Positions 1 through 64,000 of a stretch of 64,000 nucleotides of DNA are shown in pieces. The translations under genes and the position numbers were made by a program. Below the pieces are notes generated by a model. The model made no database searches, was not told the DNA's origin, and saw nothing but the letters and a program-made list of their open reading frames with translations. The stretch is from Dehalococcoidia bacterium (lineage in GTDB: Bacteria > Chloroflexota > Dehalococcoidia > Lucifugimonadales > SAR202-VII-2). Numbering within the stretch: position 1 is the stretch's first letter; each line of letters starts with the position of its first letter. The stretch lies in the NCBI GenBank assembly GCA_965226745.1, contig CBDDDS010000005.1, forward strand, positions 850,389-914,388, given 5' to 3'.

Positions 1-44
1 AACGGGGGGCCTGAGCAGCAGGCCCAAGGGAGGAGAAGTACAAC

Positions 45-1220
45 GTGACAATCAACCTCAGCGGCAAATACGCCATCGTGGGCGTGGGACAGAGCCCCAT
101 TGGCCAGGTGGGGGGCGTTAGCAGCACAAACCTCCTGGCCATCGCCATGAAGAACGCTATCGAGGACGCCGGGCTCACCAACAAGGACATCGATGGCCTG
201 GTATCCCGAGGCACCGACGAGATCTACTGCCACCACCAGAAGATGGGTGAGTTGCTGGGCATCGACGTGTCCTACAGCAACTCCCTGGACAGCGGCGGGG
301 CATCGCAGATCATGGCCATCATGCTGGCGTGCCAGGCCATCGAAACCGGCCTGTGCAACACCGTGGTGTGCGGGTACGGGCGCGACACATGGTCCCGCAC
401 CCGGTCGCCCCGGTCCAAGATGGCCGTGGACATGGTCTCTCAGGCCCAGTTGGGGCTGGAGTTCGGGCCCGAGTTCGGGATGATTGGCGCTCCCGTCGAC
501 TACGCGTTCGCCCTGAGCCGGCACCAGGCCATGTACGGCACAACCAAGGAGCAGCTAGGACACATCGCCATTACGCTGCGGGACCATGCCTCCCGGAACC
601 CCCTTGCTCAGATGCAGCAGCCCATCACTATGGACGACTACGCAAACGCCCGTTGGATTGTGGAGCCGCTGAACCTGCTGGATTGCAGCCTCCTGAGCGA
701 CGGTGCCGGCGCGGTGGTGGTGACCACCGCCGAACGCGCCCGAGACCTGAAGCAGCCTCCCGTCTACATCCTGGGCTTCGGGGCCCAGAACAACCTCCGC
801 GGCTGGTACGACGGCGACCACATGACCAACACCGCCGCCATCCAGAGCGCTCAGGCAGCGTACAAAATGGCCGGCCTGGGCCCCAAGGACGTCGACACGG
901 CCCAACTTTACGACTGCTTCACCTACATGCTGATGGCCGAACTCGAGGACTACGGCTTCTGCAAGAAGGGCGAGGGCGGCCCATTCGTCGCCTCGGGGGC
1001 TCTTGCGTTGGACGGGGAGATTCCCACGAACACGTCGGGGGGCCAGCTCTCCGAGGCGCACGTGGAGGGCATGCTGCAGATCCTGGAGGGGGCCCGCCAG
1101 CTCAGACGCCAGTATCCCGCCGAGCGGCAGGTCCCCAACGCCGAGGTTGCGCTCATAAGCGGCCACGGCGGGCGCACCGTCTGTCATTCCACCCTCATTC
1201 TGGGGAGGCACCCGTCATGA
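45..1220 (+). CDS. thiolase-like protein (SCP2/lipid-transfer-type thiolase fold), partner of the downstream DUF35 protein
   Basis: 391-aa ORF with GTG start preceded by GGGAGGAG. Thiolase-family length and C-terminal Gly-rich motifs (NTSGGQLSEAH, ISGHGG). Stop overlaps the next start (ATGA). Confidence 0.8.
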   Translation: MTINLSGKYAIVGVGQSPIGQVGGVSSTNLLAIAMKNAIEDAGLTNKDIDGLVSRGTDEIYCHHQKMGELLGIDVSYSNSLDSGGASQIMAIMLACQAIETGLCNTVVCGYGRDTWSRTRSPRSKMAVDMVSQAQLGLEFGPEFGMIGAPVDYAFALSRHQAMYGTTKEQLGHIAITLRDHASRNPLAQMQQPITMDDYANARWIVEPLNLLDCSLLSDGAGAVVVTTAERARDLKQPPVYILGFGAQNNLRGWYDGDHMTNTAAIQSAQAAYKMAGLGPKDVDTAQLYDCFTYMLMAELEDYGFCKKGEGGPFVASGALALDGEIPTNTSGGQLSEAHVEGMLQILEGARQLRRQYPAERQVPNAEVALISGHGGRTVCHSTLILGRHPS

Positions 1221-1633
1221 CCGAAGCCAGCGCCTACAACAAACCCCTACCCGTACCCTCCCCCGAAACCGAGCCCTTTTGGGAGGGCTGCAAGCGCCAC
1301 GAGTTGCTGATTCCCCGGTGCAACCAGTGCGGTTCGCACTGGTTCCCTCCCAGCATCCTTTGCCCGGAGTGCCTGAGCACCGAATGGGAGTGGGCGCAGG
1401 CCAGCGGGAGAGGCAAGGTCTTCGCCTTCGGCGTGTACCACCGGGTTTACCACCAGGGGTTCAAGGAAGAGGTCCCCTACACGGTGGCTGTGGTGGAGTT
1501 GGAAGAGGGCCCCCGCATGATCAGCAACATCATCGAGATCCCTCCGGCTGACGTAAAGGTGGACATGCCTGTTGAGGTCTATTTCGACGACGTCACTCCG
1601 GACGCCACGATCTACAAGTTCCGGCCTGCCTAG
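1217..1633 (+). CDS. DUF35 OB-fold / rubredoxin-like zinc-ribbon protein
   Basis: ATG at 1217 in the frame of ORF 329..1633. Has a CNQCGS...CPEC zinc-ribbon followed by an OB-fold-like C-terminus. Shows the classic translationally coupled pairing with a thiolase-like gene. Confidence 0.8.
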   Translation: MTEASAYNKPLPVPSPETEPFWEGCKRHELLIPRCNQCGSHWFPPSILCPECLSTEWEWAQASGRGKVFAFGVYHRVYHQGFKEEVPYTVAVVELEEGPRMISNIIEIPPADVKVDMPVEVYFDDVTPDATIYKFRPA

Positions 1634-1653
1634 GTTCTAGGCTCCAGATGAGC

Positions 1654-1685
1654 AAGTGGCCCCAGCGCATGCGCTGGGGCCACTT
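1654..1685. terminator. perfect GC-rich palindromic hairpin downstream of the DUF35 gene
   Basis: AAGTGGCCCCAGCGC-AT-GCGCTGGGGCCACTT, followed by GGTGTTTCC. Confidence 0.6.
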
Positions 1686-1713
1686 GGTGTTTCCCTTGGG
1701 TTTCGCCGCTGCG

Positions 1714-1992
1714 CTATTTTACCTTGGGCGGCCTGCGCGGGCTGAACGCGTCCGCCAGGGTGGCCGGTGCGCCGAGGTAGATGCTCAGGCCGGCGTGAGG
1801 AAAGCAGACCTCGAGCGTTCCCGCCAAGTCTCTATCTACGGTCTGGCCGTAGGGGACATGGCCTGGACTGCCTGGGGGGAGGTGGTGGGGACACTCCTCT
1901 CCCCGGTCTGCCTGCGGGCAGATGTGGCGGCCCCCGGCCTGGGCGTCCCAATAGGCCACCAGACGAAGGGGATGAAAGAGCGCCTCAGCCAC
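1714..1992 (-). CDS. hypothetical small protein (weakly supported)
   Basis: Lower part of ORF 1714..2235. High GC3 in this frame. First plausible start is GTG at 1992, because the upstream part of the ORF overlaps the tRNA. No family recognised. Confidence 0.25.
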   Translation of the reverse strand: MAEALFHPLRLVAYWDAQAGGRHICPQADRGEECPHHLPPGSPGHVPYGQTVDRDLAGTLEVCFPHAGLSIYLGAPATLADAFSPRRPPKVK

Positions 1993-2091
1993 GTTCCGCA
2001 GGTCAGCGACGATCTCGCTGGCGCGAGACGCCCCGTCGCTGTCGAGGCTAACGGTTATACGCTCAATGGCGATAAACGCTCGAAGAGGTAT

Positions 2092-2190
2092 TGGCGGGAG
2101 CGGGAGGGAGTCGAACCCACCACAGACTGCGCAGGCAGCCCGCCAGCCGGGTTTGAAGCCCGTGAGGCCCACCGGGACCCATCCGCCCCC
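2092..2190 (-). tRNA. selC: tRNA-Sec (anticodon UCA), CCA encoded
   Basis: 99-nt reverse-complement sequence GGGGGCGGAT...GGGTTCGACTCCCTCCCGCTCCCGCCA. Folds with an 8-bp acceptor stem (one G-U), a 6-bp D stem with a 4-nt loop, the anticodon loop CUUCAAA, a long variable arm, and a 5-bp T stem with loop TTCGACT. This is the bacterial 8/5 tRNA-Sec architecture. Confidence 0.85.
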
Positions 2191-2269
2191 AAAATGCGCG
2201 TTGCGAGAATAGGCCCCCCCGAAGCTGCATAACAACCGTCAGGGGGCCATTCGTGGGCGATGTCGCTGG

Positions 2270-2599
2270 CTAGTTGGCCAGTGCCGCCTCCAGTCGCTTC
2301 TTGATCTCTGCCTTAGGCACCGCGCCGATGACCTGGTCAACGGGCTTGCCGCCCTTGAATACCAGGAGGGTTGGAATGCTGCGGATGCCGAAGGTTGTAG
2401 CCACCGTCGGGTTGAAGTCCACGTTCAGCTTGGTGAAGTCCACCTTCCCTTCGTATTCACTAGCCAGTTCCTCAACGATGGGAGCAACCATGCGACAAGG
2501 CCCGCACCACTCGGCCCAGAAGTCCACGAGAACAGGCTTATCCGCCTCAATCACCTTCTCTGTGAAATCCTGGTCGGACACGTCGACAGGCTTAGTCAT
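2270..2599 (-). CDS. trxA: thioredoxin
   Basis: 109 aa with the canonical WAEWCGPCR active site and thioredoxin-fold length. Confidence 0.95.
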   Translation of the reverse strand: MTKPVDVSDQDFTEKVIEADKPVLVDFWAEWCGPCRMVAPIVEELASEYEGKVDFTKLNVDFNPTVATTFGIRSIPTLLVFKGGKPVDQVIGAVPKAEIKKRLEAALAN

Positions 2600-2716
2600 C
2601 CTTCCTCCTTGCTGGCTCCGTCCAATCTTCCCAGGCGCCGGCCACTGTTGAGATGCCGGGGGTGGGAAATCGGTGCGGGCGCGTTAGCTCGCATCCCAAT
2701 TGTACGCCCCGGAAGG

Positions 2717-3340
2717 TCACTGAATCAACAACCACGTAAGCGACATCGCTGTGGCTGCGGCCAGGGGAATCCACACGTTGTCATCGATCGGCAGGGGGAT
2801 GAGTTCCGCTAGGGCCGCCGATCCGGCGCCGGCAACGCTCAACCAGGGACTCGCCAGACGCCCGGCCCAGAAGAGCGCCAGCCCGAGCAATAACGCTGAC
2901 GCGAAGAAGGCCAGCGTTCCCTCGATCGACTTGGCGCCCAGTCTCCGCCTGCCAAGGCGCTGCCCCACCAGCCCTGCAATCGGGTCTCCCACGGCCAGGA
3001 AGAGGATGGCGGCGGCGGCCACCTCCGCCTCGAAGAGCAGGAGGCAAAGCGCAACGGCAAGCAGCATGTACGTTGCGCCGGTAACCTTCATCGTCTGCTC
3101 TTCCGTCTTGAGGATCGGGCGCAGCCAGGGCCGGAGACGCCGGTTGAACCCGGGGTAGGCCAAGCGCAGGGCGTCGAGAAGTGCGAAACCGAGCGCGAAG
3201 GTCACGGCGGCGATGCGGATCCACAGAATGGGGGCCATCAGAGCAGCGAGGGCGAAGGTGGCGCCTGCCCCCACGTGGACGAGACGCCGCGCCGTAAGGT
3301 TGGGCGTCGCCTCGCCGGGCGTTGGCGGCGCCCCGGTCAT
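2717..3340 (-). CDS. polytopic membrane protein, CTP-transferase/polyprenol (phytol/dolichol) kinase-like family
   Basis: 207 aa and hydrophobic throughout. Has the KSIEGTLAFF motif typical of the CdsA/dolichol-kinase superfamily C-terminus. Confidence 0.6.
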   Translation of the reverse strand: MTGAPPTPGEATPNLTARRLVHVGAGATFALAALMAPILWIRIAAVTFALGFALLDALRLAYPGFNRRLRPWLRPILKTEEQTMKVTGATYMLLAVALCLLLFEAEVAAAAILFLAVGDPIAGLVGQRLGRRRLGAKSIEGTLAFFASALLLGLALFWAGRLASPWLSVAGAGSAALAELIPLPIDDNVWIPLAAATAMSLTWLLIQ

Positions 3341-3365
3341 GACAAGACGCGGGGGTAGTTGTATG

Positions 3366-4565
3366 TCACCGGGCGAAGGAGGGAGAGGACAGAGCTCTGA
3401 GTCGTGCGATGAGGCCGGGAAGCACGGAGAGGACGTGGTCCACCTCTTCCTCGGTGTTGCCCTTGCCCAGGGTCAAACGCAGGCTGGAGCGGGCCTGATC
3501 GGCGGTGAGACCCAAAGCCAGGAGAACGTGGGAAGGCTCCAAGGATGCACTGGTGCAGGCGCTGCCGCTCGATGCTGCGATTCCTTCCAGGTCAAGACCG
3601 AGCAGCACGGGCTCCGCCTCCACGCCGGCGAAGCTGAAGTTGACGTTGTTGGCGAGCCGCTGCGTGGGATGGCCGTTGAGACGAGCCCCTAGCGCCCGTT
3701 CCTGAATCCCCGCTATAAGCCTGTCCCTGAGGCGCAGAGAGCGCTGCGCGGTTTCTTCCCGGTCTGCTTCGGCCAGCGCCAGCGCCAGCGCTGCTCCAAC
3801 GATGCCAGGCACGTTCTCGGTGCCCGCCCGGCGCTGGCGCTCCTGCCCCCCACCAAGATGCTGAGGGTCGAAGGGCGTTCCCCTCCGGAGATAAAGAATG
3901 CCGACGCCCTTGGGGCCGTAGAACTTGTGGGCGGAAAGGCTGAGAAGGTCTACGCCCAGCCTGTCTACGTTTACGTCCATCAGCCCTGGCGCCTGCACAG
4001 CGTCGGTGTGGACGACAATGCTGCGCCTCAGCTCTTGGGCTTTTTCTCTAACCCGCTGGGCTATGTCGGCCAGCGGCTGCACTACGCCGATCTCGTTGTT
4101 GGCCAGCATCACACTGACAACGATCGTCTGGCCGGTGATGGCCTCCACCAATCCGTCCACGTCCACAAGACCTTGGGAGTCCACCGGCAGATAGGTGATC
4201 TGGAATCCTAGCCCTTCGAGCCAGTGGCAGGCGTGAAGGACAGCGTGATGCTCAATGCTGGTGGTGATGATGTGATTGCCGCTCTGCCTCAGAGCGAGAG
4301 CCGCCCCTCTCAGAGCGGTGTTGTCCGACTCCGTTCCGCCACTGGTGAAGATGATTTCGCTGGGTCTGCAGCCCAGAACCCTCGCCACGCGGTCCCTGGC
4401 GTCGTCCATGGCCATGCGGGACCGCTGTGCCAATGTATAGAGGCTGGACGGGTTGCCGAAACGCTCCGTGAAATATGGCAGCATCGCCTGGAGGACATCG
4501 GGGTCCAACGGCGTCGTTGCAGCATGGTCCAGATAGACCAGCGCTTGGGGCGAAAAGGAAGTCAA
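3366..4565 (-). CDS. cysteine desulfurase (NifS/IscS class V aminotransferase)
   Basis: 399 aa with TTG start after GGAGATGG. Has the PLP-lysine motif [10 protein letters not shown] and the active-site loop SSGSACTS. Confidence 0.9.
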
Positions 4566-4771
4566 GGACCATCTCCGGTGGCAGAAAGTCAGCTAGTGGT
4601 ATCTTACCACCAACGACGGCTGCTCCTCCGTTCGCGGGTCCGCAGTAGCGCGTCCGGCCTTCGTCCGTCCGGCGAAATGACGGGGCGACCAGGCGCCAGA
4701 GGAGAGGCTCTGCGAAGGACGGCGATAGTCACCCATGCCAGCACTGGGAGATTGAATATTGAACAAGAAAG

Positions 4772-4802
4772 AAGAGCGCCGCCCGACGGGCGGCGCTCTT
4801 CT
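4772..4802 (-). terminator. intrinsic terminator after the hyuB-like gene
   Basis: On the minus strand, GAAGAGCGCCGCCCG-TC-GGGCGGCGCTCTTC is followed by TTTCTTGTT. Confidence 0.7.
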
Positions 4803-4820
4803 CAACCGCTTCTCGTTACG

Positions 4821-7016
4821 CTACCGGGGCGCCGCCGCCAACTCCCGTTTCGGCGCCACCGCCGGTTGAACCTCCGACTGGAGGCGCTCCAGCACGTCAA
4901 AGACCACCCCGCAGGATGGGCACAGATATTCGACGAGCAGGAAGTTGGGACTGTTGCCTCCCCAACGCTCAGCCAGCCAGGGGCCTGCCTTCCTCAGTGG
5001 GCTGTGGCGCACCGCGGCAAACCGTCGCGGCTCTTCAGACGCCGAACAGTAGACGTGATGGCACTCGGTGCACCGAACAAATCCGTCGCTGCCGTCCCCA
5101 ACCTGCTCCACGTATTCGATTATCAGACGGACCGGCCGCTCTGCGGCGCCATTGCTCAGCGTTGCCGCAGCGCCGTTGCGGACGACGGCTTCGGATTTTC
5201 GCTTTTCGACAAGGCGCAGGCGCTCCTGCCGCGTGCCCTCAACTTCGACGGCGAGGTCTGCGGTCAGAACGACGCCATAGGCCAGCGTGGCCATTTCGAT
5301 GGTAACGGCTCCCCTGAGGACGTCCTGCCGGACCCGTTCCGGGTCGCGGTGAAAGGGATCGCCAACGCCGCCGCCGCCTGGGGCGTGGTAGATGTAGAGG
5401 TCGCGGCTTTCCAGGAAGCCATCGGACTTGGATGAGAGGTGCTGCAGAGCGCCTCCGAAGCCCTCGTAGCGTTCGGGGATGGACCAGGTGCCCAGGATTC
5501 GCTCTAGGTCGGCGTTTCGCACCACCGACGCCTGAGACCCGGCGCCGGGGTAGCCCCCGCCTATGCCAAGCGCGTTGGACTGGTCGGCCCCCGACGTGTT
5601 CTGGGACTTCCACATGAGCCGTTCGGTGCGGTGTGGGGTGACCGCGGATACGGCGGTAAGACCGCCCCGGAACTTGCCCGGCCCGCCGGAGTCGGGCAGT
5701 TGCTTGCGGTAAAGATAGAGCACCGGCAGCTTCCACTCCTGGTTCTCCACGTCGGCCATGAGGCTGACGGGACAGAGGGCAAAGCCGCCGTGATCGAAAC
5801 CGTCGCCGAAGGTGCGGGCGCCGGCGCCACCGCCACGGTGGTCGGACAGGACGTTGCCGACGTACTTGCCTCGCCTGCCGACGCCGAAAATGTTGACGGC
5901 GTTGATGGAGTTGGCCCAAGAGGGGCACACTAGGTCGCGGTACTTTTCCGAACCCGACATCATCTGGGACATCACATGCATTGATGCGGCGTTGGTCAGC
6001 GATGAACAGACGATGACGCCGACGCTTACCGGCGCGGGAGGCCGGCAGTTCAACACCGACCCTTCGGGAACAACTACGGTGGCAACCCGCTTCACGCTGC
6101 TATTCCAGTCGATCTCGCCGCGGCAAAGGAGGGCATGGATGGGCGCGGTGGTGCCGGCGTTGGTCACGTTCTCGGTGGTGTTGATACAGGCCGCCACCTG
6201 GGGGTCGGTCCCGGTATAGTCGAAGTAGAGGTGGTCCCCCTTCTTTTCCAGCTTCAGGCAGATCCGTACGATGCGGTCTGAGCCAACCCGGTCGCCGTCG
6301 ATGTAGACCTGCGTCGTCCACTCGCCATCCGGCAGTTCCGAAATGCGCTCCCGGAGCTTCTGCTCGGCCCAGTCGATGCTTTGGTAAGCGACGGCGGTCA
6401 CTGTGTCCACGCCGTGCTCATCCAGGACCTCGCGGAGGCGCTTCCTGGCCACGTGAATGGCCCCCACCTGGGCGCGCACGTCCAGGGCGACCATGTCGGG
6501 CAAGCGGGAATTGGTGACGATAGTGCGTTCGACCTCACTGGAGAACTTACCCCGGTCGACGATCTTCAAGAAGTAGCGCGGCGCCTCCTGATACAGGTTG
6601 TCTGCGTTGATGCAGAAAGAGCCTTCGTCCATGCCTGCGACATCGGCGTAGTGCATGACGTTGCCAACCCACATGATGTGCTCACCTTCGTAGAAGAAGG
6701 GGCTCACGACCGCCACGTCGTTTTGGTGACAGGCGCCAAGGAAGGGATCGTTGGTGAGGAAGACGTCGCCGTCGTTGATCTCACTGGCGATGGCCATCAC
6801 GTTTCTGATGATGGTGTCCATCGTTGTAACGTGGATCAGCATATAGGCGCCGGGGCTGATGATCTCGGCGTCTTTGGTGAACAGGCCGGTGCCGAAGTCG
6901 TTGCCCTCCACTACGATGGGAGACACAGACATGGTGCGAATGGCATTGGCCTGTTCGTCGTTGATCTGCCACAGGCGGTGCTTGACAACCTCGAACGTTA
7001 TCGGATCGACTCTCAT
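4821..7016 (-). CDS. hydantoinase B/oxoprolinase-family subunit (acetone/acetophenone-carboxylase alpha-like) with a fused C-terminal Cys4 zinc-ribbon resembling the carboxylase gamma subunit
   Basis: 731 aa. The HyuB-type core ends with the PGGGGVGDP...YGV motif. An extra tail of about 100 aa carries RCTECHH...YLCPSCGVVFDV. The start overlaps the hyuA stop (ATGA). Confidence 0.8.
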   Translation of the reverse strand: MRVDPITFEVVKHRLWQINDEQANAIRTMSVSPIVVEGNDFGTGLFTKDAEIISPGAYMLIHVTTMDTIIRNVMAIASEINDGDVFLTNDPFLGACHQNDVAVVSPFFYEGEHIMWVGNVMHYADVAGMDEGSFCINADNLYQEAPRYFLKIVDRGKFSSEVERTIVTNSRLPDMVALDVRAQVGAIHVARKRLREVLDEHGVDTVTAVAYQSIDWAEQKLRERISELPDGEWTTQVYIDGDRVGSDRIVRICLKLEKKGDHLYFDYTGTDPQVAACINTTENVTNAGTTAPIHALLCRGEIDWNSSVKRVATVVVPEGSVLNCRPPAPVSVGVIVCSSLTNAASMHVMSQMMSGSEKYRDLVCPSWANSINAVNIFGVGRRGKYVGNVLSDHRGGGAGARTFGDGFDHGGFALCPVSLMADVENQEWKLPVLYLYRKQLPDSGGPGKFRGGLTAVSAVTPHRTERLMWKSQNTSGADQSNALGIGGGYPGAGSQASVVRNADLERILGTWSIPERYEGFGGALQHLSSKSDGFLESRDLYIYHAPGGGGVGDPFHRDPERVRQDVLRGAVTIEMATLAYGVVLTADLAVEVEGTRQERLRLVEKRKSEAVVRNGAAATLSNGAAERPVRLIIEYVEQVGDGSDGFVRCTECHHVYCSASEEPRRFAAVRHSPLRKAGPWLAERWGGNSPNFLLVEYLCPSCGVVFDVLERLQSEVQPAVAPKRELAAAPR

Positions 7017-9130
7017 CGCTCCTCCTGCCTCGCCGTGATGCGCGTGTTCCTATGGCCGTCGATGTTTGCCTCGTAGCCGGGCGGTACGACTATCAGTGTA
7101 TCATGCCGTTGAATAATGGCCGGGCCTTCCAGCGCGTGCCCGGGCAACAGGTGATCGTAGTCGTAGACCGAGGCATCCAACTGTCCGTACCGGCGCAGAT
7201 AGACGGGACGGCGCCCCACCCTGGCGTGCTCCAGCCCATCGTTGTTCCTGACTGCATCGACCTGCGCCAGGGCGGGCTTATCGGTGGCCCTGATGGCCTC
7301 CAGCCTGAAGGTGATCACCTCCAGCGGGTGAATGGTGCGGCTGGTCCCCTGCCCGAACCTGGCTTCGTAGCGCTCCTCGAACTCTTGGCGGATCCGGCCC
7401 ATAGTATCGAAGGTCAGAGGCTCGGCGCGCCAAGGAATGGTGAATTCGTTGAACTGGCCTTCGTAGCGGACCTCGAGTCTTCGCACCAGAAAGATCTCAT
7501 TCTCGCCGATGCCGGAGGCCGCGACGTCGGCGAGCACCCGCCGCTCCAGATCCTCGAAGGCGGCGTTGAACGCATTGACGAATTCCTGGGTCTCCTCCAC
7601 GTACAGGGGGTCCGAGTGTTCGTAGATGAACTTGACGTCCGAAAGCACACAGCCCAGGGCGGAGAAAACAGCGCTGGAGTGGGGCACGATCATCTCCCTG
7701 ACGCCCAGGGCGGCGCCATATTGGACGACATGCGCAGGACTGGCTCCCCCATAGGCGAACAGGGCGAACTCGCGAGGGTCGTAGCCGCTTTCCACCGTGA
7801 CCTTGCGGATGAGGTCCGCCATCTTTGCCGTGACGATGTCGTAGATGCCTGCGGCGGCTTCTAGGACTGTCATGTTCAGGGGCCCTGCAACCCGCTCTTG
7901 GATGGCTGCCGCGGCGGCAGCCTTGTCCAGCTTCATCCGGCCGCCGAAGAAGTTGTCCGGGTCCAGGATGCCCAGGACGACCAGGGCGTCGGTGACGGTC
8001 GGCTCAGCGCCTCCCTGGCCGTAGCACACTGGCCCCGGCGACGCGCCGGCGCTCTGGGGACCAACCATGAGACGCTGCCCCTCCGTCCAGGCGATGCTGC
8101 CGCCGCCGGCGCCGATGCCCACCTCGCGCACCCGCGGGGCGCGCACCGGCAGGCCTTTGTCAACGAAGGGCATCTTCTCCTCCGCAGGCTCGCCCCGGTA
8201 GATGACGCCCACGTCGAAGCTGGTGCCGCCCATGTCCGTGGCCAGCACATTGTCGTAGCCCAGGATGCTGCCGAAGTATTGGGAAGCCACGAGTCCAGCC
8301 ACGGGCCCCGAATCGATAACCGAGACCGCCTCGCGGTCTATGCGCGACGGCAGGCAGGCGCCGCCGGAGTTTTTCATCACCTGAAGGGGCCACTCGAAAC
8401 CTTGTGCGGCCAGCCTCTCCTGAAGGTCGTTGATGTAGGAGGACAGGCGAGGCGCCACGTAGGCATTGACCACAGTCGTGTTGGCCCGCTCGAACTCTCC
8501 GATCACCGGCGCCACCTCTGACGAGAGGCTCACGTGGGCGCCGTTGCCCATCGCTCTGATGGCCGCCATGATGATTTCTTCATGGCGGCGGTTGCGAAAG
8601 GACCACATGAGGCACACGGCGATGCTATCGACGCCGGCGCCCAGCAACTCTCTTACCACACGCTCGATGTCGTCCTCGTTGATGGGGGCAATAACGTCGC
8701 CCTCCAGGTCCACGCGCTCTCGAACGCCCCGAATGAGGGCCTTGGGGACCAAGGGCTCCGCGCGCTCCGTATAGATGTAGTCCAGGGTTTGCTCGATGGG
8801 GACACCCATCGTGCGCCCCATCGGGCCGCGAGCGATGATGGTGGTGTCCTCGAAGCCGGCGGTGGTGATCAGGCCAACCCTGGCCCCCTTGCGAGTGATG
8901 AGGGCGTTGGTGGCCACGGTGGTGCCATGGGCAAAGCGGGTGGCGTTGGTCAAGACGCTGGCTACGTCGGTTCCCAGCAGGGCTGCGGCGTTGGCCAATG
9001 CATTCATCACTCCTCGGGCGGGGTTGTCCGGAGTGGACAGAGCCTTGTCAAACGTCATTGTGCCCTGTTCGTCTAGGATGACAACGTCAGTGAACGTGCC
9101 GCCAGTGTCTACGCCGATGTAGTAGGTCAT
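7013..9130 (-). CDS. hydantoinase A/oxoprolinase-family subunit (carboxylase beta-like)
   Basis: Start chosen at MTYYIGVDTGGTFTD, where an ATG at 9130 follows AGGAG. About 705 aa with a typical HyuA N-terminal ATPase motif. Confidence 0.85.
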   Translation of the reverse strand: MTYYIGVDTGGTFTDVVILDEQGTMTFDKALSTPDNPARGVMNALANAAALLGTDVASVLTNATRFAHGTTVATNALITRKGARVGLITTAGFEDTTIIARGPMGRTMGVPIEQTLDYIYTERAEPLVPKALIRGVRERVDLEGDVIAPINEDDIERVVRELLGAGVDSIAVCLMWSFRNRRHEEIIMAAIRAMGNGAHVSLSSEVAPVIGEFERANTTVVNAYVAPRLSSYINDLQERLAAQGFEWPLQVMKNSGGACLPSRIDREAVSVIDSGPVAGLVASQYFGSILGYDNVLATDMGGTSFDVGVIYRGEPAEEKMPFVDKGLPVRAPRVREVGIGAGGGSIAWTEGQRLMVGPQSAGASPGPVCYGQGGAEPTVTDALVVLGILDPDNFFGGRMKLDKAAAAAAIQERVAGPLNMTVLEAAAGIYDIVTAKMADLIRKVTVESGYDPREFALFAYGGASPAHVVQYGAALGVREMIVPHSSAVFSALGCVLSDVKFIYEHSDPLYVEETQEFVNAFNAAFEDLERRVLADVAASGIGENEIFLVRRLEVRYEGQFNEFTIPWRAEPLTFDTMGRIRQEFEERYEARFGQGTSRTIHPLEVITFRLEAIRATDKPALAQVDAVRNNDGLEHARVGRRPVYLRRYGQLDASVYDYDHLLPGHALEGPAIIQRHDTLIVVPPGYEANIDGHRNTRITARQEER

Positions 9131-9250
9131 GGGACTCCTAGCCCTCCGAGCGCTGAGCCGCGGGCCGCCCGGGAGAGCCGGCGAAGGGTCTCGCACGCGC
9201 CCTGCCCGACTCCTCAGGCGATGTGAAAAACGAGGGCGGCCAACGGATTG

Positions 9251-10243
9251 TTAGTACGGCTCTATGGCCGGAAGCTGGTCGAGAATTCCAGTGTAGTCGG
9301 GAATGGCCAGTTCCAATGGGTAGGCGGGCTCATAGCCCAGCTCGCTGCGGGCGCGGCTGATGTCCAGCCTGCTATAGCCCACCATACCAAGCTGCATGGG
9401 GTCCAGGCCCGGGCCTATCTCGACGTCCGCGTTGGGCATCAACTCGTTGATAGTGTCGACGACCTGCCGGTAGGACTTCAACTCTCCCGAGCTAATGTGA
9501 AAGGTCTTGTGCTCAGGCGTGGCGGCATGGCTAGCGAGGATGCAACTGCGGGCCACGTCCTTCAGATAGACCATTTCGTCTTTCTGGTCACCGCCCTGGG
9601 CCACGCGAACGGGGCGCCCGTAATAGGCCTCTTCGATCCACTTGCCCACCAACTGGCGATTGCCATGGCGAATTCTGCCGGGACCGTAGATCGTGGCGAA
9701 GCGGAGCATCACGACATCCAGCCCCCACATGTCCATGCACTTGTGGAGGTAGTGCTCGCAGAAGACCTTAGTGTCGTTGTAGAGGGTGTGGGTATTGCGG
9801 GGCGGGATTACCGGGGCGTCTTCATCAAGCGGCTTGTAGTCGGGGTGTGCGTGTTCTCCGGTTGGATCGGCCAGAATGCCCTTGGTGCTCGTGAACACAA
9901 GCCGGGGCACGTCGAAGGCCCGCAGAACCTGGACGATGTTGTCCGTGCCTATGATGTTGACCTTCAGCGCCTGGGACGGATTGCCCCGCGCCAGGTCGGG
10001 AAGCATGGCCGCGGTGTGAATGATCCGGTCTACCTTGGTCCGCTTCACGACGTCCATCAGCAGGGACTGGTCGAGCAGGTCCCCGCGGACGTACTCGAAC
10101 TGGCCCTTGATATCCGGCAGAAAGGTGAAGTCGTTGGATACGTCCAGCCCAACGGGGTCCTCGCCCTGCTGGAGCAGCAGGCGGACGACCATTCCTCCCA
10201 TTGAACCGGCTGCACCGGTTACGAGCGCTCGTGAACCTGCCAC
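9251..10243 (-). CDS. NAD-dependent epimerase/dehydratase (extended SDR)
   Basis: 330 aa with GTG start after AGGAGG. Has the Rossmann motif VTGAAGSMGG and the catalytic YNDTK. Confidence 0.85.
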   Translation of the reverse strand: MAGSRALVTGAAGSMGGMVVRLLLQQGEDPVGLDVSNDFTFLPDIKGQFEYVRGDLLDQSLLMDVVKRTKVDRIIHTAAMLPDLARGNPSQALKVNIIGTDNIVQVLRAFDVPRLVFTSTKGILADPTGEHAHPDYKPLDEDAPVIPPRNTHTLYNDTKVFCEHYLHKCMDMWGLDVVMLRFATIYGPGRIRHGNRQLVGKWIEEAYYGRPVRVAQGGDQKDEMVYLKDVARSCILASHAATPEHKTFHISSGELKSYRQVVDTINELMPNADVEIGPGLDPMQLGMVGYSRLDISRARSELGYEPAYPLELAIPDYTGILDQLPAIEPY

Positions 10244-10358
10244 GTTGCCTCCTGTGGGTCCGGCGTTGTCCGGGTAGCCGGCCCATTATACACAAAGCAT
10301 CGCCGCAACCCCGATGGTGCGGGATTGCGGCGATGCTCTTAGCCGGTGTTGGAGCGGA

Positions 10359-11606
10359 TTAGCCGCGCGCTGGCTTGGGGCACGGCAGGCTGGCGCCGTC
10401 GAACTCTTCGACGTGCGTCGTGGCGGGCTTACCGTCCACGAGCTTCACTTCCTTCAGGTAGATCTTCATTATGGAGTCGTTACAGGCGTCGACGCTGAAT
10501 GTTCCGGTCGGCATCTCGAAGGGCTGCTTCATGGCCTGGATAAAGGCATCCGAGTCCTCGACGTTGCCGTCAATGCTCTCGATGGCGGACTTCAAGCGGT
10601 TGACGACTGTGAGCCCGCGCCAGCCGTAGCCCGGCCAGACGTTGAACTTTTCGCGGTATTCCGCCGCCCACTGTTGGAAGGCGGGAGAGGAATGGTTGAT
10701 GGGCGGCAGGTCGAACCAGTTCAGCGAGCCAACGTAGGCTTCGCCAAGTTCAGCCAAGCCGAAGTCGTCCAGCACGAAGGCGTGGCCGAAGGCCATCCGC
10801 AGGTCGTCGGTCAGGCCGAACTCGTGAAGCTGGTTGACCATCCGGATAGCAGGCCCGCCAAACATGGCGCCGGTCAGGAGTTGGGCCTCGTCCGTGTTCA
10901 TCTGGCTGATGTAGGGACCAAAGTCCTGCACAGACAGGGGCACGTAGAACTCCTGGATGACCTCGATGTTGCCACCAGCCAGGATAGTCTTCGTCGCATC
11001 GACAATGTCATGACCGGCCGCGTAGTCTAGGGCCATGATGATGGCCTTCTGAACGCCAAACTTCTCGGCGATGACCTCTCCGATCCTGGGCAGGGCGAAG
11101 TGGTGGCTTGTGGCCGATGTCCTGATGGCATTGGCCGGGGGATAGAAGCTCACCGCCCCCGCCTCTGGAGCCTGCCAGGGGATGCCGGTGGTGCCGATGT
11201 ACTCCTCAATTCCGACCGCCACGCCGCTGTGCACGGGGCCAACGATGACATGAACTTCATCCAACTCAATCAGGCGCTTGGCCTTGTTGAGGGCCACGTC
11301 CAGCTTGCCCTCGGAGTCGACCCAGATGGTCTCCACGGGGCGGCCGGCCATGGTCCTGCCTATTTTGTCCAGCTCGAACTCCAAGGCCTTCTGGTAGACC
11401 TCCATCGTGCCGGCGAAGGGCCCGGTGAGCACGCCCATGATACCGACTTTAATGGGCTCCATGGCCTCCATGGCCTCCATTTGGGGCTGAGTCGCCGTGG
11501 GTTCGGCGTCCCCGTTGTCACCACCTCCGCAGGCCGCCAGGACCAGCATGCCGGCCACCAGCGCAACAAGCAGAAGATGAAATCGTCGAGACAGACGTGC
11601 AATCAT
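10359..11606 (-). CDS. ABC transporter substrate-binding lipoprotein (Leu/Ile/Val-binding, type 1 PBP family)
   Basis: Start set at MIARLSRRF (ATG 11606 after GGAGGGGAG). Signal peptide with lipobox LAAC. Lies in an operon with livHMGF-type genes. Confidence 0.8.
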   Translation of the reverse strand: MIARLSRRFHLLLVALVAGMLVLAACGGGDNGDAEPTATQPQMEAMEAMEPIKVGIMGVLTGPFAGTMEVYQKALEFELDKIGRTMAGRPVETIWVDSEGKLDVALNKAKRLIELDEVHVIVGPVHSGVAVGIEEYIGTTGIPWQAPEAGAVSFYPPANAIRTSATSHHFALPRIGEVIAEKFGVQKAIIMALDYAAGHDIVDATKTILAGGNIEVIQEFYVPLSVQDFGPYISQMNTDEAQLLTGAMFGGPAIRMVNQLHEFGLTDDLRMAFGHAFVLDDFGLAELGEAYVGSLNWFDLPPINHSSPAFQQWAAEYREKFNVWPGYGWRGLTVVNRLKSAIESIDGNVEDSDAFIQAMKQPFEMPTGTFSVDACNDSIMKIYLKEVKLVDGKPATTHVEEFDGASLPCPKPARG

Positions 11607-11760
11607 GCTCCCCTCCAGGAACCGTCTTGACAGGGTGATCCCCGCCCAACTGAAACTAGCGGCATCATAGCAGGCGACAGATAGGCGGTCAATGCAATGC
11701 GAACGAGGCAGCGGGCGACCGATGCCTACTCGCTGTAGTTCCCGTAGAGGCTGCTTCGCG

Positions 11761-11905
11761 TCCCCCATCCTAACCTTGCCCCGGCTACGGGGGAAGGGTT
11801 TTGGTCGCACAACGCCAGGTTGATGGGGGTTATCGTCGGAAGGATATGGAGCCATTCGCGCTTGGCGCCGGTTGCGCAACGGTCACCGGCTACGGGGGAA
11901 GGGCC
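11761..11905. repeat. two dispersed REP-like GC hairpins (CCCC-GGCTAC-GGGG, with the CATCCTAACCTT core in inverted orientation)
   Basis: tcccccatcctaaccttgccccggctacgggggaaggg at 11761 and caccggctacgggggaagggcc at 11884. Same core as the arrays at 16478-16803 and 19925-20765. Confidence 0.7.
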
Positions 11906-11955
11906 GGGACGCTGCTCCCGCCTGGCGCCTGGAGCAGCGTCCCTAGGGAATATAG

Positions 11956-12657
11956 CTAGACACCCAGATACGTCTTCTTAACCTCTTCGTTCTCCCACAA
12001 CTCAGCGGGTTTGCTGTCGTGGACGATCTGGCCCCGGGCCATGACGTAGATGTGGTCGGCCACCCTGAGGGCGAAGCCGAATCGCTGCTCGGTGAGCAGA
12101 ATGGTTACGCCGGTCTGCTTCAGCTCCAACAGGAGGTTCTCTACCTCTTTGACGATAATAGGCGCCAAGCCTTCCGTGGGCTCGTCCATCAACAGAAGGG
12201 TTGGATTGCCCGCCAGAGCCCTGCCGGTGGCCAGCATCTGCTGCTCTCCACCGCTGAGCTTGTTTCCCGCGTGGCCGGCCCGTTCGCCCAGCCTTGGAAA
12301 GAAGTCAATGATGCGTTTCACGTCCCAAATTGGGCCATTGCCCTTGTTCCGGCGAAGGGCAACCTCCAGGTTTTCCCGGACATTCAGGGATGCAAAGATC
12401 CGCCGACCCTGCGGCACCAGAGCGATACCCTGCTTTGCTATCTCGTGGACCGGCTTGTGGGTTATCTCCTGGTCGTTGTAGAAGATGTGCCCCCGCCTGG
12501 GCGGCACGAAGCCGTTGATTGTGTGGAGCAGCGTTGTCTTACCCACCCCATTTCGGCCCAGGAGGGCAGCCACGCTTCCTTCCGGCACCTGAAGGGATAC
12601 GCCCTGGAGAATATAACTGTCACCGTAGTAGGTATGGACGTCCTGAATATCAAGCAT
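11956..12657 (-). CDS. livF: branched-chain amino acid ABC transporter ATP-binding protein (LivF type)
   Basis: 233 aa with Walker A GRNGVGKTT, signature LSGGEQQML and Walker B LLLMDEP. Confidence 0.9.
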   Translation of the reverse strand: MLDIQDVHTYYGDSYILQGVSLQVPEGSVAALLGRNGVGKTTLLHTINGFVPPRRGHIFYNDQEITHKPVHEIAKQGIALVPQGRRIFASLNVRENLEVALRRNKGNGPIWDVKRIIDFFPRLGERAGHAGNKLSGGEQQMLATGRALAGNPTLLLMDEPTEGLAPIIVKEVENLLLELKQTGVTILLTEQRFGFALRVADHIYVMARGQIVHDSKPAELWENEEVKKTYLGV

Positions 12658-13402
12658 CGGTCATCTCATCGCCCAGGTAGATCTGCATGACTCGGGGATC
12701 CTCCCTGATCGCAGCCGGGGTTCCTTCCACTAGGAGTTCACCCAGGTGCAGAACACTGATGAAGTCGGCAACGGCAAAGGCCACGTCGATGTCGTGGGAC
12801 ACCAACAGCATGGCCACGTCTCCCTTGAGCCTTTGAAAGAGAGCAGCCATCGTTGTCCTCTCCGCCTCCGAAAGGCCGGCGGTGGGCTCATCCAAAAGCA
12901 GCACGTGAGGGTTTCCAGCCAGCGCCAGCATGACTTCAAGCTGCCGCTGCTCTCCGTGGGAAAGCTTGCCAACCGGGACGGAATGCTTCTCCCACAGTCC
13001 CCCTTCCTCGAGAATCTCCCGCGCCCGGTCCATCACGGTGTTGAAGGAGGTGGCGGGCCGGTAAATGGCAAACTTGCGGCCCTCCCACGGCTGAAGGGCC
13101 AGCATAACGTTCTGCTCGATGGTCAGGGATGAAAAGAGGCTGGTGATCTGAAACGTGCGTCCGAGGCCCTTCATGGTGCGGGAGTAGGGCGGCGTCTTCG
13201 TGATGTCCTGCCCCTCGAGGAATATCTTCCCCGTCGTTACCGGCAGGGTGCCGCTCAACAAATGAAGGAACGTGGTCTTTCCGGCGCCATTGGGCCCGAT
13301 GATAGCCCGGCACTCCCCCGCCTCCACGCCGATGGTCACGTCGTTCACGGCCTGGAGGCCGCCGAAGATTTTGCCTACGTTCCGGGTCTCCAACGCTTTC
13401 AT
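12650..13402 (-). CDS. livG: branched-chain amino acid ABC transporter ATP-binding protein (LivG type)
   Basis: Start at MKALETRNVGK (ATG 13402 after GGAGG, overlapping the livM stop as ATGA). Has GPNGAGKTT, LSHGEQRQLE and LLLLDEPTAG. An alternative ATG lies at 13414. Confidence 0.85.
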   Translation of the reverse strand: MKALETRNVGKIFGGLQAVNDVTIGVEAGECRAIIGPNGAGKTTFLHLLSGTLPVTTGKIFLEGQDITKTPPYSRTMKGLGRTFQITSLFSSLTIEQNVMLALQPWEGRKFAIYRPATSFNTVMDRAREILEEGGLWEKHSVPVGKLSHGEQRQLEVMLALAGNPHVLLLDEPTAGLSEAERTTMAALFQRLKGDVAMLLVSHDIDVAFAVADFISVLHLGELLVEGTPAAIREDPRVMQIYLGDEMTDA

Positions 13403-14379
13403 GCCGGCCTCCATCGGGCCGCCAACCGGCGCAGACGGCCCACAATCCCATCGCGGGCAAAGAGCATCAGGATGATGTACGTGCCGCCCAGAACCATGAC
13501 CCATCGCTCTGTGTAGATGTTGGCGATCTCCGAGAGAGGGATGATGACGCCCGCTCCCACCAACGGTCCTATGATAGTGCCGGGACCTCCCAAGATTACC
13601 ATCAACAGGACCTCGGCGGAGGGTAACACCTCGGCCCACTGAGCGGACACGGCGCCCACTGAGTAAGCGTTGAGAACCCCGGCCAGCCCGGCAAACACGC
13701 CGGCAATGATGAAGGCGATGTACATATAGAGCCAGGTGTTGTAGCCAAGGGACCGCATGCGCTGTTCGTTCTCTCTGATCCCCTGAAGCGCCAGCCCGAA
13801 CGGCGAGCGGACAATGACAACGAAGGCAACAATGGAAATGACAAGGAAGAACAGCGTGAAATAGTAGTAGTTGATGCCGTCGGTGAGCGACCAGGGAAGG
13901 AATCCAGGCCGCGTCACTCCGGGGAATCCGTCTTCGCCTCCCGTCACGGAACGCCAGGTAAATGCGATGGCCCAGGTGGCCTGGGTCAAGGCCATGGTGA
14001 TCAGGAGGAAGTACGATCCTCGAGCCCTCAACGCCACCAATCCATAGAGAGCGGCCAGCAACCCGGCAATGATGATCGCTCCGAAGATGGCGATGGGGTG
14101 CGGAACATTGTAGGTAACGGTCAGAATCCCAACGGCAAACGCCCCTGTCCCGAAGTATGCCCCCTGCCCGAGCGATGGCAGGCCCGTGTATCCCATGAGC
14201 AGATTCAGGCCTACGGCGAATACAGCGAAGATGATAACCCGCGTCAGCACGCTGACGTAGTATAGGGGGACAAGGTGCGGCAGGATGATGGCCAGAAGGA
14301 GCACGCCCAGCATGGCCAGGGTTGCCTTGCCCAGGACACTGGTAAGACTTCTGTTGCCGACCTGCAGCGTCGCGCTCAA
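13399..14379 (-). CDS. livM: branched-chain amino acid ABC transporter permease (LivM type)
   Basis: Hydrophobic permease. The proposed TTG start at 14379 overlaps the livH stop (TTGA) after AGGGAGAGGGG. The longer ORF reaching 14451 would overlap livH by 76 nt. Confidence 0.75.
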   Translation of the reverse strand: MSATLQVGNRSLTSVLGKATLAMLGVLLLAIILPHLVPLYYVSVLTRVIIFAVFAVGLNLLMGYTGLPSLGQGAYFGTGAFAVGILTVTYNVPHPIAIFGAIIIAGLLAALYGLVALRARGSYFLLITMALTQATWAIAFTWRSVTGGEDGFPGVTRPGFLPWSLTDGINYYYFTLFFLVISIVAFVVIVRSPFGLALQGIRENEQRMRSLGYNTWLYMYIAFIIAGVFAGLAGVLNAYSVGAVSAQWAEVLPSAEVLLMVILGGPGTIIGPLVGAGVIIPLSEIANIYTERWVMVLGGTYIILMLFARDGIVGRLRRLAARWRPA

Positions 14380-15239
14380 GCCCCTCTCCCTAGCAGCCCC
14401 TTGGGCCGCAGCGCTAGGATCACGGCCATGGGAACGTAAATGCTGAACCATGCCAGCTCGGGCACATAGGTCTTCGTCGTCGTGTCGATGAGGGCTACGA
14501 CGATGGCCCCGACAAAGGCGCCCTCGATGCTACCGACACCCCCAACGATAACCACCACGAAGGCCAGGATCAGAACCTCGAAGTCCAAACCGGGGTTGAT
14601 GCCCAGGAAGGGCGCCCCCATGATACCGGCGAATCCGGCCAGGAAGGAGCCCAGCATGAACACGGCGAGGAACACCCGCGGGGTGTTGACGCCGAGGGCC
14701 TGGACCATATCTTTATCGTCGACGCCTGCCCTTACCAGCGCTCCAATCTTCGTCTTGGCGACGAATAGCCAGAGGGACAGGGCCAGCGCCAGCCCGACGC
14801 CCATCAGGAAGAAGCGGTACTTGGGATAGCCGATACCTCCGGGCAGTTCGAACGCGCCTCGCAGGAAGGCGGGGCCGGGAAGGCGGAAGAAGTCGGCGCC
14901 CCAGCTCAGCATGGTGAAGTCGGCTATCAGGAGCAGCGCGCCGAACGTCAGCAGGGCTTGGGGCATCTCATTCGTCACCGAGAAGCGCTTCAGGAAGCCC
15001 CAGTACATGACCCCGCCCGCCACAGCCGCAACGACGGACGACGCGAGGAGGGCAAGCAGCGTGTTGCCCGTTGCGCGCCAGACCGTCAGACCAACGTAGG
15101 CCCCCAGGAGATAGAAGGACCCGTGGGTCATGTTCAGCACGCGCATGAGCCCGAAGGTCAGCGACAGCCCAGCGGCCACCAGGAACAACAGGCTGGCCAG
15201 CGAGGCTGTATTGAGCAACACTTGAGCGAACGTTGTCAT
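14376..15239 (-). CDS. livH: branched-chain amino acid ABC transporter permease (LivH type)
   Basis: 287 aa polytopic protein with the typical LivH N-terminus (LSLTFGLMRVLNMTHGSFY). Confidence 0.9.
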   Translation of the reverse strand: MTTFAQVLLNTASLASLLFLVAAGLSLTFGLMRVLNMTHGSFYLLGAYVGLTVWRATGNTLLALLASSVVAAVAGGVMYWGFLKRFSVTNEMPQALLTFGALLLIADFTMLSWGADFFRLPGPAFLRGAFELPGGIGYPKYRFFLMGVGLALALSLWLFVAKTKIGALVRAGVDDKDMVQALGVNTPRVFLAVFMLGSFLAGFAGIMGAPFLGINPGLDFEVLILAFVVVIVGGVGSIEGAFVGAIVVALIDTTTKTYVPELAWFSIYVPMAVILALRPKGLLGRGA

Positions 15240-15514
15240 AACGTTTCCGGCCCTCGCCTGTTCTCAGTGGCCGCAGGACGCCCAAAGGCACCTGCGAGCG
15301 GGATTCACGGAAGCCAACGAAAGAACGGAGCCTCGGACGCCAAATCTAGGTTGGCATTATAATGATGCCGCCATAGGCTGGCAATACCTGGCGCCCTTAC
15401 CAGCGGCGGCGCGACGGTTTTCGCTCGAAAAGGTTTCTCGCAAACCATCTTTCGCCGCTGGGCAGGCGCTCCGGAGCGGAGCGTCCCCACCCAAGCCAAT
15501 GAGGAGAAAGGTCC

Positions 15515-16330
15515 ATGCCGGAGTTCACCGGCCTTGAGGTCATCCGCCGGGGAGAGACCGTGCGAGTCAACTGCCCCAGGCTCGATTCCGAGCTGGTCCA
15601 GGAGCTGCTCGGGGTCGGATGCCACTCGGTGTCGTGGGGCGCCGACAGCGTCTCCTTTGTCCTGGGCGCCGAGGATTTGGAGCGGTTTAGGAAGATCTAC
15701 GAAGGCGGCGGTCACGCGGCCATCGACCTGCCGTTTCTCGTCCTGGCATACTACGACTTCATCTCCCCCTTCGCCTACGTCGCCACCGAGCTGGTCAAGC
15801 CCGTGGAGGCCGAGTTCAACGTCCACGTTGAGTGGCGCGCCTTCGAGCTGCGGCCCCGCTGGCGCCAGTATCCGGACGTTACCGCCGACTCGGCGCGCTC
15901 CCAGGCGCGTTGGGCCATGCAGAAAGACGCGGCCCGGCGCTATGGGTTGCCCATCGCCGAGGACCGCCCTCCCTTCCGCCTCCGGACGCGCCCCGCATTG
16001 ATGGCCGCTGAGTACGCCAGGGAACATGGGCGCTTCCGGGAGTTCCAACGGGCCATGTTCAATGCCTTCTACGTCACCCATGAGGACATTCGGAATCTCT
16101 CGGTAATTGCAGAGATCGCCGGGGGCCTTGGCTTGGATGGACAAGCGTTGGCGGCCGCGGTAATGGAGCGCCGCTACGAGGCCCGGATAGAGCAGTGGCG
16201 CCGCGAGGCGCTGGCGGACCTAGTCTTCGGGGTGCCGACATTCAAGATAGGCCCAACGGTCATCTGGGGACGAGAGCCCGTCGAGGACATACGAAAGGCC
16301 CTGGAGGAAGCGGGCGCATCCAGGAGATAG
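15515..16330 (+). CDS. DsbA-like thioredoxin-fold protein (2-hydroxychromene-2-carboxylate isomerase/FrnE-like) with an N-terminal extension
   Basis: 271 aa with ATG after GAGGAG. Has the YYDFISPFAY motif (Ser in place of CxxC, as in HCCA isomerases) and the GVPTF...WG C-terminal motif. Confidence 0.7.
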   Translation: MPEFTGLEVIRRGETVRVNCPRLDSELVQELLGVGCHSVSWGADSVSFVLGAEDLERFRKIYEGGGHAAIDLPFLVLAYYDFISPFAYVATELVKPVEAEFNVHVEWRAFELRPRWRQYPDVTADSARSQARWAMQKDAARRYGLPIAEDRPPFRLRTRPALMAAEYAREHGRFREFQRAMFNAFYVTHEDIRNLSVIAEIAGGLGLDGQALAAAVMERRYEARIEQWRREALADLVFGVPTFKIGPTVIWGREPVEDIRKALEEAGASRR

Positions 16331-16477
16331 GCATAGGGAACGCCTGAACAACTCCCTGTAGGCCGGACTGAGTTGACTGTGGGGGTCTTACGGAGACGTT
16401 CAGCCGCTCCACGGCGCTGCGACAGGGGTTGTTGGGGCCGGTTGAAGGCCCCAGCCCGGGCGATTCCCCACCTCCCA

Positions 16478-16803
16478 TCCCCGCCCCGTACTCAGGGGCG
16501 GCCTAGCAATCGTCCCCCTCTGCAATGAGCAAGGTCAGGATGCGCTCCCCCTCCGTTCCCCAAGCAGGGCGCAGGGGGCTGCTCTGTCCCTTCCCCTGTA
16601 CTCGGGGGAAGGTTAGGATGGGGGTCCCCGGCCCGCCAAGGTAAGCAAACGACGCCCCCCTCCTTTCCCCCAGCAGGGTGCAGGGGGCGCAGCCCCCGCC
16701 GGGGGTACAGCGAGTCCCCCTGTTTCTAAAAACGTTGGAGGGTGGGACGGTGGGACAACGGCGCACGCCAAGCCAGACCCTTCGCTGATGGAGGGCGCAG
16801 GCC
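16478..16803 (+). repeat. REP-like array upstream of the methyltransferase: about 2 'A' units plus 1 'B' module
   Basis: A units carry the hairpin CCCC-TGTACTC-GGGG followed by GAAGGTTAGGATGGGGG. The B module (16671-16803) is cagcagggtgcaggg...aaaaacgttggagggtggg...ggagggcgcaggcc. The same modules, in the same orientation, recur at 19925-20765. Confidence 0.85.
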
Positions 16804-16984
16804 AAAACGAAATCCTTCCTCCCATCCCTCCCCGCCCCCTGCCTGAGTGAACGCCGCCGCGGATGGGGAGCGTCAGGCGGCGGTTGTCCAATCGAGGGTG
16901 GGCCAACTAGACTGCGGGTATGGTGCAACGCAGCCTGAGCTTCGACCGCGGATTTGACGATTGCCCCTATATTGACCGGTTGAG

Positions 16985-19891
16985 TTGTTGAACGACGTGC
17001 CCCACCAGACCGAACCCAACGCCAACAACGCCCTGGGAGACCTGCTCCGCGGCATGATGCCCGGCTGCGAGGTCCGCTCCGAGAATACGCAGACCTTCCC
17101 TGACCATCCGGGGCGCCATGCCGACGTGCTGATCACGGCCCCGGGGCGCTCGCCGGTTGCCGTTGAGGCGGAGTATGAGCCGGCCCCCGAGGCGGAAGAG
17201 GACGCCCATGCGCGGCTGGGCCTGACCGTTGCAGGGGCGCTGCGGACCATCGAGGCGGCCATTGCCGTGCGCTACCCGGAGGCAGTGGAAGACGCCTACG
17301 ACGTGCGCCAGGCCCTGGCGGAAGCGCGCCTTTCCTACTGCGTACTCTACGAGGACGGCAGCCGCTTCCCCGAATCGGGGGGGCTGAACGGTTCGGCGAG
17401 CGACCTTGCCGACCTGGTGCGCCTGGTGTCGGTGCCGCAGAAGGCGGTGGACGAGGCGGCCGCGGTGCTCGAACACGGAATCGGGCAGGCGGCAAGCGTA
17501 CTCGATGACCTGGCGAAGCAGCGGCCTGCCATCATCACGGCGATAGCCCGCCTGCTGGGCATGGCCAACGTGCCCCAGACGCGCCGCATGGCCTGCGCCA
17601 TCGTCGCCAACGCCATGGTGTTCCACGAGCGGATTGCGGGGATGCACGACGAGGTCAAGCCGCTGGGGTTGGTGTTCGGCCCCAACGTTGGGAACCCGCA
17701 GGCCGAGGTGGAGAAAGCCTGGTCCGCCATCCTGAAGATCAACTACTGGCCCATATTCGCCATTGCCAAGGACATCTTGGGGCAGTTGCCGCCGGACAGC
17801 GCCGCCCAGGTGCTGCGGGGCCTGAGGGACACCGCTCAGACGGTGAACACCACCGGCGTGGACAATGCCCACAACCTGACCGGGCGCATCTTCCAGCGGC
17901 TGATCGCCGACCGGAAGTACCTGGCGACGTTCTACACCCTACCGGCGTCGGCGGCGCTGCTCGCGCGGCTGGCCGTCGCCAAGATGGACGGCGTGGACTG
18001 GTCGGATGCCGAGGCCATCGGGAAGCTGCGGGTTGCCGACTTCGCCTGCGGCACCGGCGCGTTGCTGTCTGCGGTGTACGAGCAGATTGCGGCCAGGCGC
18101 GAGCGGGCCGGGGGCAATCCGGCCGAGCTGCACCGGGCGATGATGGAGGAAGTGCTCTACGGCTGCGACGTGATGCCGTCGGCCATCCACATCACGGGGT
18201 CGACGCTTTCGGGAGTGGAGCCATCGGTGGGTTTTGAAAACTCCCGCCTGTACACCATGCCCTACGGCCGGCAGCGCGACGGGACGGTGAAGATTGGGTC
18301 GTTGGAGCTGCTGCAATCCTCGACGGCGCTGACGCTGTTCAACACGAGCGATCCGGCGATGCGCACGGGCAGCGCCGGGGAGGAGACGGCGGCGCAGGTC
18401 ACCGCGGAGATGCCCGACGAGGGTTTTGACCTGGTGATCATGAACCCGCCGTTTACCAGGAACGTGACTCGCGAAGGCGCATACGCTGACACAGTAGCCG
18501 CTGCCTTTGCGGCTTTTGGGGCAAGTGACGCAGACCAGAGGCAGATGGCAAAGCGAATGGAGGGCTTGAAGAAGGACACCTGCTATCACGGCAACGCCGG
18601 CATAGCTTCCGCGTTCGCGGCGTTGGCCAACCGAAAGCTCAAGCCCGGCGGCGTTCTTGCCCTGGTGCTGCCTCTGTCAGTGGCTAACGGCCTGTCATGG
18701 CAGGGTTTTCGGGAGATGCTGACGCGTAAGTATACGGATATAACGGTCTTGAGTATCGCAGCAAACGGTCGAGACATGTCCTTCTCGGCCGATACGGGCA
18801 TGGCGGAGTGCCTCGTAATCGCCCGCAAACTCAAGCCGGACGAACCGCCCTACGACCGGACGCACTTCACATCGCTTCGGCACAGACCGCAAGGGTTTGT
18901 TGATGCCGACGCTACCTTCAAAGGCATAGATACCGGTAACCACGTTAGGCGGGTCGAGGATGGGCCATACGGCGGCACGCCCCTGAACATAGGGAGTAGC
19001 CTGGCCGGTGAAACGATAACCGCCCCATGCGACCCAGGCGGGGGAAACTGGGGCGCGGTGCGCTTGGCCGACCATTCTTTGGCTCAAACCGCCTATGCCC
19101 TGTCCCAATCCGGGTTGTGGCTTCCCGGCAGCGGATCCTCAGTTGAGTTGAAGGTGGGGTTGCTAGGTGGCATAGGCAAACTCGGCACTTACGATCTTGA
19201 TATTATTGGACCACTTCCCCGTGGACCTTTCGACAAAGTAGCTCCCAGCCCGACGGCCACATACCCCGCCCTTTGGAACCACGACGCCAAAAATGAGACC
19301 TGGATGGTCTGTAAGCCTGACTCGCAGCTACAGGTTCGGCAGGGGATGGAAGCGAAAGCGGCCACGGTATGGGACACCGCCAGCCGCGCCCACATCAACC
19401 GTGACTTTACGTTCGGTTCCCAACCACTCGCGGTTGCATTCACAGACCAGGAATCAGTGGGTGGTAGGGTGTGGCCCAACGTGACCTTCGGTGACAAGCG
19501 GTTTAACTATGCCTTCACGGTCTGGGGCAACAGCACTCTGGGCTTGTTGTCGTATTGGTGGCACTCCAGCCGTCAGCAATCGAGCAAGGCAAGCATGACT
19601 ATCCGCTCCGCCGAAACCATCCCCGTACTGGACTTCCGCGCCCTCACTGACGAGCAGTTGCTGATGGCTGAGTCGATCTTCAACGAGTTCCGGGACAAGG
19701 AGCTCAAGCCCGCCTACCTCGCGGACGCCGACGCCAACCGGGCGCTGCTGGACCGCCGGGTCATCTGTGACCTGCTGGGGTTCGACGAGGATACTTACCT
19801 GGGCGTGCGCCGGTTGGCGGCCAAGTGGTGCGCCGAACCGTCGGTGCACGGAGGGAAGCCGCGACCGCCGGGCAGCGCGCTGGTCAGCTAG
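16985..19891 (+). CDS. large gamma-class N6-adenine DNA methyltransferase with extra N- and C-terminal domains (possible type IIG/IIL restriction-modification fusion or orphan MTase)
   Basis: 968 aa. Has the AdoMet motif I VADFACGTGALL, the catalytic motif IV DLVIMNPPF, and an FYT-type motif (ATFYTLPASAALLA) upstream. The N-terminal HADVLI-x11-EAEYE is only loosely PD-(D/E)xK-like. The start is uncertain (TTG 16985 or ATG 17054). Confidence 0.8.
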   Translation: MLNDVPHQTEPNANNALGDLLRGMMPGCEVRSENTQTFPDHPGRHADVLITAPGRSPVAVEAEYEPAPEAEEDAHARLGLTVAGALRTIEAAIAVRYPEAVEDAYDVRQALAEARLSYCVLYEDGSRFPESGGLNGSASDLADLVRLVSVPQKAVDEAAAVLEHGIGQAASVLDDLAKQRPAIITAIARLLGMANVPQTRRMACAIVANAMVFHERIAGMHDEVKPLGLVFGPNVGNPQAEVEKAWSAILKINYWPIFAIAKDILGQLPPDSAAQVLRGLRDTAQTVNTTGVDNAHNLTGRIFQRLIADRKYLATFYTLPASAALLARLAVAKMDGVDWSDAEAIGKLRVADFACGTGALLSAVYEQIAARRERAGGNPAELHRAMMEEVLYGCDVMPSAIHITGSTLSGVEPSVGFENSRLYTMPYGRQRDGTVKIGSLELLQSSTALTLFNTSDPAMRTGSAGEETAAQVTAEMPDEGFDLVIMNPPFTRNVTREGAYADTVAAAFAAFGASDADQRQMAKRMEGLKKDTCYHGNAGIASAFAALANRKLKPGGVLALVLPLSVANGLSWQGFREMLTRKYTDITVLSIAANGRDMSFSADTGMAECLVIARKLKPDEPPYDRTHFTSLRHRPQGFVDADATFKGIDTGNHVRRVEDGPYGGTPLNIGSSLAGETITAPCDPGGGNWGAVRLADHSLAQTAYALSQSGLWLPGSGSSVELKVGLLGGIGKLGTYDLDIIGPLPRGPFDKVAPSPTATYPALWNHDAKNETWMVCKPDSQLQVRQGMEAKAATVWDTASRAHINRDFTFGSQPLAVAFTDQESVGGRVWPNVTFGDKRFNYAFTVWGNSTLGLLSYWWHSSRQQSSKASMTIRSAETIPVLDFRALTDEQLLMAESIFNEFRDKELKPAYLADADANRALLDRRVICDLLGFDEDTYLGVRRLAAKWCAEPSVHGGKPRPPGSALVS

Positions 19892-19924
19892 GGATCCTCT
19901 GAACAAGCCCCCGCCCCCGGGGAA

Positions 19925-20765
19925 CCTCCCACCCCTGCCCCCGCCTACGGGGGCAGCCTCTCTTCCTTCCCTCATACTCGGGGGAAGGCTAGGAAGCGTC
20001 CCCGCCAGGTCAAGCAAACCACGCCCCCTCCATCCCCCAAGCGAGGTGCAGGGGGCTGCTCTGTTCCTGCCCCTGTACTCGGGGGAAGGCTAGGAAGCGT
20101 CCCCGCCAGGTCAGCAAACCACGCCCCTTCCCTCCCCCAAGCGAGGCGCAGGGGGCTGCCCTGTCCCTGCCCCTGTACTCGGGGGAAGGCTAGGAAGCGT
20201 CCCCGCCAGGTCAGCAAACCACGCCCCTTCCCTCCCCCAAGCGAGGTGCAGGGGGTTGCTCTGTCCCTGCCCCTGTACTCGGGGGAAGGTTAGGATGGGG
20301 GTCCCCGCCAGGTCAGCAAACCACACCCCTTCCCTCCCCCAAGCGAGGTGCAGGGGGTTGCTCTGTCCCTGCCCCTGTACTCGGGGGAAGGCTAGGAAGG
20401 GGGTCCCTGCCCCCGTCCCCCAGCAGGGTGCAGGGAGCGCAGCCCCCGCCGGGGGTACAGGGGGAGTCCCCCTGTACCCAAAAACGTTGGAGGGCGGTGC
20501 GGGCGGGATAGCGGCGCACGCCACCATACCCCCCCTCTCTCCTTCCCCTCAGCCCCTGCCCCCGAGTACGGGGGCAGCCTAGGAAGCCTCTCGACGCGCC
20601 AAGGTGAGCAAACCACGCCCCCGCCATCCCCAAGCAGGGTGCAGGGGGTGCAGCCCCCGCCGGGGGGACAGGGGGAGTCCCCCTGTCCCCAAAAACGTTG
20701 GAGGGTGGGCCGGTGGGACAGCGGCGCACGCCAAGCCAAACCCTTCGCTGAAGGAGGGCGCAAGC
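19925..20765 (+). repeat. REP-like array downstream of the methyltransferase: about 5 tandem 'A' units of about 100 bp, then B'(truncated)-A-B modules
   Basis: TACTCGGGGGAAGG cores at 19975, 20076, 20176, 20276 and 20378 (spacing 100-102 bp). B modules at 20421-20523 (truncated) and 20632-20765. Units abut one another with no unique spacers. Confidence 0.9.
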
Positions 20766-20797
20766 CACAGCAAGACCATCCGTCCAGGGAGAGTCCC

Positions 20798-21215
20798 TGC
20801 CATCCCCCTATTGCAAAATACGAACAAGTGTGCTATAGTACCCCCATGAAGTCGGCCACCGGCCCCCTTCTCTTTCTCGGAGCCTGCCGCATACGTTGAG
20901 CACTGTGGGCTAACCATAGAGAATCCCCCTGTGGCAGGGGCGCTGAGGGAACAACCCAAGGGGCAAGACCCTCCGAGGAAGGCTGGGGCCGGAGCGAATG
21001 CCGTTGTAGGGCATAGGCTCTTGGGAGCCGCTTAGGCTCCCCGCGGTTTCGCTAAGGCTCGCGACGGCTCCGTCTCAGATCTGTCCCGGCTCCGTCACGG
21101 CTCCCTTCGAGAGCCGGCTGGTAAACGTCGCGAAGTGTCGCCAACTGTCCCACAGTCGTGACATCTGTCCCCTGGAGTGCTATGGATTACCGCTCTCGCT
21201 CCCGCCGCCTACCGC
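20798..21215 (+). repeat. element A of a 3-member promoter/leader element family (unknown function)
   Basis: Alignable by eye with 28126-28585: high identity over the first 250 nt or so, weaker in the middle, and shared again at gtgctatggattaccgctc. Contains a conserved hairpin GGGAGCC-GCTTA-GGCTCCC, GGCTCC motifs at multiples of about 11 nt, and the tail GGCTCCGTCACGG...GCCGGCTGG. Confidence 0.8.
20811..20839 (+). promoter_or_regulatory. sigma70-type promoter of element A
   Basis: TTGCAA-17 nt-TATAGT with spacer AATACGAACAAGTGTGC. An ATG lies 6 nt after the -10 box. Confidence 0.6.
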
Positions 21216-21489
21216 GCAAACCACGCAGGGCGCGACGCCTACAGGCAGAAGCGCGGTGGGTTCCGGGGCGGGACGGCTATCCGGACGGTGAAGCGGCCCC
21301 GGTCTTGGCCTCGCCGGGCTCGCATCGGCGGCAGGCTGAAGGCGCTCTCCTCAGCCTCGCAGACAAAGCCATCGAGGCGGAGCTGGCCCGGGGGCGGGTG
21401 AGGGGGCAGGCTAGGAAGGGCGCCTTCTCCTGGCAGGCGCTCGAATCGCAGTGCGTCTCTCACAGCTTCTTCAGAGGTTCTCGGGCAGC

Positions 21490-22326
21490 CTAGGCGTCGA
21501 TGGTCTGGCCGCCGTCCACGGCCAACGCGTGGCCGGTGACGAACGAGGCCTCGTCTGAGGCTAGGAAAAGCATCCCATAGGCGATCTCCTCAGGGTTCGC
21601 CAAACGCTGGAGACAACGATTGCGATTCGCGGAGGCCTGAAGAGCCGCCTGGCCCTCTTCCGGAGTCCTCCCCTCGGTGAGGTTCCTCAGCAGGCGCGGC
21701 GTCGCTGTGCCGCCGGGGCAGACGCAGTTCACGCGAATGCCCATCGGGCCGTAGTCGATGGCCATGCTCCGGGTCAGCAAAACGACGCCTCCCTTGGATG
21801 CGCTGTAGGCCGCGTAGTCGTTGGTTCCCAGGAGTCCATGGGTCGATGCGGTGTTCACGATGCTCCCCCTGCCCTGCGCCATCAAATGGGGCAAGCCAGC
21901 CTTGGAGCACAGGAACATCGAGGTCAGGTTGATGTTGATGAGGCGCTTCCATTCTGCTTCCGTGAGCTGGTCGACCCGGCCTCTGATGCCGGTCCCGGCG
22001 TTGTTGAGCAGGATGTCCAGACCTCCGAAGCGCTCCAGGGCCAGCGCCATCATCCCCTGGCAGCTTTCGGCGGACGTAACGTCAGCCTGAAAGAAGACTG
22101 CCTCGCCGCCTTCGCTCTGGATGAGCGCATCAATGCGGGGCGCGATGACCTCCACGAGGTCCACGCAGACCACCTTGGCCCCTTCGCGGGCGAACAGTCT
22201 GGCCGCCGCCCGCCCGATGCCGCTGTTGGCCCCGGTGATGACGGCGACTTTTCCCGCCAGCCGGCCCCGGCCGGAGCCCATCATCGGGTGTTCGTCAGTG
22301 CCCGGCGAGGTTGTTGTTGATGTCAT
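21490..22326 (-). CDS. classical short-chain dehydrogenase/reductase, tandem paralog 1 of 6
   Basis: 278 aa with TGANSGIGRA, NNAG and catalytic S...YSASK. Shares the N-terminal DEHPMMGSGRGRL extension with all the paralogs. Confidence 0.9.
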   Translation of the reverse strand: MTSTTTSPGTDEHPMMGSGRGRLAGKVAVITGANSGIGRAAARLFAREGAKVVCVDLVEVIAPRIDALIQSEGGEAVFFQADVTSAESCQGMMALALERFGGLDILLNNAGTGIRGRVDQLTEAEWKRLININLTSMFLCSKAGLPHLMAQGRGSIVNTASTHGLLGTNDYAAYSASKGGVVLLTRSMAIDYGPMGIRVNCVCPGGTATPRLLRNLTEGRTPEEGQAALQASANRNRCLQRLANPEEIAYGMLFLASDEASFVTGHALAVDGGQTIDA

Positions 22327-22359
22327 GGCAACTCCTTTTTCCAGCGTTGCGCCGCTGTC

Positions 22360-23180
22360 CTAAGCGTCGATGGTCTGGCCGCCGTCCACGGCGAGGGCGT
22401 GGCCGGTGACGAACGAGGCCTCGTCCGAGGCCAGGAAGAGCATAGCGTAGGCGATCTCTCCTCCGGGCTTGCTGGTCGTTGAAGGCAACGGTTCATCTTC
22501 GCTGCCTCCTGGATGGGAACCTGCCGCCGCGCCAGGTTTCCCAGCAGCAGGGGCGTCGCAGTCAGGCCGGGACAAACGCAATTCACCCGTATGCCCATCG
22601 GGCCGCAGTCGATGGCCATGCTTCGCGTCAGCATGACCACCCCGGCCTTGGAAGCACAGTAGGCGGGATTGTTCTCCGTCGCCAGCAGGCCGTACGTGGA
22701 CGCGGTGTTGACGATGCTCCCCCTGCCCTGCGCCATCATGTGGGGCAGGGCCGCTTTGGAGCAAAGAAACACCGAGGTCAGGTTGACGTCGATGAGGCGT
22801 TCCCAGTCTCCCAGCGGGAGAACGTCCACCCGCCCGCGAGCCGTTGTCCCGGCGTTGTTCAGGAGAATGTCCAACCCCCCAAAGCGCTCCAGGGCCAGCG
22901 CCATCATCTCCTGGCAGCTTTCGGCGGACGTGACATCCGCCTGGAAGAAGACCGCCTCGCCGCCGTCACCTTGGATAAGCGCGTCGATGCGCGGGGTAAT
23001 GACCTCCGCGAGGTCCACACAAACGACCTTAGCGCCCTCGCGGGCGAATAGCCTGGCCGCTGCCCGACCGATGCCGCTGTTGGCGCCGGTGATGACGGCA
23101 ACCTTGCCCGCCAGCCGTCCCCTCCCGGGGCCCATCATCGGGTGCTCGTTGGCGCCCTGTGCAGCTGTTGCAGAAGTCAT
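22360..23180 (-). pseudogene. SDR tandem paralog 2, apparently frameshifted near 22458
   Basis: The 5' part is in the frame of ORF 22323..23180. The conserved C-terminus (EIAYAMLFLASDEASFVTGHALAVDGGQTIDA) sits in the frame of ORF 22360..22764. An extra dinucleotide in GGAGGAGAGATCGCC, relative to the paralogs, explains the shift. It also has a shorter loop before NRCLQR. Confidence 0.7.
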
Positions 23181-23224
23181 GGCTGGTCCAAGGGTCTAGC
23201 GCAGTCCCCAGAGGGGGTGTTGCG

Positions 23225-23290
23225 CGGCCCCCATCCTAACCTTCCCCCGGGTACGAGGAGAGGGACGGAAGGAGGGGGAATGGACGGGGG
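23225..23290. repeat. dispersed REP-like core (inverted orientation) between SDR paralogs 2 and 3
   Basis: cccccatcctaaccttcccccgggtacgagg matches the reverse complement of the A-unit core. Confidence 0.7.
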
Positions 23291-23335
23291 GATTCTCCCG
23301 TCTCGCGCCTGTAACAACATCCCTGGGAAGTGCAG

Positions 23336-24172
23336 CTAAGCGTCGATGGTCTGGCCGCCGTCCACGGCCAACGCGTGGCCGGTGACGAACGAGGCCTCAT
23401 CGGAGGCCAGGAACAGCATGCCGTAGGCGATCTCCTCTGGGTTGGCGAGGCGCGACAGGCATCGGTTGATGTTGGCCGCGGCCTGAATGGAAGCCTCAGC
23501 GTCCTCGGGGCTTTTGCCCTGCGTCAGATTGCGCAGCAGCCGGGGCGTCGCCGTGGCGCCGGGGCAAACACAGTTCACGCGGATGCCCATGGGCCCGTAG
23601 TCGATAGCCATGCTTCGGGTCAGTAGGACCACGCCACCCTTGGAAGCGCAGTAGGCGGAGTAGCTCTCCGTGGCCAACAGCCCAAAGGTGGACGCTGTGT
23701 TGATGATGCTGCCGCGGCCCTGCGCCATCATGTGAGGCAGCGCCGCCTTGGATCCCAGGAAGACGGAGTTGAGGTTGATGTCCAGGAGGCGTTTCCAGTC
23801 CGTCTCTTCGAGCTGGTCGACTCGGCCTCTGATGCCGGTCCCGGCGTTGTTGACCAGAACGTCGAGACCTCCAAAGCGCTCCAACGCCAGGTTCACCATG
23901 CCCTGGCAGCTCTCGGCGGACGTGACGTCGGCCTGAAAGAAGACGGCCTCGCCGCCGTCGCCCTGGATCAGTGCGTCGATGCGCGGGGTAATGACCTCCG
24001 CCACGTCCACACAAACGACCCTAGCCCCCTCGCGGGAGAAGAGCCTGGCCGCCGCCCGCCCAATGCCGCTGTTGGCGCCGGTGATGACGGCGACCTTGCC
24101 TTCCAGGCGGCCCCTGCCGGGGCCTAGTCCGGGATGCTCGTCGGCGCCGGGTGAAGATGTTGCCGATGTCAT
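23336..24172 (-). CDS. classical SDR, tandem paralog 3
   Basis: Start at MTSATSSPGADEHPGLG (ATG 24172 after GGAGGG). Same motifs as paralog 1. Confidence 0.9.
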   Translation of the reverse strand: MTSATSSPGADEHPGLGPGRGRLEGKVAVITGANSGIGRAAARLFSREGARVVCVDVAEVITPRIDALIQGDGGEAVFFQADVTSAESCQGMVNLALERFGGLDVLVNNAGTGIRGRVDQLEETDWKRLLDINLNSVFLGSKAALPHMMAQGRGSIINTASTFGLLATESYSAYCASKGGVVLLTRSMAIDYGPMGIRVNCVCPGATATPRLLRNLTQGKSPEDAEASIQAAANINRCLSRLANPEEIAYGMLFLASDEASFVTGHALAVDGGQTIDA

Positions 24173-24204
24173 TGAATGCCCTCCAGGGTGCGAATGAAGG
24201 CGTC

Positions 24205-25041
24205 CTACGCCTTGATGGTCTGCCCCCCATCCACGCACAGCGCGTGGCCGGTGACGAACGAAGCCTCGTCGGAAGCTAGAAACACCATGCCGTAGGCGAT
24301 TTCCTCGGGGTTGGCGAGTCGCTTGAGGGCGTGGTTGGTGTCAGCGACGGCGTCGAGGGCGGCCTGACCTTCTTCAGGGCTCTTGCCCTGTGTCAGGCCC
24401 CGTATCAGCCTTGGCGTGGCGGTGCCCCCGGGGCAAAGACAGTTCACCCGGATGCCCATGGGCCCGTAGTCGATGGCCATGCTCCGGGTCAAGAGGATTA
24501 CCGCCCCCTTCGATGCGCAATAAGCAGCGTACCGGCTCACCGCTAACAGCCCGAACGTCGAGGCAGTGTTGATGATGCTGCCTTGGCCCCGTTCCATCAT
24601 GTGGGGCAGCGCGGCCTTCGATCCCAAGAACACGGAGTTGAGGTTGATGTCGAGGAGGCCGCTCCAGTCTGCGAACGTGAGCTCGTCGACCCGGCCAAAC
24701 ACGCCAGTGCCGGCATTGTTCACCAGAACGTCGAGACCTCCAAAGCGCTCTAGCGCCAATGCAACCATGCCCTGGCAGCTCTCAGGGGAGGTGACGTCCG
24801 CCTGGAAAAAGACGGCCTCTCCGCCATCGCTTTCAATCAATGCGTCGATGCGGGGCGTAATGACCTCCGCCACGTCCACGCAAACGACCTTGGCGCCCTC
24901 GCGGGCGAAGAGACGAGCCGCGGCGCGGCCAATGCCGCTGTTGGCGCCAGTGATAACGGCAACCTTACCTTCCAGCCGCCCGCGGCCGGGGCCCATCATG
25001 GAATGTTCGTCAGCGCTTGGCGCGGCCGATGCGGACGTCAT
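24205..25041 (-). CDS. classical SDR, tandem paralog 4
   Basis: 278 aa with the same motifs. Exactly 885 bp from the equivalent point in paralog 5. Confidence 0.9.
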   Translation of the reverse strand: MTSASAAPSADEHSMMGPGRGRLEGKVAVITGANSGIGRAAARLFAREGAKVVCVDVAEVITPRIDALIESDGGEAVFFQADVTSPESCQGMVALALERFGGLDVLVNNAGTGVFGRVDELTFADWSGLLDINLNSVFLGSKAALPHMMERGQGSIINTASTFGLLAVSRYAAYCASKGAVILLTRSMAIDYGPMGIRVNCLCPGGTATPRLIRGLTQGKSPEEGQAALDAVADTNHALKRLANPEEIAYGMVFLASDEASFVTGHALCVDGGQTIKA

Positions 25042-25089
25042 GGCTCCTCCTCGGCTAGCCGCTTCGGGCTATGGCTGGTTTCGAGAATG

Positions 25090-25926
25090 TTAGGCGTCCG
25101 TGGTCTGGCCGCCGTCCACGGCGAGGGCGTGGCCGGTGACGAACGAAGCCTCGTCCGAGGCCAGGAAGAGCATCCCGTAGGCGATCTCCTCCGGCTGCGC
25201 CAATCGTTGGATGGCCCGATTGATGGCGGCGGCGGCGGCCACAGAGGCCTCGGCCTCCGCCGGGCTCTTGCCTTCCGTCAGAATCCTCAATAGCCGGGGC
25301 GTCGCCGTCCCGCCGGGGCAGATGCAGTTGACCCGAATGCCCATCGGCCCGTAGTCGATGGCCATGCTCCGAGTCAGCAGCACGACGCCGCCCTTGGAGG
25401 CGCTGTAGACGGCATAGCTGGCCGTGCCCAACAGACCGAAGGTGGAAGCAGTGTTGACAATGCTCCCCTTACCTTTGGACATCATGTGCGGCAACGCCGC
25501 CTTCGACCCAAGGAACACGCCGGTCAGGTTGAGGTCCACAATCCTCTTCCAGTCCCCTTCTGATAGCTGGTCGACGCGGCCCCACACGCCCGCGCCGGCG
25601 TTGTTGACGAGGATATCCAGGTCTCCGAATCGCTCTAGGGCCAGGTTCACCATGCCCTGGCAGCTCTCGGCAGAGGTAACGTCTCCCAGGAAGAAAGCCG
25701 CCTCGCCCCCCTCACCTTGAATGAGAGCGTCAACGCGGGGCGCGATATCCTCAACAAGGTCAACGCAGACCACTTTGGCGCCCTCTCGGGCGAAGAGACG
25801 GGCCGTAGCGCGGCCGATGCCGCTGTTGGCGCCGGTGACGACGGCAACCTTGCCCTCCAGCCGCCCCCTCCCGGAACCCATCATGGGATGTTCGTCAGCG
25901 CCTGACGAGGCTGCTTGGGACGTCAT
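25090..25926 (-). CDS. classical SDR, tandem paralog 5
   Basis: 278 aa with the same motifs. The 48-nt spacer is homologous to the spacer after paralog 4. Confidence 0.9.
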   Translation of the reverse strand: MTSQAASSGADEHPMMGSGRGRLEGKVAVVTGANSGIGRATARLFAREGAKVVCVDLVEDIAPRVDALIQGEGGEAAFFLGDVTSAESCQGMVNLALERFGDLDILVNNAGAGVWGRVDQLSEGDWKRIVDLNLTGVFLGSKAALPHMMSKGKGSIVNTASTFGLLGTASYAVYSASKGGVVLLTRSMAIDYGPMGIRVNCICPGGTATPRLLRILTEGKSPAEAEASVAAAAAINRAIQRLAQPEEIAYGMLFLASDEASFVTGHALAVDGGQTTDA

Positions 25927-25974
25927 GGCTCCTCCTTGGGTAACCGCTTCGGGCTGTAATTGATTTCGGGGATG

Positions 25975-26793
25975 CTAAGCGTCGATGGTCTGGCCGCCGT
26001 CCACGGCGAGGGCGTGGCCGGTGACGAACGATGCCTCGTCCGACGCCAGGAAGAGCATACCGTAGGCGATCTCCTCCGGGTGCGCCAATCGTTGGATGGC
26101 CCGGTTGATCTTGGCGGCCTCTGCTATGGCAGCCTCGGGGTCGGGCTGCGAGTTGAAGAAGCGGAGCAACCTTGGCGTAGCCGTAGCGCCGGGGCACACG
26201 CAGTTCACCCTGATTCCCATAGGGCCGTAGTCGATGGCCATGCTCCGGGTCAGCAGCACCACGCCTCCCTTCGAAGCACAGTAGGCAGCGTAGTCCTCCG
26301 ACGCCAGCAAACCGAACGTTGAAGCGGTATTGATGATGCTCCCGCGCCCCTTTTCCATCATGTGCGGCAGGGCGGCCTGAGAGCCGTTGAACACGCTGTT
26401 CAGGTTCGTATCGATCACGGAGCCCCATTGCTCGGCGGTTAGCTGGTCCACCCTGCCGCGGATGCCCGTGCCCGCGTTATTCACCAGGATATGCAGATCG
26501 CCGTAGGTGTTCAGCGCCGTGGCCACCATTCGGTCGCAGTCGGCGCGATTGGTCACATTCACGTTGACGAAGGTGCACTCGCCTCCCTGGCTCTTGATGA
26601 GATCGTCGATACGAGGCTGAATGTCCTCCACGAAGTCTACCCCAACGACCTTGGCGCCCTCTCTGGCGAAGAGGTCCGCAGTCGCTCTTCCGATGCCGCT
26701 GTTGGCGCCGGTGACGATGGCGACCTTGCCCTCGAGCCGCCCCCTGCCTGGGCCCAATCCCGGATGCTCTTGCACTGAAGCCTGCGTGGTCAC
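25975..26793 (-). CDS. classical SDR, tandem paralog 6 (most divergent)
   Basis: 272 aa with TGANSGIGRA, NNAG and YCASK. Confidence 0.9.
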   Translation of the reverse strand: MTTQASVQEHPGLGPGRGRLEGKVAIVTGANSGIGRATADLFAREGAKVVGVDFVEDIQPRIDDLIKSQGGECTFVNVNVTNRADCDRMVATALNTYGDLHILVNNAGTGIRGRVDQLTAEQWGSVIDTNLNSVFNGSQAALPHMMEKGRGSIINTASTFGLLASEDYAAYCASKGGVVLLTRSMAIDYGPMGIRVNCVCPGATATPRLLRFFNSQPDPEAAIAEAAKINRAIQRLAHPEEIAYGMLFLASDEASFVTGHALAVDGGQTIDA

Positions 26794-26828
26794 GATGATC
26801 CTCCTATCAGCCGGGTGTAATGCAACAT

Positions 26829-26861
26829 GGGACTGCCCCGCCTCGCTTGGGGGACAGTCCC
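26829..26861 (-). other. intra-operon GC hairpin between the amidohydrolase and SDR paralog 6
   Basis: GGGACTGCCCC-loop-GGGGGACAGTCCC, with one bulge. Confidence 0.35.
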
Positions 26862-26880
26862 CGCAATGGCTACGCAGTGA

Positions 26881-28005
26881 CTATGCGCCGTTGATCCCGT
26901 AGAGCGCCCGCGGGTTGTCGATGAGAATCTTGTTCTTGACCTCTTCGGACAAATCGGGCCGGCGCTTCAGGTCGGGCACAATCCCGTCTTCCCTGGACTG
27001 GTCCTGGTGCCCGTAATCGGAGCCGATGATGATGTTGTCCTCGCCGATGAAGTTCAGCAAGTAGCCAATGTCCTCGTCGACCTCGGTGGCAACGTAGAGG
27101 CGATAGTCGCGGAACAGTTGCGGCCCCCACCAATCGCCCCAGTTGGGCCCGGTGGCCGTGACCTGGAAGCCGGCCTTCGACGACCGCCGCAGCAGGTGCA
27201 TGACGTAGGGGACCCAGGACGACGCGGCCTCCACAAAAGCGAACCGGAGATCGGGGAACCGCTCGGGGATTTTGTTCGCGACGATGTCTCGAAAGGCGAA
27301 GAGGGGCATCACCCGGACGTGAGGGAACACGTGGCTGTACTGGATGTCTATGAGCTTGGTCAGAGCCGGAACTCCGCCCCCGGTGTGGAAACAGATGGGT
27401 AGGCCGGCCCGCTGCGCCGCCTCGTAAATGGGGAAGAAATAGGGCTCCGCCACCGAGCGGGTGCCCTCGATGCCCCGGAACAGCAGTCCCACGGCGCCGT
27501 TCTCTTTCACGACGTTGATCTCCTCTATGGTGGCCTCAACCGAGCGCAGCGGAACGGGGGCCACCCAGCGGATGCGGTTCCCGCCCTTGGCCCAAACGTC
27601 CGCCATGTAGCGGTTGTAGGCGCGGCACAGAGCGATCTCCAAGTCCACGTCGTCCGTCAGGTACATGATGAACATGGTGGGGTAGACGACTTCAATGTCA
27701 ACGTCTCGTTCGTCCATCGCCTTGATGCGGCCGGGTACATCGGAGATGCCGCGCACCCCTGCTGCAACGTCGGTGCGGGACTCCTCCTTGATGCCGCCGG
27801 GCACGTGCAGGCCGAAGCTTCCCTTCCCTTTGGGCCGGGGGAATATCTCCCCGTCTATGAGCCAGAACGCGTTGAACTCGCCGTACCACGTATCGGGAGG
27901 AGCGATGAGCCGGACGGGGCGTCGCTCGTACCACTCCCTGTCCATGTGTTCCCAGATACCGGGATGCTCGATGATGTGGGTGTCGGCGTCGACGATGCCC
28001 GCCAT
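26881..28005 (-). CDS. amidohydrolase_2 family metal-dependent hydrolase/decarboxylase (ACMSD-like TIM barrel)
   Basis: Start at MAGIVDADTHIIEHP (ATG 28005 after GGGAGGTGG). The N-terminal D-x-H-x-H-type metal motif and the length of about 374 aa fit the family. Confidence 0.8.
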   Translation of the reverse strand: MAGIVDADTHIIEHPGIWEHMDREWYERRPVRLIAPPDTWYGEFNAFWLIDGEIFPRPKGKGSFGLHVPGGIKEESRTDVAAGVRGISDVPGRIKAMDERDVDIEVVYPTMFIMYLTDDVDLEIALCRAYNRYMADVWAKGGNRIRWVAPVPLRSVEATIEEINVVKENGAVGLLFRGIEGTRSVAEPYFFPIYEAAQRAGLPICFHTGGGVPALTKLIDIQYSHVFPHVRVMPLFAFRDIVANKIPERFPDLRFAFVEAASSWVPYVMHLLRRSSKAGFQVTATGPNWGDWWGPQLFRDYRLYVATEVDEDIGYLLNFIGEDNIIIGSDYGHQDQSREDGIVPDLKRRPDLSEEVKNKILIDNPRALYGINGA

Positions 28006-28078
28006 AGTAACCACCTCCCGTCGAATTGCGTCGCGATTCCACCAGCGGCCAGTCGGACGCGGCCAAGGGACACGGTAT

Positions 28079-28107
28079 GTTATGGCAGCGCTGGGGCAGG
28101 CTGTCAA
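28079..28107 (-). promoter_or_regulatory. candidate promoter of the amidohydrolase-SDR operon
   Basis: On the minus strand, TTGACA-17 nt-CATAAC lies about 75 nt upstream of the start. It sits back-to-back with the element B promoter. Confidence 0.45.
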
Positions 28108-28125
28108 GGGAACGGCGCGCTGCGC

Positions 28126-28585
28126 CTGCCTCTCCCTATTGCATAATACGAACTTTTGTACTATAGTATCGCCATGAAGTCGGCCGCCAGCCCGCTTCTC
28201 TTCCTTGGAACCTGCCGCATACGTCTTGTACTGGGGAATCCATAGAGAATGCCCCGGTGGCAGCGCTTGGGGAACATCCCCCAGGCCCACAACCCTCCGA
28301 GGAAGCGTGGGACCAGAGCGAATCCCGTTTCGAGACAAGCTCTTTGGAGCCATAAGGCTCCGCCACAGTTCATGACGATTCGCTACGACATCACTACGGT
28401 TCTTCACAACTCTCTTATGACTTCATTGCGCCTCTGATGCGCCTCTGTGGCGGCTCCGTGCCTGCAAACCCCGAAATCCGGCTGATACGCGTAACGAATC
28501 CTCGCTCACCGTCTCGAACTCTTAACTGTTGGCGCGTGGACGTGCCATAAATTACCGCTCGCGGTCCCGCCAGTCGGCGCCAGGA
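28126..28585 (+). repeat. element B of the promoter/leader element family
   Basis: Homologous to 20798-21215. Has the hairpin GGAGCC-ATAA-GGCTCC, a degenerate run of about 11-nt periodicity at about 28375-28470, and a tail GGCTCCGTGCCTGCA...TCCGGCTGA (28452-28485) nearly identical to element C. Confidence 0.8.
28139..28167 (+). promoter_or_regulatory. sigma70-type promoter of element B
   Basis: TTGCAT-17 nt-TATAGT with spacer AATACGAACTTTTGTAC. An ATG lies 6 nt after the -10 box. Confidence 0.6.
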
Positions 28586-28633
28586 CGGACAGGTCTGAAA
28601 GGGCGTCCAGCAACCGGCAGGCTTGGCCCAGCC

Positions 28634-29542
28634 TCACCGCGCCACCAGGCCAACCGTACCGGCGACGATCATGGCGATGGCCGCGAGCTTGACGGCCAGC
28701 ACTCGCGGCGTGAGGGATTCATGGATGAAGCGGGGCGCCAGCCAACTCACCAGCACCGCATACGCGAATACGAAGAGCGGCCTGGTCGCGTTCAGGGCTG
28801 AGGCCCCGGACACCGGGCCAACACTGAATGAGGCGAACAGCAGGTATGTCGCCAGCAGCGCCAGCAACGTGTCCGCCGCGAACAAGGGCACGCGCCGCGG
28901 CCGGTGGCGCACGATCTCCCAGGCCTCTTTGACGGCGGCTCGATTGGCGGAAACGGCCAGGATAGCCACTCCCACTATGAAGAAGTTGATGGTGAATACC
29001 TGAACGGTCGAGAGCTCCGACAGGGCGTCCTTCCCCAGAAGATTCGAAACGCCCGTCGCAAAGCTCGCCAGGAGCAGCAGGAAGAAGGAGGATCCGAGTC
29101 GAAATCCGCCTGAAGCTCCCCCGGCGCGACGGACCGACAACAGGATCGCCCCGGCAACAATCACCACAATGGCACCCCAGTCCAACGGGTCGATCTGTTC
29201 GCCCAGGAAAAGGGCGGCAAGCACTGCAACGAAGATTGGGTACGTCTGGGTGACCGGCAGCGCCCGGGACACCTCCTCTCTGCGGAGCACCCCGAAGAGG
29301 ACGGCCAGCGCGAGGCCGCGGAGCAACCCCGAGGCCAGGGCAGCGCCTATCGACCTGATGGAGTACGACGAGTAGGAAGGGTCCGCTAGAAGGAAGGGAA
29401 TGGAGGTCAGGAGGCTGAGAACGCCCAGGATGAAGAGGATGGCGCGGACGTTCCGCGCCATCCTCTCAACGATGAATTTGTCAAGGATGCTGACTAGGCC
29501 AAAGATGGCCGCGCTGAGAAGCGCCAGAGTAGCCCAGTCCAT
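28634..29542 (-). CDS. DMT superfamily (EamA-like) transporter
   Basis: 302 aa with about 10 hydrophobic segments and a two-repeat organisation typical of EamA proteins. Confidence 0.75.
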   Translation of the reverse strand: MDWATLALLSAAIFGLVSILDKFIVERMARNVRAILFILGVLSLLTSIPFLLADPSYSSYSIRSIGAALASGLLRGLALAVLFGVLRREEVSRALPVTQTYPIFVAVLAALFLGEQIDPLDWGAIVVIVAGAILLSVRRAGGASGGFRLGSSFFLLLLASFATGVSNLLGKDALSELSTVQVFTINFFIVGVAILAVSANRAAVKEAWEIVRHRPRRVPLFAADTLLALLATYLLFASFSVGPVSGASALNATRPLFVFAYAVLVSWLAPRFIHESLTPRVLAVKLAAIAMIVAGTVGLVAR

Positions 29543-29554
29543 CGCCGGGGGCCG

Positions 29555-30733
29555 CTAGTCCACGGGATCCGGCAACCAGCCCCACGGACGGGGACCCCAG
29601 TCCGGGGCAATCACCTCTCCCCGCTTCACCGTCACGAACGGGATCACAGCCCGGTCCACGGTCTGGCGCTGTCCCGTTGAGTCGGCGACAATCCATTTGC
29701 CCTGTTGGACGTCCAGAACGGAGACGTCGCCCTGATAGCCCGGCTTCAGGGTGCCCAACCGGTCGGCGGCGCCCAGGGCCAGGGCAGGCTTGATGGTGGC
29801 CATCTCTATGGTCTGCTCCAGCGTGAAGCCCAAGGCCATGGACCGAGTCATCGTCTCGGCCATGCTATGGACAACCTCCGTGCCGGGAAGCGTCAAGTCG
29901 GTGCTGAGGCAGTCCGGCGCCATGCCCTGGTCCAGCAAACGCCGTCCAACGTCGAAGCTGAAGTTGAAGCGGCCGTGGCCCGTGTCGAAGACCACGCCGC
30001 GCTCCAGAGCGGCTTTGACCTGTGGGTACAGCCTCCCGTTGGCGTCCAGTACGCCACCGTGATGGGAGGTGAACAGGTGCGTCAGGACGTCGCCCTCGTC
30101 GAGGATGTCCATCAGCTCCGTCAGCACGGATTTCTGGCCTACCTTGGCATGGGGGTCGCCTATGTGGACCATCAGCCGGAGCCCGGTCTGCCTGGCAATG
30201 TCCTTGGCGATGCGGGCAAGGTCCATCCCCATGTTCTCCAGGGCTGGGTTTACCATGCGCACCTTGAGGCCGTGGATCTGGTCCTTATACAGGCCGGCGA
30301 TCTTGATGGCCTCGTCGGGGTCTATGTCGTCCGGGCCTCGGACCTCCGGCAGGCTCACGAGGCCGTGGCGGGCGACGTGCATGAACGCCACAACCTCCGT
30401 CTTGCAGTTGGGCAGCACGTACTTGGGAAAACCGCGGAAGTTGTACGGCCCGGCGCTCCCCGCATCCACCACAGTGGTCACGCCAGCCCGAACCCCAGCG
30501 ACATCCGGGTTCAACGCCCTGGGATTCACCGCTTCGTAGACGTGAACGTGAAAGTCTATGAGGCCCGGGGCAACGGTCTTGCCGGGAACGCGGATGCTGC
30601 GCACCGCCTCCGCCTCGGGAATGTCGGGCGCCAGCCGGTCGATGCGGCCACCGGTAATGGCGACGTCCAAGTCGGCATTCAGCCCCTGAGCGGGGTCGAC
30701 GACGCGACCGCCCTTGATCACGAGGTCGTACAT
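29555..30733 (-). CDS. amidohydrolase-superfamily metallohydrolase (dihydroorotase/deacetylase-like)
   Basis: 392 aa. The N-terminal beta-sandwich (DLVIKGGRVVDP) is followed by the GLIDFHVHV metal motif. Confidence 0.8.
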   Translation of the reverse strand: MYDLVIKGGRVVDPAQGLNADLDVAITGGRIDRLAPDIPEAEAVRSIRVPGKTVAPGLIDFHVHVYEAVNPRALNPDVAGVRAGVTTVVDAGSAGPYNFRGFPKYVLPNCKTEVVAFMHVARHGLVSLPEVRGPDDIDPDEAIKIAGLYKDQIHGLKVRMVNPALENMGMDLARIAKDIARQTGLRLMVHIGDPHAKVGQKSVLTELMDILDEGDVLTHLFTSHHGGVLDANGRLYPQVKAALERGVVFDTGHGRFNFSFDVGRRLLDQGMAPDCLSTDLTLPGTEVVHSMAETMTRSMALGFTLEQTIEMATIKPALALGAADRLGTLKPGYQGDVSVLDVQQGKWIVADSTGQRQTVDRAVIPFVTVKRGEVIAPDWGPRPWGWLPDPVD

Positions 30734-30997
30734 GGGGCCTCCTTACGACTGCGCTGAAGCGGCAACATTGTGGCATGGACGCGATTTCGAGGCAAGGAAT
30801 CGTCGCGGCCGGCGTCCTATGGAAGGCTGGCGGTTGCCTCTCCGTTACGGCCCCCACCCTGGCCCGCCCGATGGCGAGGCGCCCATTCGCGCAGCAACGG
30901 CACTGCGTTGGGCAAAGCCTATTTTGAGGCAACGCGTCGCCTTGACAGGCGTTGCCGGCTAGGACTAGAGTTCGGTGCTACCTTCCAGAGGGATCCC

Positions 30998-31141
30998 ATG
31001 GAGCCTGGGCGCCTGAAAATGACCGTGGAAGCGCTCCCCAACGGGGGCTTCCGCGTCACCAACGCTGACATTCCAGCTCTCTATGTCCAGGACGACACGA
31101 TTGCAGGCGCGTTGCAGGCAGCGCACAGGGGCAGGCCCTAG
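30998..31141 (+). CDS. possible small HicB/DUF1902-like protein (weak)
   Basis: The 47-aa tail of ORF 30770..31141 (MTVEALPNGGFRVTNADIPALYVQDDTIAGAL) resembles antitoxin-like N-terminal domains. No clear RBS. Confidence 0.25.
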   Translation: MEPGRLKMTVEALPNGGFRVTNADIPALYVQDDTIAGALQAAHRGRP

Positions 31142-31327
31142 CCCGCGAGTCGAACAGCGAGCGGTTGCCCCTATTGGACGCAGCCAAAAACTCCCTCCTG
31201 ACCCTCAGAGTCAAGGTCGTGGATGCCTGAACGCGGCATCTGGTTCGGGTATAGTGATCCCTCCCACCCCCCTGGCGACGCATCCCTTTATATTTGGAGT
31301 GCGCCCGCGTCTGACTGGAGTGCGCGC

Positions 31328-32116
31328 ATGGACCTGCTTCTGACCGACCGCGTCGCCATCGTGACAGGCGGCGCCTCGAACATAGGCCGTCAGGTGGCCC
31401 TCACGCTGGCCGGAGAAGGCGCCAGCGTGGCCATCCTTGACCTGGACGAGGCCGGGGCGCAGCGCGTGGCGCAGGAGGCAAGGACTTCCGGAGGACGGGT
31501 CTCCGTCTACAGAACGGACATAACTGACCCCGCCAACGCCGAGGTTTCCGTCCGCCGGGTCGCCGAGGACCTTGGGAAGGTGGATATCCTGGCCAACGTT
31601 GCTGGGTGGATGTACGACGAGCTGTTCCTGGATGAGACCGCCGAGAAGCAGGAAAAGTTGGTGAACGTCAACCTATGGGGGCCCATGAACATGATCAGGG
31701 CCGCGCTGCCGTACATGGTCGCCAATGAATACGGGCGAGTGGTTTCCGTGGCCTCGGACGCCGGGCGCATGGGAGAATACAAGGAAGCGGTCTACTCGGC
31801 GTGCAAGGCGGGAGTCATAGCCTTGTCGAAGGCGCTGGCGCGGGAGGTGGGACGCTACAACGTCACGCTGAACTGCGTCTGCCCCGGCCTGACGATCCCC
31901 GAGGCGCCCGAGACCATGAGCGCCGACAGTTTCTGGCATGAGAACCTGGACTTCTGGACTGAGGAACGCCAACAGAAAGCCGCCCGGGCCTACCCGCTGC
32001 GTCGCCTTGGCAAACCAGACGACGTGGCCAGCATGGTGGCATGGCTTGCCTCTGACCGGTGCTCCTACGTGACCGGCCAGACGATCAGCGTTAGCGGCGG
32101 CTACACGATGATGTAG
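31328..32116 (+). CDS. short-chain dehydrogenase/reductase (FabG-like)
   Basis: Start at MDLLLTDRVAIVTGGASNIG. Has the catalytic YSACK and ends in GGYTMM. Confidence 0.85.
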   Translation: MDLLLTDRVAIVTGGASNIGRQVALTLAGEGASVAILDLDEAGAQRVAQEARTSGGRVSVYRTDITDPANAEVSVRRVAEDLGKVDILANVAGWMYDELFLDETAEKQEKLVNVNLWGPMNMIRAALPYMVANEYGRVVSVASDAGRMGEYKEAVYSACKAGVIALSKALAREVGRYNVTLNCVCPGLTIPEAPETMSADSFWHENLDFWTEERQQKAARAYPLRRLGKPDDVASMVAWLASDRCSYVTGQTISVSGGYTMM

Positions 32117-32203
32117 GCGCGTTGGTGAATCCCCCTGCCACCGCTGCACATCCATAGACTCAGCGGGGACGGTTCGGGAATGGGTCGGACGCAGAGGAGT
32201 TAT

Positions 32204-33814
32204 ATGCCTTTCAAGCAGCGGCGACTTGCATTTGCTCTCCCGGCGCTATTGGTCGTAGTTGCGGCGTGCTCCAGCGGCGGCGCCCCCACCGAGGCTCCCA
32301 CAGACGCGTCGGCGCCCAGCCCTTCGGCGACGGCAGCGCCTGCCCCCGGCGCCTCGGCGACGGCAACACCGATGCCAGCGCCGGAAGAGCCAACACCTTC
32401 CTCTGCTCCCACACGCGCCGGTGGGACCGACGCCCGCGCCACACCCACCGCTACCCCAGACCAGCAAATTCCGGAACCCCCGGTTTTAGAAGGCCGGGGC
32501 AAGCTGATGCTCACCGCGCTCGAAGAGATCATCTTCAGATCGGAGACCGCTGCGCTGCGGGAGATACGGATGGGCGGGGACCCGTCCTATATCCCGGCGC
32601 TCGTGGAGTTGCTCCGGTTCGGGCCTTTCTTCAGGCAGGAACTGGTCGACAGCCTTCTCTACACGCTGGACACGCTGGCGGCGCCCATTGACGGCAGTGA
32701 GTTCTCCACGAAGTTCACCTGGTCTGACTGGGTCATGTGGCTGGCCAGCTACGACGTGGAGCCCCCGGAGGGCTTCGCGGCGTGGAAGGGGTATCTGTAT
32801 ACCCTAGTAGACCCGTCCTGGGCGGTTTTCTTCTATGCCGACTTGCCGACCCGCATCAACATCGGTGAGGTCGTCTGGGGAGGCGTGTTGAAGGACGGCA
32901 TCCCTGATCTCATAGACCCACCCGTCGTCTCCCCGGACGAGGCGACCTATCTGAACCCCGACGACCGGGTGTTCGGTGTCTCTATCAACGGGGAGCACCG
33001 GGCGTACCCCCACCGCATTATGAATCCCCATGAGATGGCCAACGACGTGGTTGGAGGGGCGCCCATCGCTTTAGCGTACTGAACGCTCTGTGGATCGGGA
33101 ATCGTGTATTCCCGCATAGTCAACGGAGAGGTCACCGAGTTCGGCACATCCGGCTTCCTCTACCGAAGCAACAAGCTGATGTACGACCGGGCCACCAATA
33201 CGCTATGGCGCCAGTTCATAGGCGAACCGGTGGTTGGCGAGCTGGCCCACAGCGGCATCGAGCTTGAGACGTTCCCCGTGGTCGTCACCACCTGGCAAGA
33301 GTGGCTCGCCGAGCATCCGGACACAACAGTCCTAGCAATAGAAACGGGTGTCTACAGCCCGGAAAGATACCTCCCGGAATCGAACTCGGGATCCATCTAT
33401 CACCTCTATCGAACGTCGCCGGGGACCATGTTCCCCGTGCCGCTGGAGAGTGACCAACTCATCACCAAGGCGCAAGTCTTGGGCCTTCGGTTCGGCGGAG
33501 AAGCAAGGGCATACGCCCTGGACCGCCTGGCGGAGGCCCCTGTGGTCAACGACACCCTCGGCGGAACGGACTTCGCCATCGTCACGGACTCGGAAGCCCG
33601 GGCCGCTCGCGCCTACGAGCGCGGGGCGCGGACCTTCTCGTTAGGAGAGAACGGCGCCGTGGTGGACGAGAGCGGGAACAGGTGGGCCGCCGGAGAAGAG
33701 GCCCTGGTGCAGGAAGACGAGCCAACTCAGCGGTTGCCCCGGCTACAGGCCCGCAACGCCTACTGGTTCGGATGGTTCTCCAACTATCCCGACACTTCCG
33801 TCTACGAGGGCTAG
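32204..33814 (+). CDS. DUF3179 family lipoprotein, candidate selenoprotein (in-frame UGA at 33080-33082 read as Sec)
   Basis: ORFs 32180..33082 and 33104..33814 are in the same frame, separated only by TGA. The read-through gives PIALAY-U-TLCGSGIVY...FGTSGFLYRSNKLMYDRATNTLW, which matches the DUF3179 signature TYCPLCGSG...SGLLY.SNLVMYDR.T.SLW with U at the first Cys. ATG 32204 follows GAGGAG. Signal peptide with lipobox VAAC. Confidence 0.7.
33096..33114 (+). promoter_or_regulatory. SECIS-like hairpin downstream of the UGA
   Basis: CGGGAAT-CGTGT-ATTCCCG is a perfect 7-bp stem. It starts 14 nt after the UGA, with the apical loop 21 nt after it and a G in the loop. Confidence 0.55.
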
Positions 33815-33866
33815 CGCGCCGCCGCGGCTCACCAACGGCTCGGTCCTCATCGCGTTGGGAGTGGCT

Positions 33867-35018
33867 CTAGGGTTGTCTGGGCGGCCGATGAATGCCCATG
33901 CCTCCCAGAAAGTCCCGCATCGTTGAAACCACCCCGTTCTTCTCACACTCCCGCTCGTAGAGCTCCAGAATGCGGTGGTCCTCGTCGTGGTACTCCACCT
34001 GGATTCCGCCCTTCTTGATATCCATGTCCGCCGCCTGCACCACAGCCTTCCGCTTGTCGAACACGGGGTAGCGGCGGCTGCCGAACCCGAGAACGTAGTA
34101 GCGCGACTGTCCTTCGGCGATGTTGAAATGTTGGTGGTACGTCGGCCCGTCGGGCGGCGCGAAGAGGACGCCGGGCCACCAGTCGACCCGAACGGTATCG
34201 GTAGGGTCCTGTCCTTCCAGCCAGAGCAGCGAGTAACCCTTGCCCGTGACGCAGAAGATGTGGGCGCCGGCGTCATGGCGATGGGCCTTCTTGTACGTGC
34301 CTGGAGGGAACTCTGAGATGTGGGCGCTGAGGGTGCTCTCGGCAAAGATGAAGTTGATCATACTGCCGCCGGCGCCGCGTTCGCGCCACTGGGGCAACTC
34401 GAAGTTGATGAGGTCTGGGACGAGGTTGGTTTCCCACATGTGCTGGCCCGCCTTCACCTCGCGGAACTTCCCCTCGCCGGTGAAGTAGCTGGCCTCGCCG
34501 GTGCGTTCGGGGAACTGGTAGGGGTTATCGAAGATGAAGCCCTCATTGTGAAAGATGTTCAGAATCACCGGCAGGTCGGTCACCGCGGCAAACCTAGCGG
34601 GCTCGGAGCCAGAGCCGTTGAAGTGCTGATGCTTCGCGTTGAGCGGGATGCCGATGGAGCTGCCTTCCTGCCATTCGAAGGTGTGCCGGGCGCCGCCGGG
34701 CAGCTCGATGGATGTTGCCCCCCTGCCCTTCACCACGTAGATGGACTCGTCGTAGAGGTGCTGCTCCACGTTCAACTGGCCACCGGGGGGAATCTCCGAG
34801 ACGTAGGTGCTAAGAAACTCTCCGCGGCCCGCCAAATGGACGTAGGCGCCAAGCCCACCCATCCGCGGCCAAGGCTCCAGGGGCATGTTGACGCAGTCGA
34901 CGCTGTACTCTTCGACGACCGGAATGCCCTCCCGCGCCAGAAACTCTCTATAGGGGTCCCTCATGTAGTACTGCTTGATCAATTCCGGGTCTGGGGAACC
35001 GGTGACTTGGATTGCCAT
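33867..35018 (-). CDS. bicupin protein (gentisate 1,2-dioxygenase-like)
   Basis: Start at MAIQVTGSP (ATG 35018 after GAGGAGGG). Has two cupin modules, the second with an HRHDAGAH metal motif. Confidence 0.65.
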   Translation of the reverse strand: MAIQVTGSPDPELIKQYYMRDPYREFLAREGIPVVEEYSVDCVNMPLEPWPRMGGLGAYVHLAGRGEFLSTYVSEIPPGGQLNVEQHLYDESIYVVKGRGATSIELPGGARHTFEWQEGSSIGIPLNAKHQHFNGSGSEPARFAAVTDLPVILNIFHNEGFIFDNPYQFPERTGEASYFTGEGKFREVKAGQHMWETNLVPDLINFELPQWRERGAGGSMINFIFAESTLSAHISEFPPGTYKKAHRHDAGAHIFCVTGKGYSLLWLEGQDPTDTVRVDWWPGVLFAPPDGPTYHQHFNIAEGQSRYYVLGFGSRRYPVFDKRKAVVQAADMDIKKGGIQVEYHDEDHRILELYERECEKNGVVSTMRDFLGGMGIHRPPRQP

Positions 35019-35284
35019 AATGCCCTCCTCGTTCTCGCGGACTCGCTGGCGCTTGCCAAGCCGACGATAGGGCTCGCGCCACCGCGATGTCAATTTGGCC
35101 TGAGGGCGCTAGGCGCGGCCTCCATCTCCGGCCGCGTTGGGCGTTTGAAAGCGAGGCCGGCTGGCCTCCATCTTCCGGCCTGCGCCGGAAAAGACGGAAG
35201 CCGGGGCGCGCCCGCAATCCCCTCCCGGCGCCGGTGGTGTTATCCTGTGGGGCAGCAACGCCAGCACACCAATGGAGGCCCTTC

Positions 35285-36250
35285 ATGGAACCGTTGCCGC
35301 GTGGAGCTCAGTTCGTTCGTTCGAGGATGCTTTGGGAAATAGCCCTGGGTATGGCGGGGGACCAGTCCATCCCCTACTACGGGAACCGGGACATTGCCAT
35401 CTACATCGGCAACGGGTCCGGCGAGGAGTTCAAGCCATCCCTTCGCATGGCCCCGGGATCTCCCATTCTGTCCAAAGGAATTGTCCGCGGCGACCTCGAC
35501 GCCGCGTTCGTGAACCCATCCGCTCTGCTGACGCAGGCCTACCGCGGCACAGGTCTCTATAAGGGAGCGGCTCTGCCGGTGCGCGTCATCGCTTCCTTTC
35601 CCTCTTGGGACAGGTTTGTCGTTGGGGTGAAGGCGGGATTGGGCATAACCTCCCTCGCAGACGTCAAGGAACAGCGCATGCCCCTGCGCATCTCCATCCG
35701 GGAGGACACAACGCACTCGACCCGGGTGTTGTTGGACCAACTGCTGCCGATGTACGGGTTCACCGTGGCCGACGTGGAAGCCTGGGGCGGCAGCATCCAA
35801 CTCAACGGCCCGCCCAATGACCCCCGCCGCATGACGGAGATCCGCGACGGAACGCTGGACATCGTTTTCGACGAGGGGATACCGGTCTGGCTGGACACTG
35901 CTGTCGAGCACGGCTACATGCCCCTGGAGCTGGAAGACGGCATCATGAAGCAGATGGAAGACATCGGCTGGCGCAAGGTGGTGCTGCCCAAGTCCGTCTT
36001 CAAGGGGCTGGACAGGGACTACGAGACAATCGACTACAGCGGATGGCCCCTGTACACGCGAGAGTCCCTCCCCGACGACGTGGCCTACAGCATGTGCGCC
36101 GCCATCGGGGCACGGGTGGATGAGATCAAGTGGGAGGACGGCGCGTACACCGGGCTCGACCAGATCGGCAGAGATACAGAGTCCACGCCCCTGGACGTGC
36201 CTCTCCACCCCGGCGCAGAGAAGTGGTACCGGGAGCAGGGGCACCTATAG
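35285..36250 (+). CDS. TAXI-family TRAP solute-receptor-like protein with no recognisable signal peptide
   Basis: ATG 35285 follows GGAGG. The C-terminal PLHPGAEKWYREQG motif is typical of TAXI receptors. No TRAP permease gene is nearby. Confidence 0.6.
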   Translation: MEPLPRGAQFVRSRMLWEIALGMAGDQSIPYYGNRDIAIYIGNGSGEEFKPSLRMAPGSPILSKGIVRGDLDAAFVNPSALLTQAYRGTGLYKGAALPVRVIASFPSWDRFVVGVKAGLGITSLADVKEQRMPLRISIREDTTHSTRVLLDQLLPMYGFTVADVEAWGGSIQLNGPPNDPRRMTEIRDGTLDIVFDEGIPVWLDTAVEHGYMPLELEDGIMKQMEDIGWRKVVLPKSVFKGLDRDYETIDYSGWPLYTRESLPDDVAYSMCAAIGARVDEIKWEDGAYTGLDQIGRDTESTPLDVPLHPGAEKWYREQGHL

Positions 36251-36399
36251 GCCGCGCCAGGCAGCCGTGGTCCGTTGGAGCATGCGGGATTCAGCCGGGG
36301 TAAGCGAGATTCAATGGTCGTCACTCCGGTGTAGGTCAGACCGACAAGTGGGCACTGGCCCCACAGCCCGCAGCGTCGCTGAGCATAGGCAACGTCCAT

Positions 36400-36428
36400 C
36401 ATGCGCCTGCTCAGATAACAGGCGCATG
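36400..36428 (-). terminator. hairpin immediately downstream of dinB
   Basis: CATGCGCCTG-9 nt-CAGGCGCATG. No clear U tract. Confidence 0.4.
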
Positions 36429-36431
36429 ACG

Positions 36432-37508
36432 TCAGAGCAGCCGGGGCGCCCTTTCGGGCTGCTCGGCCAGGCTCAGCTTGTCGGCCTTGACGCCGAGGAG
36501 CCGCACCGGCCGCAGGGGTTCCCACGCGCGTTCAAACAGCACGGCCGCTTCCTCATAGATGGCAGCGGCCGCGTCCGTGGGCTCGGGACGGGTGTGGGAT
36601 CGGGTGAGCGTCGTGAAGTCCGAGTACCGGAGCTTGATACCGATGGCGCGGGCGGTGACTCCCTCCTTCCGGAGCTGGCCCGCAACGTCCTCGCTCATAT
36701 GGCGAATACTCTCCAGCAGCGCCTCGGCGGCAGCGACGTCGCGGCTGAAGGTCCGCTCCACACTGCGAGACTTGGCCTCTCGTTGGACCACGACGGGACT
36801 CCCGTCGACGCCCCCGGCGCGCTGGCGCATCTCTGGCCCGCGTTTGCCGAAGAGCCGCGCCAGGAAGTCATCGGATGCGGCGGTGAGCTGACCCAGCGTC
36901 TCCAGGCCGTGCTCATGGAGCGTGGCGCCCGCCCTGGGGCCAATGCCCGGCAGCCGGCGAACCGGCAGCGGCGCCAGAAACTCGGCTTCCTGGCCCGGTG
37001 GAACGGCAAGGAAGCCCTGGGGCTTGGACATCTCGCAAGCAATCTTGGCCACGACCTTGCTGGTCGCCACACCCACCGAGCTGGGCAGGTCGATGTCCCC
37101 CCGAATCCGGCGCTGAACGTCCCGGCCAATCTCTCCGGCCCTGTAGAAGGGGATGCCGGCGGGAAGCTCAACGTATGCCTCGTCAATGGAAACCTGCTCC
37201 ACCAAGGGCGAGTACTCCGCCAGCAGGGCCATGACCATCCGAGACGTCTCGCTGTAGTCGCCCCTGGAAGACGGCAGAATGATGAGGTGCGGGCAGAGCT
37301 TGACGGCGGCGCGCATGGGCATGGCGGAATGAACGCCATACTCCCTGGCGGCATAGGATGCCGCGGCCACCACGCCCCTGCCCTCGGGGCTGCCGCCGAC
37401 CACCACTGGCTTGCCTCTCAGGGAGGGGTCGCGCAGCTCTTCCACCGAAACGAAGAAAGCGTCCAGGTCAAGGAGGATCACGCGCCGGTCAAGAAGCTCC
37501 ACAGCCAT
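36432..37508 (-). CDS. dinB: DNA polymerase IV (Y-family)
   Basis: Start at MAVELLDRRVILLDLDAFFVSVE, about 358 aa. Has the Y-family motifs LDLDAFF and SIDEAY. Confidence 0.9.
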   Translation of the reverse strand: MAVELLDRRVILLDLDAFFVSVEELRDPSLRGKPVVVGGSPEGRGVVAAASYAAREYGVHSAMPMRAAVKLCPHLIILPSSRGDYSETSRMVMALLAEYSPLVEQVSIDEAYVELPAGIPFYRAGEIGRDVQRRIRGDIDLPSSVGVATSKVVAKIACEMSKPQGFLAVPPGQEAEFLAPLPVRRLPGIGPRAGATLHEHGLETLGQLTAASDDFLARLFGKRGPEMRQRAGGVDGSPVVVQREAKSRSVERTFSRDVAAAEALLESIRHMSEDVAGQLRKEGVTARAIGIKLRYSDFTTLTRSHTRPEPTDAAAAIYEEAAVLFERAWEPLRPVRLLGVKADKLSLAEQPERAPRLL

Positions 37509-37796
37509 GCACCTCTCAAGGAAACAGATCAAGAACACACCGGGAACAGTGGCTCTGCGGAGCCCCGTTGACGCCTGCGTCCGCCGCCTCGACTGTTTGA
37601 CAAGCCTACCACCTGCTGCTACATTAGCGGACGCTACGCAGGGGCGTAGCGCTATGACAATCTCTTTCAGCAGGGACATCCTCCAGCGCCCGAATATACT
37701 TCGGTATGTAGTACGCTGATAAAGCTCTGAGACCCCTAGACGGAGCAACCCGGGTGGTGGGAATCCCTCCCAGTCCTGATTTCACGGAGGATCAAG

Positions 37797-39497
37797 TTGG
37801 AACGCCGTGACTTCGTTGTCCGATTCGCAGGAGAAGGCGGCCAGGGTGTCGTAACGGCCGCGGAGTTCTTGGCAAGGGCTGCCGCTACCGTCGGCTATCA
37901 CGTGATGACCTTTGCCACCTTCCCCTCCCAGATCAAGGGAGGGCCCACGTACACCCAGGTCCGCATAGCGACATCACAGGTCCTGAGTTCCGGGGACGAG
38001 ATTGACGTGCTCGTCGCGCTGAACCCGGAAGCCTACGATAACCACAAGTCCGATGTCCGCAGCGACGGCGTGGTTATGTACGACAGCGTCTTCGAAATTG
38101 CCGCTGAGACCAGGGTGCTGGGCGTGCCCATTGAAGCGTTGGCCAAGCAGGCCGGGGAGGCCCGGTCCGCCAACATGGTCATCCTAGGAGCGCTGGCGCA
38201 CCTGGTGGCTATGCCGGAGGAGTACTTTCGGGACTTTATCACCGAGCGGTTCAAGGGGCGCGACAGGATCGTCTCGTCCAACATAACGGCTCTGGGGCTG
38301 GGACGGGAACACGCGGCCGCCAGTGGATTCCAGTTGGGAAGCCTGATGCCACCGGAGAGGCCGGAAGGACGTCAGGTGCTGATCAAGGGAAATGAGGCTC
38401 TCGCTATTGGCGCTGTCCAGGCGGGCGTCGACTTCTACGTGGGTTACCCTATCTCCCCGGCGACGCCCATCTTCATCTTCATGGAGAAGAACCTGGTGGG
38501 CCCCGGCAGATTCGCCTACCAGGCATCGTCCGAAATCGAATCGATCACGGCGATCATCGGGGCTGGGTACGCCGGCCAAAAAGCCATGACCGCCACCGCC
38601 GGCCCGGGCTTCACGCTGATGGGCGAGGGCTTAGGCTTGGCGTGGATGGCCGAGATTCCAATCGTCGTCGTTGACGTCCAGCGAGGCGGACCGGCCACCG
38701 GACTGCCGACCAAGACCGAGCAGTCCGACCTCCAGACCGCCCTCCACCCCGCCCACGGGGACTCCAAGCTGCCCGTCATAGCTCCGGGAACCGTGGAGGA
38801 GTGCTTCTACGCCGCCATTCACGCCTTCAACTGGGCGGAGCGATACCAGGGACCCGTCATCGTGCTCAGCGAGCACATGATGGCGGAGCGGTCTCAGAAC
38901 ATCCCCTTGCCCAATCTGGACCTTTACCCGTCGGAGCGGCGGCAGATCTACACCGGCGACAACGGCTACCTGCGCTACGATAGCTGGGAGCTGTCTCCCA
39001 TGCCGATTCCGGGGTCTCCTGGCTCCTACGTGGCCAATGGTTCGGAGCACGACTCCTACGGCGACACGACCCATCTGCCGGACCGCCACGTCCAGATGAC
39101 GGAACGGCGCTTTGGCAAGCTGAAGCTGCTGGAAGACGGCTACTACGAGGCGGAGAATATGGACGCGGCCATCGCCATCATGCCCTGGGGCGGGTCGAAG
39201 GGCCCAGGCCGCGAGGCTTGGGAGATCCTGAATGCCAATGGGCAGAGCATCGCCTGGCGCTACACGATGTTCCTCCATCCCCTGCCGCCGAACCTCCTGG
39301 AAGACCTGTTGCAGAAGGACCTGGTCATCGTTCCTGAATTGAACTACCTGGGCCAGTTCTCGGCCTACCTGCGGACATACGGCATACGAGCGGAATCCAT
39401 CACTCAGTACACGGGCCTTCCCTTCAAGGTCAGCGACCTTGCGGAACGCATAACGAAGCGCGTTGAGGCCCTAGGAAGGGGGGGTGTTCGAGTATGA
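37797..39497 (+). CDS. korA: 2-oxoacid:ferredoxin oxidoreductase, fused gamma-alpha subunit
   Basis: 566 aa with TTG start after GGAGGA. A gamma-type N-terminal domain is followed by the alpha domain (GYPISPATP). Overlaps the beta-subunit gene. Confidence 0.85.
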   Translation: MERRDFVVRFAGEGGQGVVTAAEFLARAAATVGYHVMTFATFPSQIKGGPTYTQVRIATSQVLSSGDEIDVLVALNPEAYDNHKSDVRSDGVVMYDSVFEIAAETRVLGVPIEALAKQAGEARSANMVILGALAHLVAMPEEYFRDFITERFKGRDRIVSSNITALGLGREHAAASGFQLGSLMPPERPEGRQVLIKGNEALAIGAVQAGVDFYVGYPISPATPIFIFMEKNLVGPGRFAYQASSEIESITAIIGAGYAGQKAMTATAGPGFTLMGEGLGLAWMAEIPIVVVDVQRGGPATGLPTKTEQSDLQTALHPAHGDSKLPVIAPGTVEECFYAAIHAFNWAERYQGPVIVLSEHMMAERSQNIPLPNLDLYPSERRQIYTGDNGYLRYDSWELSPMPIPGSPGSYVANGSEHDSYGDTTHLPDRHVQMTERRFGKLKLLEDGYYEAENMDAAIAIMPWGGSKGPGREAWEILNANGQSIAWRYTMFLHPLPPNLLEDLLQKDLVIVPELNYLGQFSAYLRTYGIRAESITQYTGLPFKVSDLAERITKRVEALGRGGVRV

Positions 39498-40363
39498 GCG
39501 CAAAGAACCCGGAATACGATTTCAAATGGTGCCCGGGCTGCGGCGACTTCGGCGTCCGCCGGGCTTTGGAGTTTGCCATTGAGGAGCGCGGCGAGCGCAC
39601 CGGCGAAGCAATCTATAACAACGTCATCGTGGCGGGGATCGGTTGCTCAGGCAATCTTGTTCACCTGTACGAAGGCGAGCAGCCCTACGGGCTTCACGGC
39701 ATACACGGCCGCACCCTTCCGCTGGCCTTCGGCGTCAAGATGGGCCGGCCTGACCTGAACGTCGTTGTGGTGGCCGGCGACGGGGACTTCCTGAGCATCG
39801 GTCAGGAGCACATTGCTCCTCAGGCGGCCCGCAACCTGGACATCACCTGCGTCATCATGGACAATGGCGTCTATGGGCTGACCAAGGGCCAGAGCTCCCC
39901 TACCGCTGAGATCGAGATGGTGACCAACTCGACGCCCTATGGGAAGCTGGAAGTGGCCCTCAATCCCCTTCAGTTCTTCCTGAGCATCGGCGTCTCCTTC
40001 GTGGCCGCCGCCTTCTCTGGGAAGCCGAAGGATCTGGCGAAGATCATTGGGAAGGCGATGGACCACCCCGGCTTCGCCATCGTCAACGTTCAGTCGCCAT
40101 GCACGACCTACAACGACACGTTCGAAGCCCTCAAGGGCAGCGCGAAAAAGGGCATTGAGCCCGCTCTCTATGATGTGCCTGAAGACCACGACCCAACGGA
40201 CTGGAACGCCGCGATGGAGATCGCCCGGGCGGACGGTGTGCCGGCTGGCATCCTGTACCAGCAGCCATACTCGCAACCGCTCCATCAGAAGGTAGCGGAC
40301 ATCATCCATCCGCAGGCCAGAATGAAGAGCGTCGAGGAGATGCTGGAGGCCTTCGCCCTATAG
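39494..40363 (+). CDS. korB: 2-oxoacid:ferredoxin oxidoreductase, beta (TPP-binding) subunit
   Basis: 289 aa with WCPGCGDFG and GDGD TPP motifs. Confidence 0.9.
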   Translation: MSAKNPEYDFKWCPGCGDFGVRRALEFAIEERGERTGEAIYNNVIVAGIGCSGNLVHLYEGEQPYGLHGIHGRTLPLAFGVKMGRPDLNVVVVAGDGDFLSIGQEHIAPQAARNLDITCVIMDNGVYGLTKGQSSPTAEIEMVTNSTPYGKLEVALNPLQFFLSIGVSFVAAAFSGKPKDLAKIIGKAMDHPGFAIVNVQSPCTTYNDTFEALKGSAKKGIEPALYDVPEDHDPTDWNAAMEIARADGVPAGILYQQPYSQPLHQKVADIIHPQARMKSVEEMLEAFAL

Positions 40364-40390
40364 CACCGGCCAATCGAGACGTGGAGCGAA

Positions 40391-40426
40391 GAGAGAGCGC
40401 CCCGGTGATAGTCGGGGCGCTCTCTC
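40391..40426 (+). terminator. intrinsic terminator after korB
   Basis: GAGAGAGCGCCCCG-8 nt-CGGGGCGCTCTCTC followed by TTTC. Confidence 0.7.
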
Positions 40427-40535
40427 TTTCACTCTTCATTGGCTGTCAAGGCTTGGCCTAGGAGCAGCGGGCGGGCGGTGGAGACGGGGCTTGGAGGCGA
40501 AGCGTCCCGCGCCACAGGAAGCGGTCACCTGAAAA

Positions 40536-40570
40536 AGCCAACGACCCGGCCAAAGGCCGGGTCGTTGGCT
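40536..40570 (-). terminator. intrinsic terminator after ccmE
   Basis: AGCCAACGACCCGGCC-loop-GGCCGGGTCGTTGGCT, followed on the minus strand by TTTTTC. Confidence 0.75.
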
Positions 40571-40591
40571 GTAGTTCGCGGGACGCTCGGC

Positions 40592-41077
40592 TCAGGCCTG
40601 GTAGTCGGGCGCTTGCTCTCCCTGGGCATCCAACTCCTGGAACTTCGTGGGACACTTGATCAACGGGTCGCCCAGAGTCGTCAGGACGCCGTCCTGGTCG
40701 TAGGCGCCCTGAAGAATGATCTCCGAGTGCGGGTTGAAGAAAAGACTGGGCACCACGCCGGCATGGGCCACGTTAAGGTGGTCCCCGTTCTCATCCACGA
40801 GAATGAATTCAGCGCCCCCGTCGCCGGGATCCCGCTCGAACGAGCCTTGCAACAGCTTCCCCCGGACTCGCAGTGTCTCCCCAGCCAGGGATTCGCCCTG
40901 GGCCTGCAACTCCTGCACGGAGTAGAAGTACTCCGCCGCACCCTGAAACGCCTGAAAAGCGAAGTAGGACATAGCCAGGGCCACGACCGCTATGCCGATG
41001 ACCAGCTTCTTGCGGCCGGTAAGCCAAGGCTCAGGCAGGGCCGTTGAGTTGGGTGGAATCTGAGGATCGATGGCCAT
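40592..41077 (-). CDS. ccmE: CcmE-like heme chaperone, cysteine-type variant
   Basis: N-terminal TM anchor plus an OB domain. The C-terminal LIKCPTKF aligns with the canonical LAKHDENY. ATG at 41077 (an alternative TTG lies at 41089). Confidence 0.7.
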   Translation of the reverse strand: MAIDPQIPPNSTALPEPWLTGRKKLVIGIAVVALAMSYFAFQAFQGAAEYFYSVQELQAQGESLAGETLRVRGKLLQGSFERDPGDGGAEFILVDENGDHLNVAHAGVVPSLFFNPHSEIILQGAYDQDGVLTTLGDPLIKCPTKFQELDAQGEQAPDYQA

Positions 41078-41224
41078 TGTTTGGTGCAAGCCGAGACGCG
41101 TTTCCAGAATATCCCATTGCCCTTACTTTCACAATGCACCGCTCAGGGCCCTTCCACTTGCCCGGCGCCCTTTGACCTGGGTATAATTCCGTCTACGGTC
41201 AGCTTGACCAGAAGGAGTTCCCGA

Positions 41225-42163
41225 ATGGTGCCTCAACCCCTGTCTTTTTTCCGTGGGCAGTTCTTACCCTTGGCGGATGCCAAGGTGGGAATCGCCACGC
41301 ATGCCCTGCACTACGGAACCGCCGTCTTCGAGGGCATCAGGGCCAATTGGAACGAGGACGACTCCACCATCTACATCTTCCGTCCCCGCGAGCATTATGA
41401 GCGGCTGCTTCGCGGTTGCCGCATCCTCCGCATGGAGGTTCCCTACTCCGTGGACGACCTCTGCAAGCTGTCGGCGGAGTTGGTGGAGCGGAGCGGCTAC
41501 CAGGTCGACCTCTACGTTCGGCCGCTGGTGTTCAAGAGTTCGGAAGTTGTGGCCAACCTCAAGCTCCACGAGCTTGACGCAGAGTTGGCCATTATAACCG
41601 TGCCCCTGGGCAACTATCTAGGTGGGGAGTCCATGGCCCGCTGCTGCACGTCAAGCTGGCGCCGCATGGAAGACACCATGATTCCACCGCGGGTGAAGAT
41701 TAGCGGCCTGTATGTCAACAGCATCCTGGCAAAGACCGAGGCTGTGCTTGCCGGGTTCGATGAAGCAATCCTGTTGAACCAGGATGGCTACGTGTCCGAG
41801 GGTTCGGGCGAGAACATCTTCATGGTCCAGGACGGACGGCTGTTCACACCGCCCATCACGGACAACGTGCTTCCCGGCGTGACCAGGGACACCATCATCC
41901 AGATCGCCAAAAACGAGTTGGCCATAGAGACCGAGGAGCGCCGCATCCGGCGCAGTGAACTCTACCTGGCCGACGAAGTCTTCCTAACAGGCACCGCGGC
42001 CCACCTGACTCCTGTCGGTGAGATCGACAACATCAAGGTGGGGGAGGGAAGCTGGGGGCCGATCGCGACCGCGCTCCGGGCCCTCTATTTCGACGTGATC
42101 CGCGGCCGCAACCCCAAGTACCTCCACTGGAGTTTACCGGTCCGCTCAAAGGTAAGCGCCTAG
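41225..42163 (+). CDS. ilvE: branched-chain amino acid aminotransferase (fold type IV)
   Basis: ATG 41225 follows AAGGAG, about 312 aa. Has the motifs HYGTAVFEGIRA and EGSGENIF. Confidence 0.9.
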   Translation: MVPQPLSFFRGQFLPLADAKVGIATHALHYGTAVFEGIRANWNEDDSTIYIFRPREHYERLLRGCRILRMEVPYSVDDLCKLSAELVERSGYQVDLYVRPLVFKSSEVVANLKLHELDAELAIITVPLGNYLGGESMARCCTSSWRRMEDTMIPPRVKISGLYVNSILAKTEAVLAGFDEAILLNQDGYVSEGSGENIFMVQDGRLFTPPITDNVLPGVTRDTIIQIAKNELAIETEERRIRRSELYLADEVFLTGTAAHLTPVGEIDNIKVGEGSWGPIATALRALYFDVIRGRNPKYLHWSLPVRSKVSA

Positions 42164-42180
42164 TCTTCCCCCACGCGGAC

Positions 42181-42588
42181 ATGAGCTTGTTCGCCATCGA
42201 GTATTTGGCCTTCTCCTTCGTTGCCTGCTGCGGCGCCCTCCAGGTGGCCGCCTGGCACAACCATCTGAATGGCTTGTCGTTCCTGCCCCGCCGCCACCTT
42301 GGCGGCCTGCTGGGCGCGGCCCTCGCCGTTGGGGCGTTCCTCTGGTTCTTCCTCAGCCGCGAACGCAACGTGCCGGATACCGACGAGGGCCTTGGGGGAA
42401 CCCTGATGTTCGCCCTCTTTCTGCTTGCAGCAGGAGCGGCCACGGCGTTCACTCTGGCTCTGTCGTCGTTGGCCAATTGGAAGCGATTCCAGCCTCCACC
42501 GGCCGATGCCGACGGCCTGGAGGCGCTCAGGCAGTCAAGCTACGTCAGCGCTCTACTGGCCAGCTTCCGCAAGGACAGACTGCCATGA
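42181..42588 (+). CDS. hypothetical membrane protein
   Basis: 135 aa with about 3 hydrophobic helices. Stop overlaps the next start (ATGA). Confidence 0.5.
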   Translation: MSLFAIEYLAFSFVACCGALQVAAWHNHLNGLSFLPRRHLGGLLGAALAVGAFLWFFLSRERNVPDTDEGLGGTLMFALFLLAAGAATAFTLALSSLANWKRFQPPPADADGLEALRQSSYVSALLASFRKDRLP

Positions 42589-43166
42589 CACAGACGGACG
42601 AGGCGATACTGCTCTGGTTGAACCAGTGGGTAGGCTTCCTGCCCTGGGTAGACGCCGCTGTCGAGGTGTTGATCAGCGACTACTTCATCCCGGTGTTGTT
42701 TTCCATCATCTTGTTGGGGCTCTGGTTCACCGGGATCGCCAGGCAGGCGCGCGAAATGAATCAACGGGCGGTGGGGATTGCCGCAGCCTCCATTGGGCTT
42801 GTGAACGCCTGGGTCACGGTCATCAACGCCCACATCTTCCGCTTCCGGCCCTTCGTGGACCACGACCTGACGCTGCTATTCTACCGCCCCACCGACTCGG
42901 CCTTCCCCGCCAACCCCGCGGCCCTTGCCTTCGCCGCGGCTTCGGGGGTGTGGCTGGCAAACAAGAGGGTGGGGGGGTTCCTCTTCGCGATGGGCGCTCT
43001 CTCCTCGGCGGGGAGGGTCTACGCGGGGGTGTTCTATCCTACCGACGTCATTGCCGGCGCCCTTTTGGGGATCGCCTCGGCGGGCTTCATGGTCCTCGTA
43101 TTCCGGCTGGGGGAACCCATTCCCACGATCGTCCTACAGGTCATGCGGAAGATCCGGCTGGCCTGA
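42585..43166 (+). CDS. PAP2-superfamily membrane protein with substituted catalytic residues
   Basis: Start at MTQTDEAILLWLN. The PAP2-like motifs are present but altered: FRFRP, FPANP (for PSGH) and GRVYAGVFYPTD (for SRxxxxxHxxxD). Confidence 0.65.
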   Translation: MTQTDEAILLWLNQWVGFLPWVDAAVEVLISDYFIPVLFSIILLGLWFTGIARQAREMNQRAVGIAAASIGLVNAWVTVINAHIFRFRPFVDHDLTLLFYRPTDSAFPANPAALAFAAASGVWLANKRVGGFLFAMGALSSAGRVYAGVFYPTDVIAGALLGIASAGFMVLVFRLGEPIPTIVLQVMRKIRLA

Positions 43167-43171
43167 CAGCC

Positions 43172-43504
43172 CTATGCGTGCTCGCCGTTGCCATTCTCGG
43201 CGAAGTCGTTCTTGCTCCAAACGCCAATGTCCCGCCCCTGGTGGACGTGGATGATGAACTCCTCCCTGGAGATGCCAACCGCGTCCACGATCTCCTCGTC
43301 AAGAGCGTCAATGAGGTCCTGAATCCCCTCTTGGGTCAGACTCTCGCCAATGGTCAACGTGCCATGCACCATGCCAGGCACGTAGTGCAGGTCGATTCTC
43401 CCTATCGCCGCCTCGTCCTCCAGGATGGTGTACACCTCTGAGTACGGCGTGCGGACCTCTCGCTCGAAGTAAAACGCGCCCATCGGTCGATTCCTCCAAT
43501 CCAA
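43172..43504 (-). CDS. hypothetical acidic cytoplasmic protein
   Basis: 110-aa ORF with a compact intergenic fit. No family recognised. The start could instead be the internal M at 43483. Confidence 0.4.
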   Translation of the reverse strand: MDWRNRPMGAFYFEREVRTPYSEVYTILEDEAAIGRIDLHYVPGMVHGTLTIGESLTQEGIQDLIDALDEEIVDAVGISREEFIIHVHQGRDIGVWSKNDFAENGNGEHA

Positions 43505-43676
43505 TGTTCAAAGCAGGATCCGGCGCTAGTGAGGCGCTCATTAACCATCTTGACCGCTCTCTGCCTATGTCCTCCCAACCGTGCGCTGGCTGGTTCTCAA
43601 ACGCTCCAATGCTGAGGACCGGGAGAGCGCGGTGTGGGATTCGACTGTCTCTGCGCGCTCAACGCTCTATCGAGGG

Positions 43677-44951
43677 CTATTCCCGCACCTGGCCGTCCCC
43701 CATGATGGTCCATTTGTAGGACGTCAGCTCCCGGAGGCCCATGGGGCCGCGGGCGTGAAACTTGTTGGTGCTGATGGCCACCTCGGCGCCCAGTCCAAAC
43801 TGGGCGCCGTCGGTGAAACGGGTGGAGGCGTTGACGAACACGGCCGCGGCATCCACTTCGTCCAGGAATCGCATCGCAGCCGAGTAGTCCTCGGTGATAA
43901 TGGCCTCCGAATGGCCGGAGCCGTAGCGGTAGATGTGTTCCAGGGCGTCGTCCACCGAGTCCACGACGGCGACCGCAGCCACTAGGGACAAGAACTCCTT
44001 GCCCCAGTCGTCATCGGCGGCGGGGACCACGTTCAATCCATGACTGGGCCCTAGGATCGAGAGTGCGCGGTGGTCACACCGCATCTCCACGCCGGCCTCC
44101 GCCCACGCCCGGGCGACCAGGGGCAACACCTCCGGCGCCACTCCGGCGTGGACCAGCAGGGTATCCAGCGCGTTGCACACCGTGGGACGTTGCACCTTGG
44201 CGTTCTGCGCAATGGCGACGGCCCTCGCGATGTCAGCGGACGCATCGATGTAAGTGTGACACACCCCGATGCCACCGGTAACCACCGGCATCGCGGCCCG
44301 GTCTGCCACCAGGCGTATGAGGTCCGAGCCCCCGCGAGGGATGAGGAGGTCGATGTATTGGTTCAAGGACAGCATCTGGTCTACGAGCGCGCGGTCCGTC
44401 GACTCGACGAGCTGGACCGCCTCGGGAGTCATACCGGCGTCCGCTAGGGCGGCGCGCACCAGGCCGGCAAGCGCTGTGTTGGAGCGGATGGCCTCCTTGC
44501 CGCCCCGGAGGAGCGCCGCGTTGCCCGATTTGAGGCATAGGGCTGAGATGTCGACCGTCACGTCGGGGCGGCTCTCATAGATGGCCCCAATGACGCCCAA
44601 CGGCGTCCGCCGCTTTGCGATGCGCAAGCCGTTGGGCAGAGTGCGCGCATCAAACGCCTCGCCGACGGGGTCGGGTAGCCCGGCAATGTTGCGGACGGCG
44701 GCGGCCAGGGTTGCGAGACGCTCGGATGTCAGGAGCAGGCGGTCCAGCATTGCCTCTGCCATGCCATCCTGTTGGGCAGCCGCGTAGTCCAGGCGATTGG
44801 CCTCCAAAACGGCGTCCTGCTGGGTCTCCAGGGCGCAGGCGACAAGCACCAGCGCCCGGTTCTTGACGGTGGTGGAAAGACGGGCCACCTCGCGAGATGC
44901 CTCGCGGGCGGTTTGAGCCTTGGTCAGCAACTCATCAGCGACCGTTGTCAT
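43677..44951 (-). CDS. proA: glutamate-5-semialdehyde dehydrogenase (gamma-glutamyl phosphate reductase)
   Basis: 424 aa with an ALDH-like ProA pattern (VCNALDTLLVH, GLGAEVAISTNKFHARGPMG). Adjacent to proB. Confidence 0.9.
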   Translation of the reverse strand: MTTVADELLTKAQTAREASREVARLSTTVKNRALVLVACALETQQDAVLEANRLDYAAAQQDGMAEAMLDRLLLTSERLATLAAAVRNIAGLPDPVGEAFDARTLPNGLRIAKRRTPLGVIGAIYESRPDVTVDISALCLKSGNAALLRGGKEAIRSNTALAGLVRAALADAGMTPEAVQLVESTDRALVDQMLSLNQYIDLLIPRGGSDLIRLVADRAAMPVVTGGIGVCHTYIDASADIARAVAIAQNAKVQRPTVCNALDTLLVHAGVAPEVLPLVARAWAEAGVEMRCDHRALSILGPSHGLNVVPAADDDWGKEFLSLVAAVAVVDSVDDALEHIYRYGSGHSEAIITEDYSAAMRFLDEVDAAAVFVNASTRFTDGAQFGLGAEVAISTNKFHARGPMGLRELTSYKWTIMGDGQVRE

Positions 44952-45005
44952 GGTCCATTCCCCTGCTGCGCCGTCATCGAACTACAATGCTCCTCCGCAT
45001 CCAGA

Positions 45006-46175
45006 CTACAGAACCACAAGGTTGTTCCGGTGCACCACCTCGTCGCCGTAGGTGATGCCCAGGGCCTCGCCGATCCGATCCGACCTCAAGCCACTGATGC
45101 GCTCTATATCTTCCGATGCGTAGTTCACGATACCGCAGGCCAGGCGTTCGCCCTGAGGGCCGACAATGGGCACGATGTCGCCTCGGCCAAACTTACCCCA
45201 CACTCCCGTCACGCCCGCCGGCAGCAGGCTGCGGCGCTTGTGGAGCACAGCTTCTACGGCGCCTGCGTCAACGGCGACGGACCCGGTGCGGAGGGCGGCG
45301 CCCAGCATCCAGCGCTTACGGCTTTCCAGCTTGCTCACCGAGGTGGGGAACCAGGTGCCAATCTCCTCCCCCGCCACCAGCCGAGTCACCACCTCCGGCT
45401 CGGCGCCGTTGGCAATGCATACGGCGACGCCAGCGGCGGTCGCCAGGCGGGCCGCCTCCAGCTTGGTCGTCATGCCGCCCCGGCCCCTGCTTTCGCCGCC
45501 CCGGTCGGCCAGCGCCTCCACCTTGGCGTCGACGCGCTCAACCCTGCGAATCAGTTCAGCGCCGGGGAAGGTGTGGGGATCGGCCGTGAACAGGCCGTCA
45601 ATGTCGCTCAACAGCACCAGGAGGTCGGCGTCGACGAGGCTGGCCACCAGCGACGACAGATGGTCGTTATCCCCGATGGTCTCTCCCGTCAGCTCCTCGA
45701 CCCCAACGACATCGTTCTCATTCACGATAGGCACAACGCCCAGTTCCAGCAGGGCGTTGATGGTGTTCCGAGCGTTGAGATAGCCCAGTCTGCCGGCGAG
45801 GTCGCTGCGGGTGAGGAGAACCTGGGCTGTGGTCACTCCATGCTGGGAGAACAGTTCTTCGTAGGCATGCATCAGCCGGCTCTGGCCGACGGCGGCCTGG
45901 GTCTGTCTCAGGGGAATGCCGCGCTGATTGAGGCCTGAGGCCAGCACCTCCCTACCCGCCGCCACCGCCCCAGACGTGACGAGCAGAACCTCCAGGCCGT
46001 CTTTGCGCAACCGGGCCATCTGGCTGGCCAGCGAGGCCAACACGGCCTTGTCCAGCCGGTCGGCGCCATTGGTGAGCACGTTGGTCCCGGCCTTAATGAT
46101 GACGCGCTTGTAGCGCCGGGCGGAAGACCTGCCGGAGGAAGGCGTGGCGATGGTGGAGGTCTGGTTGATAGCCAT
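45006..46175 (-). CDS. proB: glutamate 5-kinase with C-terminal PUA domain
   Basis: Start at MAINQTS (ATG 46175). Has the AAK-fold motifs IIKAGTNVL and VTSGAVAAG. Confidence 0.9.
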   Translation of the reverse strand: MAINQTSTIATPSSGRSSARRYKRVIIKAGTNVLTNGADRLDKAVLASLASQMARLRKDGLEVLLVTSGAVAAGREVLASGLNQRGIPLRQTQAAVGQSRLMHAYEELFSQHGVTTAQVLLTRSDLAGRLGYLNARNTINALLELGVVPIVNENDVVGVEELTGETIGDNDHLSSLVASLVDADLLVLLSDIDGLFTADPHTFPGAELIRRVERVDAKVEALADRGGESRGRGGMTTKLEAARLATAAGVAVCIANGAEPEVVTRLVAGEEIGTWFPTSVSKLESRKRWMLGAALRTGSVAVDAGAVEAVLHKRRSLLPAGVTGVWGKFGRGDIVPIVGPQGERLACGIVNYASEDIERISGLRSDRIGEALGITYGDEVVHRNNLVVL

Positions 46176-46307
46176 GGTCACGTGAGGCGGCGAGTGCGAG
46201 GAGACTGCTCCCCACAGTATAGCAACGCCGCAAGGCTGAGGACAAAGCGAGCGCTCTTTGCCGGGCACCGCCCCGCGCTATTGATCGGACAGCGCCGGAG
46301 CGCGAGC

Positions 46308-46616
46308 ATGGGAGATACCCCTACCCAGGGGGTAGGGGCTGGAGGGGCGATGCTCGGAAACACCAAGCAAGACTGCGTGAAGCGCCTGAATTATGTCGAG
46401 GGGCACCTTCAGGGAATCCGCCGCATGATTGAGGATGACAAGTATTGCGTCGACATGCTCAAGCAGACGTACGCTCTGCGGCGGGCCATCGAGAAGCTCG
46501 AACAGATCATGCTGCGCGGCCACCTCCATTCCTGCGTCATCGAGGGCGTCAGGGAGGGCCGGGAGGACCAGGTGATGGACGAACTGTTGGAGCTTTACTC
46601 GCTCAGTCAGAAGTAG
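46308..46616 (+). CDS. csoR: CsoR/RcnR-family metal-sensing repressor
   Basis: Has the [23 protein letters not shown]...HLHSC pattern (Cys-His-Cys ligands). Lies immediately upstream of copA. The start may be 46308 or 46347. Confidence 0.85.
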
Positions 46617-46623
46617 GCCCGCT

Positions 46624-49116
46624 GTGACCACCAGAGAACTGAAACGCGTCACGCTGCCGGTGGAGGGGATGACCTGCGCCTCCTGCGTCCACACAGTCGA
46701 ACAGGCGCTCAAGAGCGTGCCCGGAGTCGGCGAGGCGACGGTCAACCTAGCCACGGAGCAGGCAAGCGTAGCCTACGACGAGGGCGAGGCCACGGTTGAG
46801 GCAATGGCCAAGGCCGTGGCCGATACCGGGTATCGGGTGACGATGTTCAAGCTGGACCTGATCATTGGAGGTATGACCTGCGCCGCCTGTGTGAGCACCG
46901 TCGAGGGCGCTCTGCGAGGGGCGCCGGGTGTTAGCGCGGCCAACGTCAACCTCGCCACCGAGCAGGCCCGCGTGGAGTACCTTCCCACGTCGGTAACCCT
47001 GCAGGACCTCAGAGATGCCGTGTCGGCGGCGGGCTATTCGGTGGAAGGCATTGCCGGGGAGGACACCGGGACCAAGGACGAGGAGCGGCTGGCGCGGACC
47101 CGCGAGATCCGAATCCTGCGGCGCAAGGTCATCGTCTCAGCGACCATGGCGGCCCTGATATTCGTGGGCAGCATGGAGGGCCTGTTCCCCTGGGCGCCGT
47201 CCTTCTGGCAGAACTGGTATGTGCTCTGGGCCCTAGCGACGCCGGTGCAGTTCTGGGCCGGTTGGCACTTCTACACAACGGCTTGGGCCGCCGGCCGGCA
47301 CCTGTCCGCCAACATGAACACCCTCATCGCCGTGGGCACAAGCACGGCCTACGGCTACAGCGCCGCCGCCACTCTGTTTGCCGGCTTCTTCGAGTCGGCC
47401 GGGCTTGTGACCAAGGTCTACTTCGACACTGCCGCGATGATTGTCACCCTCATCCTGCTAGGGCGGTTCCTTGAGGCCCGGGCCAAGGGCCAGACCTCCG
47501 AGGCGATTCGCAGGCTCCTGCGCCTCCAGCCCCCAACCGCCCATCTCGTCCGCGATGGCGAACTGATCGAGGTGGCAGTGGAGGACCTTCAGGTGGGCGA
47601 CGTGGTCTTGGTCCGCCCCGGCGAGCGGCTGCCGGTCGACGGGACGGTCGTTCAGGGGACGTCCAGCGTAGACGAGTCGATGCTGACCGGCGAGAGCATT
47701 CCATCGGAGAAGCAGGTGGGTGCCCCGGTCTTCGGGGCCACGGTGAACAGGCTGGGCAGCTTCCATCTCCGGGCCACCAAGGTTGGGAAAGACACAGTCC
47801 TCGCTCAGATCATCCGGCTTGTGCAAGAAGCCCAAGGTTCCAAGGCGCCCATCCAGCGCCTAGCAGACGTGGTGGCAAGCTACTTCACGCCCGCGGTTAT
47901 CGTGGTTGCGCTGGCCACTTTCACGCTGTGGATGATCATCGGGCCCTCGCCCGCCCTGACGTTTGCGTTGTTGAATATGGTGGCAGTCCTCATCATCGCC
48001 TGCCCGTGCGCCCTTGGGTTGGCGACGCCAACAGCCATAATCGTCGCCGCCGGCAAGGGCGCGGAACACGGCATCCTCATTCGCAGCGCCGAGGCGCTGG
48101 AGACGGCCCACAAGGTCACGGCCGTGGTGCTGGACAAGACCGGCACGCTCACAACCGGGATGCCTGTAGTCACCGACGTCATAGCGCCAGGCGGGCGGGG
48201 AGACATGGTCCTAGCGCTGGCTGCGTCCGCCGAACAAGGTTCCGAGCATCCTCTGGGCGAAGCCATCGCCAGGGCGGCGGAGGACCGCGGGCTCTCTCTA
48301 GAGCCCACCTCAGCATTCAGGGCCATCCCCGGCTTCGGCATAGAGGCGACGGTCGGCGGGCGGCAGCTTCTCCTAGGCAACGAGGCATTGATGTCCGAGC
48401 GGAGGCTCGGACTGAGCGGCCTGGCCTCGGACGCGGCCCGACTGGCCGAGGAAGGCAAGACGCCCATGTTCGTGGCCCTGAACGGGCAGATTGAGGGGGT
48501 CATTGCCGTGGCAGACGCGTTGAAACCGGAGTCCCAGGAGGCCGTCGCCCGGCTTCACAGCCTCGGATTGGAAGTTGTGATGCTCACAGGCGACCTGCCG
48601 GCTACAGCCAACGCCATCGCCAGGCAGCTTGACATCAAGCGCGTGCTGGCTCAGGTCCTTCCCCAGGACAAGGCCGCCCAGGTCAAGCAGCTCCAGGAAG
48701 AGGGGCGCGTGGTGGCCATGGTGGGCGACGGCATCAACGACGCCCCCGCCCTGGCGCAGGCCAACGTGGGCATCGCCATGGGTACGGGAACGGACATCGC
48801 CATGGAGGCCGCCGACATTACGCTCATGCGGGGGGACCTGCGCGGGGTGGGAGGGGCCATCGCTCTGTCCCGCCAGACCATCCGCACGATCAAGCAGAAC
48901 CTGTTCTGGGCCTTCTTCTACAACACGGCGCTCATTCCCATCGCGGCGGGCGCGCTGTACCCGGTGGCCGTTACCTGGGGCATACCAGGTTTCCTGGAGC
49001 CGGTTCTGGGAGAAAGCGGCTTCCTGAACCCTGTCCTAGCGGCGGCAGCCATGGCCATCAGTTCGGTGACTGTTGTATCGAACTCGCTGAGGTTGCGGCG
49101 GTTCCGGGGCGCGTGA
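46624..49116 (+). CDS. copA: copper-translocating P1B-type ATPase
   Basis: 830 aa with two HMA domains (GMTCASC, GMTCAAC), a CPC motif (ACPCALG), DKTGTLT and GDGINDAP. Confidence 0.95.
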
Positions 49117-49131
49117 CCCCTGAGGGCGGAG

Positions 49132-50334
<1,203 letters not shown>

Positions 50335-50570
50335 CTGTCAACTCCCTGTTCCGGTGTTCACCGTCGCCCCAGCCGCGCGGCGCGGCAAACCGGGGCAGGG
50401 CCAGCCCTATTGGACCAAGCCGCCGCCCCATCCAACGCCAGGGATAGCTTGCACCAGTCCGTGGAGCGCGGCATGGCCGGATAGGGAAGATAGCGGCGGG
50501 GAAGGCGCAGCCTTTGATTGTATGTTGGTTGCGCTTGTCAGCCGGACCCCGGAGGGTGCAGGCACGGAGC

Positions 50571-50664
50571 CATCGCAGAGGCGTCGCGTATCCGTCGCGA
50601 GCCGTCGCGGAGGCGTCGCGTACCCGTCGCGTACCCGTCGCGCATCCGTCGCGGAGCCGTCGCC
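50571..50664. repeat. 11-bp tandem repeat, 9 units (core CGTCGCG on the plus strand, CGCGACG on the minus strand)
   Basis: Cores start at 50571 (CATCGCA), 50582, 50593, 50603, 50614, 50625, 50636, 50647 and 50658 (CGTCGCC). Spacing is 11, 11, 10, 11, 11, 11, 11, 11. Confidence 0.9.
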
Positions 50665-50726
50665 CGGCGCCGAACGAGGAGTGGACGGGGGTCCGCTTCT
50701 TGGAGATACTTTAGCATCTTGACGAT

Positions 50727-50755
50727 ATCATAGCACAGATGTTCTTATCCTGCAA
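50727..50755 (-). promoter_or_regulatory. sigma70-type promoter of element C / argG
   Basis: On the minus strand, TTGCAG-17 nt-TATGAT with spacer GATAAGAACATCTGTGC. Confidence 0.6.
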
Positions 50756-50825
50756 GTAGGAGGGCCGGGGGCAGAGATTCCCTAGCTAGGCCCCAAGGAA
50801 GCCAGGGGGCGTCCGTGATTGCAAC

Positions 50826-52025
50826 CTACCCCGTCTGACGCTTCCGGGCCGTCACAAGCCCACGCTCCAGACGGCGCAGACCTTCTTCGATCTCCTCGGG
50901 GGAAATCGTCAGGGGCGGCGTGAACCGGAGAATGTTGGGGCGGACCGGGTTTGAGAGCAAGCCCTCTTCATTGCAGGCGGCTACGGCCGCGGGAGCCATG
51001 TCGTCGACGAACTCCAGAGCAAGCAGGAGTCCCTTGCCCCGCACGCCGGCGACGAATTCGAGCCTGTCCCTGATGCCCTCGAGCCCCTGCCTGAGAAGGT
51101 CTCCCGCCACGGATGCCTGGCTGGGCACGTCATTATCGACAATGTATTCCACTACAGCGGCAGCCGCGGCGCACGTGAGGGCGTTGCCACCAAAGGTCGA
51201 GCCGTGGTCACCGGGCGAGAGGACGGCGGCATGCTCCTTCATCAGGAAGGCGCCGATGGGCACTCCTCCGCCCAAGCCCTTGGCCAGGGTCATGACATCC
51301 GGCTCCACGCCAAAAGCCTCGTAGCCCCAGAGTGCGCCGAGGCGACCCATCCCCACCTGGACTTCGTCGAATACCAGAAGCAGGTTATTGGCATCGCACC
51401 AGGCGCGCACGTCCTTCAGATAGTCGTCGTCGGGAACGTTGACTCCGCCCTCGCCCTGAACGGGCTCCAGCATCACTGCGCAAGTCTTATCGGTGGTGGC
51501 CTTGCGAATGGCCTCAACGTCGTTGTAGGGCACATGGACGAAGCCGGGCAGCAGCGGCTGCCAGGCCTCTTGATAGTGGGGCTGGCCCGTAGCTGCGACT
51601 CCAGCAAAGGTCCTGCCGTGGAACGAGTCCAAGGCCGTGATGATTTCGTAGGCGCCGTTCCTATTGAGTCTGCCGTACTTGCGGGCGGTCTTGATGGCGC
51701 CTTCCACTGCTTCCGCGCCGCTGTTGCACACGAAAACCCGGTCCATACAACTGTTCTCGACAAGAAGCTGAGCCAATTTGACCTGGGGCCCGGTAAAGAA
51801 CTGGTTGGACGTCTGCATCAGAGTCCCCGCCTGCTCTGCCACGGCCTGGACAACCACCGGATGGCAATGGCCCAGGTTGTTCACGGCCCAGCCTGCGGTG
51901 AAGTCCAGATACTCCCTGCCATCCTCGTCCCAAACCCGCGTGCCTTCGCCCCGCACAATGACGATAGGCTGCCTCCGCACGACTTGTAGGTAGTATTGGG
52001 CCTCCATGTCCCGCGTCTGGCTCAT
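50826..52025 (-). CDS. argD: acetylornithine aminotransferase (class III)
   Basis: 399 aa with the PLP-lysine context TLAKGLGGG. The start overlaps the UPF0182 stop (ATGA). Confidence 0.9.
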   Translation of the reverse strand: MSQTRDMEAQYYLQVVRRQPIVIVRGEGTRVWDEDGREYLDFTAGWAVNNLGHCHPVVVQAVAEQAGTLMQTSNQFFTGPQVKLAQLLVENSCMDRVFVCNSGAEAVEGAIKTARKYGRLNRNGAYEIITALDSFHGRTFAGVAATGQPHYQEAWQPLLPGFVHVPYNDVEAIRKATTDKTCAVMLEPVQGEGGVNVPDDDYLKDVRAWCDANNLLLVFDEVQVGMGRLGALWGYEAFGVEPDVMTLAKGLGGGVPIGAFLMKEHAAVLSPGDHGSTFGGNALTCAAAAAVVEYIVDNDVPSQASVAGDLLRQGLEGIRDRLEFVAGVRGKGLLLALEFVDDMAPAAVAACNEEGLLSNPVRPNILRFTPPLTISPEEIEEGLRRLERGLVTARKRQTG

Positions 52026-54763
52026 GGAGCTGTCTCTTGAGCCAACTGTTGAAGCCTGGCCAACGCTTCCTCAATGTCGGAGAGCGTCCCCCTCATGCCG
52101 GCGACGGACTCGGCCAGCTTCTGCAATTCTTCCGACAACTCAGTGGGAATGCCCGGAGGCTCACCCCCATCCGGAGGATCAACCGGCGGCGGCGTTACAC
52201 CGCCAAACAGGTCTCTGAGGGCCTCTTCGAGGGTGGGTTGCATCGTCACGCGAGTGGCGTCGGCCACGATGATGCGCCGCAGCTCCGGGAAAGCCAGGTT
52301 CTCAGCCTGGAGGTAGATGGGCTCAACGTACAGGATGGACTCTTCAATGGGGATGACGAGGAGGTTCCCCCTGATGACCGTGGAACCCACCTGGCCCCAC
52401 AGCGTGAACTGCTCCGAGATGGCCGCGTCGTTGTCAATGCGGGCTTCCACTTGAGCCGGGCCATCAATCTGGCGCTCCCGCGGGAAGTTGTACAGGATGA
52501 GCTCACCGTAATTGGGCACGTCGTTGCGGGCGGCCAGCCAAGCCACCATGTTGGGCCGGTTGACGGGAGTGAACGGCTGGATGAGCAAGAACTCGTCGAT
52601 CTCCGAGTCCAGCAATTGCGAGATGACGTAGTAGGGCTCCACAGGTTGCCTTGACCCTTCCACAACTTCTTGAGGGATGCTCCATTGGTCTTCCCGGTTA
52701 TAGAAGACCCCGGAATCGGTCATGTGAAACGTCAAGTACGTTTGCGACTGAATGGTAAACAGGTCCAGCGGATACCGGACATGCTCCTGGAGCGACGCGG
52801 GCATCTCCCCCAGCGGCGCGAAGAGCTCCGGGAAGATGCTCTGATAGGTGGCCACGATTGGATCAAACTGGTCCACGACGTAGAAGTCAACCGTTCCGTC
52901 GTAGGCGCTGACGACCACCTTCACGCTGTTCCGGATGTAGTTGAAGTCGCCTCCCTCGAAGGGTTGGGAGTAGGGGTACTGGTCCGAGGTGGTGTAGGCG
53001 TCCTGAATCCAGAACAATTGGCTATCGGCGATAACCAGGTAAGGGTCGCGGTCAAGTGACAGGAAGGGCGCCAGGGTCAGGATGCGCTCTTGAATCTCCC
53101 GGCGGAACTGAATCCGGCTCTCGTTGGTTACCTGGCTGCTGATGAGCAGGTTCAGGTCCCTGAAGTGCCATGCGAAAGCTAGCCGGTCGATGAACGAGTC
53201 TATGGGCACGCCGCCCTGGCCCTGGTACTGCGTGTAGACGGGCCCCTCGTCCGTGGGGAAGTCGACCTCTTCTTCCTTGGAGTTGACGACCACGAAGTTC
53301 CGGCTCTGCTCTCCGTAATAGATCTCCGGCCGGCCCAACTCAAACGAGCCCTGGGGCGGAACGTCCTGCAGGAAGTAGTTGGGCAGACCCTCGGGAGTGA
53401 ACTCGTTAACCGGGCTCATGGCGGCGCCGTACCCGTGGGTCCACTGGAGGCGTTGGTTGACCCATCCCTGGGCCTCATCAGGTAGTTTATCCGGCGACAA
53501 CTCGCGCGCGCCCAACAGCACCTGCCTATATTCTCCGTCCACCACGTACCTGTCCACGTCGACGTCAAGGAAGTCGTAGTACGGGCGAATGAACTGCCGC
53601 TGGTTGTAGAGCGAGCGGAGGGGGCCGGTGCCCCAAACGCGAATGTTATTGATGATGCCGGGGTGGTTGTCGATGGTCTCAGCTGTGATTTCCTCTGTCG
53701 CTGGGAACGGCTGGACCTGGATGTCCGTGAGCCCGTAGGCGTGGCGAGTGGCTTCAATGGTGCGCTCGATGTATTGCCGCTCCAGGGTCAGCTCGTTGGG
53801 CTCCACCTGGAACCGCTGTATCGCAGCGGGGTAGATTGTCCCGACCAGGATCACGGCGCCTATCCACAGGGCGACCGCCGCAAGGGCTAGGCGGAATCCA
53901 GGGATGAAGATGTTGCCGACGAGCAGCACGGCTCCCGCCGCCGTGACGGCCATGAGCACTCGCAGGGCCGGCACGCGGGCGTGCACGTCCGTGTAGCCCG
54001 CGCCAAACGCTGCTCCTCCCGGCGAGTACAGCAACTCGTAGAGGTCCACCCAGTAGCTCCAGGCAATGACGACGAAAAGCACGGCGGCGATGGTGGAGAG
54101 GTGCGCCTTGACCGGGAAGGTCATTGGGAACGACAGGCCCCGCAGGCTGAAGAGCAAGAAGTAGAGACCCCCCGTTCCCATCAGTGTGATCACCAGGCTG
54201 CCAAGGAGCCATCCCTGAATGGTGGTGACCATGGGCAGGGTGAACACATAGAAACCAATGTCCCGGTTGTACAGCGGGTCTGTCACGCCGAAGGCCTGGG
54301 AGTTGAAGAAGCGGAGGAAGGTCTCCCATTGCCCGCTGATCACGGCGCCGAAAATGGCGCTGAGGACCAGAACTGCGAAGACCGCGACCCAGATCAGGGA
54401 TCTGCGCATCCACTGCGCCACGGCCGGAGGGAGGCTGGGGTGTAACTCCCCCTGCGAGAATCGGAAGGCCAGCACCACGCTTGGCGTCGCTATCAGTGCG
54501 TAGACGACGGCGCCCGCAAGGAAGAGCCACAGCCGGGTGGTAATGATCGTGACGTACACGGACGACAGGTCCACGCTGCGGAACCACTGCCAGTCGATGT
54601 AGATGCCCCGGCCCACCGAAACAGCAATCAGGAGAAGCACAACCAGAACACCCGCGGCGGCGAGCTTGAGCCAAGTGCCGGCATTGGGGGGAATGGTCAG
54701 GTTCTCGAGGTCTATAGGGGCATTGGAACCCCCGCCAAGATTGCCGCGAAAGTCAAATCGCAT
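52022..54763 (-). CDS. UPF0182-family large membrane protein
   Basis: 913 aa with about 7 N-terminal TM helices and then a large soluble domain. The architecture and several motifs recalled for UPF0182 fit, but this is a memory-based call. Confidence 0.6.
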   Translation of the reverse strand: MRFDFRGNLGGGSNAPIDLENLTIPPNAGTWLKLAAAGVLVVLLLIAVSVGRGIYIDWQWFRSVDLSSVYVTIITTRLWLFLAGAVVYALIATPSVVLAFRFSQGELHPSLPPAVAQWMRRSLIWVAVFAVLVLSAIFGAVISGQWETFLRFFNSQAFGVTDPLYNRDIGFYVFTLPMVTTIQGWLLGSLVITLMGTGGLYFLLFSLRGLSFPMTFPVKAHLSTIAAVLFVVIAWSYWVDLYELLYSPGGAAFGAGYTDVHARVPALRVLMAVTAAGAVLLVGNIFIPGFRLALAAVALWIGAVILVGTIYPAAIQRFQVEPNELTLERQYIERTIEATRHAYGLTDIQVQPFPATEEITAETIDNHPGIINNIRVWGTGPLRSLYNQRQFIRPYYDFLDVDVDRYVVDGEYRQVLLGARELSPDKLPDEAQGWVNQRLQWTHGYGAAMSPVNEFTPEGLPNYFLQDVPPQGSFELGRPEIYYGEQSRNFVVVNSKEEEVDFPTDEGPVYTQYQGQGGVPIDSFIDRLAFAWHFRDLNLLISSQVTNESRIQFRREIQERILTLAPFLSLDRDPYLVIADSQLFWIQDAYTTSDQYPYSQPFEGGDFNYIRNSVKVVVSAYDGTVDFYVVDQFDPIVATYQSIFPELFAPLGEMPASLQEHVRYPLDLFTIQSQTYLTFHMTDSGVFYNREDQWSIPQEVVEGSRQPVEPYYVISQLLDSEIDEFLLIQPFTPVNRPNMVAWLAARNDVPNYGELILYNFPRERQIDGPAQVEARIDNDAAISEQFTLWGQVGSTVIRGNLLVIPIEESILYVEPIYLQAENLAFPELRRIIVADATRVTMQPTLEEALRDLFGGVTPPPVDPPDGGEPPGIPTELSEELQKLAESVAGMRGTLSDIEEALARLQQLAQETAP

Positions 54764-54772
54764 GATGTTCCA

Positions 54773-55561
54773 CTATTCGATCCTTGTGCCAATTTTCCGG
54801 TCTTCCATTGCTTCCAGCAGCGCCCCCGGGCGCCGCCCATCGATGATCTGCGTACTGGCCACGCCATCCAAAGCGCGAAGGCAGGCATCCAGCTTTGGTA
54901 TCATACCCCCTGCGGCCACTCCAGAGCCAATAAGCCGCCGCGCCTGCGTTGGGCCGAGCCTAGGAATCAACCGTTTTGATCCGTCCAGGACGCCCTCGAC
55001 GTCGGTGAGGAATATCAGCCGTTCCGCCCCCAGGGCCCTGGCCAGTTCACCGGCGGCGGTGTCGGCGTTCACATTCAGCACGGGCAGGGACCGGCCGGCT
55101 TCCGCCGAGCAGTGGAGGCTCACTGGGGCCACGAAAGGGATGAAGCCCGCCTCCAAGAGAACCAGCACCGGCGCTGTGTTGACCTTCACGATACTACCCA
55201 CCCAGCCAAGGTCGGGATCAGTGACCTCGGCCTGGAACAGGCCGTCGTCGGCGCCATTGAGGCCGGCCGCCCGGCCCCCCAGCTTCATTACCTGAGCCAC
55301 CAGACTCGTGTTGACGAGGCCCCCCAACACCGCAGTAACAACCTCCAACCCGGCGTCGTCCGTGACCCGCAGGCCTCGCACGAAGCGGGGCATGAACCCC
55401 CTCCGCTCCAGCCAGGAGCTGATCACGCTCCCCCCGCCGTGGACTACGACGGGCGATATACCCTGACGAGTCAATTCAATCAGGTCATGGAGAGATGTGT
55501 CGCGGCTCCCCAGGGTGCTTCCGCCTATCTTCACTACGACGCTAGGCACGATGTGCGGCAC
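54773..55561 (-). CDS. argB: acetylglutamate kinase
   Basis: 262 aa with GTG start. Has VVKIGGS and VVHGGG motifs. Confidence 0.9.
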   Translation of the reverse strand: MPHIVPSVVVKIGGSTLGSRDTSLHDLIELTRQGISPVVVHGGGSVISSWLERRGFMPRFVRGLRVTDDAGLEVVTAVLGGLVNTSLVAQVMKLGGRAAGLNGADDGLFQAEVTDPDLGWVGSIVKVNTAPVLVLLEAGFIPFVAPVSLHCSAEAGRSLPVLNVNADTAAGELARALGAERLIFLTDVEGVLDGSKRLIPRLGPTQARRLIGSGVAAGGMIPKLDACLRALDGVASTQIIDGRRPGALLEAMEDRKIGTRIE

Positions 55562-55669
55562 CGGTTTGCTGGTGATGCTGTGCAGGTTGAACCTAAAGAA
55601 ACTCGGCGGAGAAGGAGCGGGGTTTGCGCGCGGTCTCCAGGGCCTTCGCCGGCGCGGTGTTTCGCTTGG

Positions 55670-56887
55670 TTACGTTGTGTAGGCCGAATTGATGGTCACG
55701 TATTCGTTGGTCAGATCACATCCCCAGGCCTGCGCCGACGCGTCTCCCAGGCCCAGGGAAAGCCGGAAGACGACATCTTGCTCCGCCATGATGGCCACGA
55801 CGGCGTCCTTGAAGAAGGGAATGGGGCGTCCGTCCTCCATAATGCACACGTCGTTGATATAGAGGGCGATCTTTTCCTCCACCACCTCGGCGCCCGAAGC
55901 GCCAAGGCTGGCCAGAATCCGTCCCCAGTTGGGGTCGTTGCCGGTCACCGCCGTCTTCACGAGGCTGGAAGCCGCCACCGTCCGCGCCGCCCTCCGAGCG
56001 TCGCTCAGGGAGCGGGCGCCCTCCACGATGACTGTGATCACCTTTGTGGCGCCCTCCCCATCCCTGGCGATTTCGCGGGCGAGATGGGCGCACACCTGGG
56101 TCAACGCATTCTGAAAGACTTCCGCGTCGTCGCTGTCCCAGCTCATGACCTCGCCGCCGGCGGCGCCGTTGGCGAGAATGATGACCGAGTCGTTGGTGCT
56201 CATGTCGCCATCGACGGACACCATGTTGAGCGTCGAGTCCACGGCTTCGCGCAGGGCCTCCTTGAGAAAGGCCGGCTCAACGGCGGCATCGGTGGTGAGA
56301 AAGGTTAGGGTGGTTGCCATGTTGGGGTGGATCATGCCCGACCCCTTGGTAATGCCGCCGATGGTTACTGTCCGTCCGTCGTGGGGAAAGGAGACCGCGT
56401 ACTCCTTGGGCCTGAGGTCGGTTGTGAGAATGGCCCTCGCCAGAGGACGCCCCCCATCACTCGTCAGGTTGACCCTGGGGATGGCGCCCTTGAGCAACGC
56501 CACAGGCAACTCAACGCCGATCAGACCCGTGCTGCAGAAGAGCACGTCCTCCTGGGGAACGCCCAAGTGCACAGCCGCCAGCGCGGTGCACTCCTTCGCA
56601 TCCTTGTAGCCCTGCTCCCCAACACAAGCGTTGGCTATGCCGCTGTTAATGACGATGACCTGCGCCACGCCGTTGCTGATGTGCTCTTCCGTCACCACCA
56701 CCGAGGGGGACCGTATGAGGTTGGTGGTGAACATGCCCGCAGCGACGCTGGGCGTCTCGGACATCAGCATGCCGAAGTCGACCTTGTCCTCGCTGTAGGT
56801 CCTGATACCGGCATACGTAGCGCCGGCCAGGAAACCCTGAGGGCTGGTGACCGTGCCCTGGGGCACTTCTGTTATGTCGGCTGGCAC
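55670..56887 (-). CDS. argJ: bifunctional ornithine acetyltransferase / N-acetylglutamate synthase
   Basis: Autoprocessing-site context HPNMATTLTFLTTDA. The start is uncertain: GTG 56887 is preferred, and the ORF extends to TTG 56983. Confidence 0.85.
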   Translation of the reverse strand: MPADITEVPQGTVTSPQGFLAGATYAGIRTYSEDKVDFGMLMSETPSVAAGMFTTNLIRSPSVVVTEEHISNGVAQVIVINSGIANACVGEQGYKDAKECTALAAVHLGVPQEDVLFCSTGLIGVELPVALLKGAIPRVNLTSDGGRPLARAILTTDLRPKEYAVSFPHDGRTVTIGGITKGSGMIHPNMATTLTFLTTDAAVEPAFLKEALREAVDSTLNMVSVDGDMSTNDSVIILANGAAGGEVMSWDSDDAEVFQNALTQVCAHLAREIARDGEGATKVITVIVEGARSLSDARRAARTVAASSLVKTAVTGNDPNWGRILASLGASGAEVVEEKIALYINDVCIMEDGRPIPFFKDAVVAIMAEQDVVFRLSLGLGDASAQAWGCDLTNEYVTINSAYTT

Positions 56888-56997
56888 GCTGATTCCACTT
56901 GGGGACTGTAACGAATTCAGGAAGTGAGTATAGCATAGGGGCAGGGGGCTCACAACGAACGCGTGGGCGACGGAATGACTCAAACAGGAGGGAGAAC

Positions 56998-57867
56998 GTG
57001 GACATCGTAGGCATCATCAGCCCAGGGGACATGGGGTCGGCCATCGGCAGGGTGCTGCGGGAAGACGGCGTTGACATCGTGACCTGTCTGGAGGGCCGCA
57101 GCGGCCTCACTCGGCTGCGGGCGGAGGAGGGTGGGTTTCGCATACTCTCCACGCTCGAAGACGTCGTCAGGGCGGCCTCGCTCGTCCTCTGCGTGGCCCC
57201 ACCGTCGGAGGCATTCGGCATAGCTGAAAGAGCGGCGGCGGCAATGAAGGCGGCCGGGGCTACCCCCGTCTACGCGGACTGCAACGCCGTCTCGCCGGGC
57301 GCGGCGCGGCGCATGGAGAGCGTCATTGCCGAGGCGGGGGCCACGTTCATCGACGCCGGCATTATCGGTCCGCCTCCTGGCCCCGGGAGGCACACTCGGT
57401 TCTCCTGTTCCGGTCCAGACACCGGGGCCTTTGAGGAGCTTGGCAGACGCGGCCTCGATGTACGGGTGGTGGGCAGAGAGGCCGGGCAAGCGTCTGCGCT
57501 GAAGATGACCTACGCCGCCTCCACCAAGGGCGCCGCGGCGCTCTGGACCGAGCTGATGGTGGCGGCCAAGGCTCTGGGCGTTGGCGAGGAGCTAGCCTAC
57601 GAATTCTCGCTGGGCCGGGCCGAGCTTGCCCAGCACTACATGGGCGAGATTACGTCCATGCCCCACCGGGCCCGCCGATGGATTGGCGAGATGGAGGAAA
57701 TTGCCGCCACGTTCGAGGACGTGGGCCTGACCCCCCGCATCTTCCAGGGCGTGGCCGACGTGTTCCGGTTGGTCAGCGAGACACCACTGGCCGATCAGAC
57801 GTCTCGAGAGCCGGACCCATCGCTGGAAACGGTGCTGGAAACGCTGGTGAGTAGGCTCACGCGCTGA
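56998..57867 (+). CDS. NAD(P)-binding oxidoreductase (6-phosphogluconate-dehydrogenase-like N-domain + DUF1932-like C-domain)
   Basis: GTG 56998 follows AGGAGGGAG. Has the Rossmann start VGIISPGDMGSAIG. Confidence 0.65.
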   Translation: MDIVGIISPGDMGSAIGRVLREDGVDIVTCLEGRSGLTRLRAEEGGFRILSTLEDVVRAASLVLCVAPPSEAFGIAERAAAAMKAAGATPVYADCNAVSPGAARRMESVIAEAGATFIDAGIIGPPPGPGRHTRFSCSGPDTGAFEELGRRGLDVRVVGREAGQASALKMTYAASTKGAAALWTELMVAAKALGVGEELAYEFSLGRAELAQHYMGEITSMPHRARRWIGEMEEIAATFEDVGLTPRIFQGVADVFRLVSETPLADQTSREPDPSLETVLETLVSRLTR

Positions 57868-57961
57868 CCCGGGAGCCCGGTCCCGCTGGGGATGGGCCGG
57901 GGTCAACCCCCGCGCGCTGAGATGCTACAATTCGAGGCACGACCAATCAGGAGGTTCCTTC

Positions 57962-59125
57962 GTGACGCTCGACCAGCAGGCCAGGGAAGAAGCCCGCTCG
58001 CAGATTGTGAGCGCGGTGCGGGAGTTCGTACAGAGAGATGTCGTCCCGACAGCCATGCGATGCGAAAACGACGACATCTATCCCGCCGAACTCGTCGAGC
58101 AGATGAAGGAGATGGGACTGTTCGGCATCACGATCCCCGAGGAGTACGGTGGCCTGGGCCTGGACTTCACCACCTTCGCCATTATCTTCGAGGAGCTGTC
58201 CAAGGGGTGGATGAGCATCAGCGGCCCCATCGGGACGCACCACATCATGGCCGAGGTCGTTGCCAAGTACGGCACCCCCGAGCAGAAGCGGCGCTGGCTC
58301 CCTCGAATGGCCACCGGCGAGCGGCGGGGCGGACTGGCCCTGACCGAGCCCGACGCTGGCTCCGACGTTCAGGCCATGGAGACCACGGCGGTCAGGGACG
58401 GCGAGGAGTATGTGCTGAACGGCTCGAAGATGTTCATCACCAACGCCGAGCACGGCAACACGTTCCTGATCCTTGCCAAGACCGACCGCAACGCCGAGCC
58501 ACGCCACCGGGGGATCACTGCCTTCCTCGCTGAAAAGGGTCCCGGCTTCAAGGTGGGCCGCCACCTCGACAAGTTGGGCTACCGCGGCCTGGACACCTGC
58601 GAGATCACGTTTCAGGACTTCCGGGCGCCCGCCGAGAGCGTTATCGGCGGGGAGGAGGGCAAGGGCTTCGTCCAGGTGATGGACGGACTGGAGAGCGGGC
58701 GCATCAACGTGGCGGCCCGAGCCGTGGGCGTGGCGGCCGCCGCTTTCGAGGCCGCTGTGAAGTACGCTCAGCAACGCAAGACCTTTGGCAAGCCCATTGC
58801 CCAACACCAGGCCATTCAGCTCATGCTGGCCGACATGGCGACCAAGGTGCAGGCCTCCCGGCTCCTCGTCCACGACGCCGCGGCCAAGAAGGACCGCGGA
58901 GAGCGGTGCGACCTCGAGGCGGGCATGGCCAAGCTGTTCGCCTCCGAGGCCTGCGGGCAAGTCACGCTGGACGCAATGCGCATCCACGGGGGCTACGGCT
59001 ACATCAAGGAATATCCCCTGGAGCGCTACTACCGGGACGCTCCGCTGATGATCATCGGCGAGGGCACCAACGAGATTCAGAAGCTGGTCATCGCTCGCAA
59101 CCTCCTCAAGCGGTACGCGATCTAG
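57962..59125 (+). CDS. acyl-CoA dehydrogenase (paralog 1)
   Basis: 387 aa with GTG after AGGAGG. Has typical ACAD motifs (ALTEPDAGSD, catalytic IGEGTNEIQ). Confidence 0.9.
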   Translation: MTLDQQAREEARSQIVSAVREFVQRDVVPTAMRCENDDIYPAELVEQMKEMGLFGITIPEEYGGLGLDFTTFAIIFEELSKGWMSISGPIGTHHIMAEVVAKYGTPEQKRRWLPRMATGERRGGLALTEPDAGSDVQAMETTAVRDGEEYVLNGSKMFITNAEHGNTFLILAKTDRNAEPRHRGITAFLAEKGPGFKVGRHLDKLGYRGLDTCEITFQDFRAPAESVIGGEEGKGFVQVMDGLESGRINVAARAVGVAAAAFEAAVKYAQQRKTFGKPIAQHQAIQLMLADMATKVQASRLLVHDAAAKKDRGERCDLEAGMAKLFASEACGQVTLDAMRIHGGYGYIKEYPLERYYRDAPLMIIGEGTNEIQKLVIARNLLKRYAI

Positions 59126-59133
59126 GAGGAGCC

Positions 59134-60291
59134 GTGGCAGTCGAGGCCAACCCGGAGCTGCGCAGTCAGGTCCTACGGACGGTGCGGGAGTTCGTCCAAC
59201 GAGACGTAGCCCCCATCGCCGACCGCTACGACAACGACGATATCTACCCTCATGAGCTCGTGGCCCTTATGAAGGACATGGGCCTCTTCGGCTGCATCGT
59301 GCCGGAGGAGCACGGAGGGCTAGGCCTCGACTTCACGACCTATGCCATGATCATTGAGGAGATTTGCAAGGGCTGGATGAGCGTCTCCGGCATCCTCAAC
59401 AGCCATCTCATCATGGCCTACGCCGTCGCCACGAAGGGAACAGAGGAGCAGAAGCGCACCTGGCTGCCCCTGATGGCGAGCGGGGAGAAGCGGGGCGGTT
59501 TGTGCCTCACTGAGGCCAACGCCGGCTCGGACGTTCAGGCCATCGAGATGACCGCTGTGCGCGATGGCGAAGAATACGTCATCAACGGCGCGAAGATGTT
59601 CGTGAGCAACGGCGAGCAGGGCAACACCTTCCTGCTCCTCGCCAAGACGGACCGGGAGGCCCAGCCGCCACACCGAGGCATCAGTGGCTTCATCGTGGAA
59701 AAGGGGCCTGGCCTGGAGGTTGGTCGCCACCTAGACAAGCTGGGCTATCGCGGCCTCGATACCTCAGAGCTGGTGTTCCGGGACTTCCGGACGCCTGCCG
59801 AAAACCTCCTCGGCGGCGAGGAAGGCCAGGGGTTCTATGCCGTGATGAGCGCCCTAGAGGTGGGCCGCATCAACGTTGCGGCCAGAGCAGTGGGGGTAGC
59901 CACCGCGGCCCTGGAGACGGCGGTGAAATACGCCCAGCAGCGCAGGACCTTCGGCAAGCCCATCGCCCAGCATCAAGCCATCCAGATCATGCTCGCCGAC
60001 ATGGCAACCAAGGTGCAGGCGGCGCGCCTCCTCACCTACGACGCCGCCGCCAAGAAGGACCGGGGCGAACGATGCGACCTGGAAGCGGGAATGGCAAAGC
60101 TCTACGCCTCCGAGATATGCCAGCAGGTCGCCATGGACGCGATGCGCATCCACGGCGGCTACGGATACATCAAGGAGTTTCCCCTGGAGCGCTACTACCG
60201 GGACGCACCGCTGATGATCATCGGCGAGGGCACCAACGAGATTCAGAAGCTGGTCATTGCCAGGAGCCTGCTGAAGCGTTACGCGGTCTAG
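59134..60291 (+). CDS. acyl-CoA dehydrogenase (paralog 2)
   Basis: GTG 59134 follows GGAGGAG, about 385 aa. Closely similar to paralog 1 along its whole length. Confidence 0.9.
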   Translation: MAVEANPELRSQVLRTVREFVQRDVAPIADRYDNDDIYPHELVALMKDMGLFGCIVPEEHGGLGLDFTTYAMIIEEICKGWMSVSGILNSHLIMAYAVATKGTEEQKRTWLPLMASGEKRGGLCLTEANAGSDVQAIEMTAVRDGEEYVINGAKMFVSNGEQGNTFLLLAKTDREAQPPHRGISGFIVEKGPGLEVGRHLDKLGYRGLDTSELVFRDFRTPAENLLGGEEGQGFYAVMSALEVGRINVAARAVGVATAALETAVKYAQQRRTFGKPIAQHQAIQIMLADMATKVQAARLLTYDAAAKKDRGERCDLEAGMAKLYASEICQQVAMDAMRIHGGYGYIKEFPLERYYRDAPLMIIGEGTNEIQKLVIARSLLKRYAV

Positions 60292-60517
60292 CCGTAGCGC
60301 CCGGAGAGGCTGTTGACAAGCTGGGAACCTCTCTATAGCTGGTGTGGTGTACAAAACCCCACAGTGACAGGGGGCTCCTCATGGCCCATGCTAACGCGCT
60401 TGACCCCACGGCCCGAGCCGAACTGGCCAGCGGGATCCTGGACAAGCTGCCGGCCAGGCCTCGCGGGGAAGGACTCTCGAAGGTGAAAGCTATAGCGGAC
60501 CGAGGGGAGGGCTAGGA

Positions 60518-60988
60518 ATGGCAACCATCGACAAGCGCGCGACCTACGGGGCGCCGTATGAAGACTTTCACGTGGGCGACTTCATCAAGCACTGGCCCGG
60601 CAAGACCATCAGCGAGTCGGACAACAACCTCTTCTGCGCCATTACCCGCAACGAGAACCCGTTGCACCTCGACGCCGAGTACATGAAAGGCCACCAGCAC
60701 GGGCAGTTGCTGGTGGTGGGAACGCTGGTGCTCAGTCTGATTGTCGGGATGACGGTGCGGGACATCAGCGGGCAAGCAGTCGCCAACCTGGAGTACGAGT
60801 CCATCCGCCACGACGGCCCGGTCTTCATAGGCGACACGCTCTACGCGGAGACGGAGATCCTGGACAAGTGGGAAACCAGCAAGGGCAACCGGGGCATCGT
60901 TTACGTGGAGACCTTGGGCTACAATCAGAGAAGAGAGAAGATTCTGACCGTGCGGCGGAGGTTCCTCTGCCAGAAGCGGGGAACCTAG
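60518..60988 (+). CDS. MaoC-like (R)-specific enoyl-CoA hydratase/dehydratase (hot-dog fold)
   Basis: 156 aa with ATG after GGGGAGGG. Shows the MaoC pattern (NPLHLD, hot-dog length). Confidence 0.8.
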   Translation: MATIDKRATYGAPYEDFHVGDFIKHWPGKTISESDNNLFCAITRNENPLHLDAEYMKGHQHGQLLVVGTLVLSLIVGMTVRDISGQAVANLEYESIRHDGPVFIGDTLYAETEILDKWETSKGNRGIVYVETLGYNQRREKILTVRRRFLCQKRGT

Positions 60989-60999
60989 CGGGCATCTGA

Positions 61000-62340
61000 A
61001 TGTCGCAGCAGACCTACACCGTATCCATCCACTACGACCGCCGTCTCTACCGGCAGGACATCGCCGGGTCGGTGGCCCACGCCCGCATGCTGGCGAAGCA
61101 GGGCATCGTCCCCGACAAGGAGGCAGCCAGGATCATTGGCGGGCTGTTGGCCATCCAGGCGGAGATAGCAGAGGAGCGCTTCCCCTGGAAGCCGGAGCTT
61201 GAAGACATCCACATGAACATCGAGGCCCGCCTCCACGACCTCATCGGGCCGGTGGCGGGCAAGCTCCACACCGCCCGCTCCCGCAACGACCAGGTGGCCA
61301 CCGACCTGCGCCTCTACGTCAAGGAGGCCATCGAGCAGACCATCGCCGGTCTGCGAAGACTACAGGAGGCCATCGTCGGAGTCGCCGAGGCAAACAGCGA
61401 GACCTTCTTGCCGGGCTATACGCACCTTCAGCGGGCACAGCCGGTGCTTCTGGCGCATCATCTGCTCGCCTACTTCGAGATGCTTCAGCGGGATGTCGCC
61501 CGGTTCCAGGACTGTCGCGGCCGCACCGACGTTTTGCCGCTGGGATCGGGCGCGCTGGCCGGGGTCCCCTACCCCATCGACCGCGATGCTGTTGCCAAAG
61601 AGTTGGGCTTCAGCCGGGTGTCCGCCAACAGCATGGACGCCGTATCGGACCGGGACTTCGCCGTGGAGTTCCTGTCGGCGGCGGCGCTGTGCATGGCGCA
61701 CCTCTCGCGGCTGGCCGAGGAGTTGGTGTTGTGGTCGTCCCAGGAGTTCGGCTACGTCACCTTGAGCGATGCCTATACCACGGGCAGCAGCATCATGCCG
61801 CAGAAGCGCAACCCGGACCTCGCCGAGCTGGCGCGAGGAAAGACGGGCCGGGTCTATGGCAACCTGGTGTCCATCCTGACCATCCTCAAAGGCCTGCCTC
61901 TCACCTATAACCGGGACCTCCAGGAAGACAAGGAACCGCTGTTCGACACAGCCGACACCCTTCTGGCCACCCTAGATGCCTTCCACGGGATGGTTTCCAC
62001 CATGCGGGTCAACGCCGAACGCATGGGAGCAGCAGTGGCCGAAGAGTCGCTGCTGCTGGCAACGGACCTCGCCGACTACCTAGTGGGCAGGGGGCTGCCC
62101 TTCAGGGAAGCTCACGGAATCGTCGCCAAGCTATCCAGACGCGTCGCTGAGAGCGGGAAAAGCCTGCGGAACCTCTCTCTCGACGAGTACCGGGCCTTCT
62201 CCGAAACCTTCGATGAGGGCGTCTACGACATCACCCCGCAGAGCTCGATGAAGGCGCGGAACGTTCCTGGAGGGACGGCGCCGCAGCAGGTTGCCGTCGC
62301 CCTGACTGAAGCCCGGCGTTCACTGGAGGAGGGGCAGTGA
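61000..62340 (+). CDS. argH: argininosuccinate lyase
   Basis: 446 aa with the fumarate-lyase signature GSSIMPQKRNPD. The N-terminus is shorter than usual (no WGGRF segment). Confidence 0.9.
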   Translation: MSQQTYTVSIHYDRRLYRQDIAGSVAHARMLAKQGIVPDKEAARIIGGLLAIQAEIAEERFPWKPELEDIHMNIEARLHDLIGPVAGKLHTARSRNDQVATDLRLYVKEAIEQTIAGLRRLQEAIVGVAEANSETFLPGYTHLQRAQPVLLAHHLLAYFEMLQRDVARFQDCRGRTDVLPLGSGALAGVPYPIDRDAVAKELGFSRVSANSMDAVSDRDFAVEFLSAAALCMAHLSRLAEELVLWSSQEFGYVTLSDAYTTGSSIMPQKRNPDLAELARGKTGRVYGNLVSILTILKGLPLTYNRDLQEDKEPLFDTADTLLATLDAFHGMVSTMRVNAERMGAAVAEESLLLATDLADYLVGRGLPFREAHGIVAKLSRRVAESGKSLRNLSLDEYRAFSETFDEGVYDITPQSSMKARNVPGGTAPQQVAVALTEARRSLEEGQ

Positions 62341-63035
62341 CAGACCGGTATTCAGCCAACCCGGCGCCCGTCAAGTTGGCTCCCTCAATCCTCTCCGCCG
62401 ATATGGCCCGCCTGGGGGAGCAGATCGCTGAGGCCGGGCGGGCGGGCGGTGACTACATTCACGTGGACGTGATGGACGGCCGTTTTGTGCCCAACCTGAC
62501 CATTGGGCCCGTCGTCGTAGAGTGGGCGCGGTCGTGGACTCCGTTGCCCCTGGACGTTCACCTGATGGTAGTGGAGCCAGAGCGTTTGATCCCGGCTTTC
62601 GCCAGCGCCGGAGCCGACTTGCTGACCGTTCACGCGGAAGCCTGTCCTCACCTGCACCGCGTTGTCTGGGAGATCAAGGAACTGGGCGTCCGCGCCGGGG
62701 TGGCCGTGAATCCGGCTACCCCGCTCTCCGCGGTCGAAGAAGTGCTCCCCGACTTGGACCTACTCCTCGTCATGTCGGTCAACCCCGGCTTCCCGGCCCA
62801 GAAGTTCATTCCCGGAACCCTCGGCAAGCTGGCGCGAGCCCGGCGCATGCTGGACGACGGCGGCTACGCAACGGAACTGGAGGTTGACGGCGGCGTGAAC
62901 GCGGACACTGCGGCAAGCGTTGTGGAGGCGGGAGCGACGGTGCTGGTGGCCGGCTCCGCAGTCTTTAACCCGCGACAGACTGTCGCTGAAGCAATGGAGC
63001 GGCTACGCCAGAGCGTAGGAGCGGGAGCGCGCTAG
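62337..63035 (+). CDS. rpe: ribulose-phosphate 3-epimerase
   Basis: 232 aa with the pattern PSILSAD...HVDVMDG...VDGG. The start overlaps the argH stop. Confidence 0.9.
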   Translation: MTDRYSANPAPVKLAPSILSADMARLGEQIAEAGRAGGDYIHVDVMDGRFVPNLTIGPVVVEWARSWTPLPLDVHLMVVEPERLIPAFASAGADLLTVHAEACPHLHRVVWEIKELGVRAGVAVNPATPLSAVEEVLPDLDLLLVMSVNPGFPAQKFIPGTLGKLARARRMLDDGGYATELEVDGGVNADTAASVVEAGATVLVAGSAVFNPRQTVAEAMERLRQSVGAGAR

Positions 63036-63072
63036 GCGCGCCAGAGAGGCTTGGCAGGTTTACCGGACAGTG

Positions 63073-63255
63073 CTAGCGAGCTGCCTTGTGGTAAGTTCGC
63101 AGGCAGCGGGTGCACAGCTTGAACTGGGCGGCGACCCCATTCACCACCAGAGTGGCCCTGCGCACGTTCGGCTTGAACCAACGCTTGGTGTGGCGGTTGG
63201 AGTGGCTGACGGTGGAGCCCGAGTAGGGCCGCTTGTGGCAAATCTCACACTTCAT
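63073..63255 (-). CDS. rpmB: 50S ribosomal protein L28
   Basis: 60 aa: MKCEICHKRPYSGSTVSHSNRHTKRWFKPNV. Confidence 0.9.
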   Translation of the reverse strand: MKCEICHKRPYSGSTVSHSNRHTKRWFKPNVRRATLVVNGVAAQFKLCTRCLRTYHKAAR

Positions 63256-63335
63256 AAGTGATTCCCTAGGAGGGGCCGCCCTTGACCGGCGGGGGCGAGC
63301 CTGAATACAATCGCCGCAAGCACCAAGGGTAGCAA

Positions 63336-64000
63336 ATGACGACGCACCGCGCAAGCAACAACGAAGCGGGGGAAGCGTGCGCCTATCTGACGGGCACAGA
63401 CCTCCGGGGCATGGCCCACTCCTTTCATGTGGCCCTTGAGCAGAACTATGAGATCCTCAATGCCTTGAACGTTTTCCCCGTCCCAGACGGCGACACCGGC
63501 GCCAATATGCGGCTCACGGTGCGAAGCGTCTGGCAGGACGTGGAGCCCCGGGATGGCACCACCGTGAGCGGCATCGCCGCCGCCATGGCCCGCAGCGCCC
63601 TGTTGGGCGCACGCGGGAACAGCGGCGTCATCCTTTCCCAGTTCTTCGCCGGCCTTGCGAGGGGGCTTGGCGAGCTTGATGCAGCCGGCGGTGCCGACGT
63701 TGCAAGGGCATTCCATGAAGCAACGGGGGCGGCCTATAAGGCCGTTGGCAACCCCACCGAAGGCACCATGCTCACCGTAATCCGCGAGGCCGCGGAGGCT
63801 GCCCAGAAGGCCGCAGACGCAGGCGGTGCCGACGCGCTCTCGGTCTGGCGGGCCGCCAGCGACGAGGCGGCGGCCTCCGTCCTACGTACGCCCAGCCTGC
63901 TGCCGGTGCTTAGAGAGGCAGGGGTTGTAGACGCCGGCGGCCAGGGGCTGGCCCTGATGCTGGAGGCTGGGTTACGCCATCTCCAAGGCGAGACACTCGA
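63336..64000 (+). CDS. DAK2-domain protein (YloV-like), 5' partial at the window edge
   Basis: My own translation from ATG 63336 stays open to the end of the window. It contains LNVFPVPDGDTGANM and ARGNSGVILSQ DAK2 motifs. Lies divergent from rpmB, as in many genomes. Confidence 0.8.
   Translation, partial: MTTHRASNNEAGEACAYLTGTDLRGMAHSFHVALEQNYEILNALNVFPVPDGDTGANMRLTVRSVWQDVEPRDGTTVSGIAAAMARSALLGARGNSGVILSQFFAGLARGLGELDAAGGADVARAFHEATGAAYKAVGNPTEGTMLTVIREAAEAAQKAADAGGADALSVWRAASDEAAASVLRTPSLLPVLREAGVVDAGGQGLALMLEAGLRHLQGETL

Follow-up and report, generated by a model that had tools for sequence, protein, structure and literature searches.

The repeat array and its neighbourhood

The window analysed here is a stretch of 64,000 nucleotides from a genome (G000) of 3.17 Mb, in five contigs with 64% G+C, which the relatives of its ArgG place in the Dehalococcoidia, Chloroflexota. 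On the minus strand of the window lie argD, encoding acetylornithine transaminase (50826–52025; TIGR00707, E 3e-140), and downstream of it argG, encoding argininosuccinate synthase (49132–50334; NF001770, E 2e-168). The gap between the two genes is 490 bp, and inside it, at 50571–50664 on the same strand, there is an array of nine units of 10–11 nt, with CGCGACG as their core and, at position 10 of the unit, a conserved T. Read in the sense of argG, the units are in order GGCGACGGCTC, CGCGACGGATG, CGCGACGGGTA, CGCGACGGGTA, CGCGACGCCTC, CGCGACGGCT (10 nt), CGCGACGGATA, CGCGACGCCTC and TGCGATGGCTC, followed by CGTGCC. They are arranged head to tail over a span of 94 bp, all of them 11 nt long apart from the one of 10, and seven of the nine contain CGCGACG exactly. 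TRF reports the array as 50582–50663, with a period of 11, 7.5 copies and a score of 101.

Over the whole window the core is no more frequent than in shuffled sequence, with 23 matches where 22.5 are expected. Its clustering is nevertheless far beyond chance, since seven of the 23 matches lie on one strand within 72 bp, at regular steps of 11, 10, 11, 11, 11 and 11 nt. An earlier note on this DNA had described a nine-unit 11-bp repeat with a single 10-bp step, lying between a promoter and argG and unable to be a coding repeat. The reading of the units and TRF both show that the repeat is real and correctly placed, and a promoter-like site is indeed present on its upstream side, at 50727–50755. 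The statement on coding is borne out as well: there is an Arg-rich ORF of 59 codons that runs through the array (50538–50717, minus strand), but it is not conserved among copies of the repeat, its frame being kept in seven of 17, and we judge it not to be a gene.

The array is a module of a transposable element

When the genome was searched for at least three CGCGACG cores at steps of 11 or 22 nt, nine loci were found, all of them within the same element of ~350 bp. The nature of this element is clear from a comparison with a sister species (G001), which has 99% identity in ArgG and ~96–97% in the flanking DNA; 2.8 Mb of it were compared at orthologous sites. A short-form CGCGACG copy at C5:~442150–442530 of G000 is absent from G001. 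The empty site in G001 reads ..CCGAG CTAG ACGGAG.., and in the filled site of G000 there is a CTAG on both sides of an element of ~375 bp, which ends in imperfect 16-bp inverted repeats, GGTGTCTCTGAACAAG / GGATAGTCTGCACAAG. TIR-like sites of this kind number 108 in G000.

Alignment to this polymorphic copy gives the ends of the copy at argG, here called copy C, as 50442–50781 (minus strand, 340 bp, short form), and the same ends recur in other copies of the element. From the argD side, copy C consists of the left inverted repeat, a promoter, a 5' hairpin, the array, a conserved tail and the right inverted repeat. Its terminal inverted repeats, GGAATCTCTG.. at 50772–50781 and ..GGATAGCTTGCACCAG at 50442–50457, match those of the polymorphic copy, the left one having a 5-bp deletion relative to G001. 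The sequence CTAG adjoins the left end at 50782–50785 and is the left copy of the target-site duplication seen for the polymorphic sister copy; the right copy, at 50438–50441, reads CTGG on the minus strand, with one substitution that is common to G001. Pattern scans of genome and metagenome contig collections for the empty site of copy C itself gave no match.

The tail module, CTCCGTGCCTGCACC..GGTCCGGCTGA..ACATACAATCAAAGGC-hairpin, occupies 50497–50570 on the minus strand and was found by nhmmer in 70 copies; its box is also present in the cassettes of other species, described below. Read on the opposite strand, the tail resembles a terminator, with a hairpin and T-run at 50501–50525 (plus strand), GAAGGCGCAGCCTTT GATTGTATGT, which is found in the same place in ~70 copies and faces against the element's own promoter.

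An element of 340 bp, present in many copies, with no transposase of its own and with a single, unconserved ORF has the features of a MITE. The array is thus a module of a non-autonomous IS5-type MITE, whose mobility and copy number are both directly observed. The only insertion sequence found with matching ends is a single-copy element of 1207 bp at C2:311074–312280 of G000, which has MITE-like ends, a CTAG duplication and a frameshifted transposase with DUF772 and DDE_Tnp_1 domains (IS5-type); no copy of it turned up in the 2.8 Mb of G001.

Another IS5-like element (TIR GAGACCTTTGC; five copies, 99.7–100% identical) was initially suspected to be the parent because one of its copies sits between MITE ends. 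It was rejected, as that copy is nested in one MITE and the ends are different. The five copies, with the TIR GAGACCTTTGCATAA, lie in G000 at C5:155461–156477, C5:553563–554579, C5:694238–695254, C3:42794–43810 and C3:7550–8566, every one of them inside a small hairpin repeat (..CCCGTAC/TCGGGGG..), which is a strikingly specific target. Two transposases related to this element are present in G001 in 12 and 14 copies. Just upstream of one of the G000 copies, at C5:~155390–155430, there is a run of ~40 G broken by one A, which could be either a homopolymer tract or an artefact of the assembly.

Distribution and forms of the family

Using nhmmer, 122 copies of the 5' module (promoter and leader) and 70 of the tail module were identified in G000, and 115 and 75 respectively in the 2.8 Mb of G001. 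The family has two forms: a short form, which includes the argG copy, and a long form with an extra conserved core of ~210 nt. Two long-form members are present in the window, both on the plus strand. Member A (20798–21215) has the ~210-nt core and a short GTCNC/GCGAC array followed by a decayed zinc-ribbon ORF, and member B (28126–28585) has a degenerate array of 10–11-nt units. In every form an array of 10–11-nt units lies directly before the tail, with a core that depends on the subfamily (GCGAC, GTAAC, GTTAC, GTCNC and others). A period of 11 is the commonest tandem-repeat period in the G000 genome, and 86 of its 112 arrays of period 10, 11, 21, 22, 32 or 33 adjoin family modules.

The genes beside the copies are unrelated and include SDR genes, a uvrB-like gene and one similar to malate dehydrogenase. 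Of the copies, 55 point the same way as the gene downstream and 60 do not, which amounts to no bias, as counted with a crude GC3 gene finder covering 73% of the genome; there is likewise no consistent bias relative to replication in G001. At the gathering threshold, Rfam finds nothing but a tRNA-Sec in the whole window, and in E-value mode the matches near copies A and C are at chance level (E ≥ 1). Taken together, the data document a lineage-restricted bloom of a MITE in an uncultured, marine-type member of the Dehalococcoidia.

The longest array seen is at C4:345371–345810 of G000, where the family promoter is followed by ~30 units of 11 nt, GCGACATAGCC/GCGATATAGCC, which continue up to the RBS of a decayed zinc-ribbon ORF; there is no tail module at this locus. 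It is worth adding that the window also contains, at 19975–20399, a 100-bp unit repeated 4.2 times (TRF score 746), which is built from a small hairpin repeat, ..CCCTGCCCCTGTACTCGGGGGAAGGCTAGGAAGCGTCC.., that also flanks many of the MITE copies.

Evolution of the arrays

At 24 orthologous pairs in G000 and G001 the flanks are 96–97% identical and the element 85–90%, and the last 100 nt before the tail, which correspond to the array, are only 72–77% identical. Comparison unit by unit shows that spacers have been replaced in blocks and that the number of units changes. Some orthologous loci even differ in the type of array, for example GTAAC against GCGAC. Such swaps of core type (GTAAC against GCGAC or GTTAC) are seen at C2:~189817, C5:~603536 and C3:~463926 of G000. 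The presence of different core types at the same site implies that whole array cassettes have been exchanged between copies within ~3–4% divergence, and together with the block replacement it implies that ectopic conversion between the many copies is frequent. Arrays are therefore swapped between copies faster than anything around them changes.

The units themselves are much more regular. A unit profile was made from 222 units of the GCGAC type (34 arrays) and 196 11-nt units of the GTAAC type, without using T10 in finding the units. Position 10 is T in 96–98% of units of both types, and positions 8, 9 and 11 vary. Unit length is 10–12 nt only, with means of 10.96, 10.76 and 10.61 for three types, and the number of units has a mode of 9–10 and a range of 3 to ~30. 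The polarity of the core flips between subfamilies (GTAAC/GTTAC, GTCNC/GNGAC), and the rest of the unit keeps its orientation.

The promoter and the LexA-type box

The promoter-like site of copy C (50727–50755, minus strand) consists of a -35 hexamer TTGCAG at 50750–50755, a spacing of 17 nt and a TG-extended -10 hexamer TATGAT (TG-n-TATGAT) at 50727–50732. Between them is a LexA-type box, GAACATCTGTGC, at 50733–50744. The site is conserved in ~120 copies, for which the consensus is TTGCAx, 17 nt, TG-n-TAtaAT, with GAAC-N4-GTGC between the hexamers. A strict sigma-70 scan does not call the promoter of copy C because its -35 hexamer matches at only three of six positions.

Sites similar to the box are found upstream of recA (GAACGAATGTGC) and of lexA (GAACATGCGTTC) in G000, and the genome has 154 sites GAAC-N4-GTGC, most of them within the MITE family. 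The box and its similarity to the recA and lexA sites make LexA control of the family promoter plausible. For argG, copy C likely supplies a second predicted promoter, possibly inducible by DNA damage, which would reach the gene through a leader of ~385 nt. The only other likely local effect is 340 bp of extra spacer. Across the genome, the bloom of the MITE has moved a predicted, probably LexA-controlled promoter and a phased array to positions beside ~120 genes. The ~120 extra LexA-type boxes that arrive with the family could also titrate LexA.

The array at argG shows no link to arginine

The location of the array between argD and argG, and the Arg-rich ORF that runs through it, would fit an arginine-responsive operator or attenuator dedicated to argG, and arginine-responsive control had been put forward in the earlier note. 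The distribution of the repeat makes this extremely unlikely: the array is a MITE module, members of the same family stand beside unrelated genes at ~120 per genome, and the array is missing in one close relative and reshuffled in another. In G001, copy C is at the same place, with MITE arms that are 93.2% and 91.5% identical to those of G000, native spacers at 94–98%, the argD end at 100% and the argG end at 97%, and an array that is only 72.3% identical. The congener G002, whose ArgG is 90% identical, has an argD–argG gap of 370 nt without the array, and no family member was found in it or in 18 other relatives at BLAST sensitivity. The earlier note had named free variation of the repeat number among close relatives, with no effect on expression, as the sign of a neutral minisatellite, and the array does vary freely between them, as the 72% identity shows.

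No match to the C-terminal domain of ArgR (Arg_repressor_C) was found in the 95%-complete G000 genome despite its full arg cluster, and arginine control here must therefore work in another way. The further idea that the transcribed repeat is bound by a ring-shaped RNA-binding attenuator protein finds no counterpart in the genome. TRAP and HutP (PF02081, PF09021) have no match in the 95%-complete assembly, in a search for which the Bacillus subtilis control was positive, and the triplet motifs 5–7 nt apart that belong to these proteins are not matched by a motif of 7 nt with a period of 11 nt. No terminator is predicted on the argG-sense strand between 50250 and 50950, and the z-score for the fold of the argG leader RNA, -2.15, is weak and unremarkable.

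An Arg-rich leader peptide was also considered and rejected, as the frame is not conserved and the same ORF occurs upstream of unrelated genes. Of 17 copies with the ATG retained, seven reach the same GGCTGA stop, close to the one in three that chance alone would give with units of 11 nt, and the arginine codons arise from the CG-rich repeat in any frame. What does stand from the earlier note is its description of a non-coding repeat with a period of about one helical turn, for which a cooperative or iteron-like protein array is the most plausible interpretation, and also its remark that the array is unlike AT-rich ARG boxes: an ARG box is a palindrome of 18 bp, and the array is GC-rich and made of direct repeats; it is the link to argG and arginine that fails. 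At argG the array is a passenger. The outcome for this gene is thus deflationary: the repeat is transposon cargo, and annotators should read no leader control into it.

Origin in a zinc-ribbon/terminase cassette

In ~45 copies (G000 and G001 together) the element is followed by a small ORF, MDYRSRSRRxCxW..(Y/S)CSGRCR.., which in most of them has decayed. The zinc-ribbon protein that it encodes has 46 database homologues, which form a narrow group. It contains no Pfam domain and has no match in the PDB by sequence search, its weak PHROG matches are all to families without a known function, and the AlphaFold model is poor (pLDDT 54).

The native setting of this gene is best seen on a contig from another species (L607), where at 4001–5642 an intact 150-aa zinc-ribbon gene overlaps an intact gene for a 406-aa large terminase, TerL (Terminase_6N/6C), the pair lying between host genes. 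Upstream of it the order is promoter, leader, 14 x CGCGATGGnTn, the conserved box CCGTGCCTGAAAACCCTGAAATTCGGCTGA, ~60 nt and GAGGTG-ATG. On contig L608 there is an ACGACGG array. G000 has an intact zinc-ribbon/terminase pair with a GTAACG array at C3:270955–272602, and a second, decaying pair with a frameshifted terminase and a portal gene downstream. The zinc-ribbon protein of a further contig, L609, is 100% identical to that of G000, so that L609 may not be an independent species but come from the same organism. In L607 and L609 the intact pair adjoins an MmgE/PrpD gene, and it is an orphan among ordinary host genes.

In the native examples (L607, L609/G000 C3:272602 and G001:140638) a small gene lies ahead of the large terminase, and the arrays are found at its promoter or start; copy C, a transposed copy, is placed otherwise. 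The interior of the MITE originates from the promoter and leader of this terminase cassette. From its position and the overlap of the genes, the zinc-ribbon protein is a putative small terminase.

TerL is 92–93% identical between cassettes and the N-terminus of the zinc-ribbon protein 52–68%. The conservation of TerL against a partner at ~60% suggests that the terminase has been kept by selection without a visible capsid gene, and no HK97-type capsid gene was found in the G000 genome. There are five variants of the zinc-ribbon protein, each paired with a different array core, which is suggestive of a matched specificity of protein and array; with n = 5, the covariation could simply be linkage. 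A strict covariation is weakened by the cassettes at C3:54996 of G000 and G001:140638, which have identical protein N-termini and different mini-arrays downstream (GTCGC/GTCCC and GTCAC/GTCTC respectively).

A model for the array, and alternatives to it

On the basis of these observations, the explanation that we consider probable as a whole is that a MITE carries the leader array of a phage cassette, which is read at the DNA level in its native place and is a passenger at argG. The MITE would have inserted at CTAG in the argD–argG spacer in the common ancestor of the G000 species and its sister. It consists of imperfect 16-bp TIRs, a predicted strong host-type promoter with a LexA-type operator, a 5' hairpin, 3–12 units of 10–11 bp and the tail, and its interior was taken from the promoter and leader of a two-gene cassette of phage origin, which encodes the zinc-ribbon protein and the large terminase. 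There, with the promoter on one side and the zinc-ribbon start codon on the other, the array would most likely act on double-stranded DNA, offering one short site per helical turn over ~100 bp. The zinc-ribbon protein, as the presumed equivalent of a small terminase, may form an oligomer that binds it cooperatively or wraps the DNA. We infer that binding of the array at the DNA level by a small-terminase-like zinc-ribbon protein is the best reading. A duplex-DNA reading is favoured by the helical-repeat period, the length of ~100 bp, the flip in core polarity, and the native position, which resembles that of SPP1-type pac direct repeats.

In the pac region of SPP1, direct repeats cover the promoters and the beginning of the gene for the small terminase, the HTH motifs of the ring are one helical turn apart, and ~100 bp of DNA are wrapped (PMC4737164). 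The cassette array shares with SPP1/SF6-type pac sites the placing of repeats around the promoter or start of a small gene preceding the large terminase, the length of ~100 bp and the helical-turn modules. The differences are that the repeats of SPP1 are few and fall into three kinds, and that its small terminase is an HTH protein, whereas here there are 4–30 near-identical units and a zinc-ribbon protein without detectable similarity to known small terminases, and the arrays have been scattered ~120 times by a transposon. The zinc-ribbon protein and the 10–11-bp array could be a new kind of terminase recognition module.

A rival reading is that of a minisatellite without function whose units turn over by slippage and ectopic conversion in the cassette and in the MITEs, with nothing reading them. 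No part of the element is less conserved than the array (72–77% between sister species), the number of units ranges from 3 to ~30, whole cassettes swap at orthologous loci, insertion orientation is random, and hypervariability is expected of a functionless repeat too. What makes this unlikely is the constraint that remains: all the cassettes seen, from at least three species, retain an array downstream of the promoter and ahead of the zinc-ribbon gene, with a core that differs; the unit is unevenly conserved, with the core and T10 fixed and positions 8, 9 and 11 free; and the length is never outside 10–12 nt, 10s and 11s being mixed (means 10.6–11.0), where slippage alone would lead to a single unit length. 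The array is also always downstream of a promoter and in sense orientation, as it should be if it worked as RNA in the 5' leader of the zinc-ribbon/terminase genes, by offering a platform to an RNA-binding protein, or else by pairing with the single inverted motif downstream and so controlling translation. A lone CGTTAC after GTAACG arrays and a lone CGTCAC after GTGACG arrays, just before the RBS, would suit the second version. We nevertheless think an RNA element rather improbable, because the flips in core polarity would be harmless to a reader of duplex DNA but not to a reader of RNA, the period equals the helical repeat of DNA, and the short forms of the GCGAC type, copy C included, have no complementary motif in the tail; the fold z-score of only -2.15, the lack of an Rfam match and that of a TRAP or HutP gene point the same way.

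Short motifs at 10–11-bp steps are, moreover, common in phage contigs, and on the two of these that were inspected they are associated with replication: the array of L293 is inside a Phage_rep_org_N gene (E 2e-36), and that of L320 is in a replication-initiator gene adjoining a primase-helicase. The array and the short AT-rich patch near it (ACATACAATCAAAG) might on this analogy form a satellite-like origin, with the units as iterons bound by an initiator. The cassette, however, has a terminase and host genes as neighbours, with no initiator, primase or helicase adjoining, and no Phage_rep_org_N was found in the G000 genome, which leaves an origin very unlikely. The sharing of the GTAACG hexamer with phage arrays was rejected as evidence, as the control hexamer GATACG gave as many viral matches among those listed.

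If the array is indeed a site for a small-terminase-like protein, a more speculative reading suggests itself, to which we attach little credence at present. The orphan pair may still read the arrays, so that DNA damage or a helper phage would start packaging genome-wide, giving transduction; alternatively, the arrays may be decoys that titrate the terminase of an invading phage. Were this true, more than 100 packaging-recognition arrays behind DNA-damage-inducible promoters would amount to a built-in, genome-wide transduction system.

Comparison with known repeat families

Modular intergenic repeats are familiar from other bacteria. The BOX elements of Streptococcus pneumoniae consist of boxA, a number of boxB units and boxC, and the Correia/NEMIS elements of Neisseria can bring promoters to neighbouring genes. 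These resemble the present family in being modular and intergenic and in the variable number of the middle module. In BOX and Correia elements, unlike here, the middle modules, where there are any, measure 45 bp, show no helical phasing and do not derive from the leader of a phage packaging gene.

Head-to-tail cores at a similar spacing are known from regulatory and partition systems: the parC site of plasmid R1, bound by ParR, has ten 11-bp repeats, PHO boxes and SARP boxes have a 7-nt core and a 4-nt spacer, and MraZ boxes are of the same general kind. They have cores every 10–11 bp that are read cooperatively on one face of the duplex, as would be the case for the array described here, and the PHO and SARP boxes also share its 7 + 4 = 11 format. 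The loci of the present family showed no ParR/ParM genes, no response regulator and no link to MraZ, and we claim no membership of any of these systems.

Among described elements, the nearest in kind is BrickBuilt of Porphyromonas gingivalis, a MITE that contains a minisatellite and promoters. It consists of a leader, a 23-nt tandem minisatellite and a tail, and the inverted repeats at its ends are small (Klein et al., 2015; PMC4596501). Like the present family, BrickBuilt has many intergenic copies, a limited host range and internal promoter elements (PMC4596501). In contrast to its 23-nt unit, the unit here is 10–11 nt, or one helical turn, and the interchangeable cores, the origin in a terminase cassette and the LexA-type box are further differences. 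New in the present family are a unit of one helical turn, cores that can be interchanged, a promoter with a LexA-type box and a phage origin that can be traced.

The iterons at phage origins (Phage_rep_org_N) are similar in having hexamer cores, for example GTAACG, at 10–11-bp steps, followed by an A/T- or A/G-rich stretch. They differ in lying inside a coding region, as in-frame 21-nt double units beside replication genes, whereas the arrays of the present family are non-coding and stand beside a terminase. Phage_rep_org_N genes with GTAACG arrays, encoding the peptide ..SNVTCNVTVTQSNAT.., are present at L293:4498–4560 and in many IMG/VR contigs, and these arrays are probably origin iterons inside the gene.
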